This document shows positions 1-35,056 of a stretch of 35,056 bases of DNA, piece after piece. The position numbers and the translations under genes are program-made. Source of the stretch: a virus. Lineage: Duplodnaviria; Heunggongvirae; Uroviricota; Caudoviricetes. The notes beneath the pieces were generated by a model that had not been told where the DNA came from, searched no databases, and saw only the letters and a list, made by a program, of their open reading frames with translations. The stretch lies in the IMG/VR virus record IMGVR_UViG_2734482782_000004, one strand, 5' to 3'. Every line of letters begins with the position of its first letter. Positions within the stretch are counted from its first letter, which is position 1.

Positions 1-1362
1 ATGTTTAAACCGGAACTCCTTTCCCCGGCGGGAACGCTGAAAAATATGCGTTACGCTTTCGCTTATGGCGCAGATGCTGTTTATGCGGGCCAGCCGCGTT
101 ATTCCCTGCGTGTGCGCAACAACGAATTCAACCACGAAAATCTTCAGCTCGGCATCAATGAAGCCCACGCGCTGGGGAAAAAGTTTTATGTCGTGGTCAA
201 CATTGCACCGCACAACGCCAAGCTGAAAACCTTTATCCGTGACCTGAAACCGGTGGTGGAAATGGGGCCGGATGCGCTGATTATGTCCGATCCAGGGCTG
301 ATTATGCTGGTGCGTGAGCACTTCCCTGAAATGCCGATCCACCTTTCGGTGCAGGCTAACGCCGTGAACTGGGCGACGGTGAAATTCTGGCAGCAAATGG
401 GCCTGACCCGCGTGATCCTCTCTCGCGAGCTGTCGCTGGAAGAGATTGAAGAGATCCGCAATCAGGTGCCGGATATGGAGATCGAGATCTTCGTTCACGG
501 CGCGCTGTGCATGGCCTACTCCGGTCGCTGCCTGCTCTCTGGCTATATCAACAAGCGCGACCCGAACCAGGGCACCTGCACCAACGCCTGCCGCTGGGAG
601 TACAACGTCCAGGAAGGGAAAGAAGATGATGTTGGCAACATCGTACACAAGTACGAGCCGATTCCGGTGCAAAATGTTGAGCCGACGCTGGGTATCGGCG
701 CACCAACCGACAAAGTGTTTATGATCGAAGAGGCCCAGCGTCCGGGCGAGTATATGACCGCGTTTGAAGATGAGCACGGCACTTACATCATGAACTCGAA
801 AGATCTGCGCGCCATCGCCCATGTAGAACGCCTGACCAAAATGGGCGTGCATTCGCTGAAAATCGAAGGTCGTACCAAATCTTTCTACTATTGTGCACGC
901 ACCGCACAGGTTTACCGCAAAGCTATCGATGACGCCGCTGCGGGAAAACCGTTCGATACCAGCCTGCTGGAAACTCTGGAAGGTCTGGCGCATCGTGGCT
1001 ATACCGAAGGTTTCCTGCGTCGTCATACTCACGACGATTATCAGAACTACGAATACGGTTATTCAGTTTCTGACCGCCAGCAGTTTGTTGGTGAGTTTAC
1101 CGGTGAGCGCAAGGGGGACCTCGCGGCGGTAGCGGTGAAAAATAAATTCTCCGTTGGCGACAGCCTTGAGCTGATGACGCCGCAAGGCAACATTAATTTT
1201 ACCCTTGAGCACATGGAAAACGCCAAAGGCGAAGCTATGCCGATAGCACCAGGCGATGGTTATACTGTGTGGCTCCCGGTCCCGCAGGATCTTGAGCTCA
1301 ATTACGCGCTGCTGATGCGTAATTTCTCCGGGGAAACCACGCGTAATCCCCACGGTAAGTGA
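1..1362 (+). CDS. yegQ: U32-family peptidase-like protein YegQ (host gene, left flank)
   Basis: 453-aa ORF starting at window base 1; sequence recognisable as E. coli YegQ (Cys-rich CTNACRWEY region); normal-GC host DNA; lies upstream of cyaR as in E. coli K-12. Confidence 0.88.
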   Translation: MFKPELLSPAGTLKNMRYAFAYGADAVYAGQPRYSLRVRNNEFNHENLQLGINEAHALGKKFYVVVNIAPHNAKLKTFIRDLKPVVEMGPDALIMSDPGLIMLVREHFPEMPIHLSVQANAVNWATVKFWQQMGLTRVILSRELSLEEIEEIRNQVPDMEIEIFVHGALCMAYSGRCLLSGYINKRDPNQGTCTNACRWEYNVQEGKEDDVGNIVHKYEPIPVQNVEPTLGIGAPTDKVFMIEEAQRPGEYMTAFEDEHGTYIMNSKDLRAIAHVERLTKMGVHSLKIEGRTKSFYYCARTAQVYRKAIDDAAAGKPFDTSLLETLEGLAHRGYTEGFLRRHTHDDYQNYEYGYSVSDRQQFVGEFTGERKGDLAAVAVKNKFSVGDSLELMTPQGNINFTLEHMENAKGEAMPIAPGDGYTVWLPVPQDLELNYALLMRNFSGETTRNPHGK

Positions 1363-1446
1363 TTAATTTCGATTATTTTTCCCGGATGGAAAATTCTTAG
1401 AAACCGATCACATACAGCTGCATTTATTAAGGTTATCATCCGTTTC

Positions 1447-1533
1447 GCTGAAAAACATAACCCATAAAATGCTAGCTGTACCAGGAACCACCTCCTTAGC
1501 CTGTGTAATCTCCCTTACACGGGCTTATTTTTT
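1447..1533 (+). ncRNA. cyaR: CyaR (RyeE) small regulatory RNA; its 3' terminator overlaps the prophage attL core
   Basis: 87-nt stretch gctgaaaaacataacccataaaatgctagctgtaccaggaaccacctccttagcctgtgtaatctcccttacacgggcttatttttt matches CyaR as I recall it; ends in hairpin plus U-tract; positioned between yegQ and the ogr end as in K-12. Confidence 0.75.
1507..1533. repeat. attL core (27 bp), identical to attR core
   Basis: aatctcccttacacgggcttatttttt is present at 1507..1533 and again at 34554..34580; it is the reverse complement of the P2 core AAAAAATAAGCCCGTGTAAGGGAGATT as I recall it. Confidence 0.85.
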
Positions 1534-1597
1534 ACGTACAACAAATTGAAATAAAAGGATTTATTTCTGGTCACGTCCACACATTGACCACATCGAC

Positions 1598-1621
1598 AAA
1601 AAAGCCCCTCGACTGAGGGGC
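1598..1621 (-). terminator. Rho-independent terminator downstream of ogr
   Basis: Minus-strand hairpin gcccctc-agtc-gaggggc (plus-strand 1604..1621) followed on the minus strand by TTTTTT (plus-strand A-run 1598..1603). Confidence 0.6.
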
Positions 1622-1634
1622 TTCCTGTTTGTAA

Positions 1635-1853
1635 TTACATCCACATAATTTGCTGCCCTGACGGCAACGGGTGCGGCCTTACGGCATGGACTTCTCCCGG
1701 CTTCACGATGTATCGCTGTACCGACTCATAAGTGATGAACGTGGCACTGCAATTCACGTTCTGGCACTGATGATAACGCTCTTTTGTCGTGTCAGTGATA
1801 TAGCGGCTTGTACGCGCATGTGCGGCATGCTGGCATAAAGGACAATGAAACAT
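1635..1853 (-). CDS. ogr: Ogr late-gene transcriptional activator (C4 zinc finger)
   Basis: 72-aa product MFHCPLCQHAAHARTSRYITDTTKERYHQCQNVNCSATF...; CxxC...CxxxxC zinc-finger spacing; internal ATG of the 93-aa track ORF gives the P2 length; first gene inside attL as in P2 prophages. Confidence 0.85.
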   Translation of the reverse strand: MFHCPLCQHAAHARTSRYITDTTKERYHQCQNVNCSATFITYESVQRYIVKPGEVHAVRPHPLPSGQQIMWM

Positions 1854-1934
1854 CGCGAGCACCTCTTCCGGTTTTGTTGATGGTGCCATTTTAGTTAATT
1901 TATCCTTATAAAACAAACAGATAAAATAAAAACA

Positions 1935-3098
1935 TCACTCATTATCTTCTGTTTCGTACTCCACATCAGAAAGCCTGACCTCAAGCTCCAAGGACGTCGT
2001 GAAGCCGCTATTATTCAGAAAATGTGTCACCTTAGTGATTGTCCAGTCCTGCTCGTCTATGACGCGCTTAAAGCCTGACACTTTAACCGGTGTTTCCGTG
2101 TAAATATCTGCCCGACCGGTAGCCAAGCTGATGGAGAACTCCGCAACGCCCCGTTGCAGTTTATCCCACTTCGCCTGAGCGGCGCGCATGGCCTGCGCTT
2201 TCGTGGCATATACCGTGGTCAGGGCAAAAACGTTATCAGCCTCACCGGCCATGTATTCACCTTCGCGCGCTTCCGGTACTTTAGGAGCTTTCTTCTGCGT
2301 GACTGGTTTCGCTTTCGGGTGCTCCAGTGCGCGCAGGTGTTTCTCTTTCTTTTTGCGTTTCAGTTTTACCTTCTGCTTTTGCGGCTTCGGGTCTTTGGTG
2401 TGTAACCACTTTGCCGTTACGCCGGTGTAAGCTCCACGGTCAGCAATCGCAAAATGATGACGGTCGCCGTCGCTGCGGGTGATGGTAATCTGCGGGATTT
2501 TTTTACCACTGGCCGTCACCCCCTGCCCCGCTTTGAGAAACAGCAGTTTTCCCATTTTTACCGACACCTCACCGCCGTTGCGTTCTGCAAGACGGGTCAG
2601 AAATTTCGCATCAGACTCCTGCGACTGGTCGATGTGCGGGATTTTAATTCCGGCCAGTGACGGAGCGACACTGGCTTCCAGCCTGTTACGGGAGGCTATC
2701 GCCTCAACAATCGCACCGAGCGTGGTGTCATGCCATGAGCCTTCACGGCGGGAATTGAGCGTCCCGCGAAAATCTGCACTCCGGGCGCGGATGGTGACCA
2801 CATCCGGTGCGCCCCGGTGTTCAACCTCATCAACGGTAAATTTCCCTTTGCATACCAGGGCAAAACCTTTCCAGCCGATATACACCGTCAGGACAGCGCC
2901 ACGAACCGGCAGCCCGACCTGCCCGTCGGCATCGTTCAGTTCAATATCAAGCTGGTCAGCCTCAAAGCCCCGGTTATCCGTCAGGGTCATGCTCATCAGA
3001 CGGTCGCTGATATTGCCGGTAATATCCCTGCTGTCGAGCATCAGCATGTAATCCGGCGTCAGCGTACTGCCTGCATCAAATGTCAGCGTATCCAGCAT
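1935..3098 (-). CDS. D: Tail protein gpD
   Basis: 387-aa ORF, same length and position as P2 D; tightly packed with U. Confidence 0.8.
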   Translation of the reverse strand: MLDTLTFDAGSTLTPDYMLMLDSRDITGNISDRLMSMTLTDNRGFEADQLDIELNDADGQVGLPVRGAVLTVYIGWKGFALVCKGKFTVDEVEHRGAPDVVTIRARSADFRGTLNSRREGSWHDTTLGAIVEAIASRNRLEASVAPSLAGIKIPHIDQSQESDAKFLTRLAERNGGEVSVKMGKLLFLKAGQGVTASGKKIPQITITRSDGDRHHFAIADRGAYTGVTAKWLHTKDPKPQKQKVKLKRKKKEKHLRALEHPKAKPVTQKKAPKVPEAREGEYMAGEADNVFALTTVYATKAQAMRAAQAKWDKLQRGVAEFSISLATGRADIYTETPVKVSGFKRVIDEQDWTITKVTHFLNNSGFTTSLELEVRLSDVEYETEDNE

Positions 3099-3577
3099 TA
3101 TCCCGCCCCCGTAATACCCGTGAATTTAGTCGCCACACTGCCAGCCTTACCGATGAGCGATTCCGCCTGTTTACCAATATCGCCATAAAGCGCGGCCAGT
3201 GATTCATCCACGCGGGTGAGCGACAGCGTAAAATCAATTTTCCGGGGTGTGCCGTCTGCAAAGAAAATACTCCCTGTTTCACTCACCCTGCTGATGACAT
3301 ACATGCCGTAAATCATGCCGGTGCCATCCAGCAACGGCCACGCCCGGCCTTCCTCTGCCATCAGCCTGAGCGTGGTCATCGTCAGCTTGCCGCCGGTCAG
3401 TTCGGGATAAAGCACACCGGCAAGCGTCATGTTTTCCTCGCCAACACCGAGAAACTGGTAGGCATCCCGTTTACCGATACGGGAATTTGACGGCCAGCGA
3501 TAATCTGATTCACGCTGCATGGTCTGGTGTGGCAGCGTCTGGCGCATAAAAACAAACATACCTAACGCGAGCATCAT
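3098..3577 (-). CDS. U: Tail protein gpU
   Basis: 159-aa ORF, P2 U length and position; start overlaps the D stop. Confidence 0.8.
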   Translation of the reverse strand: MMLALGMFVFMRQTLPHQTMQRESDYRWPSNSRIGKRDAYQFLGVGEENMTLAGVLYPELTGGKLTMTTLRLMAEEGRAWPLLDGTGMIYGMYVISRVSETGSIFFADGTPRKIDFTLSLTRVDESLAALYGDIGKQAESLIGKAGSVATKFTGITGAG

Positions 3578-3591
3578 TTTTAGTCACCTCC

Positions 3592-6039
3592 TTAACCGTC
3601 ATGCATCATGCTGGCACGGGCGCGCGCACGTTTATCCCGCTCGTATTTTTCGAGCGCATCCTGTAACTGGCGGTCGAGCTGTGTCCCCGGCGCAGTACCA
3701 CCCGTCAGGCTGATGTGATATTCGTTTTTACTCTGGTCTACATAAGAGCGGCCAGCAGGTGCCGTGACCGGCTGATAAGCCTGATAACCTGCATAAGAGC
3801 TGGTCGCCGGAATATAACCACCGCTGCCATACGTGGCGGCTTGAGTTCTGGCGGCGGTCTGGTCAAGTGTGTCTGACTCTTTGTTGATAACACCGAGTTT
3901 TTCCAGTACCCAGTCAATACCACTGCGCAGTTTGTTGAACGCATTAAGCGGCAGTATCAGCGCGTCAGCCAGTGCCTGCCCGAACATGACGCCCGTGTCA
4001 CGGCAACGGTTCAGGGTGTCCTGGGTGGCTTTGACCGGGGCAATCAGGTTTTTAAACCACTGCCACGCGGCCTGTAACTTTTCGCCCAGCCAGTCAAACA
4101 CCGGCTTCAGTGGCGTGAACAGTTCCCCCACCGGCGCAAATGCCGCTTTCAGCCCTTCAACCACACCGCCAAAGAATGCGCTGACAGGCTCCCAGTATTT
4201 ACGGATAAGCAACGCCCCGGCGACAATGGCGGCCACCACGGCCACAACCGGCCAGCTAATCGCCCCGATGGCCGTCATAACAGCACTGCTAACCGTCGTG
4301 AAGATTGCCCCCATTGCGCCTGCTGCCGCGATAATGGCATTGATGCCGGTGATAACCGGCCAGGCTACAAGACCAATGGCACCGATGATGCCAGTCAGCG
4401 CCAGCGCGCCACCGACAATGAGGCCGATGGTTGACGCCAGTGATTTGTTTTTCTGGATCCAGCCGTCGAGTTTTAACACATACTTTGTGGCCGTCTGTGT
4501 GAGCTTACGCAGTGCGCCTTCCTGCTGGTCAAACAGGTCAGTCCCCACCGCCTCATAAGCGGACTGAAACTCCTTAAAGTCACCGCCGAGGTTGTCCTGC
4601 ATGATATTTACCAGCTCTGCGGTCTTCCCGTCTGAGGCTTTAAACGCAGCGGTCAGTTTGTCCAGCTTTCCGGTTGAGGCGGCAGTCATCAGCACGGCGG
4701 CGGCTGAGCTGGCCTCCTCCCCGAAAATAGTTTTCATGTATTCAGCCTGCTGGGCAGTACCGAGCCGGTTTTTCTCAAAACTGGCCTGCATTTCTTTCAG
4801 AATGGTAAATACTGGTCGGGTGTTTCCCTTGCTGTCTGAGGTTTTCACTCCAAGCTCTTTGAGTGCATCCCATGCTTTTCCCGTCGGTGCCTGCAGGCGG
4901 CTTAACACGGCACGGCTTCCCGTCCCCGCCATTGAGCCTGTGATTTTTGCATCATGCAGCGCCCCGACCATTGCGGCGGTTTCTTCAATGCTGACACCGG
5001 CATTTTTTGCCACAGGTGCGGCATAGGTCAGCGCATCGCTCATGCCGTCAAAATCGGCGGCGGTTTTGTTCATCGTCATGGAGAGAACATCCCCTATATG
5101 AGCGACCTTATCGTTTGAAAGCTGAAAGGCGGATTTCATCCCCATCAGCAGGGCGGCGTTTTCTTCCATCGTGCGGCGGTTCGCCAGCGCCATATTCAGC
5201 GTGACCGGCGTTGCCGCCTGAATGGCATCAACATCCCCACCCGCTTTCGCGATGATAATCTGTGCACCGGCTGCATCATCTGCCGAGGCTGCGGTATTGT
5301 CGCCGAGCTGGCGCGCCTGCTTGCGGAGTGCGGTCATTTCGGCGGAGTCTTTTGCCACTCCTAGCACGGCCTGCAATTCTGAGTTTTTCTGCGCAAACTC
5401 ATAACCGGGCATCAGCAGCTTAACTCCGGCCATCGTTCCCGCCGCCGCAATCCCCACACCGGCAGCGCCCACCGAGGCCATATTTCCGGCCAGTTCCTTT
5501 CCGGCCTGATAACGCTGTTTTACTGCGTTAAGTTTTGCCTGTTGTGCACTGACACGCGCCAGCGCGTCGCGCTGTCGGTTAAGCTGTGCGGTGGTTTCAC
5601 TGATACGGTTTTTCAGTCCCTGCTCATCATGTGCAAGATTGCGGGTATTAATTCCCACAGCGGCCAGTTCCCGCTGCTGGCGTTTAACGGAATCCGTCAG
5701 GCGGTTATATTTCGCCTGTAAGTCCTCCGCCGCACGCTTTGCGGATTCCAGCACTTTCGCCTGAGCACGGGTCGGACGTTCGGTGTTTTTAAACTGTGTG
5801 GCAAGGGCTTCGGCCTCCTGCCGTGCCTTTTCAAGTGCATGACCAGTCACAGCGAGCTGTGCACTGGTCTTGCGGAATCCCTCAATACGGGATGCGTGAC
5901 CGTTCAGCTCGCGCAGTGATTTTTGTGTTTCCCGGATATCCCCCGACAGCGACTTACTCGCTGTGCGGATGGATTTAAACGGGCGGGATGCCTGGTCAAC
6001 AGCCCTGAGCAATACCTGTAATTTTACATTGTTACTCAT
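3592..6039 (-). CDS. T: Tail tape measure protein gpT
   Basis: 815-aa ORF (P2 T length); coiled-coil-rich N-terminal half, Ala/Gly-rich hydrophobic central segment; start ATG overlaps the E' stop. Confidence 0.85.
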   Translation of the reverse strand: MSNNVKLQVLLRAVDQASRPFKSIRTASKSLSGDIRETQKSLRELNGHASRIEGFRKTSAQLAVTGHALEKARQEAEALATQFKNTERPTRAQAKVLESAKRAAEDLQAKYNRLTDSVKRQQRELAAVGINTRNLAHDEQGLKNRISETTAQLNRQRDALARVSAQQAKLNAVKQRYQAGKELAGNMASVGAAGVGIAAAGTMAGVKLLMPGYEFAQKNSELQAVLGVAKDSAEMTALRKQARQLGDNTAASADDAAGAQIIIAKAGGDVDAIQAATPVTLNMALANRRTMEENAALLMGMKSAFQLSNDKVAHIGDVLSMTMNKTAADFDGMSDALTYAAPVAKNAGVSIEETAAMVGALHDAKITGSMAGTGSRAVLSRLQAPTGKAWDALKELGVKTSDSKGNTRPVFTILKEMQASFEKNRLGTAQQAEYMKTIFGEEASSAAAVLMTAASTGKLDKLTAAFKASDGKTAELVNIMQDNLGGDFKEFQSAYEAVGTDLFDQQEGALRKLTQTATKYVLKLDGWIQKNKSLASTIGLIVGGALALTGIIGAIGLVAWPVITGINAIIAAAGAMGAIFTTVSSAVMTAIGAISWPVVAVVAAIVAGALLIRKYWEPVSAFFGGVVEGLKAAFAPVGELFTPLKPVFDWLGEKLQAAWQWFKNLIAPVKATQDTLNRCRDTGVMFGQALADALILPLNAFNKLRSGIDWVLEKLGVINKESDTLDQTAARTQAATYGSGGYIPATSSYAGYQAYQPVTAPAGRSYVDQSKNEYHISLTGGTAPGTQLDRQLQDALEKYERDKRARARASMMHDG

Positions 6040-6459
6040 TCGTGTTTCCGCTTCGCCGGAGCGCCTTTTCGCGCCATGTGATGAGTTCGGTCAGGCTCAT
6101 GGGATACAGTTCTGATGGCGGCCAGTGAAATATCACTGCCACATCCGCCATCAGGTCATCGACCGAGAGATTTTTCGGAAACGTCACTGCACCGAGTTCG
6201 GCGACAAAAAACCGACCACCTTACCGGCCAGCGCCACAAGGTCAGGCAGTTCCAGTGCGGCGACTTCCTGCTCGGTCAGCATCGGTGCCGTCATGCGCGG
6301 CAGCACCTTAATCAGTGCATCGACTTCGGAGTTTGCGACCGCAGCCAGACTGACACCGCGCAGCGTCCCCGCACTGGGTTTCATCAGCGTGACCTGTTCG
6401 ATAACCTGCTCACCACGTTTGACCGGATTGTCCAGGGTAATCACATTTTCTTTGTTCAT
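6032..6459 (-). CDS. E+E': gpE+E' tail assembly chaperone made by programmed -1 frameshift
   Basis: Hand translation: after -1 slippage on T-TTT-TTG (plus-strand caaaaaa at 6205..6211) the reading frame continues 51 codons (VAELGAVTFPKNLSVDD...RRSGNTNE) to a TAA at 6032..6034 that overlaps the T start codon; 142 aa in total. Confidence 0.75.
6184..6459 (-). CDS. E: Tail assembly chaperone gpE (zero-frame product)
   Basis: 91-aa ORF between FII and T; contains the slippery heptamer near its 3' end. Confidence 0.8.
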   Translation of the reverse strand: MNKENVITLDNPVKRGEQVIEQVTLMKPSAGTLRGVSLAAVANSEVDALIKVLPRMTAPMLTEQEVAALELPDLVALAGKVVGFLSPNSVQ

Positions 6460-6515
6460 GGTTTTCTCACTTCTGAATCAGGGTTAACCGGTCAGCCAGG
6501 CTGACCGGATGAAAA

Positions 6516-7034
6516 TCATAGGCCGATATTTCGGCGGTGTTGCTCCAGCCGGTCGACGCCGTTCACCTTCTCAATCATGTTGATGGTGTCGATTTCGACC
6601 AGCTCCTTACCGTCCATCGTCAGCCGGAAATAGGTGCAGACCACGGAGATTTTCGACTCGGTGTCTTCTCCTTGTTTACCCTCGCCGGTGTCGATTTCTT
6701 TCTGACGTCCACGCATGACCACTTCGACGGCCACCGTTTCGCCGGTATCGTCGCGCTGGTAAGAGCCTGCAAAACGAATCGGCACGGCATCCACACCGGT
6801 TGCGGCGTAAAGCTCCCAGATAACCGAATCCGGGAAGCCCCCGAGCGACCACTCCATTGACAGCGCATCGTCATCAAGGCCGAGGTCTACCGGTGCGCTG
6901 CCGTTCATCCCCGCACCGCGATAGTTTTCGAGTTTACGGGTCAGTTTTGGCAGCGTGACGGACTTTGCAACGCCCTGATAGCTGTAGCCGTTCAGAAAGA
7001 CGTTCATTAACTTGAGTTTGCGCGGCATTGCCAT
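6516..7034 (-). CDS. FII: Tail tube protein gpFII
   Basis: 172-aa ORF, P2 FII length and position. Confidence 0.85.
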   Translation of the reverse strand: MAMPRKLKLMNVFLNGYSYQGVAKSVTLPKLTRKLENYRGAGMNGSAPVDLGLDDDALSMEWSLGGFPDSVIWELYAATGVDAVPIRFAGSYQRDDTGETVAVEVVMRGRQKEIDTGEGKQGEDTESKISVVCTYFRLTMDGKELVEIDTINMIEKVNGVDRLEQHRRNIGL

Positions 7035-7046
7035 CGGTCAGGCTCC

Positions 7047-8237
7047 TTAATTGCTGTTAACCGAGGTGACCAGATTTGCCAGGTATTTATCGGTAATACG
7101 CTGGCGCAGGGTCAGGTTTTCAAGAGGAGGAACCGGGGTATAGTCGTAGTCGATATACAGTTTTCCGGCCTTAAGGGTTTCCGCATCGTTGGATTCTTCG
7201 CTGAACCAGCAGGTCGCATCCACGATATAGCCGTTTGTTTTCAGCTCACGAAATTTGGCATTGATGCCGTCAACGATGTCGCGAATCAGCGTTGCGGTGA
7301 TGGGCTTGTCCACCGCCCACATGTGCGCCTCAGCCATCGTGTCGGCCAGCACCTGCGCGGTGCGGGTGTAGTTTTCAAAGAGGAACAGCGGGTCATCGGA
7401 GCAGGTACGGTTACCCCAGAAGCGGAAACCGTCGCGGCGAATCAGCGTAGTGACGCCTGACTCGTTAAGCAGGTCAGCATCGGTGCCGGACTCCTGCAAA
7501 TCCCAGAATACAGAGGCACTGATGCCGGTAACACCGTTTACCCCGACATTGGACAGCGTTTTATGCCAGCCCTGCTCCTGGTCGATTTTAGCGCGCAGAC
7601 CCAGCGCACGGGCGGTGGCATACGCGGTGGCGGTGGTACTGGTGACCGTATCCCATGCGAGGAAATCAGGCCAGATGACCATCAGCTCACGCTGGCTGAA
7701 ATTCTGGCGGTAGGCTTTCACCTCGGAAATGGTCTTACAGCCCCATGCGCTGATATATCCGAAAGCGCGCAGCTTCTGACAGACTGATGCCAGTGCAACA
7801 GCCACCTCTTTGGTGTCCAGTCCCGGCACGCCGAGAATACGCGGTTTAACACCGGTTACCGACTCCGCCGCCAGCAGGGCTTTCAGTCCGGTGTACTGGC
7901 CGTTTTCGTCGGTGGTGCCGATGATATTGGAAACGGTCTGCGCAAGTTTCGTTTCTTCGTCTTCGCCGGTGCCGTCTTCCACACGTACAACAACGGTGAC
8001 TGGTTTTGACTGGTCAGCGATGGCCTGCAACGACGCCGCCAGCGTGCCTTTTTTACCGGCCTTTGCAATTGCGCTCTGCACATTGGTAATCAGCACAGGT
8101 TTATTGAGGGGAAAGGTTTCCGCATCCGCATCGCTGGCCGTGCAGACCATGCCGACAATGGCAGTGGATACGGTGGAAATGACGCGGGTGCCGTCGTTAA
8201 TCTCCAGCACCTGCACGCCGTGATGATAGTCACTCAT
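7047..8237 (-). CDS. FI: Contractile tail sheath protein gpFI
   Basis: 396-aa ORF, P2 FI length and position; GGAG ribosome-binding site upstream of the ATG. Confidence 0.85.
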   Translation of the reverse strand: MSDYHHGVQVLEINDGTRVISTVSTAIVGMVCTASDADAETFPLNKPVLITNVQSAIAKAGKKGTLAASLQAIADQSKPVTVVVRVEDGTGEDEETKLAQTVSNIIGTTDENGQYTGLKALLAAESVTGVKPRILGVPGLDTKEVAVALASVCQKLRAFGYISAWGCKTISEVKAYRQNFSQRELMVIWPDFLAWDTVTSTTATAYATARALGLRAKIDQEQGWHKTLSNVGVNGVTGISASVFWDLQESGTDADLLNESGVTTLIRRDGFRFWGNRTCSDDPLFLFENYTRTAQVLADTMAEAHMWAVDKPITATLIRDIVDGINAKFRELKTNGYIVDATCWFSEESNDAETLKAGKLYIDYDYTPVPPLENLTLRQRITDKYLANLVTSVNSN

Positions 8238-8333
8238 CCGTTTAACTCCGTGGTTAATGGGTGCAACTATTTTCTGTTGTGCAGAGCATGAGACGCTATT
8301 TGACCTGGCTGGTCAGGGGATGAAACAACAGAT

Positions 8334-8359
8334 AAAGAAAATGCGGGCAATTCGCCCGC
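8334..8359 (-). terminator. Rho-independent terminator separating the cargo locus from the FI late promoter region
   Basis: Hairpin gcgggc-aatt-gcccgc (8343..8359) followed on the minus strand by attttcttt. Confidence 0.45.
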
Positions 8360-8517
8360 CTGTCCTGATTTGTACTCACTCATTTTCCGCCTGACAATTT
8401 ACATAGCCCAAATGCTATCAAATCTGACAGTCTGCTTTGAGCGAGGAGCGGACATTGAGCTTGGTCTCAAGTATGCTGATTTTTTTTAGCTAATATCTTG
8501 GTTTTTTGATCAATAGG

Positions 8518-8547
8518 TTGCTGGTCAGCCCTAGGATCAGATATAAA
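8518..8547 (+). promoter_or_regulatory. Candidate sigma70 promoter for the HNH-like cargo gene
   Basis: TTGCTG (8518..8523), 18-bp spacer, TATAAA (8542..8547), about 55 bp upstream of the ATG at 8603; read by eye only. Confidence 0.3.
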
Positions 8548-8602
8548 AAGTATGATTTTATTCTCCCCACATAGATGAAAAAAACAAAGAAGCATAACTT
8601 TT

Positions 8603-9355
8603 ATGACCAAGACAAATAGGCACAACTTTCCTCCAAGCGTTGTAGGTAAGGTAGCAGAGCGCGCTGCATATATTTGTAGCAATCCCTCTTGTCATAGGGT
8701 AACAATCGGCCCGGATCAATTGGCGGAAAATCTTTCTATCAAGACGGGTGAGGCGGCGCATATCTGCGCGGCGAGCCCTGGCGGACCGCGCTATGACATG
8801 TCTCAGTCAGAAACAGAGCGGAAGAGCATAAAAAATGCTATATGGTTGTGCGGAGCTTGTGCTGATTTAGTTGATAAGAATGGCGGTATGGGCTACCCCG
8901 CCGAGTATTTGCGAAAATGGAAACGTGACCACGAATCACTAATGAAGGAGTGCTTGGAGGGAGGAAAGAGGCTAATTTTTCAATTTCTATCGCATCGCCC
9001 AGACGAGAAAATTGCTCTGCGGGTGATCCATTTATTGGAAGACAAGAGTTCTCTTTATCTGCCATATGCTCAAGAGGATCCAGCACGAGTCTCGGATTCT
9101 TTGAAGGAGCTCCGACTCTCTCTTACGGCGATTCGCTCCGAGATTGCACCTGAGTCTCCGCTATCGTTGATCGTCGAGTCAATTGTCCGTGCGTGCCGAC
9201 ACTATATGAATTCAACGCCAGATCGGCCGGGCATTGATGAGCTTAACTTCTCCCTCGGCGCAGTTCGTAAGGTAGTAGGAATTAACATCGGAGAACTATT
9301 GAAACACTATGAAATCCAGGTGAGTCACGAATTGCATTCTATTATTCCTAAATGA
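8603..9355 (+). CDS. Cargo protein with N-terminal HNH-like nuclease motif and a C-terminal domain of unknown function (candidate defence effector)
   Basis: 250-aa ORF in AT-rich DNA at the Z/fun position; residues 25-93 read C-x4-C-H ... GEAAHICAASPGG ... N-x4-LCGAC ... DKN, resembling the HNH beta-beta-alpha-Me fold with a Cys4 zinc knuckle; own terminator at 9378..9412. Confidence 0.6.
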   Translation: MTKTNRHNFPPSVVGKVAERAAYICSNPSCHRVTIGPDQLAENLSIKTGEAAHICAASPGGPRYDMSQSETERKSIKNAIWLCGACADLVDKNGGMGYPAEYLRKWKRDHESLMKECLEGGKRLIFQFLSHRPDEKIALRVIHLLEDKSSLYLPYAQEDPARVSDSLKELRLSLTAIRSEIAPESPLSLIVESIVRACRHYMNSTPDRPGIDELNFSLGAVRKVVGINIGELLKHYEIQVSHELHSIIPK

Positions 9356-9377
9356 ATTTTAACCAATAACTCAAGTT

Positions 9378-9412
9378 GGCGAAGCCTGAAAAAGATGAGC
9401 TTCGCCATTTTT
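9378..9412 (+). terminator. Rho-independent terminator after the HNH-like gene
   Basis: Hairpin ggcgaagc-(13 nt)-gcttcgcc followed by attttt. Confidence 0.6.
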
Positions 9413-9516
9413 CTCGGACCTTGAGTAATTAGTGCAGACACAATAAGCATATTGTTTTCGAGTGCACGACGAACGTAGTTTTCGATACTTTGAGTATTAT
9501 AGCTTCAACTTTTTAC

Positions 9517-10302
9517 TTACATCAAAAATAACTTACAATATTTGTAAGTTGCTTTGTGTACGAAAATGCTTGCGTCAACTCTTGACATCGGATTTTTTAA
9601 TATCCCTCCGGAACTTCCCTTTCCATGTCTCGCAAGATACCCTAACAGTTCAAAGCTATTAGCAGTGCCCGTGAATCTGCTGATTTCCTTTTCATCAATA
9701 TTAAAAGCCATGCTAATTACTTTATCTCTCTGATATTTCTTGCCTTTATAAGTGTCGGGAAAATTTAGTATACCTTTCACATATTTATCATATACATATT
9801 CTCTAATTGTTTCCCACAAACGATAAAGATTAACCCAATCATCACCTAAGGCACACATACCTAAAACAACACGTAAGGATTCATGTTTAGATGATAAATT
9901 AATTAATCGTGAAAAATTATCAGCGCGAGGGTGTGGTTGCTGTATGTCATGGAAATTAAAGGGGTTTACCTGAGTTACATCCATTGATTTAAAGCCGCAT
10001 ATTTCCGAGTAATTAATGCCTTCACTTCCAGAAATAGAAAGAGGACCAAAAGATTGATATCTTTCAAAACCATAAAGAACGCTAAGTGCGCCGTTCATGA
10101 GCATCAACAAACCTTTTAACTTGGAAGCCAATTCATTTGGGTCGGATATGATATTCAAATGAGGAGATGAAAGTAAATGAATATCTGTTTGCCCTAAATC
10201 AGAGTCAGAATCATCATTTATAGAGAAATCATTCGACCAAACTCCACATAATCTTTTAACAAATCCTGTAGATGGAGTAAGTAAAAAACTATAATCGTAC
10301 AT
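9517..10302 (-). CDS. Hypothetical cargo protein, 261 aa, no recognisable motif
   Basis: Long ORF in strongly AT-rich DNA, where chance ORFs of this length are unlikely; ATG at 10300..10302 preceded by GAGGGA about 8 nt upstream; convergent with the HNH-like gene. Confidence 0.55.
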   Translation of the reverse strand: MYDYSFLLTPSTGFVKRLCGVWSNDFSINDDSDSDLGQTDIHLLSSPHLNIISDPNELASKLKGLLMLMNGALSVLYGFERYQSFGPLSISGSEGINYSEICGFKSMDVTQVNPFNFHDIQQPHPRADNFSRLINLSSKHESLRVVLGMCALGDDWVNLYRLWETIREYVYDKYVKGILNFPDTYKGKKYQRDKVISMAFNIDEKEISRFTGTANSFELLGYLARHGKGSSGGILKNPMSRVDASIFVHKATYKYCKLFLM

Positions 10303-10456
10303 AACTCAAATCCCTCTTTTTTATATCCTAAATGGAATACAAAAATTATTGTTTATTTGTTATGTTCAATATACTCACATAACCGAAAACTTTAACACGC
10401 TCATTCTAAGTGAACTAAATCTAAAGATATACCTTTGAAAACTGAAAACTCAATGC

Positions 10457-10487
10457 TGGCAACGTCCGCTCCTGGCACAAAGCGAAC
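10457..10487. repeat. 31-bp imperfect direct repeat, copy A (27/31 identical to copy B)
   Basis: tggcaacgtccgctcctggcacaaagcgaac here versus tggcaatgtctgctcctggcacagagcggac at 11820..11850. Confidence 0.7.
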
Positions 10488-10551
10488 ATTCCTTGACGTC
10501 CTGTCAGGGAAACCCACCTGGACGTTCAGGTGATTCTGTCGATTATAGTCA

Positions 10552-10577
10552 TAAAAAAGCCGCCCCGGAGGGACGGC
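10552..10577 (-). terminator. Strong rho-independent terminator of the 227-aa membrane-protein gene
   Basis: Minus-strand GC-rich hairpin gccgtccc-tcc-ggggcggc followed by TTTTTTAT, about 80 nt downstream of the stop at 10657. Confidence 0.7.
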
Positions 10578-10656
10578 TATAAACTCGCCAGTTAACAAGC
10601 TGATTTTACCGCTTACGCGGTTCTGTCGTTGCGGTGTTCGCTGACCCACTGCGCCT

Positions 10657-11340
10657 TTACAGTTTATCGCTTATGAATCCATGAGCCTTAAATGTCCTGA
10701 CAAAATCCTCATAGCGCGCAATCATCCCCCCCGATGTTTCACGCACATTTTGCTGATGAAAGCGGAAGTTTGCCTCCGATTCAACACTCTTACTCTTCCA
10801 GTCATGGGGAAGGCTTAGCATCACTGGCTTTCTGTTCGGGTAATCAACACTCATAAATGGTAGCGTACTATCTACGTATGCGGTCATAGCGTCCAAAAAA
10901 GCGTCTTTCGCACCATTCACTTCAGTATTGAATAACCGATACTTTTCACCGCTAAATTTTTCAGCTTTTTCAATGTTTAAGCAAACATCTTGCCGTATAC
11001 CGCTCAGGTAGCTCTGCTCAACCCATTGAGTAGTATCCTCATAAGGCAGCAATTCAAGGATCTGGTCGATTATCTTCAGATCATGTTCATCTTGCTTTTT
11101 TTTTACAGGGTCCTCAGTAGATTCATTGGATGTGTGGTAAACGTTGGTGGTCTGATTAATATCCCGCCCGGCCTGGTTCACATCACCCTCGGTTTTCTTT
11201 GCCTTCTGTTTTATGTTGTTTTGCTGTCTGATTCTATATGTAACACCGCCCCCAATACCAAACAGTGCCAGTACGCCGACTAATAAGCTAAGATAGGTAG
11301 CTGCGTCTGCACCAAAATGTGCATTAAGCCATTCAGTCAT
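10657..11340 (-). CDS. Cargo membrane-anchored protein, 227 aa (N-terminal TM helix, then soluble domain); candidate single-gene defence or abortive-infection effector
   Basis: ORF with hydrophobic segment AATYLSLLVGVLALFGIGGGV at residues about 12-33; own extended -10 promoter and own terminator; AAGGA ribosome-binding site. Confidence 0.6.
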   Translation of the reverse strand: MTEWLNAHFGADAATYLSLLVGVLALFGIGGGVTYRIRQQNNIKQKAKKTEGDVNQAGRDINQTTNVYHTSNESTEDPVKKKQDEHDLKIIDQILELLPYEDTTQWVEQSYLSGIRQDVCLNIEKAEKFSGEKYRLFNTEVNGAKDAFLDAMTAYVDSTLPFMSVDYPNRKPVMLSLPHDWKSKSVESEANFRFHQQNVRETSGGMIARYEDFVRTFKAHGFISDKL

Positions 11341-11370
11341 TTGAACTATGTCCTTACAGTGTGAGTAAAG

Positions 11371-11400
11371 ATTATAATAACAGAGCTAACTTGCGCAGAA
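11371..11400 (-). promoter_or_regulatory. Candidate extended -10 sigma70 promoter of the 227-aa gene
   Basis: Minus-strand reads ttctgcgcaagttagctctgTtattataat: TGnTATTAT / TATAAT element with a weak -35; lies immediately downstream of the terminator at 11403..11433. Confidence 0.45.
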
Positions 11401-11402
11401 AC

Positions 11403-11433
11403 GAAAAAAGGCAGGGGAGGTAACCCCCCTGCC
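11403..11433 (-). terminator. Rho-independent terminator, probable end of the tail-fibre late transcript
   Basis: Minus-strand hairpin ggcagggg-(loop)-cccctgcc (11410..11433) followed by TTTTTTCGTTT. Confidence 0.65.
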
Positions 11434-11819
11434 TTTAATCAAGTTCCTCCATCCCTTACGGGCGTCCGGTCAGTTGCTTGATGGCAACCAGACCAGCTAG
11501 CATTATTTGCATCACCAGTAAGACTGTTGTTAGCGTTATCACTTCGACGTCTCCTCTTCCAGGAGAGCGCCACACGTAGTAAGTGCTTTTGGTTCTACCC
11601 GCCCCCCTCACTCCGCATCCATTAGTTAGCAGGTACAAGCAGCACTCTTTCGTGTGGTAAGCCAACAGGACAGCACTGGACTGACGCCTTGAGCTTTAAT
11701 ATTTCCTTCCGATCCATACAACTAGGTCTGTTAAAAGCCCCTAGGACGAATTCTACAGAGATGGCTATGGTGCAGGTTTCGGCTATAGGGCTCTTTGATG
11801 TAATCGAGGGTCATAACGT

Positions 11820-11850
11820 TGGCAATGTCTGCTCCTGGCACAGAGCGGAC
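11820..11850. repeat. 31-bp imperfect direct repeat, copy B, just 3' of gene G
   Basis: See copy A; copy B overlaps the left arm of a 10-bp-stem hairpin (11836..11877, tggcacagag / ctctgtgcca) lying 22 nt downstream of the G stop. Confidence 0.7.
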
Positions 11851-11899
11851 TGTCAGATTAGGCTTTACTCTGTGCCATAGATATGTAAGCTAATACAAC

Positions 11900-12427
11900 T
11901 TATTGCGGCATTTCCGGCCATTCAGGATTTGCAGGATCCACACGACTGATCAGAACGCTGTAGCGTTCCCATGATTCCAGTCGGCTACGCTCCTCATCTG
12001 TTGCCATGTTCAGTCTGACCGCGCGCTCCAGCGGCAAAATCACGGATTCAGCATCTGCAAGAAGTCTGGCTTTCCGAATTTCTGCCTGCTGCTGTAATTC
12101 CTCTGCCGTATAAATGCGTTTAATCACTTTGCCGTCCTTAAACATCCAGTTCCCTGAAATGTCCGCCCGTCGGTTAGCAGTAATATCCGCCACTTCAACA
12201 ACACTTAATCCATCCGGTCTGATAGCTGTCACATCCTTTTCCACATAGTGGATGATATTATCTTTGTCGTACGCTATTTTTATCGTGTCATCAGCAAAAT
12301 ACTTTTGTTCTTCGTACCAGTTCTTACCATCTTCTGAAAAAAACCAGACAACATCAAAGTCCTTTGTCAATTGATATTGTTCAACCGTTTTTGGATTACC
12401 CGCCGTAATATTTTTTAAATGCTGCAT
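11900..12427 (-). CDS. G: Tail fibre assembly chaperone gpG
   Basis: 175-aa ORF immediately downstream of H, P2 G length. Confidence 0.8.
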
Positions 12428-12430
12428 AAA

Positions 12431-14680
12431 TTATACCTGCGCCACGTTATACCATGTCCCGTTAATGTATTTCTGCACCGGTCTGTAATATACGCCACCA
12501 ATGTTATCGGCAGAGTTTGAGCCGGTATCCTGAACAATAATGCCGGTATATACGCAACCTGACGGAGCCTGATGCGTCCATGTAGTACCATTATTTGCTG
12601 GTTTATATGTAGATGCACCGCCCAGCCGCATGTCTCTCACATAACGTGAATCTGACTCAGTTTTGGTGTATGCACCAACATCTCCCGCTGAGGGTTTATG
12701 AGCAGTTGTATATAGTTGCGCCCATCCAGACCAGTTAGCATCTGTGGTATCTCTTCGGGAACGAATATATGCCGGAGCATGAGCACCGCTGGTTCCACTC
12801 CAGCCAATAAGTAACTCACCCTCTCCTACTGCGGTTACGCCAGTGAGATGAAGCACATTACCATAGGCTGTTGGGTAGCCATTGTTGTATGCCTCATACA
12901 TCTGAATACCTGGTGTCCCCTTTACGCTCCCACCTAATGCATTAACACGGTTTCTGGATACCAGTGTATTAATATTTATATCGGCAGAGCCATCAAATCT
13001 GACACCATTAATATTTCTTGCGTTCGCTAACTTCGTTGCTGTTGCAGCATTTCCTGAAAGGCTGGAAATAAATGGATGTGAACAGTAATAACCACGTCCA
13101 TTTTTAAAATCCAGAATAGCCTGTGCGTTCGTGCTTTCTGTAGCGGGATTAGTTGCCCCCCACTTATATGTCGTTTGACCGACGACATAATCCTCTGTCG
13201 GAACAATAACCGTTAGCCCTTCCTCTGCAAGAATTTGTACAGGGAAAGCTCTGGCTTCAACATAAAAAACACTACATACATCATCATCTTTCAGGCTTGT
13301 AACAATGGAATGGATTGAACGCTCATTAGTCTGATACGTCCAGAAATAACCTGCCGCATATGAACCACGATCAGTCCAGCCTCCGGGCATAACCATGCCA
13401 TTAAACTCGCAGTTATTCATTACATAATCGCCGTTATAACAACCAGTGGAAATAACAACGCGGGATGCCATTTCTCCTGAAAGGCTGGCAGCACGGCGAA
13501 AGATAACGGGGTACCACTTCCCGGCAACGACATTTGCAGGGGCTGCAAACGAATACTTTCGCATTCCCTTTTTCTTATCCACTTCACCTTTGCTGTAAAC
13601 ATTAATGTTACTCAGGAAGCGTTCTTTATCAGGGATATCCGCACCGTTTTGATCTTTCTGAAGACGTTTTTCAGCATTGTCATAGGCAGACTTCACCGCC
13701 TTTGGCGTTGCAGCCTGCGTTTCAGAATCACTGTTGGTGGCGCTACTGAGCTGGACAAGACCTTTTCGCGCCGTGGTGGCATCCTGTGCAGTGTATTTCC
13801 CGTTAGCAAGGTCATATGCTGTCTTAACCGCCTTTGGCGTTGCCGCAAGCGTTTCAGAATCGCTGTTGGTGGCGCTACTGAGCTGAACAAGGCCTTTTCG
13901 CGCTGTTGTGGCATCCTGTGCAGTGTATTTCCCGTTAGCAAGGTCATATGCTGCCTTTACCGCTTTCGGCGTTGCGGCGAGCGTTTCAGACGTGCTGTTA
14001 GTCGCACTACTGAGCTGAACAAGGCCTTTTCGCGCGGTGGTAGCGTCCTGTGCGGTATATTTCCCGTTAGCAAGGTCATATGCGGCCTTAACCGCTTTCG
14101 GAGTTGCAGCCAGTGTTTCAGACGTGCTGTTGGTCGCACTGCTTAACTGAGTAAAACCTTTTGCGGTCAGCGAGGCGTCAGGGTGACGTCGTGACTGTTC
14201 ATGTTCTGCAATTTTGTCATCAACGTAATCCTGCGTTGCCATCACCGTTGTGGTGTCAATGGTCAGCTCCACTGAGGCCACACTGCTGACGATGATGACC
14301 ATGCGGCAGGTCTGCGAACGCCCTGAGCCTTCGGCAAGGGCTGGCTTATAACTTTCGGCCATGTTCGCCACGGCAATTAGCGTTCCCGCATCATCGTACA
14401 GGCCAAGTTCACGCATCCAGAAACCACCCACCTCCGGCGGAATAACCAGCTCTGCGATAATATAATTACTGTTTCGTTTGTCCTGGCTGATTTTGTTCAG
14501 CGCATGTCGCCAGACTTCATGGATAAGCCCGGTCTGTCCGGCATCCGGGACAGGCAATTTACCACCGCCATCCCCGACGGCCATCGTGGTAATGTTGACC
14601 TTCCGCCCTCCCGGTGCGGTTGCCGCTGCCAGCTTTGCTGCACCGGCAGTGGTGATAACGGTTTTGAATTTTGTGCTCAT
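12431..14680 (-). CDS. H: Tail fibre protein gpH, with an expanded internal tandem repeat
   Basis: 749-aa ORF; N-terminus MSTKFKTVITTAGAAKLAAATAPGG is P2 H-like; contains about 3.8 tandem copies of a 44-aa unit (LSSATNSTSETLAATPKAVKAAYDLANGKYTAQDATTARKG); longer than P2 H (669 aa by memory). Confidence 0.85.
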   Translation of the reverse strand: MSTKFKTVITTAGAAKLAAATAPGGRKVNITTMAVGDGGGKLPVPDAGQTGLIHEVWRHALNKISQDKRNSNYIIAELVIPPEVGGFWMRELGLYDDAGTLIAVANMAESYKPALAEGSGRSQTCRMVIIVSSVASVELTIDTTTVMATQDYVDDKIAEHEQSRRHPDASLTAKGFTQLSSATNSTSETLAATPKAVKAAYDLANGKYTAQDATTARKGLVQLSSATNSTSETLAATPKAVKAAYDLANGKYTAQDATTARKGLVQLSSATNSDSETLAATPKAVKTAYDLANGKYTAQDATTARKGLVQLSSATNSDSETQAATPKAVKSAYDNAEKRLQKDQNGADIPDKERFLSNINVYSKGEVDKKKGMRKYSFAAPANVVAGKWYPVIFRRAASLSGEMASRVVISTGCYNGDYVMNNCEFNGMVMPGGWTDRGSYAAGYFWTYQTNERSIHSIVTSLKDDDVCSVFYVEARAFPVQILAEEGLTVIVPTEDYVVGQTTYKWGATNPATESTNAQAILDFKNGRGYYCSHPFISSLSGNAATATKLANARNINGVRFDGSADININTLVSRNRVNALGGSVKGTPGIQMYEAYNNGYPTAYGNVLHLTGVTAVGEGELLIGWSGTSGAHAPAYIRSRRDTTDANWSGWAQLYTTAHKPSAGDVGAYTKTESDSRYVRDMRLGGASTYKPANNGTTWTHQAPSGCVYTGIIVQDTGSNSADNIGGVYYRPVQKYINGTWYNVAQV
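13664..14161. repeat. Tandem 132-bp repeats (about 3.8 copies) inside the tail fibre gene
   Basis: Direct inspection: the block gcgctactgagctg(g/a)acaag(a/g)ccttttcgcgc... recurs with a 132-bp period; it also creates an artefactual Cys/Arg-rich antisense ORF. Confidence 0.8.
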
Positions 14681-14690
14681 TATTCCTCAC

Positions 14691-15221
14691 TTATCCGGGG
14701 TAAACCGTAATTACATCGCCGTCGTAAGCCACACCACCGGCGAACAGGTAGCCGGGAATATCCCGGGTAATGTTCAGGCCAATAAGATGACGGCTTGCAG
14801 GTTTAGCATCAGCAATAAGCCGTTCCATTTCCTGATACATTGCCTCTGTGATGCCGCTTTCCAGTACGCCAATATCAAGCCGGAAGGTGCCTGGCGGGTC
14901 ACTGGTTTCCCACCACTCCGTCACGTTGATGAGATAGCCCAGCGGCTCCACCACACGCCGGATTGCACCTATAGTGCCTTTATGACAGTGGATGAAATAG
15001 GCATCGCGAATAACGGCGCGTTTGGTCGCTTCCGGCCACTTTTCATCCCACCTGTCGACCGAAAACGCCCACGCCAGCCACGGCAGCAGATTTGCCGGAC
15101 AGGTATCCGGGTTCCACAGCTCACGAATACTGACCGGCGTTTTTTCAATTTCCGCACAGGCTTTTGCGGCAGCAATTTCAAGCGGTGATGAGCCGGTCGG
15201 CAGCAGGCGCGAATCACTCAT
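14691..15221 (-). CDS. I: Baseplate protein gpI
   Basis: 176-aa ORF, P2 I length and position. Confidence 0.8.
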   Translation of the reverse strand: MSDSRLLPTGSSPLEIAAAKACAEIEKTPVSIRELWNPDTCPANLLPWLAWAFSVDRWDEKWPEATKRAVIRDAYFIHCHKGTIGAIRRVVEPLGYLINVTEWWETSDPPGTFRLDIGVLESGITEAMYQEMERLIADAKPASRHLIGLNITRDIPGYLFAGGVAYDGDVITVYPG

Positions 15222-16122
15222 CCGAGCCTCCGGTCACGACGCGGTATTCGGTACAGAAAGACGCCTGCGTGCTGTTAAGCACGATATCGGCCAGCGGTGC
15301 AGCCAGTTCGACACGCTGCACGCCTTCCACATGCAAAGCGGCATAAATGGCAGACAGACGGATGTCGCGCCCCAGCCGGTGCTGTGCCGTGATGTACGCT
15401 TCCAGTTTTTTCACGGCGGCAGCGCGGATGGGTTCGCTTTCGGGACCAGGGTAAAGGTAAAGCGTGGCGTTTATCTGGTATTCAACGATGGCGGCAGACT
15501 GCACGGTCACGCGGTCGGCCACCGGCCTGACGTCCTCGCCATTAAGGGCGTTACGCACCACCGCCAGCAGGTCTTCGGATGCGACACCGTTATTTTCACG
15601 TGACAGCACAGAGATGGTGACGCAGGCCGGAGAAGGACTGGTGACAGAGATATCTGCGACACGCCCGTCGGCACTTCGACCATGATACTGATAGGCCCCC
15701 ACCGACCCGGCGACGCTTAAACCTTCAAACGCCTGCTGAATACGCAGACGATAATCGGTGTCAGATTCCATCACGGCCGGTGTCGGCGGGAGGGTCGAAT
15801 CATCTGCCGGGGTGATAATCAGGCGCGTGGTGTTGTAATTGGCACCAATCACATCAAGGTCATTACCGGCAGCACAGGCCAGCATCACCGCCCGTGCGGC
15901 CTCATTCACACGCTGACGCCAGATAAGCTCACGATAAGCATTTTCCTCCAGCAGTTTGACGAGAGGTTCGGATTCCAGCGTCAGGGTACGGGCGACCGCC
16001 TCCTGCTGGTCTTCCGGGTAAAGGGAAATCAGTGTCGCCTTGCGTTCGGCAAGAATGGTTTCAAAGTCCAGCTCCTCGACCACATCCGGTGCAGGTAGCT
16101 GGTTCAGGTCGATAATCGGCAT
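15214..16122 (-). CDS. J: Baseplate protein gpJ
   Basis: 302-aa ORF, P2 J length and position. Confidence 0.8.
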   Translation of the reverse strand: MPIIDLNQLPAPDVVEELDFETILAERKATLISLYPEDQQEAVARTLTLESEPLVKLLEENAYRELIWRQRVNEAARAVMLACAAGNDLDVIGANYNTTRLIITPADDSTLPPTPAVMESDTDYRLRIQQAFEGLSVAGSVGAYQYHGRSADGRVADISVTSPSPACVTISVLSRENNGVASEDLLAVVRNALNGEDVRPVADRVTVQSAAIVEYQINATLYLYPGPESEPIRAAAVKKLEAYITAQHRLGRDIRLSAIYAALHVEGVQRVELAAPLADIVLNSTQASFCTEYRVVTGGSDE

Positions 16123-16126
16123 GGTT

Positions 16127-16474
16127 TCAACTCACAGGGATGGTTAACGAAAGTGGCTGGCCGGTGTCGTTGTGCTGGCCGGTTAACGTGACCGTCATTC
16201 GCCCGTCAAAACTGCGCTCAGTGGTGACGGATGACAGGGTGACGCGGGGTTCCCATTTCAGTACCGCCATGTAACAGGCGACCTTAATCTGCAACTCAAG
16301 CGCCGGGGTCTGCGGCTGGTCAATCATTGACGCCAGCAACGAGCCGTAATCACGACGCATCACCCGTGAGCCGACCGGTGTGCGCAGGATATCGCCGATA
16401 CTCTGGCTGATATGCTCAAGGTCAGTGACCGTCAGGCCATCACTGCGATTCATTCCGAGATAACGCGCTGTCAT
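16127..16474 (-). CDS. W: Baseplate protein gpW
   Basis: 115-aa ORF, P2 W length and position. Confidence 0.8.
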   Translation of the reverse strand: MTARYLGMNRSDGLTVTDLEHISQSIGDILRTPVGSRVMRRDYGSLLASMIDQPQTPALELQIKVACYMAVLKWEPRVTLSSVTTERSFDGRMTVTLTGQHNDTGQPLSLTIPVS

Positions 16475-17100
16475 AGAGGACTCCCGGTTTTGCCGCCGCT
16501 GTCGCCGGGGTGTTTATGGGTATGCAGTACCTTCCCGTTTGATGAAAGTTCACCGCCGGTGTGTTCAATGTTGCCGCGCATCGTCCCGCCCTTCTGCACT
16601 TCCAGCGTGCCGGTAATCAGCTTGTTGGTGCAGACCACCTCCGGTGTGTCCAGGGTGACGCGGGTTGATGCTTTCACCATGACCACCGGCACCGTGGCAG
16701 TAACAGAATCAGAAGCCGTCACGCTGGCCGTTTTAATTCCGCTTACCGTGAGTGCACTGGTTTCAGGTTCATACTCAATCACCGCCCCGTCAGGGAAACG
16801 GATATGCAGGGCATCCGCCGACGCCGACGGCGCGGGGTTATCGCCGGAATAAATCCCCGGCAGAACAAACGCCGTGTCAAGTTCACCGCCCACGGCCAGA
16901 ATCAGCACCTGTTCCCCCACGGAAGGTGCCCACCATGTGCGCGAACGACCGGCGCGATGGGTCAGCCACTGAAGCCAGTCGGTGCACATGCCGCCGGTCT
17001 GCACACGGCAGCGACCGGCATTAAGGTCGGTTTCGACGATAATGCCAGTGCGAATCATATTGCGTATAAAGCGAAGAATTTCATTGTATTGTGCATTCAT
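16471..17100 (-). CDS. V: Baseplate spike protein gpV
   Basis: 209-aa product from the internal ATG (MNAQYNEILRFIRNMIRTGIIVETDLNAGR...); the longer track ORF begins at an upstream alternative start inside cargo DNA. Confidence 0.8.
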   Translation of the reverse strand: MNAQYNEILRFIRNMIRTGIIVETDLNAGRCRVQTGGMCTDWLQWLTHRAGRSRTWWAPSVGEQVLILAVGGELDTAFVLPGIYSGDNPAPSASADALHIRFPDGAVIEYEPETSALTVSGIKTASVTASDSVTATVPVVMVKASTRVTLDTPEVVCTNKLITGTLEVQKGGTMRGNIEHTGGELSSNGKVLHTHKHPGDSGGKTGSPL

Positions 17101-17186
17101 TCGATAATAATGATTCTGTACAATCTCGAAGTAAATCACACCACGATTTCTGGTGCACAGAACAACAAGGGACAACAAAATCCATT

Positions 17187-18260
17187 ATGAGTACTTACTT
17201 TTTCTCGTCAGAAACAATGAAAGAATTGTTCAAAGATTATCTGGTCTTTTTGAACACGCTGACTCCCAGCACAAACTTTGAATCAAACAGAAACAAAATA
17301 ATTGCTCAAGCAATAAACTTCATTTCCGAAAACCCTGAAGATTGGGACAAAAAATCCCAGTACAACATTGCTATGATTGGCGACACCTTTAAAAGTTTCT
17401 TAAGAGAAAAGGGAGAAGATAACAACAGCATCAACCTTATATTCACTTGCTTTTTTAGATTTATCATTGAACCAAGCATTCTCTCTCCGGAAATAGAGTC
17501 TCACTTTTCACCACTAAGAACCATCAAGGATTTTGCTCTGTATAACTATAATGAATTCGATGAGCGGAGCAGAGCACAGATAGACTTTTCTCTTAGAGAA
17601 CTGCCATTAGCAATGGTTAAAGAAGTTTTAAGCTCCAGCAATGTTGACACATATAAAAAATACATTGATAGTTTAAACGAAGGGCGTCAATTTTTCGAAA
17701 AGTGCGACTCCTTCTTAAAGGAGCAACATGCCAAAATAGAGTCAATTAAAGAGTCATTAAAAGGGTATGAGGTCGCATTTAATTTTGTTGGACTGTTTGA
17801 AGGCTTTAATTCACTTGGCAAAAAGAAAGAAAGTGAAATCATGCTATCAAGAATAATTCTTATCATCTTGGCTATAATCATTCCCTCCCCGCTGATATAC
17901 TATGGAATGCATAAATTACCAGCTCTCGAAACGACAAATGCTGCCACATATTTTATGTCAGCACTACCTTTTGCATCAGTTACATTGATTTTCATGTATT
18001 ACTTTAGAGTTGTACTGCTAAATCATATATCGTTACGAACTCAGATTATGCAAATAGAACTCAGAAAGAGCCTTTGTCAGTTCATTCAGAGTTATAGCGA
18101 CTATTCCTCAGAGATAAGGAAAAACAATCCGGAAGCGCTTTCAAAATTCGAAGACGTAGTATTTTCAAACATCATGCTATCCGATGATAAGATACCATCT
18201 ACATTTGATGGCATTGAGCAAATAGCATCGTTAATCAATTCATTAAAAAATGGAAAGTAA
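17187..18260 (+). CDS. Cargo membrane protein, 357 aa (soluble N-domain of about 215 aa, two TM helices, C-terminal tail of about 80 aa), at the S-V junction (P2 orf30 position)
   Basis: AT-rich ORF opposite in strand to the tail genes; ATG at 17187 with AAGGGA 14 nt upstream (the next ATG is at 17217); hydrophobic segments IMLSRIILIILAIIIPSPLIYYG and AATYFMSALPFASVTLIFMYYFRVVLL; followed by a bidirectional terminator. Confidence 0.6.
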   Translation: MSTYFFSSETMKELFKDYLVFLNTLTPSTNFESNRNKIIAQAINFISENPEDWDKKSQYNIAMIGDTFKSFLREKGEDNNSINLIFTCFFRFIIEPSILSPEIESHFSPLRTIKDFALYNYNEFDERSRAQIDFSLRELPLAMVKEVLSSSNVDTYKKYIDSLNEGRQFFEKCDSFLKEQHAKIESIKESLKGYEVAFNFVGLFEGFNSLGKKKESEIMLSRIILIILAIIIPSPLIYYGMHKLPALETTNAATYFMSALPFASVTLIFMYYFRVVLLNHISLRTQIMQIELRKSLCQFIQSYSDYSSEIRKNNPEALSKFEDVVFSNIMLSDDKIPSTFDGIEQIASLINSLKNGK

Positions 18261-18264
18261 TGAT

Positions 18265-18290
18265 AAAAGGCCAATAACTGGCCTTTTATT
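18265..18290. terminator. Bidirectional rho-independent terminator between the cargo gene and gpS
   Basis: Hairpin aaaaggcca-ataac-tggcctttt with T-tract on the plus strand and A-tract upstream (T-tract on the minus strand). Confidence 0.65.
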
Positions 18291-18362
18291 TATTAACATG
18301 AAAATTCAAAATAAATTATGCTAATCAATTGATTTCTATCTTATATTCTCAGATGATTAAAG

Positions 18363-18815
18363 CTAACGATTCAGGTGAGCCAGGATAATCTCTTCAATCA
18401 TCTGCACATCCTCACCGGTAAAGCCGAGCAGAGGACGCGCCGGATAATCAATTTTCTTACCGTCTTTCCGGGTTTCTTCCGACAGACCGAACTGATGCAC
18501 ACTGGCGATTTTCGGTGACTTCCCGCCGTAAAACTCCATTGCTGCCTGTTCAGGGCTGGCGCGGATATGCAAAAAACGACTGGTGATAAGTTTCGCAAAC
18601 ATTTTTCGCTTAACGCGACCGGTCTTTTTTCTGGCGCTCTGCTGCTGGCGTGGTGCGTAGGGTGTGCCGTCCGGGGCTTTCTGTGCCATCACCCGGCGCT
18701 GCTGACTCTGCCGCAGACGTTTCGCCAGTTCGGCGCTCAGTCGCCGACGCCCTGACGGTGACAGCGATTCAATAAGTCCGGTCAGCCGGTCTTCAAAACG
18801 CTTAAACTCATTCAT
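18363..18815 (-). CDS. S: Tail completion protein gpS
   Basis: 150-aa ORF, P2 S length and position. Confidence 0.8.
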   Translation of the reverse strand: MNEFKRFEDRLTGLIESLSPSGRRRLSAELAKRLRQSQQRRVMAQKAPDGTPYAPRQQQSARKKTGRVKRKMFAKLITSRFLHIRASPEQAAMEFYGGKSPKIASVHQFGLSEETRKDGKKIDYPARPLLGFTGEDVQMIEEIILAHLNR

Positions 18816-19275
18816 CCCACTTGCTCACCAGTTCGCCATTGATATAAAGCTCCACCGGGCGGGTGACCGGCTCCGGCGGCGGAGGTTCCGGGATATTCTT
18901 CACATGCAGTGCGCCGTCCACCTCACTGACCAGCGTGCGCTCGGTCAGCATCAGGCTGATGCTGATATCAAAGCTGCTGTCATTGTTGATGTCTGCATAA
19001 AACGTGAAGCCCTTTTTCTGACCTTCGTCGGTGGTCATGATGTCGGGCTGATTTTCCCGCAGCCACGCCAGCACCGGCACGATGAGCAGGTCAAAATCAC
19101 CGGTAAAGTCGGTCACAATGACATTGAGCGTGTAACGCTTTTCGAATGACAACGACGCCGCCAGTGTGGAGGCAATACTCCCGTTATCCACGAATATCCG
19201 CAGCATATCGGGGTTAGTTTTCAGTACCGTGACGGCATCAGTCAGCGCCCTGCGCAGGCTGTCGGGTTTGAGCAT
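18808..19275 (-). CDS. R: Tail completion protein gpR
   Basis: 155-aa ORF, P2 R length and position. Confidence 0.8.
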   Translation of the reverse strand: MLKPDSLRRALTDAVTVLKTNPDMLRIFVDNGSIASTLAASLSFEKRYTLNVIVTDFTGDFDLLIVPVLAWLRENQPDIMTTDEGQKKGFTFYADINNDSSFDISISLMLTERTLVSEVDGALHVKNIPEPPPPEPVTRPVELYINGELVSKWDE

Positions 19276-19528
19276 CGTTTTCGTCCTGACAGTGTTTAAT
19301 CATTTTTACCTGGCTGGCACAGCGCGCCAGCGCGTTCTCAAGCTGCCGGATATCGGCACTTAAATCGCCGTTCGTCTGCGGGTCACTGCCCGGCATCGGG
19401 CAAAGGCTCACTTTCGGGCAGGCGTTGTGGACAATCACTGGCGTCGGTGCAGGCGGGGCGCTGGTGCAACCGGCGCACAGCATCAGGCAGGTCAGCGCCG
19501 TACCAGCGGCGAAAATCTTCGTTTTCAT
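19238..19528 (-). CDS. lysC: LysC, Rz1-like outer-membrane lipoprotein spanin
   Basis: 96-aa product from the internal ATG (MKTKIFAAGTALTCLMLCAGC...) with lipoprotein signal and lipobox LCAGC, Pro-rich; out-of-frame overlap with the 3' part of lysB. Confidence 0.7.
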   Translation of the reverse strand: MKTKIFAAGTALTCLMLCAGCTSAPPAPTPVIVHNACPKVSLCPMPGSDPQTNGDLSADIRQLENALARCASQVKMIKHCQDENDAQTRQPAQGAD

Positions 19529-19808
19529 TGAGTAACCTCGTGATGGTTTTCTCGCGCTGTGCTTCACGCTTCGCGGCGTTCTCCAGTTCCTGACGCAGTG
19601 CCACCTGCGCCAGCTCGTTTTTGTCTGCCCTGGTGAGCGCAACATGAAGCTGATTTTTCAGCATGGTGATGGTCGCCTGCTGCTCGCTGGCTACGTTGTT
19701 TGCCCTGTCCAGTGAGGTGCGCAGGCTGGCGTTTTTATGCTTCGCCAGAAACAGACCCGCCACCGCCAGCGATAACAACACAACCATCACAATCATCAGC
19801 TTTGACAT
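19383..19808 (-). CDS. lysB: LysB, Rz-like inner-membrane spanin
   Basis: 141-aa ORF with N-terminal TM helix and coiled-coil body; P2 LysB length. Confidence 0.75.
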   Translation of the reverse strand: MSKLMIVMVVLLSLAVAGLFLAKHKNASLRTSLDRANNVASEQQATITMLKNQLHVALTRADKNELAQVALRQELENAAKREAQREKTITRLLNENEDFRRWYGADLPDAVRRLHQRPACTDASDCPQRLPESEPLPDAGQ

Positions 19809-20221
19809 GGTTCCCGCCCCTCAAAACGCTGACGGCAGGCCGTACGTATCAGCCGGAAGAACACCGATACCACGAGATAAATCAGCGCGGTAAAAATCCA
19901 CCCGGCAGCGACCAGCGAGATAAACGTCGCCACCATCACTACCAGAGCCACCGCCCGTCTGCGCCACGGCACCGGCTGCAAAAACAGCGACGTGACAATC
20001 TTCACGGCCAGCGATTCCGGCGGAAGCTCCCGCCCGTAGCGTTCCAGCACATACTCAGTGGCATACACGCCGGCACCACCGGCAACCACACAGATAACCA
20101 TCGCCAGAATCGCCCAGGTGGCGACAAAACTGACGGCCACGCTCTGCGGGTAAATCAGGGACAGTGCCAGCATCAGCGCCAGCGACACGTTCAGCATCAG
20201 TGAAAGGGATAATTTCTTCAT
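19796..20221 (-). CDS. lysA: LysA lysis-timing membrane protein
   Basis: 141-aa multi-TM ORF, P2 LysA length and position. Confidence 0.75.
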   Translation of the reverse strand: MKKLSLSLMLNVSLALMLALSLIYPQSVAVSFVATWAILAMVICVVAGGAGVYATEYVLERYGRELPPESLAVKIVTSLFLQPVPWRRRAVALVVMVATFISLVAAGWIFTALIYLVVSVFFRLIRTACRQRFEGREPCQS

Positions 20222-20235
20222 GGTGTTTACTCCGT

Positions 20236-20733
20236 TTAAGCCGGTACGCCGCCAGCGGTACGCCAGACGGTGACCAGTTTTTCCAGTGAATGCTCACGCT
20301 GACCGTAACCGGCACCCGGCAGGGACGCCCAGATATTGCGACAGCGTGAAATGGCGCGCTCAATGCGTCCCGCCCGGATGTCATCCAGTGCACCGCGTTC
20401 GCGGATCAACTGAATGGCAAGTCTGTCCTGTGACAACGGACTGAAATCCGGCAGGGCAAGCTGTTTGCGGTAATGCGGCCAGAACAGGTAAAGCTGCTGA
20501 TAGCGACCGGAGGCCGTGGATTTTTCACCGCGACGGTTAAACACCTTCGCCGGTCGGCCATGCGCGAACGGGTGGTCACTGTAGTCGGTGAAAATTTCCG
20601 GCTTCCCGTCCAGTCCGGTGACTATCACGTCATAGCCCCGGTTTTTCGTCAGCGGATGGTTTGCCGTCCCTTCGGACACGGCCAGCATGTCGAGAAAGGC
20701 CGCGATATTCTGATGCGTGTTAATTACCGGCAT
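20236..20733 (-). CDS. K: Endolysin gpK (lysozyme-like)
   Basis: 165-aa ORF, P2 K length, between holin and lysA. Confidence 0.8.
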   Translation of the reverse strand: MPVINTHQNIAAFLDMLAVSEGTANHPLTKNRGYDVIVTGLDGKPEIFTDYSDHPFAHGRPAKVFNRRGEKSTASGRYQQLYLFWPHYRKQLALPDFSPLSQDRLAIQLIRERGALDDIRAGRIERAISRCRNIWASLPGAGYGQREHSLEKLVTVWRTAGGVPA

Positions 20734-21014
20734 TACGGTTTCCCCCTGCCCTTAAAACGGCGCTGAATGGCAATCTCAATCACCTGATAACCGGCGATAC
20801 CCAGCATGGAGCCGATGCCGCACACCGCAGGCAGTGACAGGTCAGGAAACTGCACCAGAACAACACCGGCAACCATCGAGACAAAACCACCGAGCAACAT
20901 GCGCCCGATAAACAGACGCGGGGTGATGGGTTCACCACCGGCAAGCACCTTGCCGACAACAATCAGCACCCCAATCATGAAAAGCGACAGGACGCTTTTT
21001 TCTTCTGCTGTCAT
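20733..21014 (-). CDS. Y: Holin gpY
   Basis: 93-aa ORF with hydrophobic helices and charged C-terminus; P2 Y length and position. Confidence 0.8.
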   Translation of the reverse strand: MTAEEKSVLSLFMIGVLIVVGKVLAGGEPITPRLFIGRMLLGGFVSMVAGVVLVQFPDLSLPAVCGIGSMLGIAGYQVIEIAIQRRFKGRGKP

Positions 21015-21017
21015 GCG

Positions 21018-21221
21018 TTACTCCCACAGATTGACAGTTTCAGCCACGGGCGCGGTCTGAACGTCGGGCAGTTCGACGGCGGTGCCGTGCGGCAGCACCG
21101 CGCCCAGTTCAGCCAGTCCCGGATTTGCGGCGAGCACGGTCTCAACCACGCCCTCAGTGCGCCCGTAATACCGGACACAAATGGCGTCGAGCGTGTCGCC
21201 CTGTAGCGCAAAGGTCTTCAT
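21018..21221 (-). CDS. X: Tail protein gpX
   Basis: 67-aa product from the internal ATG (MKTFALQGDTLDAICVRYYG...), P2 X length. Confidence 0.75.
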   Translation of the reverse strand: MKTFALQGDTLDAICVRYYGRTEGVVETVLAANPGLAELGAVLPHGTAVELPDVQTAPVAETVNLWE

Positions 21222-21730
21222 CAGATTTGACTCACGATGCAGCGCGGCTTGTCCTGGATACGCGCCACCGCCCAGCGCATATCCCGCCACAGCTCATCAA
21301 TGGTGCTGTCAATGCTGTCAGCCTTCTTGTCGCCTTTCGCACTGGCATCCACGCCGCGATAACGCTCATAAAGCGACGCGGACGCCATCGCACACACGGC
21401 GCGCTCGTAGTAAAAAACTTTGATGCTTTCACCGTCGATATCGTCCGCCGGGACGTCCGCCAGACGCGTAAAACCGGCGGCAATTTTCTGTTCGCGGTAC
21501 TCGTACAGCTCCGCATTCGTCTCCGCCATGCCTGACTTGATGGCCTCACGCAGACGGGCGGGGGCGACGGTCTGCTCAAGGCGCATACGTTCCCGGACGC
21601 GCTTCGGGTCGATATCGGGAAAAAAGAACGTGTTTTTAATCACCGGCTCGTCGCCTGCCGGTTGCGGGATGACCACCGTACCCTCACCGGACACGGGAGT
21701 CTCCTTTCGCGGAATAATCAGCGTCATCAT
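21221..21730 (-). CDS. L: Head completion protein gpL
   Basis: 169-aa product from the internal ATG (MMTLIIPRKETPV...), P2 L length. Confidence 0.75.
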   Translation of the reverse strand: MMTLIIPRKETPVSGEGTVVIPQPAGDEPVIKNTFFFPDIDPKRVRERMRLEQTVAPARLREAIKSGMAETNAELYEYREQKIAAGFTRLADVPADDIDGESIKVFYYERAVCAMASASLYERYRGVDASAKGDKKADSIDSTIDELWRDMRWAVARIQDKPRCIVSQI

Positions 21731-21829
21731 GACTACCTCTGAAAAGTCGGGCGGTGGACGCCGGTACAGCGTCAGGTGATTCACCCTCACTGACCGGCGT
21801 GCCGCCCTGGCGCGGGGCGCATTCGGTTG

Positions 21830-22573
21830 TTAACTGGCTTTCTTTTTCGGGCGTCCACGTTTTGCCGGTGTCACGCTCCGGGTCTTACGCGGGGTACGGG
21901 TGGCCGCTTTGGGCTGCGGCTCCGGCTTCGGTTTCAGCTCCCGCTCCAGTCGTTCAATCTCTTTTTTGACGCCTGCCTGACAGTCGAGCTGTGTCGCACG
22001 TTGCAGGTGAGCCAGCGCACCGGCGGCATCACCACCGTCACGCAGAAACAGACCGGTGATTTTGTGCAGCTTTGCGCGCACTTCATCAGGCATGTCAGCC
22101 GTGGCGGTCAGTTCAAGGGTCTCCGTCAGCAGGCGGGTATCCACGGATTCACCGGCAGCGTGAGCGCGCATGGCCGCAAGCGCCACCTCCTCGGTGAACA
22201 TGTACGGCGGGGTACGGCGGTGTTTACCCGGCATGGTCAGACCGTACTTCAGGGCATAACGGGCAATCTCCAGCGCACCGGCAATATCGCCGGTATCCAG
22301 ACGCCACAGCATGACCGTCATCAGAATGTCATCCTGTGCGCCTTTGCCCTGCTCCAGCACGCCGTTCACCCACGGCAACCAGAACGGCAGCAGTTCGCGC
22401 TTTTTCGCGGCCTTCAGCTCTTTTGAATAAATCGCTTTCAGTGTGCGCTGGTCTGCGGCGAGCTTAACCAGCATCTGCTCATAGACAGTTGCATGTCGCA
22501 GCGGGGCGGCTTCCCGCTGCGCGGTCATCGCTGCCGAGACCCGCATCATGTGGCGCTGTGCGGGACTCGTCAT
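21830..22573 (-). CDS. M: Terminase small (endonuclease) subunit gpM
   Basis: 247-aa ORF with basic C-terminal tail; P2 M length and position. Confidence 0.8.
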   Translation of the reverse strand: MTSPAQRHMMRVSAAMTAQREAAPLRHATVYEQMLVKLAADQRTLKAIYSKELKAAKKRELLPFWLPWVNGVLEQGKGAQDDILMTVMLWRLDTGDIAGALEIARYALKYGLTMPGKHRRTPPYMFTEEVALAAMRAHAAGESVDTRLLTETLELTATADMPDEVRAKLHKITGLFLRDGGDAAGALAHLQRATQLDCQAGVKKEIERLERELKPKPEPQPKAATRTPRKTRSVTPAKRGRPKKKAS

Positions 22574-22576
22574 CGG

Positions 22577-23650
22577 TTACGCTCCCGGCTCTGCGGTCGC
22601 TTTAGCCGGTGTGGAGAAATCACCGACCTTAATTTTTTCCACCAGACAACCGGCGGCGTAGTCCTCCACCACGTAATCAATGTTCATTGACTCGTAGTTC
22701 TCCACGCGGTCGAGTTTCGGGTTTTCCTCAATCACGCGGCGATGGCTGTCATCCATGTAGTAGATGGACAGGTTTTCCAGCTTCGTGATGAGCATCGCAT
22801 CCGCCGGGAAGTACGGGACGCGTACCGCTGGCAGGTTGCCGATGCGTTTCTGGCTGATGATGACGTCAGCGGCCAGCATTTCGCTGTTGTCCTGCTCCTT
22901 GTTGACGATGGGAAAATACTTGTCCGCCAGTAGCTGACGTCCCACAATCACCACAAGGTCAGGGTCTTCCTGATACCACGGCTCAATCAGGTTGTTGGTC
23001 GCATCCATCACCAGTGCATCAAGGCTGGCATAATCACCGCCCTTACCCACGCGGATGACCTCAGAGGTGGTGTGCCCTTCCTCGTCAGTGACCTTGCTCA
23101 TCACGCGCGCCGGGGCTTCATTGCGGTATTTCTGCAGCCAGCCGACCGCCACATCCTGCAGCATCGGATTGCTGCTGCGGTCAGAGGTTTCGGCACGCTT
23201 CACGCCGTTAAAACCGGCCATGATGAAATCAAGGGACTGGCGTTTAATAATGGCGTTACGGATACGGAGCTGGAAATCCTGATAACGCGCCCACAGGTCC
23301 AGCGTTTTGTAGCGGATATAAAAATCGAAGTTAATCTGGTCGCATTCGTACTTGTTTGACGCCAGCTTCGAGAAGTCCTTCGGCTGACGCTCGGTGCCAC
23401 CGGCGGTGTCGGTGGTGCTGGCGATGGAGCCGGTGACACCAATACCAATTTTTTCCCCTTTCATTTCGCTGACCGGCACAATGTTGATGCGGGTCAGAAA
23501 GTCAGAGGACTCCTGCATGGTGTTCATCAGGGTCTGGGTGACCGACGGTTCAACGGTGAATTTTTTCGATACATCACCGGCGTCGATGCCGTTCAGCTCG
23601 GCAACACGGGACAGGTAGGCATTAAATTTAAAGCGGGTTTCCTGGCGCAT
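22577..23650 (-). CDS. N: Major capsid protein gpN
   Basis: 357-aa ORF, P2 N length and position. Confidence 0.85.
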   Translation of the reverse strand: MRQETRFKFNAYLSRVAELNGIDAGDVSKKFTVEPSVTQTLMNTMQESSDFLTRINIVPVSEMKGEKIGIGVTGSIASTTDTAGGTERQPKDFSKLASNKYECDQINFDFYIRYKTLDLWARYQDFQLRIRNAIIKRQSLDFIMAGFNGVKRAETSDRSSNPMLQDVAVGWLQKYRNEAPARVMSKVTDEEGHTTSEVIRVGKGGDYASLDALVMDATNNLIEPWYQEDPDLVVIVGRQLLADKYFPIVNKEQDNSEMLAADVIISQKRIGNLPAVRVPYFPADAMLITKLENLSIYYMDDSHRRVIEENPKLDRVENYESMNIDYVVEDYAAGCLVEKIKVGDFSTPAKATAEPGA

Positions 23651-23708
23651 AGTTTTTCCTGAAATTAAGGGTTAATCGTGAAGGTTTTCCCGGACTGACT
23701 GACGCCGG

Positions 23709-24563
23709 TCAGCAGTTCGTCATCAGGGCGTCACCGCCACCGCCGGTGGCCTTGCTGCGGCGCTGCTGGGTCAGACTTTCGGTGTTGTCGAGACTGTTTT
23801 TCAGGCGGGTGAATGCCTGGCTGGTTTCATCCGCCCTGTCTGTCACCTCCTGCTTAAGTGCGGAAAAGGCAGTTTCCATCTCAGCGAGGCGCTGCTCAGT
23901 GGCGCTCAGTTTTTCCTGCACATGTTCAGCAACAGCGGTCACCGCTTCATGCACGTCATTCAGACGGGCGTCATCGCTGGCCTGTTTGCGGCCAAAAATG
24001 GATTTCACCTTTTCGGTCAGGGCGGTGAACACGGTTTCAGGCAGGTCTTCAAATTCCAGCTCAACGGGCGTTGCCACTGAAATCAGATTTTCAGGGCTTA
24101 ATTTGAAGCGGTTCAGGGGGTTGTGTTTTGCCGTGCGGCAGAATTCCAGGTATTCCGTGCCGAGGCTTGCCGGGTCATCGGTGACAGCCAGCCCCACCAG
24201 ATAACATTTGCCGGTATTGGCAAAGTTCGGCTGAATTTCCATTGAGGTGTAGACCTTCTGCGCGGCCTTGTTCATCGCGATAAGGTCATCGGTCGGGGTG
24301 ATTTTCGCAAACAGCGCCCATTTGCCTTTCAGCGCCGAATCGTCGTCAATCTTTTCGGCCTTCAGTTCGACCACATCGCCATAACGCTTAAAAATACCGT
24401 CAGGCAGGATGCCACGCAGATGTTCCAGGTTAATGCGGCAACCATAGACACGCGGGTCAAAGGTTTCGGCCATTTCCTGAATATCCTGCGCACTGATGAC
24501 ACGCCCGTCACAGGTGTCACCCTCAACGCCGATACGAAAGAATTTTGAGACTTTTTTTGCCAT
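23709..24563 (-). CDS. O: Capsid scaffolding protein gpO
   Basis: 284-aa product from the internal ATG (MAKKVSKFFRIGVEG...), P2 O length; divergent from P. Confidence 0.8.
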   Translation of the reverse strand: MAKKVSKFFRIGVEGDTCDGRVISAQDIQEMAETFDPRVYGCRINLEHLRGILPDGIFKRYGDVVELKAEKIDDDSALKGKWALFAKITPTDDLIAMNKAAQKVYTSMEIQPNFANTGKCYLVGLAVTDDPASLGTEYLEFCRTAKHNPLNRFKLSPENLISVATPVELEFEDLPETVFTALTEKVKSIFGRKQASDDARLNDVHEAVTAVAEHVQEKLSATEQRLAEMETAFSALKQEVTDRADETSQAFTRLKNSLDNTESLTQQRRSKATGGGGDALMTNC

Positions 24564-24736
24564 TGTCAGGAGTCCTGAATAGTGATTAGAGGAGTCACAT
24601 GTCGGCATCAGTTTCCCGACGATGCGCATCCTCCGCCATCAGTCCCGGATGGCTTATCACTGACACAACAGCACCTTAGCGAATCGCGGGGCGCGACTCA
24701 GTAGCCTTGCCGTGTATTCATCACGGCGAGGTATTC

Positions 24737-26509
24737 ATGACCATCACCACAGACACCACTCTTTTACACGACCCGCGTCGTCAGGCGGCGCTGCTGTACT
24801 GGCAGGGGTTTTCCGTGCCGCAGATTGCCGCCATGTTGCAGATGAAACGCCCGACGGTGCAGAGCTGGAAACAGCGCGACGGCTGGGACAGTGTTGCCCC
24901 CATCAGCCGTGTCGAAATGAGTCTGGAAGCGCGGCTGACCCAGCTCATCATCAAACCGCAGAAAACCGGCGGTGACTTCAAGGAAATTGACCTGCTCGGA
25001 CGCCAGATTGAACGACTGGCACGGGTCAACCGTTACAGTCAGACCGGCAACGAGGCAGACCTTAATCCGAACGTCGCTAACCGCAACAAAGGCGGGCGTC
25101 GCAAACCGAAAAAGAATTTTTTCAGCGACGAAGCCATCGAAAAGCTGGAGCAGATTTTCTTTGAGCAGTCTTTCGACTATCAGTTGCACTGGTATCGCGC
25201 CGGGCTTGAGCACCGCATCCGTGATATCCTGAAATCCCGCCAGATTGGCGCGACGTTTTATTTTTCCCGCGAGGCGCTGCTGCGTGCCCTGAAAACCGGT
25301 CATAACCAGATTTTTCTGTCGGCCAGTAAAACGCAGGCGTATGTGTTCCGCGAATACATCATCGCCTTTGCCCGGCTGGTTGACGTTGACCTGACCGGTG
25401 ACCCGATTGTCCTGGGCAATAACGGCGCAAAACTGATTTTTCTCGGCACCAACTCCAACACCGCGCAGAGCCATAACGGCGACCTGTACGTCGACGAGAT
25501 TTTCTGGATCCCGAATTTTCAGGTACTGCGTAAGGTGGCATCAGGTATGGCCTCACAGAGTCACCTGCGCTCGACCTATTTCTCCACCCCGTCCACGCTG
25601 GCGCACGACGCCTACCCGTTCTGGTCGGGTGAACTGTTCAACCGGGGACGCGCCAGCGCCGCCGAACGCGTGGAAATCGACGTCAGCCATAACGCCCTTG
25701 CCGGTGGTCTTCTCTGTGCGGACGGCCAGTGGCGGCAGATTGTCACCATTGAGGACGCACTGAAAGGCGGCTGCACGCTGTTCGACATTGAGCAGCTCAA
25801 ACGCGAAAACAGCGCCGACGATTTTAAAAACCTGTTCATGTGTGAATTTGTTGACGACAAGGCGTCGGTGTTCCCGTTCGAGGAGCTGCAACGCTGCATG
25901 GTCGACACGCTGGAAGAATGGGAAGACTATGCGCCGTTTGTCGCAAATCCGTTCGGCTCCCGCCCGGTCTGGATTGGTTACGACCCGTCACACCGTGGCG
26001 ACAGCGCCGGATGCGTGGTGCTGGCACCGCCGGTGGTGGCCGGTGGCAAATTCAGAATACTTGAGCGTCACCAGTGGAAAGGCATGGACTTTGCCACCCA
26101 GGCGGAATCCATCCGCAAACTCACCGAAAAATACAACGTCGAATACATCGGAATTGATGCCACCGGCCTCGGTGTCGGCGTGTTCCAGCTCGTGCGCTCG
26201 TTCTATCCCGCCGCGCGCGACATCCGCTACACGCCGGAAATGAAAACCGCAATGGTGCTCAAGGCAAAAGACGTCATCCGCCGTGGCTGTCTGGAATATG
26301 ACGTCAGCGCCACCGACATCACCAGCTCGTTTATGGCTATCCGCAAGACCATGACCAGCAGCGGACGCAGCGCCACGTATGAGGCCAGCCGCAGCGAGGA
26401 AGCCAGCCACGCCGACCTCGCCTGGGCGACCATGCACGCCCTGTTAAATGAGCCACTCACCGCCGGTATCAGCACCCCGCTGACATCCACCATTCTGGAG
26501 TTTTACTGA
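24737..26509 (+). CDS. P: Terminase large (ATPase) subunit gpP
   Basis: 590-aa product from the ATG at 24737 (MTITTDTTLLHDPRRQAALLYWQGF...), preceded by GCGAGG; the track ORF begins at an upstream TTG. Confidence 0.85.
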   Translation: MTITTDTTLLHDPRRQAALLYWQGFSVPQIAAMLQMKRPTVQSWKQRDGWDSVAPISRVEMSLEARLTQLIIKPQKTGGDFKEIDLLGRQIERLARVNRYSQTGNEADLNPNVANRNKGGRRKPKKNFFSDEAIEKLEQIFFEQSFDYQLHWYRAGLEHRIRDILKSRQIGATFYFSREALLRALKTGHNQIFLSASKTQAYVFREYIIAFARLVDVDLTGDPIVLGNNGAKLIFLGTNSNTAQSHNGDLYVDEIFWIPNFQVLRKVASGMASQSHLRSTYFSTPSTLAHDAYPFWSGELFNRGRASAAERVEIDVSHNALAGGLLCADGQWRQIVTIEDALKGGCTLFDIEQLKRENSADDFKNLFMCEFVDDKASVFPFEELQRCMVDTLEEWEDYAPFVANPFGSRPVWIGYDPSHRGDSAGCVVLAPPVVAGGKFRILERHQWKGMDFATQAESIRKLTEKYNVEYIGIDATGLGVGVFQLVRSFYPAARDIRYTPEMKTAMVLKAKDVIRRGCLEYDVSATDITSSFMAIRKTMTSSGRSATYEASRSEEASHADLAWATMHALLNEPLTAGISTPLTSTILEFY

Positions 26510-27543
26510 TGAACAAGAAAAAAGGGAAAACACCGCAACCTGCGGCAAAAAAAATGACCGCCAGCGCCCCGAAAATGGAGGCATTCACCTTTGGTGAGCC
26601 GGTGCCGGTACTCGACCGCCGTGACATTCTGGATTACGTCGAGTGTATCAGTAACGGCAGATGGTATGAGCCACCGGTCAGCTTTACCGGTCTGGCAAAA
26701 AGCCTGCGTGCTGCCGTGCATCACAGCTCACCGATTTACGTTAAACGCAATATTCTGGCCTCGACATTTATCCCGCATCCGTGGCTTTCCCAGCAGGATT
26801 TCAGCCGCTTTGTGCTGGATTTTCTGGTGTTCGGCAATGCGTTTCTGGAAAAGCGTTACAGCACCACCGGTAAGGTCATCAGACTGGAAACCTCACCGGC
26901 AAAATATACCCGCCGTGGCGTGGAGGAGGATGTTTACTGGTGGGTGCCGTCCTTCAACGAGCCGACAGCCTTCGCGCCCGGTTCCGTGTTTCACCTGCTG
27001 GAGCCGGATATTAATCAGGAGCTGTACGGCCTGCCGGAATATCTCAGCGCCCTTAACTCTGCCTGGCTGAATGAGTCGGCCACGCTGTTCCGCCGCAAGT
27101 ATTACGAAAATGGCGCTCATGCCGGATACATCATGTACGTTACCGATGCCGTGCAGGATCGCAACGATATCGAAATGCTTCGCGAAAACATGGTGAAGTC
27201 GAAAGGCCGCAACAACTTTAAAAACCTGTTTCTCTATGCCCCGCAGGGGAAAGCCGACGGCATTAAAATTATCCCGCTCAGTGAAGTGGCGACGAAGGAC
27301 GATTTTTTTAATATCAAAAAAGCCAGCGCCGCTGACCTGCTGGACGCACACCGCATCCCCTTTCAGTTGATGGGGGGCAAGCCGGAGAATGTCGGGTCGC
27401 TGGGTGATATTGAGAAAGTGGCAAAGGTCTTTGTCCGCAATGAGCTTATCCCGTTACAGGACAGGATCCGCGAGATAAACGGCTGGCTCGGTCAGGAGGT
27501 CATCCGCTTTAAAAACTACTCACTGGACACTGACAACGGCTGA
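26509..27543 (+). CDS. Q: Portal protein gpQ
   Basis: 344-aa ORF, P2 Q length; ATGA overlap with the P stop. Confidence 0.85.
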   Translation: MNKKKGKTPQPAAKKMTASAPKMEAFTFGEPVPVLDRRDILDYVECISNGRWYEPPVSFTGLAKSLRAAVHHSSPIYVKRNILASTFIPHPWLSQQDFSRFVLDFLVFGNAFLEKRYSTTGKVIRLETSPAKYTRRGVEEDVYWWVPSFNEPTAFAPGSVFHLLEPDINQELYGLPEYLSALNSAWLNESATLFRRKYYENGAHAGYIMYVTDAVQDRNDIEMLRENMVKSKGRNNFKNLFLYAPQGKADGIKIIPLSEVATKDDFFNIKKASAADLLDAHRIPFQLMGGKPENVGSLGDIEKVAKVFVRNELIPLQDRIREINGWLGQEVIRFKNYSLDTDNG

Positions 27544-27548
27544 ACATC

Positions 27549-27570
27549 GCCGCCTGCGGGCGGCTTTTTT
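27549..27570 (+). terminator. Rho-independent terminator after Q
   Basis: Hairpin gccgcc-tgcg-ggcggc followed by TTTTTT. Confidence 0.7.
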
Positions 27571-27712
27571 ACAACCCGCCATCACGCCCTCACACGCTCA
27601 CCACCGCACAAAACAGCCCGCAGACACACCAACGCCCCGGCGAACAATCTAAACGCCATCACGACGCGCTCAGACGCTGAAAAAATAAAATCAGCACCAC
27701 CGCCAGCGCGCA

Positions 27713-27731
27713 GTGCTTTCCCCGCCTCGCC
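27713..27731. other. cos cohesive-end site (19 nt)
   Basis: gtgctttccccgcctcgcc is the reverse complement of the P2 cohesive end GGCGAGGCGGGGAAAGCAC as I recall it; it sits between Q and the replication genes, as expected for a prophage. Confidence 0.75.
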
Positions 27732-28015
27732 CGCCCGCTTCACAGGGCGGTTTTAATGCAGTTGCATAGATACTATGGATCCGCACCAGTCCTGACCGCA
27801 CGCAGCCTGAACGGACATCCCCAACGCATGCAAAAACATTCACTTGTTGCATGCATAGCTTTTTAAGTACGCCATACCGCAACTGTACATTTTTAAGCAA
27901 TTGGCAACTTTAAAAAATTTACATTGCTTTCAAGACCTTATCATCCGTAGTCTCTGTTTTTTACTTTGAGCTACATCAATAAAATCTCAAACATGTTTAA
28001 TGCAAAGCCCTTGTT

Positions 28016-28069
28016 ACACAACATAGAATGTATGTCTAGAAACAACGACATACTATATGTTGTGTTTTT
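28016..28069 (+). terminator. Long imperfect hairpin (10-bp outer plus 7-bp inner stem) followed by a T-tract; candidate terminator, attenuator or structured RNA
   Basis: acacaacata (28016..28025) pairs with tatgttgtgt (28056..28065); inner gtatgtc / gacatac; followed by TTTT. Confidence 0.4.
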
Positions 28070-28209
28070 CCGGCTCTCTGTTCGGTGATATGCCAAATCA
28101 CTTTGCGTTTAAACAGAGCATTATTTCAGGGCAAGACTTCGCTCAAAAGTCATTCCACCTAAGAAGCGCATATACCGGTGGAAGTTGCCCTCTACTTACA
28201 GGAGGCAAT

Positions 28210-28323
28210 ATGAAGAAATGCTATTACTGCATTCTCGTTCTGGCCCTCTTTGGCTATCCAAACGGTAGTCCGAGTGGTTTGTCAGTAAACGTCAGTAATA
28301 TCAATGTCAGCATTATGCTTTAA
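28210..28323 (+). CDS. Candidate small hydrophobic peptide (37 aa) in the tin/old-position cargo region
   Basis: ATG at 28210 preceded by consensus AGGAGG (28200..28205); product MKKCYYCILVLALFGYPNGSPSGLSVNVSNINVSIML; followed by a bidirectional terminator; flanked by 15-bp direct repeats. Confidence 0.35.
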   Translation: MKKCYYCILVLALFGYPNGSPSGLSVNVSNINVSIML

Positions 28324-28340
28324 TATGCTTCAAACAAAAA

Positions 28341-28365
28341 AACCACCTGCCAGGGTGGTTTTTTT
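28341..28365. terminator. Bidirectional rho-independent terminator
   Basis: Hairpin aaccacc-tgccag-ggtggtt with T-tract downstream and A-tract upstream. Confidence 0.65.
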
Positions 28366-28625
28366 GCGCCCATCATCAATACGATGAAAGACTGACAAGA
28401 CTTCGCTCAAGACGAATTATGCGTCGACATAAGGTTACCCGCAATGATTTTATTAGACTAAATGGATGGCCTTTTATGACCCGGATCAAACGGCTGTCCT
28501 TACCGACATGCTAGTCACTCAATAGCATTTAGCCTTCTAATTCAGCATGCTATTGACCTTCTGCTGCCCCATAACTGCTCCGCATAAGCCATTCAATGCC
28601 ATATCAAATTACGTTGTGTTTTTAC

Positions 28626-30944
28626 TCAAATGGGTAACGAGAACCCCGGCCACTCATCAGCGACCGGATATCTGAATTTTTTCCCGTCATAATTTACGGT
28701 TGCCCCACGCGCCAGCGCCTCAATCTCCCATCGCTGCGGCCTGATACCGTTCTGAGCAAGGTCAACGCGGATACGGGTAATTTGCGTTCGTTCCGACCGG
28801 GTCAGTCTGGCCGATGGCGCTATTTCATGTGGTTTTAACAGGCTTCCGTTTCTCTGCTGACGATTTGGTGTTCTCAGTCCGTGTTTTAATGCACCTCTGA
28901 GCGCCCTCACGACCTCTGGCTCATTCCATTCGATAACACCGTCATCAACCAGATTAAGCACGGCTGCGGCATGTTCAGAAGGTGTGGGAGCCGGTAACGA
29001 AGTATCACCACCGGTGAGCTTTCCACAGTTATTGACAGGACTCCGAGGCGCGGCGATGCCGCTTTTTAAAGTCAAAGGCTCAACGACCGGAACTTTCGGC
29101 ACAATGCGCCAGTCCGTCGTTCTGGTGATATGAATATGACGCGCGCCGAGATGCGGCGCGTAAATGCCGACCACCCTCTCGACCTCTTCCTCGTACTCGT
29201 TAACGTCATCCGACGGGCTACGGGCGACCCTGACAGTCTGACAATCGCGCGGGACATTTGCCCCACCCTGCGCGCTGATATACAACGCAAAATCACCACT
29301 GTCTGCGGCGGCGCGTGCAGCCTCGACGCGCTCGTCAAACTCATCAGCAATGCTGACGCCGCGCGGCAATTTGCGTAGTTCACGGTAAGCCCCCATTGTC
29401 GGCAGACCAACCGTTTTAAATTGCGGGATGCGCCACGTTGACGCCCATGCGGTAACAGCCGCAGCAGTGTCTTTCAGCGGCCTGCCGGTATCGTTATCGA
29501 GCTGACCATCCAGTGCATAGCCGTCGATGTTTTTTGAGATGTATTTCGCGATATACCCCGCAGCACCGCCCCGGTTAAGGTGTTTTGCCTGAAAACGGTT
29601 TCGCGCGGCTCCTCTTTCGTCGCCATCCTCTTTGAGCGCATAGCGACGCATGATTTCGATAATCTGGTTACGCTGGCGCGGATTACAAAAAAGCATCATA
29701 TGCCAGTGCGGCGTTCCGTCGTGGTGTGGCTCGACGACACGCAAACCGTAGACCTGTAAATCATTATCCTTGAATGCCGTGCGCATCAGGCTCCAGATAC
29801 GGCAGAGATAACGCTGCGCATCCTTTGGATTAAATGCCTCATCGTTCCAGCCGTGATTTAGCTGGACGGTTTTACTTTCGCCTTTTCTGACCTGACGTGT
29901 CGGGTGATACTTTGACGGCGCGGTCAGCGTGATAAACATCCCCACATCACCCTCTGCTGCGGCGTAACGCTCAATACCGGCAATGGTGTTCATCATCTCC
30001 ATCCGGCGAATTTCAGGATTAGAAATACTGCCCATCACCTTACTGATAAGGTCGATGCGCTCGCCGGTTTCCCTGTTTTCAAGGTCACACGATTTAAGAA
30101 ATTCCAGATTTGCCTGGCGGCGCGCACGCACATCACGAATGGCGTGTTTACTGGCATAAGGAGAACGGTCTTTATTGACCTCCCCGACAGCTATCAGTAA
30201 CGCTTCATGCCAGCGCATACGCTGGCCTTTAAGCTGATGAGTCCACCACTCATCGTTAAACAGACGGGCAATGGCAGAATATGCCTGCCTCGTGGTCATC
30301 TGTCCTTTACGGTATTTTTTCCAGTAGAGAGGGGAAATATTGAAAGCTCGTGCAGCGCCAGCAACATGACCATACAGGTGAGCCTGAGCCTCATCCATAA
30401 ACAGTGATTCTTTTTCGCCATGCGCATCCACCCAGGCATCGCTGAGTTCCTCATACATCATGAAAAGCTGTGATGAGATACGGGCGGCAAACTTTTTCAG
30501 CTCCTTGTCATTCATTCCAGGCAAACGCGCATAATGGTCACGCTCTGCCAGAAACAGCAACGACGCGTCGGTGTTCATTTCATGGCGCTGATTCACACGC
30601 TCAATGCGCGGCCATAAACGACGCTGAAAAGTGGATGTGAGGAAATAAAACCCGTGCACCGGGCTTTTATTGCGCCGGATGTAGTCATAGCGTGAAGTAA
30701 ACAGCGAGCGCAAAAAATAAGGCAGGCGGTTAATCGTGGATAAAACACCTTGCACCTGACGCATCTCGTCACGTGTAAGAGGTCTTTCGCGCCCGACAGC
30801 CTCGCGTGGCGCGTTCCATGCATAAGCACCGGTAAACGTCTTACCGGTGCCTGCGGTAAATGCTGACGGAGGGACAAAACGCCCGGAGGCTTTAACGGCC
30901 ATATGAGCCAAAAGCCTCTGAACAACGCTTGCTGAGTTGCTCAA
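28626..30944 (-). CDS. A: Replication initiation protein gpA (rolling-circle nickase)
   Basis: 772-aa ORF, P2 A size class (761 aa by memory) and position; exact start uncertain. Confidence 0.8.
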   Translation of the reverse strand: MSNSASVVQRLLAHMAVKASGRFVPPSAFTAGTGKTFTGAYAWNAPREAVGRERPLTRDEMRQVQGVLSTINRLPYFLRSLFTSRYDYIRRNKSPVHGFYFLTSTFQRRLWPRIERVNQRHEMNTDASLLFLAERDHYARLPGMNDKELKKFAARISSQLFMMYEELSDAWVDAHGEKESLFMDEAQAHLYGHVAGAARAFNISPLYWKKYRKGQMTTRQAYSAIARLFNDEWWTHQLKGQRMRWHEALLIAVGEVNKDRSPYASKHAIRDVRARRQANLEFLKSCDLENRETGERIDLISKVMGSISNPEIRRMEMMNTIAGIERYAAAEGDVGMFITLTAPSKYHPTRQVRKGESKTVQLNHGWNDEAFNPKDAQRYLCRIWSLMRTAFKDNDLQVYGLRVVEPHHDGTPHWHMMLFCNPRQRNQIIEIMRRYALKEDGDERGAARNRFQAKHLNRGGAAGYIAKYISKNIDGYALDGQLDNDTGRPLKDTAAAVTAWASTWRIPQFKTVGLPTMGAYRELRKLPRGVSIADEFDERVEAARAAADSGDFALYISAQGGANVPRDCQTVRVARSPSDDVNEYEEEVERVVGIYAPHLGARHIHITRTTDWRIVPKVPVVEPLTLKSGIAAPRSPVNNCGKLTGGDTSLPAPTPSEHAAAVLNLVDDGVIEWNEPEVVRALRGALKHGLRTPNRQQRNGSLLKPHEIAPSARLTRSERTQITRIRVDLAQNGIRPQRWEIEALARGATVNYDGKKFRYPVADEWPGFSLPI

Positions 30945-31167
30945 CCTGCGCGTTTAAATCAGCAAAAGACTTTGCGCTTCCGGTCAGAATATCGTGATGC
31001 ATCAGGCCGGAAACGAGCTGGCTTAATTTCGGGTAATAACCAACCACCGCCAGCCATTCCTGACCGGCGTTTTTACCGCTTTCCGCTCTCTTTTTCTCGT
31101 GGAGAATAAACTGAAAGCTGTCACTGGTAACGACATAACGTTCGCCAATTTCAATACGAATACTCAT
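30892..31167 (-). CDS. Hypothetical protein (P2 orf83 position)
   Basis: 91-aa ORF, translationally coupled in the B-to-A early operon. Confidence 0.5.
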   Translation of the reverse strand: MSIRIEIGERYVVTSDSFQFILHEKKRAESGKNAGQEWLAVVGYYPKLSQLVSGLMHHDILTGSAKSFADLNAQVEQLSKRCSEAFGSYGR

Positions 31168-31388
31168 GCCGTTCTCCGGTAATGTTTGTTTTTTGCTTCA
31201 AAGACTGACTGACAGGAAACACAACGCGTGGCTGACGGGTAAGCCGCACGACGGGCAGCAGGTATTGGCGCGTCACACTCTTCGCAAACCAGCGCAGAAG
31301 CACCGCAATGTTTTACCCTTGCCGCGTTAATCTGGCGCTCCAGTAATTCAGCCTGTTGTTCCTGAATAAAATCTACGTTGTCCGGCAT
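31164..31388 (-). CDS. DksA/TraR-family C4 zinc-finger protein (P2 orf82 position)
   Basis: 74-aa ORF with C-x2-C ... C-x2-C (CEECDAPIPAARRAAYPSATRCVSCQ). Confidence 0.6.
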   Translation of the reverse strand: MPDNVDFIQEQQAELLERQINAARVKHCGASALVCEECDAPIPAARRAAYPSATRCVSCQSVFEAKNKHYRRTA

Positions 31389-31390
31389 TA

Positions 31391-31693
31391 TCAGCTCCTT
31401 TTATCGTTAAGTTTCCTGGATACATCAGCGCAATAACTGGCAAGTTCTGTCGTTAATTTTGTCAGTTCATCCACTGAGGAAATTTGCTTGTGGAATACAG
31501 CGCGTTTAACAAGTAAATTGACCACATCAGACAGAAGGTTTAATTCATTCTGATAAATCGCGATAACAGATTCAGTTATGTCGCGTTTTTCTTTATCAAG
31601 GCAAAGTTGAATAAGAGACAAATCGCCATTTTTCATAACGGCGATTTTTAAGGCGTTATTCAGTAATACAACTGAATGAGAACAGGACATCAA
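31391..31693 (-). CDS. Hypothetical protein (P2 orf81 position)
   Basis: 100-aa ORF in the early operon, AT-rich. Confidence 0.5.
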
Positions 31694-31914
31694 AACACCT
31701 CCCCGCGAGACAATCCGATATTGTGAAATTTTTCCGACTCCTGACTGAGCAGCTCGACTATCTCCACGCGGGATAACTCCGCCTTTGTGATATGGCGAAT
31801 CATGGCGTCAAGATGAGAAGAAAAGCGTGTCGCTGCGTCGGCCTGTGCTTCGGCTCTGGCCCGTTGCAGCAGTAATGCGTATTTACCGCACTTGTTTTCA
31901 GAAACTGTATGCAT
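31690..31914 (-). CDS. Hypothetical protein (P2 orf80 position)
   Basis: 74-aa ORF, overlaps the next gene by 4 nt. Confidence 0.5.
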
Positions 31915-31977
31915 GACTTTCTCCAGACAAAAAGAAGCCCCGCACGATTAAGTACGTTAAAAACTCTGGTTAATTAT

Positions 31978-32478
31978 TTAATGCAGATATTGCTCTGGTT
32001 TTACCGACGTCAGAATTGTCGGTGCATACTCAAACAGGCTGAATAATTCACGTAATGCACGGAATAAAGCATCACGCCAGTAACATGATTCTTCATTAAT
32101 TCGCCAGTATGGCTGGTTGAATTCTTTTTCAGTCAATCCGGCATGCATAAATAAAGTACGACGCTGACTGACTGTTAAAAAACTAATATATGCATACTCA
32201 CTTGCGCCAACCTGACGGCGTTTTGAGAATGCCCCACGCAGTTCATCAATTGCACAAACCAACCGTTCACGTTCGACGTCGTTCATTTCTTCAAAACGCA
32301 TCGTTGCGTGACGTTGTTTTAACTGCGCATGAAAGCAAACCGTTAACCGTTCACGCTCCATCATCTGATTATAATAATCACATGTATCCTGCCAGCGAGG
32401 AACGGCAAGATGCTTACCAATTATCCGGCGCATAGCTGCTGGCTGTTTTTCAACGAGATTGAGCGTCATCACTGTCAT
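31978..32478 (-). CDS. B: Replication protein gpB
   Basis: 166-aa ORF, P2 B length and position. Confidence 0.8.
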   Translation of the reverse strand: MTVMTLNLVEKQPAAMRRIIGKHLAVPRWQDTCDYYNQMMERERLTVCFHAQLKQRHATMRFEEMNDVERERLVCAIDELRGAFSKRRQVGASEYAYISFLTVSQRRTLFMHAGLTEKEFNQPYWRINEESCYWRDALFRALRELFSLFEYAPTILTSVKPEQYLH

Positions 32479-32669
32479 TTCCAGCCCCTCCGGCTTTTCA
32501 GAAAGGTCAGAGCCTTCTTTAACGGACTCTGTTTTTTGGTGCGGATAATGATTCCCTTGCGTCCCTTCCCGTGGGTGATGGTGAAGTCAATCGCCCTGGG
32601 GCTTTCGTTACGCAGTAACTGAGCAATACAACGAGGCTCATTCATACGGTTCTCCTTAACGTGGTTCAC
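32475..32669 (-). CDS. Hypothetical protein (P2 orf78 position)
   Basis: 64-aa ORF between cox and B. Confidence 0.45.
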   Translation of the reverse strand: MNHVKENRMNEPRCIAQLLRNESPRAIDFTITHGKGRKGIIIRTKKQSPLKKALTFLKSRRGWK

Positions 32670-32931
32670 CGAGACCTAACCACATCAACCAGCCGTCACG
32701 AATCTCTTTAGGGCGGCTTTCATAAGCCAGTTTTAGTCCGTTATTCCATGCCGGAAGGTATACCCAATATTCACCTGCACGACCTGAAGCTGATTGTGGA
32801 TCGGTCATATCAATTACAGGCAGCTTTCCTTTATCGATCATCCGACGAACCGCTCCTGTCGATTTTCCTATTAGTTTTGCGAACTCCTGATAAGGAATCG
32901 CATCAGTCATGAGTGTTACTTGCTTGCTCAT
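32656..32931 (-). CDS. cox: Cox excisionase / repressor of the lysogenic promoter
   Basis: 91-aa ORF, P2 Cox length; first gene of the early operon, divergent from C; GGAGG upstream. Confidence 0.8.
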   Translation of the reverse strand: MSKQVTLMTDAIPYQEFAKLIGKSTGAVRRMIDKGKLPVIDMTDPQSASGRAGEYWVYLPAWNNGLKLAYESRPKEIRDGWLMWLGLGEPR

Positions 32932-33045
32932 GTCGTCCTCCAGCCCTCATGAATTGCGTTTAATGCCTTATAATGCCTTTTAGTGCCCACATCCAAGCAC
33001 TAAACAATCTACATCTAAACTAAATACTATTGAGATCTAAACACC
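32932..33045. promoter_or_regulatory. Immunity switch region between cox and C (candidate Pe/Pc promoters and repressor operators)
   Basis: Tandem direct repeat taatgcctt at 32961..32969 and 32971..32979 overlapping TATAAT-like hexamers on both strands; direct repeats atctaaac at 33013..33020 and 33035..33042 (22-bp spacing), with a third cactaaac at 32998..33005. Confidence 0.5.
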
Positions 33046-33345
33046 ATGTCAAACACGATAAGCGAGAAGATAGTCTTAATGCGAAAATCAGAGTATTTGA
33101 GCAGACAACAACTTGCTGATTTAACAGGGGTTCCGTATGGCACGCTGAGTTACTATGAAAGTGGTCGTTCAACACCTCCAACAGATGTCATGATGAACAT
33201 CCTGCAGACCCCACAATTCACCAAATACACTTTATGGTTCATGACCAATCAGATCGCTCCTGAGTCCGGGCAAATTGCGCCCGCTCTCGCACACTTTGGG
33301 CAAAACGAAACAACGTCGCCCCACTCCGGTCAAAAGACTGGTTAA
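33046..33345 (+). CDS. C: Immunity repressor C
   Basis: 99-aa ORF, P2 C length, between cox and int. Confidence 0.8.
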   Translation: MSNTISEKIVLMRKSEYLSRQQLADLTGVPYGTLSYYESGRSTPPTDVMMNILQTPQFTKYTLWFMTNQIAPESGQIAPALAHFGQNETTSPHSGQKTG

Positions 33346-33460
33346 CAATTCATCGTGAATATATTCATCACAAGTGCCTACTATTGGTGGCTAAATTTCA
33401 GCCACCACGAAAAAAGCGATTAGTAGTCGCCAAAAAACACACCACTCGGAGGGTTTTCTG

Positions 33461-34474
33461 ATGGCAATCAAAAAACTCGATGATGGTCGATATGAAGTGG
33501 ACATCCGCCCTACTGGACGTAATGGAAAACGCATCCGTAGGAAGTTTGATAAGAAAAGCGAAGCTGTCGCTTTCGAGAAATACACGTTGTACAACCACCA
33601 CAATAAAGAATGGCTATCAAAACCAACAGACAAGCGACGTCTGTCGGAGCTGACACAGATCTGGTGGGATTTAAAGGGTAAACACGAAGAGCATGGGAAA
33701 TCTAATCTTGGAAAAATTGAAATCTTCACAAAAATAACGAATGACCCATGCGCATTTCAAATTACGAAATCGCTTATCAGCCAGTACTGCGCCACCCGAA
33801 GAAGTCAGGGTATTAAACCTTCGAGTATCAATCGTGATTTAACATGTATTAGCGGCATGTTTACAGCCCTGATTGAAGCGGAGTTATTCTTTGGTGAGCA
33901 CCCTATCAGAGGGACAAAAAGGCTTAAGGAGGAAAAACCAGACACAGGCTATCTCACGCAGGAAGAAATTGCCTTACTGCTTGCTGCTCTTGACGGCGAC
34001 AATAAAAAGATTGCGATTCTTTGCCTGAGTACTGGAGCACGTTGGGGAGAAGCAGCTCGTTTGAAAGCAGAAAATATCATCCATAACCGCGTCACGTTTG
34101 TTAAAACGAAAACAAACAAACCACGCACCGTCCCGATCTCAGAGGCTGTTGCCAAAATGATCGCGGATAACAAACGAGGTTTTTTATTCCCTGATGCTGA
34201 TTACCCTCGCTTCAGACGAACAATGAAAGCAATAAAACCGGATTTGCCAATGGGGCAAGCCACACATGCATTAAGGCACAGCTTTGCCACTCATTTCATG
34301 ATTAATGGAGGAAGTATTATCACGCTACAACGGATACTAGGTCACACGCGGATTGAGCAAACTATGGTTTACGCTCATTTTGCGCCAGAGTACCTTCAGG
34401 ACGCCATTTCTCTTAATCCGCTAAGAGGTGGTACTGAGGCCGAGAGTGTCCACACAGTGTCCACAGTAGAGTAA
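33461..34474 (+). CDS. int: Tyrosine integrase
   Basis: 337-aa ORF, P2 Int length; C-terminal R...HxxR...Y catalytic pattern (ALRHSFATH ... MVYAHF); 80 bp upstream of attR. Confidence 0.88.
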   Translation: MAIKKLDDGRYEVDIRPTGRNGKRIRRKFDKKSEAVAFEKYTLYNHHNKEWLSKPTDKRRLSELTQIWWDLKGKHEEHGKSNLGKIEIFTKITNDPCAFQITKSLISQYCATRRSQGIKPSSINRDLTCISGMFTALIEAELFFGEHPIRGTKRLKEEKPDTGYLTQEEIALLLAALDGDNKKIAILCLSTGARWGEAARLKAENIIHNRVTFVKTKTNKPRTVPISEAVAKMIADNKRGFLFPDADYPRFRRTMKAIKPDLPMGQATHALRHSFATHFMINGGSIITLQRILGHTRIEQTMVYAHFAPEYLQDAISLNPLRGGTEAESVHTVSTVE

Positions 34475-34553
34475 CGTTTAAGGGCTTTCAGTGGTAATTT
34501 ATGCCGCTCAAACCCGCATTGTACCGTTGAAAGCCCCTACTGGTGCCCCCCTA

Positions 34554-34580
34554 AATCTCCCTTACACGGGCTTATTTTTT
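34554..34580. repeat. attR core (27 bp)
   Basis: Exact copy of the attL core, 80 bp downstream of the int stop. Confidence 0.85.
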
Positions 34581-34738
34581 ATGCATAAGCCCTATCCCTG
34601 GTCACCGTCTTCCATTGACCACATCGATAGAATCTCCCTTCATAGCACGATGCCTTTCACGTAACGGCATCGTGCTCGCACAGGTTCCGGCTAAGCACAA
34701 CCAGAACGCGCATGTTTGACGCTTACCAAAAAATATTC

Positions 34739-35056
34739 TCACTCTCCACATTTGAATGTCAGACGAGCGACGCCATGTAATCCTGCACCTTCTGTCTTCA
34801 GGTCAACTATCTGCATTTTTTTGCCCTGAGTAACACAGAAATGGGCTGCATCATTTTTTACTATATTTTCTGCACCAGATATTCTGCCCCTGGCTAAAGA
34901 AGCTTCGGCTTCGGTGTAGTATTGGTTATCGAGTTTACGCTGAATATTACTTTTATATGCAAGACCAAATTTACCGATACTTGTCTCATCATTATGCACA
35001 GCACAACCAGACATAATAAAAATACTAATTAATGATATAGCAGCTATCTTTTTCAT
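34739..35056 (-). CDS. yegR: Putative lipoprotein YegR (host gene, right flank)
   Basis: 105-aa ORF with signal peptide and lipobox (IFIMSGC); recognisable as E. coli YegR; start codon at the window edge. Confidence 0.75.
   Translation of the reverse strand: MKKIAAISLISIFIMSGCAVHNDETSIGKFGLAYKSNIQRKLDNQYYTEAEASLARGRISGAENIVKNDAAHFCVTQGKKMQIVDLKTEGAGLHGVARLTFKCGE

What the first reader, a model, noticed from the sequence alone, without database searches (positions are those of the whole stretch)
27840..28069. Structured non-coding region downstream of cos: palindromes around a candidate promoter and a long hairpin with T-tract
Seen in sequence: palindrome tgcatgca (27845..27852); an imperfect inverted repeat gcaactgtacatttttaa / ttaaaaaatttacattgc centred near 27905; a promoter-like TTTACA (27918..27923) with TATCAT 15 bp downstream; then a 17-bp interrupted stem (28016..28065) followed by TTTT. 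Inference: a short regulatory or small RNA transcript (about 120 nt) or an attenuator upstream of the peptide ORF; alternatively a protein-binding site near cos.
Basis: inference. Interest (0 to 1): 0.4.

Follow-up and report, generated by a model that had tools for sequence, protein, structure and literature searches.

The report
Borrowed nrdD promoter driving small-peptide cassette
The "promoter plus hairpin" is a copy of the bacterial anaerobic ribonucleotide-reductase (nrdDG) promoter, with its binding sites for the FNR and NrdR regulators. It sits in a P2-like prophage and appears to drive an unannotated 37-residue peptide gene that is paired with a small antisense-type RNA, a cassette also found on hundreds of Klebsiella plasmids.

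Summary
The sequence features are real. The hairpin is at 28016-28065 and is more stable than any shuffle (z -4.8). Inverted repeats are enriched in the region. One palindrome coordinate is off by 3.

The interpretation as a terminator or a ~120-nt sRNA is not supported:
- Window 27910-28066 is homologous to the E. coli/Salmonella nrdDG promoter.
- Both FNR boxes and the -10 hexamer sit at identical spacing in 14 distinct homologues and in chromosomal nrdD.
- The two hairpin arms are the two best NrdR-box matches in the whole 35-kb window.
- The inferred transcription start (~28037) falls inside the hairpin.
- The hairpin shows no covariation, and its T-tract is absent from the 87%-identical phage group.

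The region is the left end of a ~575-bp mobile cassette (27915-28489). The cassette consists of:
- an nrdD-type promoter;
- a structured 5'UTR with covarying helices;
- a 37-aa ORF under purifying selection;
- a bidirectional terminator;
- a predicted ~74-nt sRNA on the minus strand.

The 5' end of that sRNA is complementary to the 5'UTR about 80 nt upstream of the start codon. Three coordinated substitutions keep this pairing in a second subfamily.

The cassette is unannotated in 152 E. coli genomes and about 420 plasmids. It matches no Rfam, Pfam, NCBIfam, PHROG or PADLOC family. It looks like a type I toxin-antitoxin system, but toxicity and regulation have not been tested.

The parts
27910..27944 (+). 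Upstream block of the nrdD-type regulatory region (TTAAAAAATTTACAT...ATCATCCGTA).
   Evidence: Aligns with E. coli nrdD upstream TTAAAAAATTTACATAACGC...GTCATCCGTA. The -10-like TATCAT is not conserved in plasmid copies. Function unknown.
27966..27979 (+). FNR box 2, TTGAGCTACATCAA (9/10 match to TTGAT-N4-ATCAA).
   Evidence: Identical to the E. coli nrdD upstream FNR site. It sits 58 bp before the -10 start in all 14 cassette variants and in E. coli and Salmonella nrdD.
27997..28010 (+). FNR box 1, degenerate in this copy (TTAATGCAAAGCCC; TTGATGCAAATCAC in most homologues).
   Evidence: Fixed position, 27 bp before the -10 start, across the family and nrdD. PMC2892513 states that NrdR box 1 overlaps an FNR site in nrdDG.
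28024..28029 (+). -10 hexamer TAGAAT of the cassette promoter. The inferred transcription start is about 28036-28038.
   Evidence: TA(A/G)AATG is invariant in all homologues and in nrdD. The start is inferred from nrdD promoter geometry and has not been measured.
28016..28031 (.). NrdR-box-like sequence 1' (ACACAACATAGAATGT).
   Evidence: Second-best NrdR PWM hit in the 35-kb window (10.5 bits). It keeps 4 of the 6 conserved positions and lacks T11 and G13. The linker to box 2 is 18 bp here and 16 bp in the 87% phage group.
28050..28065 (.). NrdR box 2 (ATACTATATGTTGTGT).
   Evidence: Best NrdR PWM hit in the window (19.5 bits), above all six E. coli training boxes (14.5-18.6). It keeps 6/6 conserved positions C4 A6 A8 T9 T11 G13 (PMC13584703). 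It aligns with nrdD box 2, CAATATGTTGTAT.
28076..28118 (+). Conserved 5'UTR stem-loop (CUCUGUU/AACAGAG enclosing GGUGAU/AUCACU).
   Evidence: 13 pairs, 98-99% paired, with 5 pairs showing changes on both sides. The whole-UTR covariation score is 0.183 against at most 0.066 for slid controls, and 0/500 shuffles reach it.
28130..28146 (+). Predicted sRNA target site in the 5'UTR (GGCAAGACTTCGCTCAA).
   Evidence: 13-18 nt of perfect complementarity to the sRNA 5' end in every variant, always with the core 78-84 nt upstream of the ATG. Duplex energy is -25 to -34 kcal/mol against -14.0 +/- 2.4 for shuffled seeds. Subfamily 2 carries three coordinated substitutions.
28153..28209 (+). Two further 5'UTR helices: UUCCACC/GGUGGAA (28153-59 / 28177-83), and an anti-SD helix (28185-93) pairing with the Shine-Dalgarno AGGAGG (28200-05).
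   Evidence: Compensatory changes occur (A-U to G-C between phage groups; U-A to C-G at the SD helix). The SD unpaired probability is 0.18 in the predicted ensemble.
28210..28323 (+). 37-codon ORF, MKKCYYCILVLALFGYPNGSPSGLSVNVSNINVSIML.
   Evidence: Conserved at 37-39 codons in all variants, with dN/dS 0.13-0.41. The upstream 88-aa extension is open only in this lineage. No Pfam, NCBIfam, PHROG or PADLOC match.
28336..28365 (.). Bidirectional intrinsic terminator (A7-CCACC-TGCCAG-GGTGG-T7). It is shared by the peptide mRNA (+), the sRNA (-) and gene A (-).
   Evidence: Invariant in all family members. It explains the weak Rfam RNAI and Phe-leader hits, which match the hairpin only.
28336..28409 (-). 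Predicted ~74-nt sRNA: 5' seed UGAGCGAAGUCUUGUCAG, a middle stem-loop (28367-28391), and the terminator.
   Evidence: The middle stem has 6 of 8 pairs with compensatory changes. It has many U-G wobbles, which would be A-C mismatches on the + strand. Covariation is 0.279 against at most 0.147 for slid controls.
28416..28456 (-). sRNA promoter: -10 CATAAT (28421-28416), 17-bp spacer, -35 TTGCGG (28444-28439), and an A/T-rich UP-like tract (28446-28456).
   Evidence: GCATAATT and TTGCG.G are invariant in the six phage and plasmid copies aligned; the L128 copy (subfamily 2) reads TTGCGT with an 18-nt spacer. The -35 matches consensus at only 3/6, so the simple scan does not list it.
28476..28489 (-). 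Conserved FNR/CRP-like element (TTGATCCGGGTCAT) at the right edge of the cassette.
   Evidence: Conserved in phage and plasmid copies; 8/10 match to the FNR consensus. Role unknown.

Best explanation
Window 27910-28066 is the promoter-operator of a small mobile cassette. It is a diverged copy of the nrdDG (anaerobic ribonucleotide reductase) promoter.

Shown:
- The two FNR boxes, the -10 hexamer and NrdR box 2 align with chromosomal nrdD, and they keep exactly the same spacing in every cassette variant.
Two boxes about three helical turns apart are automatically inverted repeats of each other.

Inferred:
- Transcription starts about 7 nt after TAGAAT (~28037), inside the hairpin.
- FNR activates the promoter under anaerobiosis.
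- NrdR, loaded with dATP and ATP, represses it by covering the -10 hexamer and the start site.
- In this particular lineage NrdR control may be weakened. Box 1' keeps only 4/6 key positions, the linker is 18 bp, and FNR box 1 is degenerate.

The transcript carries a structured 174-nt leader and a 37-codon ORF whose Shine-Dalgarno sequence is sequestered. A convergent ~74-nt sRNA with its own promoter shares the terminator. This sRNA pairs through its 5' end with the leader about 80 nt upstream of the start codon, most likely to block translation or trigger decay, as in type I toxin-antitoxin pairs such as tisB/istR-1 or zorO/orzO.
For: Homology to nrdD:
- BLAST of the region hits the treC-nrdD intergenic region of E. 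coli and Salmonella.
- Identity is 62/71 over 27941-28011 and 94/126 over 27910-28035.
- FNR-like boxes sit 58 and 27 bp before the -10 start in 14 distinct cassette variants and in both nrdD promoters.

NrdR boxes:
- The PWM built from the six E. coli boxes (probe sequences in PMC12176259) gives its two best hits in the whole window at 28050 (19.5 bits) and 28016 (10.5 bits).
- Box pairs occur with 15-bp, 16-bp or 25-26-bp linkers in other variants. This largely fits the reported binding linker lengths of 15-16 and 26-27 bp (PMC13584703); the 25-bp case falls just outside.
- PMC2892513 states that NrdR box 1 overlaps an FNR site in nrdDG, as mapped here.

Against an RNA hairpin or terminator:
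- No covariation and uncompensated changes.
- The T-tract is lost in the 87% group.
- Hairpin energy falls from -20.1 to -9.8 kcal/mol or vanishes in homologues.

The cassette:
- The same ~575-bp unit occurs in 423 plasmids in varied contexts and in 152/5426 complete E. coli genomes, always unannotated.
- 5'UTR and sRNA helices covary.
- ORF dN/dS is 0.13-0.41.
- Seed and target co-vary: GGCAAGACTTCGCTCA changes to GGTAAGGCTTTGCTCA in both copies.
Against: - No transcript, start-site, FNR-binding or NrdR-binding data exist for this element. The start site is inferred from nrdD geometry, and the -64.5/-33.5 positions of the nrdD FNR sites are recalled from Roca et al. 2008, which could not be read here.
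- In this window FNR box 1 is degenerate (TTAAT...GCCC, 6/10).
- NrdR box 1' lacks the critical G13, and the 18-bp linker is outside the reported binding lengths.
- The abundant K. pneumoniae plasmid variants have lost box 2, so NrdR control is not universal in the family.
- A 9/10 FNR match is not rare on its own (5 in the window, 0.74 expected).
- Seed-target covariation between the two subfamilies could stem from a single ancestral event. Identical direct repeats could in principle be two sites for a DNA-binding protein.
- The peptide has only a ~14-residue hydrophobic stretch, shorter than typical type I toxins, and toxicity is untested.
Confidence: 0.72

Rival explanations
1. Reader's model A. 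A sigma-70 promoter (TTTACA 27918 / TATCAT 27939) makes a ~120-nt small RNA that ends at the 28016-28065 hairpin plus T-tract.
For: The hairpin is significantly stable in this sequence (z -4.77) and is followed by 4-5 T. The TTTACA hexamer is conserved in most copies.
Against: - The spacer is 15 bp, and the consensus scan does not call the site.
- The -10 is not conserved (TGCCGT in Klebsiella copies), and the whole upstream part is absent from the E. hormaechei copy.
- The T-tract is TGTT in the 87% phage group, and there are no compensatory changes.
- The stem is AT-rich with a 10-nt loop.
- No Rfam hit even at E<=10.
- The segment between is the nrdD FNR-box region, which is DNA-level regulatory sequence.
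Confidence: 0.04
2. Reader's model B. The hairpin is a transcription attenuator or leader structure in a longer peptide mRNA that starts upstream of 28016.
For: The hairpin lies upstream of the ORF. Type I toxin mRNAs often have regulatory 5' structures. All variants can form some hairpin in this area.
Against:
- The left arm contains the invariant -10 hexamer.
- No covariation.
- No conserved promoter upstream.
Confidence: 0.07
3. Decayed relic. The nrdD-like segment was captured by recombination. In this prophage lineage it no longer responds to FNR or NrdR, and acts as a weak constitutive promoter or is silent. The palindromes are then fossils.
For: - In this window FNR box 1 is 6/10, NrdR box 1' is 4/6, and the linker is 18 bp.
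- K. pneumoniae plasmid copies lack a recognisable box 2.
Against: - Box 2 is a better match than any E. coli box (19.5 bits).
- FNR box 2 is identical to the E. coli one.
- The -10 and the box spacing are conserved across variants that are only 52-70% identical overall.
- In the phage lineage a new left half-site restores a 16-bp linker after an ~10-bp insertion, which suggests continued selection.
Confidence: 0.15
4. A cos-associated site: binding sites for terminase, IHF or another packaging factor.
For: Proximity, at 110-350 bp from the cohesive end.
Against: - Homology among P2-like cos regions stops at ~27766-27782.
- The same sequence occurs on plasmids and next to chromosomal nrdD, with no cos nearby.
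- In related phages 1-2 kb of defence-like genes separate cos from this element.
Confidence: 0.01

Closest known systems
nrdDG promoter of E. coli / Salmonella (FNR-activated, NrdR-repressed class III ribonucleotide reductase operon)
   Same: Sequence homology over about 155 bp. Two FNR boxes and the -10 hexamer have identical spacing. NrdR box 2 is homologous. NrdR box 1 overlaps FNR box 1 in most cassette variants (PMC2892513, PMC12176259).
   Different: It drives a 37-codon ORF on mobile elements instead of nrdDG, and the leader downstream of the boxes is unrelated. In this window there is a ~12-bp insertion between the -10 and box 2. The original box 1 is degenerate and is replaced by a partial box 9 bp downstream. 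The linker is 18 bp instead of 15.
Type I toxin-antitoxin loci with a separately transcribed sRNA of limited complementarity and a stress-regulated toxin promoter (tisB/istR-1, dinQ/agrB, zorO/orzO, shoB/ohsC)
   Same: A short hydrophobic ORF. A long structured 5'UTR with a sequestered SD. An sRNA of 60-80 nt whose 5' end pairs with 14-18 nt far upstream of the RBS. A toxin promoter under a specific repressor (LexA for tisB and dinQ, from established knowledge). Presence on plasmids and prophages, and lack of annotation.
   Different: No sequence similarity to any known toxin or antitoxin family. The genes are convergent and share one bidirectional terminator, not divergent or overlapping. The regulatory inputs would be FNR and NrdR rather than LexA. 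The hydrophobic segment is short and is followed by a Gly/Ser/Pro turn and an alternating polar/hydrophobic tail. Toxicity is untested.
TimP/TimR (ryfA) of Salmonella
   Same: A small (38-aa) protein with a signal-peptide-like N-terminus, repressed by a small RNA (PMC7667032, title and abstract).
   Different: There is no Rfam RyfA hit and no sequence similarity. The gene arrangement and the promoter are different.
P2 old/tin defence hotspot between gpQ/cos and gpA
   Same: Same genomic slot (PMC9122126). Related phages carry defence-like genes there.
   Different: In this window the slot holds no annotated protein gene, only this cassette. In the related P2-like phages inspected here, the cassette sits next to gene A, at the inner edge of the slot.

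Membership tests
NrdR operator | Two 16-bp partially palindromic boxes, each with C4, A6, A8, T9, T11 and G13 (PMC13584703). | tested here: inconclusive
   Box 2 (28050-65) has 6/6 positions and scores 19.5 bits. Box 1' (28016-31) has 4/6, lacks T11 and G13, and scores 10.5 bits. Other cassette variants have 6/6 + 6/6 (L139, L194, L170).
NrdR operator | Linker of 15-16 bp (or 26-27 bp) between the boxes. | tested here: not met
   The linker is 18 bp in this window. It is 16 bp in the 87% phage group, 15 bp in L128/L187/L194, and 25-26 bp in L004/L170.
NrdR operator | Overlaps the promoter (-10 and start site) of the regulated gene. | tested here: met
   Box 1' covers the -10 TAGAAT, and box 2 lies at about +14 to +29 from the inferred start.
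NrdR operator | Bound by NrdR loaded with dATP + ATP, with repression in vivo. | not testable with these tools
   Needs EMSA or MST, and reporter assays in an nrdR mutant.
FNR-dependent promoter (nrdDG type) | TTGAT-N4-ATCAA boxes at the nrdD positions relative to the -10. | tested here: met
   Box 2 at 27966-79 matches 9/10 and is identical to the E. coli nrdD site. Box 1 at 27997-28010 is degenerate here (6/10) but matches 8-9/10 in the other variants. Positions 58 and 27 bp before the -10 start are invariant.
FNR-dependent promoter (nrdDG type) | Anaerobic, fnr-dependent activation. | not testable with these tools
   Needs a reporter fusion or RNA-seq with and without oxygen, and with and without fnr.
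   The stem is AT-rich with a 10-nt loop, and the scan does not call it. The T-tract is TGTT in close homologues. There is no covariation.
Known RNA families (Rfam 15) | A covariance-model hit at or above the gathering score. | tested here: not met
   Only CyaR at 1445-1530 passes. Nothing is found in 27840-28100 at E<=10. The weak RNAI and Phe-leader hits match the terminator hairpin only.
Type I toxin-antitoxin system | A small (<60 aa) hydrophobic protein gene under selection. | tested here: met
   37-39 codons in all variants, dN/dS 0.13-0.41, and an N-terminal hydrophobic stretch.
Type I toxin-antitoxin system | An adjacent sRNA gene with base-pairing potential to the toxin mRNA. | tested here: met
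   A conserved promoter, a covarying stem with strand-specific G-U pairs, a terminator, and a 13-18-nt seed-target match with coordinated substitutions. This rests on sequence inference only.
Type I toxin-antitoxin system | The peptide is toxic on overexpression, and the sRNA counteracts it. | not testable with these tools
Type I toxin-antitoxin system | Homology to a described toxin family (Hok, Ldr, TisB, ShoB, Ibs, ZorO, DinQ, TimP and others). | tested here: not met
   No Pfam, NCBIfam, PHROG or PADLOC hit at E<=10.

The most novel reading that the evidence does not exclude
The cassette is a new type I toxin-antitoxin family whose toxin promoter is wired to the cell's dNTP-pool sensor (NrdR) and oxygen sensor (FNR). 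When a competing phage or plasmid loss perturbs dNTP pools in the anaerobic gut, NrdR releases the promoter. Toxin mRNA then outruns the sRNA, and the membrane-active peptide stops the cell. This would be a minimal abortive-infection or addiction module. It would occupy the otherwise 'empty' P2 old/tin defence hotspot and sit on ~400 Klebsiella IncF plasmids, and it would be the first NrdR-regulon member that is not a nucleotide-metabolism or replication gene.
Probability: 0.2. Interest if true: 0.8.

Novelty: new variant of a known kind. Interest (0 to 1): 0.55.

Why it matters
- The element is missed by every annotation pipeline checked: PGAP in 152 E. coli genomes, PLSDB, Rfam, Pfam, NCBIfam, PHROGs and PADLOC. 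Yet it is a self-contained, horizontally mobile unit on P2-like prophages and on hundreds of clinically important Klebsiella plasmids.
- It would extend the reach of NrdR and FNR from host ribonucleotide-reductase genes to a mobile-element gene.
- It gives a concrete case of promoter capture by a mobile cassette.
- P2 defence hotspots that look empty in protein-based surveys may in fact hold RNA/peptide systems.
- All claims can be tested directly with simple reporters and Northern blots.

Tried and rejected
1. The genome-contig scan used a 14-mer (GCAAGACTTCGCTC). That pattern was too short.
Using the 88-aa extension returned only 3 unnamed proteins. The 1.84-billion-protein representative search found 7 unnamed relatives. 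So there was no annotation to draw on.
3. A literature search for the peptide or seed strings found nothing relevant. Searches for type I TA + P2, NrdR + TA, and Klebsiella + type I TA found no description of this element.
4. I tried to use the K. pneumoniae MGH 78578 dRNA-seq data (PMC10907235), but its plasmid pKPN3 lacks the cassette.
5. Boston & Atlung 2003 is not held, and Roca et al. 2008 could not be read. The nrdD start-site position therefore rests on geometry plus memory.
6. RNAalifold on the first ~40 nt of the predicted mRNAs gave no consensus because of indels. Folding each sequence separately showed only weak, non-homologous 5' hairpins.
7. The 88-aa ORF 28057-28323 is rejected as a gene, because it is open only in this lineage.
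8. I considered the direct repeats as a target-site duplication or as twin protein sites. This is judged less likely than sRNA pairing, because a conserved promoter starts transcription exactly at the repeat, because of the strand-specific wobble pairs, and because the repeat keeps a fixed distance to the ATG.

Full report
**Context.** The window is a P2-like (Peduovirus) prophage integrated next to cyaR (Rfam CyaR at 1445-1530).
- Terminase is at 24707-26509 and portal at 26509-27543, both on the + strand. They are followed by the cos region (about 27713-27731; the fiAA91-ss cosL match).
- The replication gene A is at 28626-30944 on the - strand.
- The finding therefore lies in the variable slot between cos/gpQ and gpA. 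In P2 itself this slot holds old and tin, and it is a documented defence hotspot (PMC9122126).
- Homology among P2-like cos regions ends near 27766-27782.

**Observation.** The features are present.
- The imperfect inverted repeat is at 27884-94 / 27913-23.
- TTTACA is at 27918-23 and TATCAT at 27939-44, with a 15-bp spacer.
- The stem is at 28016-65, followed by TTTT.
- The hairpin is far more stable than shuffles (z -4.77), and inverted repeats are enriched.
The open question is what the palindromes are.

**Distribution.**
- The stretch from about 27915 to about 28489 is a discrete unit.
- It occurs at 87-100% identity in 152 of 5426 complete E. coli genomes, always beside gene A of P2-like prophages and always without annotation.
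- It occurs in Peduovirus records and IMG/VR contigs.
- It occurs at about 72% identity in 423 plasmids, mostly conjugative Klebsiella IncF plasmids, in unrelated gene neighbourhoods.
- A second, more divergent subfamily sits on Salmonella plasmids and in metagenomes.

**What the finding region is.**
- Short BLAST hits of 27941-28008 led to the treC-nrdD intergenic region of E. coli and Salmonella.
- Alignment shows that 27910-28066 is homologous to the nrdDG promoter. Identity is 62/71 over 27941-28011 and 94/126 over 27910-28035.
- TTGAGCTACATCAA (27966-79) is identical to the upstream FNR box of E. coli nrdD.
- The second FNR box (27997-28010) is degenerate in this copy but is TTGATGCAAATCAC in most relatives.
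- The -10 hexamer TA(A/G)AATG is invariant.
- In 14 distinct cassette variants and in both chromosomal promoters, the FNR boxes lie exactly 58 and 27 bp before the -10 start.
- The 57-bp nrdDG fragment that binds E. coli NrdR (PMC12176259) gave the positions of the nrdD boxes.
- A PWM built from the six E. coli boxes places its two best hits in the entire 35-kb window at 28050 (ATACTATATGTTGTGT, 19.5 bits, better than any training box) and at 28016 (ACACAACATAGAATGT, 10.5 bits).
- Because every NrdR box approximates one palindromic consensus, two boxes three helical turns apart necessarily form a long interrupted inverted repeat.
- Box pairs with linkers of 15, 16 or 25-26 bp occur in the other variants. 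The literature reports binding linker lengths of 15-16 and 26-27 bp (PMC13584703).
- In this window box 1' keeps only 4 of the 6 key positions and the linker is 18 bp, so NrdR control of this particular copy is uncertain.
- The common K. pneumoniae plasmid variants have lost box 2.

- With the nrdD geometry, transcription starts near 28037, inside the hairpin. This geometry follows from the -10 position. It also agrees with my recollection of FNR sites at -64.5 and -33.5, and with the statement in PMC2892513 that NrdR box 1 overlaps an FNR site.
- On an alignment of 13 distinct sequences, the hairpin pairs in 74% of cells against 71% in shuffles. Its covariation score (0.076) equals that of the slid controls. 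The inner helix pairs in 58% of cells. Single-sided changes in L140, L141 and L159 break pairs, while they stay compatible with an NrdR box.
- The T-tract reads TGTT in the 87% group.
- The hairpin's energy drops from -20.1 to -9.8 kcal/mol, or it disappears, in relatives.
- The TATCAT -10 is not conserved, and the whole upstream block is missing in one plasmid copy.
- Rfam finds nothing here even at E<=10.
- The terminator/sRNA and attenuator readings are therefore not supported. The 'protein-binding site' alternative is right, but for FNR and NrdR, not for cos.

Downstream of the promoter lie:
- a 174-nt leader with conserved helices (28076-82 / 28112-18 and 28084-89 / 28097-102; 28153-59 / 28177-83) and an anti-SD helix. 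These covary well above controls (0.183 against at most 0.066, with 0/500 shuffles reaching it);
- a strong SD and a 37-codon ORF (28210-28323) that is conserved in length and under purifying selection (dN/dS 0.13-0.41);
- an invariant bidirectional terminator (28336-65).

On the minus strand, an invariant TTGCGG-17-CATAAT promoter (28444-28416) would start an RNA at about 28409 that ends at the same terminator.
- Its middle stem has compensatory changes in 6 of 8 pairs, and has U-G wobbles that would be mismatches on the other strand.
- Its first 14-18 nt are perfectly complementary to the leader at 28130-46. The target core is always 78-84 nt upstream of the ATG.
- Duplex energies are -25 to -34 kcal/mol, against -14.0 +/- 2.4 for shuffled seeds.
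- In subfamily 2 both the seed and the target carry the same three substitutions (GGCAAGACTTCGCTCA to GGTAAGGCTTTGCTCA). Further lineage-specific matches are seen in L187 and L194.
- No known protein or RNA family matches, and no paper containing these sequences was found.

**Mechanism proposed.**
- Shown: homology and fixed architecture of the promoter, covarying RNA helices, a coding constraint on the ORF, and seed-target complementarity with co-variation.
- Inferred: FNR-dependent anaerobic activation and NrdR repression of the peptide mRNA; a constitutive sRNA that blocks translation or destabilises the mRNA by pairing about 80 nt upstream of a sequestered SD; and a peptide that acts at the membrane.
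- This works like type I toxin-antitoxin pairs with stress-controlled toxin promoters (tisB/istR-1, dinQ/agrB, zorO/orzO). However, membership of any described family failed, and toxicity is untested.

**Verdict.** They are the operator and activator sites of a captured nrdDG-type promoter, not an RNA terminator. The wider element is an unannotated, mobile cassette of a small peptide gene plus an sRNA, with an unusual regulatory front end. It is worth experimental follow-up.

Noticed in passing
window 1445-1530 (+): CyaR/RyeE sRNA gene (Rfam 100.7 bits), so the P2-like prophage is integrated beside cyaR.
   Followed up: no
window 28476-28489 (- strand TTGATCCGGGTCAT): A conserved FNR/CRP-like element about 73 bp upstream of the predicted sRNA start. 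It is present in phage and plasmid copies, and its spacing changes by 14 bp in one plasmid copy. It may mean that the sRNA is also oxygen- or cAMP-regulated.
   Followed up: partly
window 28336-28365; L147: The cassette terminator is nearly identical to the terminal hairpin region of a ColE1-type RNAI/ori segment found in an IMG/VR contig. This explains the sub-threshold Rfam RNAI hits.
   Followed up: partly
L001 1017-1502 (-); L164 1080-2827 (-): In related P2-like phages, the space between cos and this cassette holds defence-like genes: a CapP/RmrA-like peptidase (E 3e-28) and a PDC-M29A/B-like AAA ATPase pair (E 2e-31). In this window the hotspot has no annotated protein gene.
   Followed up: partly
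window 28409-28626 (-): The predicted sRNA gene is co-directional with gene A and immediately downstream of it. Early-operon read-through would therefore also carry the seed, and the cassette terminator doubles as gene A's terminator.
   Followed up: no
L128 2480-3010; L169, L172, L187: A second cassette subfamily has a 39-aa peptide (MDRRDCMCLFILTLISHLITGQESWMVYLNHISLTVQFY and variants) and its own seed/target sequence. It sits on Salmonella IncF plasmids next to an Rpn-family nuclease gene.
   Followed up: partly
window 27826-27854 and 27884-27923: Two further inverted repeats (GCATGCAAAAA/TTGTTGCATGC and TGTACATTTTT/AAAAATTTACA) lie left of, and at the edge of, the nrdD-homologous block. 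They are enriched over shuffles but only weakly conserved among phage copies. They are unexplained.
   Followed up: partly
window 28057-28323 (+): An 88-aa ORF in frame with the peptide gene is open only in this lineage, yet it has been called as a protein in some metagenome gene sets (P0001, P0002). It is probably an annotation artefact.
   Followed up: yes

Follow-up and report, generated by a model that had tools for sequence, protein, structure and literature searches.

The segment of host DNA just outside attR of this P2-like prophage (34598–34628) is very probably the decayed remnant of the ogr-side attachment arm, more precisely of its arm-type site for the Int N-terminal domain, left by an earlier P2-like prophage. 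Homology to the phage arm, colinearity with it, presence throughout Escherichia coli and absence from outgroups are all observed, and they bear out the proposal, made in a preliminary description of this DNA, that the integration site already held the scar of an older P2-like prophage. Judged by sequence comparison, the E. coli ‘empty’ P2 site appears to be itself derived, consisting of the worn remains of earlier P2-like integrations, and the 0.84-kb cyaR–yegS spacer, yegR included, appears to be bounded by att-like ends. The locus is, in our view, a clear but unremarkable example of an attachment site that phages have used more than once.

The window, by which we mean the whole 35,056-nt stretch of DNA that was analysed, carries in order yegQ/trhP (1–1362), cyaR, a complete P2-like prophage and yegR, whose start codon is the window’s last position. 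The left prophage end is formed by ogr and D, both on the minus strand, and the right end by int on the plus strand (Table 1). The 3′ half of the cyaR terminator is the P2 attachment core, and the 27-bp core AATCTCCCTTACACGGGCTTATTTTTT has two exact occurrences in the window and no more. The flank under study comprises the 158 nt from the attR core to the yegR stop codon. Within the prophage, a cargo ORF between the tail genes (8603–9355, plus strand) matches the PADLOC candidate defence protein PDC-M68A and also endonuclease-type effector models (E = 3.8e-24); for two further cargo ORFs on the minus strand (9517–10302 and 10657–11340), no Pfam or PADLOC match was found. The prophage early region holds at 31517–31528 a 12-mer, ATTGACCACATC, with the arm-site repeat (90% over 20 nt, one gap).

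Table 1. Positions, strands and supporting basis of the features at and around the cyaR attachment site in the window.
Feature	Position	Strand	Basis
cyaR small-RNA gene	1445–1530	+	Rfam RF00112, 100.7 bits, E = 3.4e-19
attL, 27-bp P2 core AATCTCCCTTACACGGGCTTATTTTTT	1507–1533	+	Exact repeat of 34554–34580; equals the attP core annotated in P2 NC_001895
IHF-binding region, ogr-side arm of resident prophage	1532–1565	+	P2 RefSeq annotation transferred; near-identical sequence
Int arm-type binding site, ogr-side arm	1569–1596	+	P2 annotation ‘Int, P arm’ transferred
ogr / F-operon intrinsic terminator	1601–1624	-	P2 annotation transferred
ogr, late-gene activator of resident prophage	1635–1853	-	72-aa Ogr by translation; P2 annotation
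Integrase gene of resident prophage	33461–34474	+	Pfam Int_N and Phage_integrase
int-side Int arm-type site	34440–34466	+	TGTCCACA at 34447 and 34458; P2 annotation transferred
attR copy of the 27-bp core	34554–34580	+	Exact repeat of attL core
Core-proximal spacer atgcataagccctatcc	34581–34597	+	Aligns with arm IHF-site region, 16-column gap (MAFFT, arms and vestiges)
Vestige, very probably a decayed Int arm-type site	34598–34628	+	24/31 match to 1567–1597
10-mer AATCTCCCTT	34631–34640	+	Equals first 10 nt of core
Perfect 11-bp-stem hairpin agcacgatgcc / ggcatcgtgct, yegR 3′ region	34644–34676	.	Sequence
yegR, 105-aa predicted lipoprotein, narrow family PF27694	34739–35056	-	RefSeq annotation of matching loci; homologue search

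The flank segment ctggtcaccgtcttccattgaccacatcgat and its prophage counterpart ctggtcacgtccacacattgaccacatcgac align without a gap and are equal at 24 of 31 positions. Both segments named in the preliminary description exist, its coordinates being off by 1 nt in the flank (34599–34629) and by 2 nt in the prophage (1569–1599), and the 15 consecutive identical bases that it reported are confirmed: the 15-mer CATTGACCACATCGA is found only at 1582–1596 and 34613–34627 in the whole window. With up to two mismatches allowed, 0.15 chance matches to this 15-mer are expected, and two or more matches arose in 1 of 100 shuffles. When the 158-nt flank is compared by blastn with the rest of the window, the exact 15-mer is the top match (E = 0.004), and a gapped match spans 50 nt at 76% identity (E = 2.5e-4; flank positions 13–61 against 1562–1610). 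Both copies lie 3′ of an identical core and in equal orientation, the prophage copy 33 nt and the flank copy 17 nt away. Against the arms of P2-like prophages from other genera, the flank of E. coli empty sites reaches z = 10.1. Next to its core the flank holds colinear arm-homologous sequence of the attL-side type, the mark of a prophage remnant.

By transfer of the P2 annotation, the prophage segment in this comparison is the Int arm-type binding site. Its placement between the attL core and the ogr terminator had been correctly recognised; in the P2 RefSeq record, the ogr-side annotations start with an IHF site nearest the core, followed by an Int binding site and then, farthest out, the ogr terminator. 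The prophage arm site is built of direct repeats, CGTCCACA at 1574 and TGACCACA at 1585, which are 11 bp apart and fit the published consensus for P2-type arm sites, tgTGGaCa (PMC3448106). Two TGTCCACA repeats also occur on the int-side arm, within the 3′ end of int, which points to a phage-wide recognition motif. Equal arm organisation is seen in Wphi, whose core differs, and in prophages of the P2 type that occupy cyaR in genera such as Citrobacter and Enterobacter; database matches to window positions 1547–1640 come from many P2-like phages at 71–99% identity. Because the arm site is a phage element that also stands beside other cores and in other hosts, the direction of transfer would have been from phage to host.

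Compared with the ogr-side arm of P2 attP (the ‘P arm’, NC_001895), the vestige is colinear outward from the core and preserves TGACCACA (34616–34623) together with the adjacent TCGA exactly, the following two bases completing an unbroken TCGATA, but it lacks the first repeat, the IHF region and the ogr terminator; ogr itself is also missing from it. The first-repeat position reads CCGTCTTC or GTCTTCC, equal to the repeat at 3 of 8 positions without gaps. The vestige sequence CATTGACCACATCGATA is identical to Citrobacter prophage arms. Longer, rarer E. coli haplotypes keep ...acggattgatccc... where P2 has aaggatttatttc, that is, 12 more IHF-like bases, with a partial ...ggattgatccc... of the IHF region. 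In the common haplotype that region is deleted, so that the arm site lies at the shorter distance from the core. A functional arm is expected to have two tgTGGaCa-type repeats (TGTCCACA on the plus strand) about 11 bp apart and an IHF site between core and arm; the vestige has one repeat left and, in the common haplotype, the 16-column gap at the IHF position. From this composition, it would not be expected to work as a functional arm. The 17 nt around the second repeat equal phage arms exactly and the neighbouring bases are heavily decayed, an unevenness less readily explained by uniform neutral decay than by a younger layer or by some constraint. A dispersed repeat of the REP or ERIC kind is not indicated, as the segment has a median of one place per E. 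coli genome and a maximum of 2. In the common attB haplotype, the core end and the first 12 flank nt (34568–34592) form an 8-bp inverted repeat, GGGCTTAT ... ATAAGCCC, around a T-run; it is missing from attL and imperfect in the long flank haplotypes.

Just past the vestige, the preliminary description had read AATCTCCCTT as a partial core. The 10-mer is present and could be a remnant of another core or a chance match: about a dozen further exact 10-mers are common to flank and window, and the position is polymorphic in E. coli, with aatcctcctt in K-12 and B and aatccccctt in other strains, so that the match is inseparable from chance.

At a coverage of at least 80%, the flank is present in 5375 of 5426 complete E. 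coli genomes (~99%), in single copy. A composite query of the left and right flanks gives one continuous match in most of these 5426 genomes, and several unoccupied sites are 100% identical to the joined flanks. Of the IMG/VR P2-like prophage junctions with an identified core, all 79 have the vestige after the attR core. Some IMG/VR prophages at cyaR have a different int-side arm and a core starting AAACGCCCTTACACGGGC..., which suggests a second P2-like lineage at cyaR with only ~21 nt of core shared.

That K-12 harbours a P2 remnant and that P2 uses the cyaR 3′ end is already established. Barreiro and Haggard-Ljungquist reportedly described the K-12 P2 remnant in 1992, and the annotation of a K-12-like genome shows it at the cyaR locus. 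The alignment with the K-12 region and with other strains that had been suggested as a check places the vestige beyond this remnant. The order in the K-12-like genome is cyaR core, near-P2-identical arm, ogrK, D′ fragment, truncated core TACACGGGCTTATTTTTTT and then the vestige; because the vestige is distal to the truncated core, it would be a separate, older layer. In E. coli B and other strains without ogrK the vestige stands directly after the core, and ogrK and the D′ fragment are missing from the window’s flank and from unoccupied sites. The K-12 remnant (locI; ogrK plus yegZ, D′ fragment) shares with the vestige its attachment site, the kind of phage and the process, integration and then deletion that spared the ogr-side end. 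It is, however, ~630 bp long with a near-identical arm, an intact ogr and part of D, and is confined to K-12-like strains, whereas the vestige is ~50 bp long, strongly decayed, without genes and present in ~99% of E. coli. The earlier link to ogrK/yegZ is thus sound as to the presence of a K-12 remnant at this locus, but the vestige is no part of it.

The outgroup set consisted of at least 120 loci from species-representative genomes (Enterobacteriaceae), located by a cyaR body pattern; E. fergusonii, E. marmotae and E. whittamii are not among the loci listed. In 68 of the 120 listed species loci cyaR is followed directly by yegS (start within about 300 nt), and Escherichia sp. E1V33 is among them. 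An anchor, TTTCATCCTGTTCT, lies a few bases past the cyaR T-run in Enterobacter, Lelliottia, Pseudenterobacter and Escherichia sp. E1V33. Where the junction is ancestral in this way, no arm-like sequence is present (z < 4), and z ≥ 4 was reached in only 16 of 121 loci tested. The vestige is thus absent from relatives that keep the unoccupied ancestral junction, as expected of a scar. According to the preliminary description, finding the same sequence in empty-site strains without any phage-related context would count against a scar. Empty-site strains of E. coli do carry it; that expectation was ill-framed, because the outgroups, which lack the vestige, show the E. coli ‘empty’ site to be derived.

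Other genera carry unrelated sequence at this position. Enterobacter spp. have an insert of ~550 bp between cyaR and yegS with an apparent minus-strand ORF, and Citrobacter spp. have a different gene there, preceded by a terminator-like hairpin; such unrelated inserts make the cyaR 3′ end look like a hotspot for insertions in general. The E. coli cyaR terminator (1517–1526) reads TTACACGGGC, as does the P2 core, and most other genera have TTACGCAGGC or TTACGCGGGC. By this reading, E. coli would have a phage-core-type 3′ half of the terminator, compensated by a T in the 5′ half.

The far end of the spacer also has the appearance of an attachment site. In E. coli, 842 nt separate the anchor TTTCATCCTGTTCT from the 3′ end of the cyaR search pattern, and directly before the anchor, ungapped, stands AATCCTCCATACTTGAACTGACTTTTT, in which 17 of 27 positions agree with the cyaR 3′ end (binomial P about 4e-4); the core-like 27-mer of strain SCPM-O-B-8794 agrees at 20 of 27 (P about 3e-6). 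To the left of the E. coli 27-mer, aatttat...ccattgcaagctcc-tggtgg aligns with the int-side arm of the prophage (34495–34548) at a z of about 5.9, a value reached by 1 of 1000 dinucleotide shuffles; when both strands of the whole window are scanned, no place scores higher than this arm. Scored alone, the int-side end of SCPM-O-B-8794 gives z = 4.3 and the second-best place in the scan. The far boundary of a scar should carry a core copy and the other phage arm, and both are recognisable ~0.3 kb past the window end, the int-side end being short, gappy and outside the window. With an ogr-side arm on the left and a decayed int-side arm and core on the right, the cyaR–yegS spacer bears the signature of an integrated element. 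The preliminary description’s estimate of a scar of a few tens of base pairs suits the arm vestige (~50 bp) but not the whole scar, which would extend 0.84 kb to the core upstream of yegS.

The int-side homology is seen only by targeted local alignment with shuffles and not by phage BLAST: a BLAST search of the yegR–yegS spacer against 50,697 phage records returned no P2-like phage except one with host flank. In a manual reading of the decayed core bases, SCPM-O-B-8794 differs from the host type at 2 positions and from the P2 type at 4; the E. coli copy is uninformative as to crossover polarity from host- versus phage-type core bases. Used as a BLAST query against phages, the flank gave two good matches, ‘Phage TP’ and vB_EcoM-720R8, both with host DNA, the latter record continuing to yegR, yegS and beyond. 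A match between window positions 34686–34734 and the right end of phage 186 (30517–30565, non-coding DNA beyond a terminator; 77.6% over 49 nt, E = 0.5) was taken as probably due to chance.

Comparison with close relatives suggests that the scar did not arise at one stroke. E. coli and SCPM-O-B-8794 have in common yegR (91% identity), the distal spacer and the decayed attR, and the 100–140 nt next to the cyaR core are non-homologous between them; SCPM-O-B-8794 keeps the IHF part of the arm, followed by unrelated sequence. In E. albertii the core is followed by 45 nt of arm, cut off within the first Int repeat, and Huaxiibacter and one metagenome-assembled genome have arm vestiges without ogr next to cyaR. 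Because the arm vestige differs in the sister species while the far end is shared, the scar is probably layered, from several events, whose number and order we infer. Escherichia sp. E1V33 has a clean junction, yet at yegQ it is the sister of scar-bearing SCPM-O-B-8794 (95% identity), so that loss or recombinational replacement of the allele must be assumed. In E. albertii, a manual reading places a fragment of an IS3-family transposase gene after the arm, about 56–420 nt after the cyaR pattern.

Between the att-like ends no residual phage genes are recognisable, and yegR stands alone. We considered yegR as phage cargo and found nothing that speaks for it; the gene may have come with an old element or have been inserted later. 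A tblastn search against phages gave only the two flank-containing records, the IMG/VR matches, each with at least 96% identity, are all located at contig ends or close to them, and a strong PHROG match most likely stems from prophage calls that overshoot. Distant homologues come from an IS-rich island and from a chromosomal neighbourhood devoid of phage genes, and besides flank overshoots no YegR homologue was found inside phages in the phage records or IMG/VR. Just past the yegR stop codon, some E. coli have an additional stretch of ~170 bp (980-bp matches; R14 locus 587–750), which is also found in SCPM-O-B-8794, about 250–470 nt after the cyaR pattern. It is missing from most strains and from the window, where it would fall between 34730 and 34739, and by manual reading it can encode an ORF of roughly 40 aa on the yegR strand.

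Several other explanations of the likeness between flank and arm need to be weighed. A short motif that recurs by chance in AT-rich intergenic DNA would account for the fact that only 31 bp are clearly alike, 7 of them differing, and that exact 10-mers are common between flank and window. We consider this highly improbable, given a 15-mer unique to two places (E = 0.004 to 2.5e-4 within the window), the agreement in position and orientation relative to the core, the contrast between z = 10.1 against other P2-like arms and the z < 4 of ancestral junctions, the longer E. coli variants that carry colinearity into the IHF region, and the matching int-side end near yegS. The transfer could also have run in reverse, a P2 ancestor having taken up host DNA to the right of attR by aberrant excision, with its arm derived from the E. 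coli flank; such excision gives equal order and orientation beside the core, and the E. coli flank is ubiquitous. Against this stand the occurrence of the arm site in P2-like phages with different cores or hosts (Wphi; Citrobacter and Enterobacter prophages), the repeat on the int-side arm inside int, the lack of arm-like sequence in species with the ancestral cyaR–yegS junction, and the fact that the degraded copy, with one repeat destroyed and the IHF region deleted, is the host’s. This direction strikes us as very unlikely. To the idea that the vestige is simply the end of a K-12-type ogrK/yegZ cryptic remnant, trimmed further in this strain, we attach practically no credence: the locus is shared and K-12 is known to hold a P2 remnant, but K-12 has both, its own arm next to cyaR and, after a truncated core, the vestige beyond, and E. 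coli B and other strains that lack ogrK still show the vestige directly after the core.

A host element under constraint, whether a yegR 3′ untranslated region, a terminator or a protein-binding site, would be compatible with phage origin, and we judge it unlikely. Flank positions 27–52 are near-invariant in 23 E. coli haplotypes, with ~22% of flank columns varying, 17 nt equal phage arms amid decayed neighbours, and the RNA downstream of yegR is unusually structured (minus strand 34581–34745, -60.4 kcal/mol, z = -4.4). Other flank blocks are, however, as invariant, and such a run in 158 nt is not rare among 23 haplotypes; per-column variability at the intact repeat is not exceptional, and we rejected selective constraint on it. 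No promoter or terminator was called in 34400–35056, CyaR is the only Rfam family in the whole window, and the equivalent stretch is decayed in the sister species SCPM-O-B-8794. The hairpin in the yegR 3′ region is followed by no U-tract and is thus not a canonical terminator; no terminator call covers it, and no phage counterpart of it was found. In a variant of the constraint explanation, the vestige is a functional relic whose intact TGACCACA half-site might still bind Int, affecting integration or excision. Taking the vestige again as a decayed arm left by an earlier prophage, we infer that it most likely has no present function, because one repeat and the IHF site are lost and the sister-species stretch has decayed. 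With one Int half-site left 35 nt from the core, some influence on integration or excision is still conceivable. In its fullest form this would make the ‘bacterial’ side of locI a stack of domesticated P2-like relics, running through yegR to the decayed attR, with a half-site, intact in every E. coli, that still binds P2 integrase, which we think improbable. If such binding did occur, it might help to make locI a strongly preferred site or bias excision, and attR, with int-side arm, core and relic arm site, would behave as a partial attP.

The history that we propose begins with recombination between the attP core of a P2-like phage and the cyaR 3′ end, which would have placed cyaR, core and arm in series on one side of the integrated element. 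Later deletions would have taken the phage genes, the ogr terminator and most of the IHF site, leaving ~50 bp of arm fused to older DNA. This arm-stub allele would then have become fixed in E. coli and would today form the ‘bacterial’ side of the attachment site. The core doubles as the cyaR terminator and stayed intact, so that P2-like phages could later go on integrating there, and such integrations would have given the K-12 ogrK–D′ remnant in one lineage and the intact prophage of the window. The simplest reading is one of repeated integration at the intact core, each followed by deletion that left a stub of the new arm. Repeated use of the site, as first suggested, is supported by the vestige, the K-12 remnant, the resident prophage and the differently truncated arms elsewhere.

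Serial scars at genes for small stable RNAs are a well-known pattern. Williams’s ‘Traffic at the tmRNA gene’ of 2003 reportedly describes degenerate att and gene-fragment repeats that mark old islands at tRNA and tmRNA genes. As in those serial scars, the 3′ end of a small stable RNA gene is attB here and the phage supplies a replacement 3′ end; displaced, decaying old 3′ ends mark the outer boundary, and layers build up. The case of cyaR differs in that the gene encodes an Hfq-dependent small RNA and that the 0.84-kb scar encloses a single, non-phage-like gene. At the sdsR locus of Salmonella a small-RNA gene is likewise a recurrent phage attachment site (PMC3333887). The phenomenon is shared, but small RNA, phages and host differ, and an arm vestige is not part of the passage in which that source describes the locus (PMC3333887).

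The current view of the P2 integration mechanism is unchanged by these findings. For resident P2-like prophages, the vestige possibly amounts to an extra 31-bp imperfect direct repeat outside the core. Prophage-boundary predictors overshoot at cyaR, where yegR has acquired a PHROG family and appears at IMG/VR contig ends, and the comparison of a flank with outgroup junctions, which tells a true unoccupied attB from an old scar, is reusable. The orphan gene yegR would lie inside an att-bounded insertion that other enterobacteria lack. More broadly, the preferred P2 site of E. coli, usually taken as plain host DNA, appears to be built of older phage-derived sequence, and an ancient scar, the K-12 remnant and intact prophages together would document the layered reuse of a small-RNA gene.
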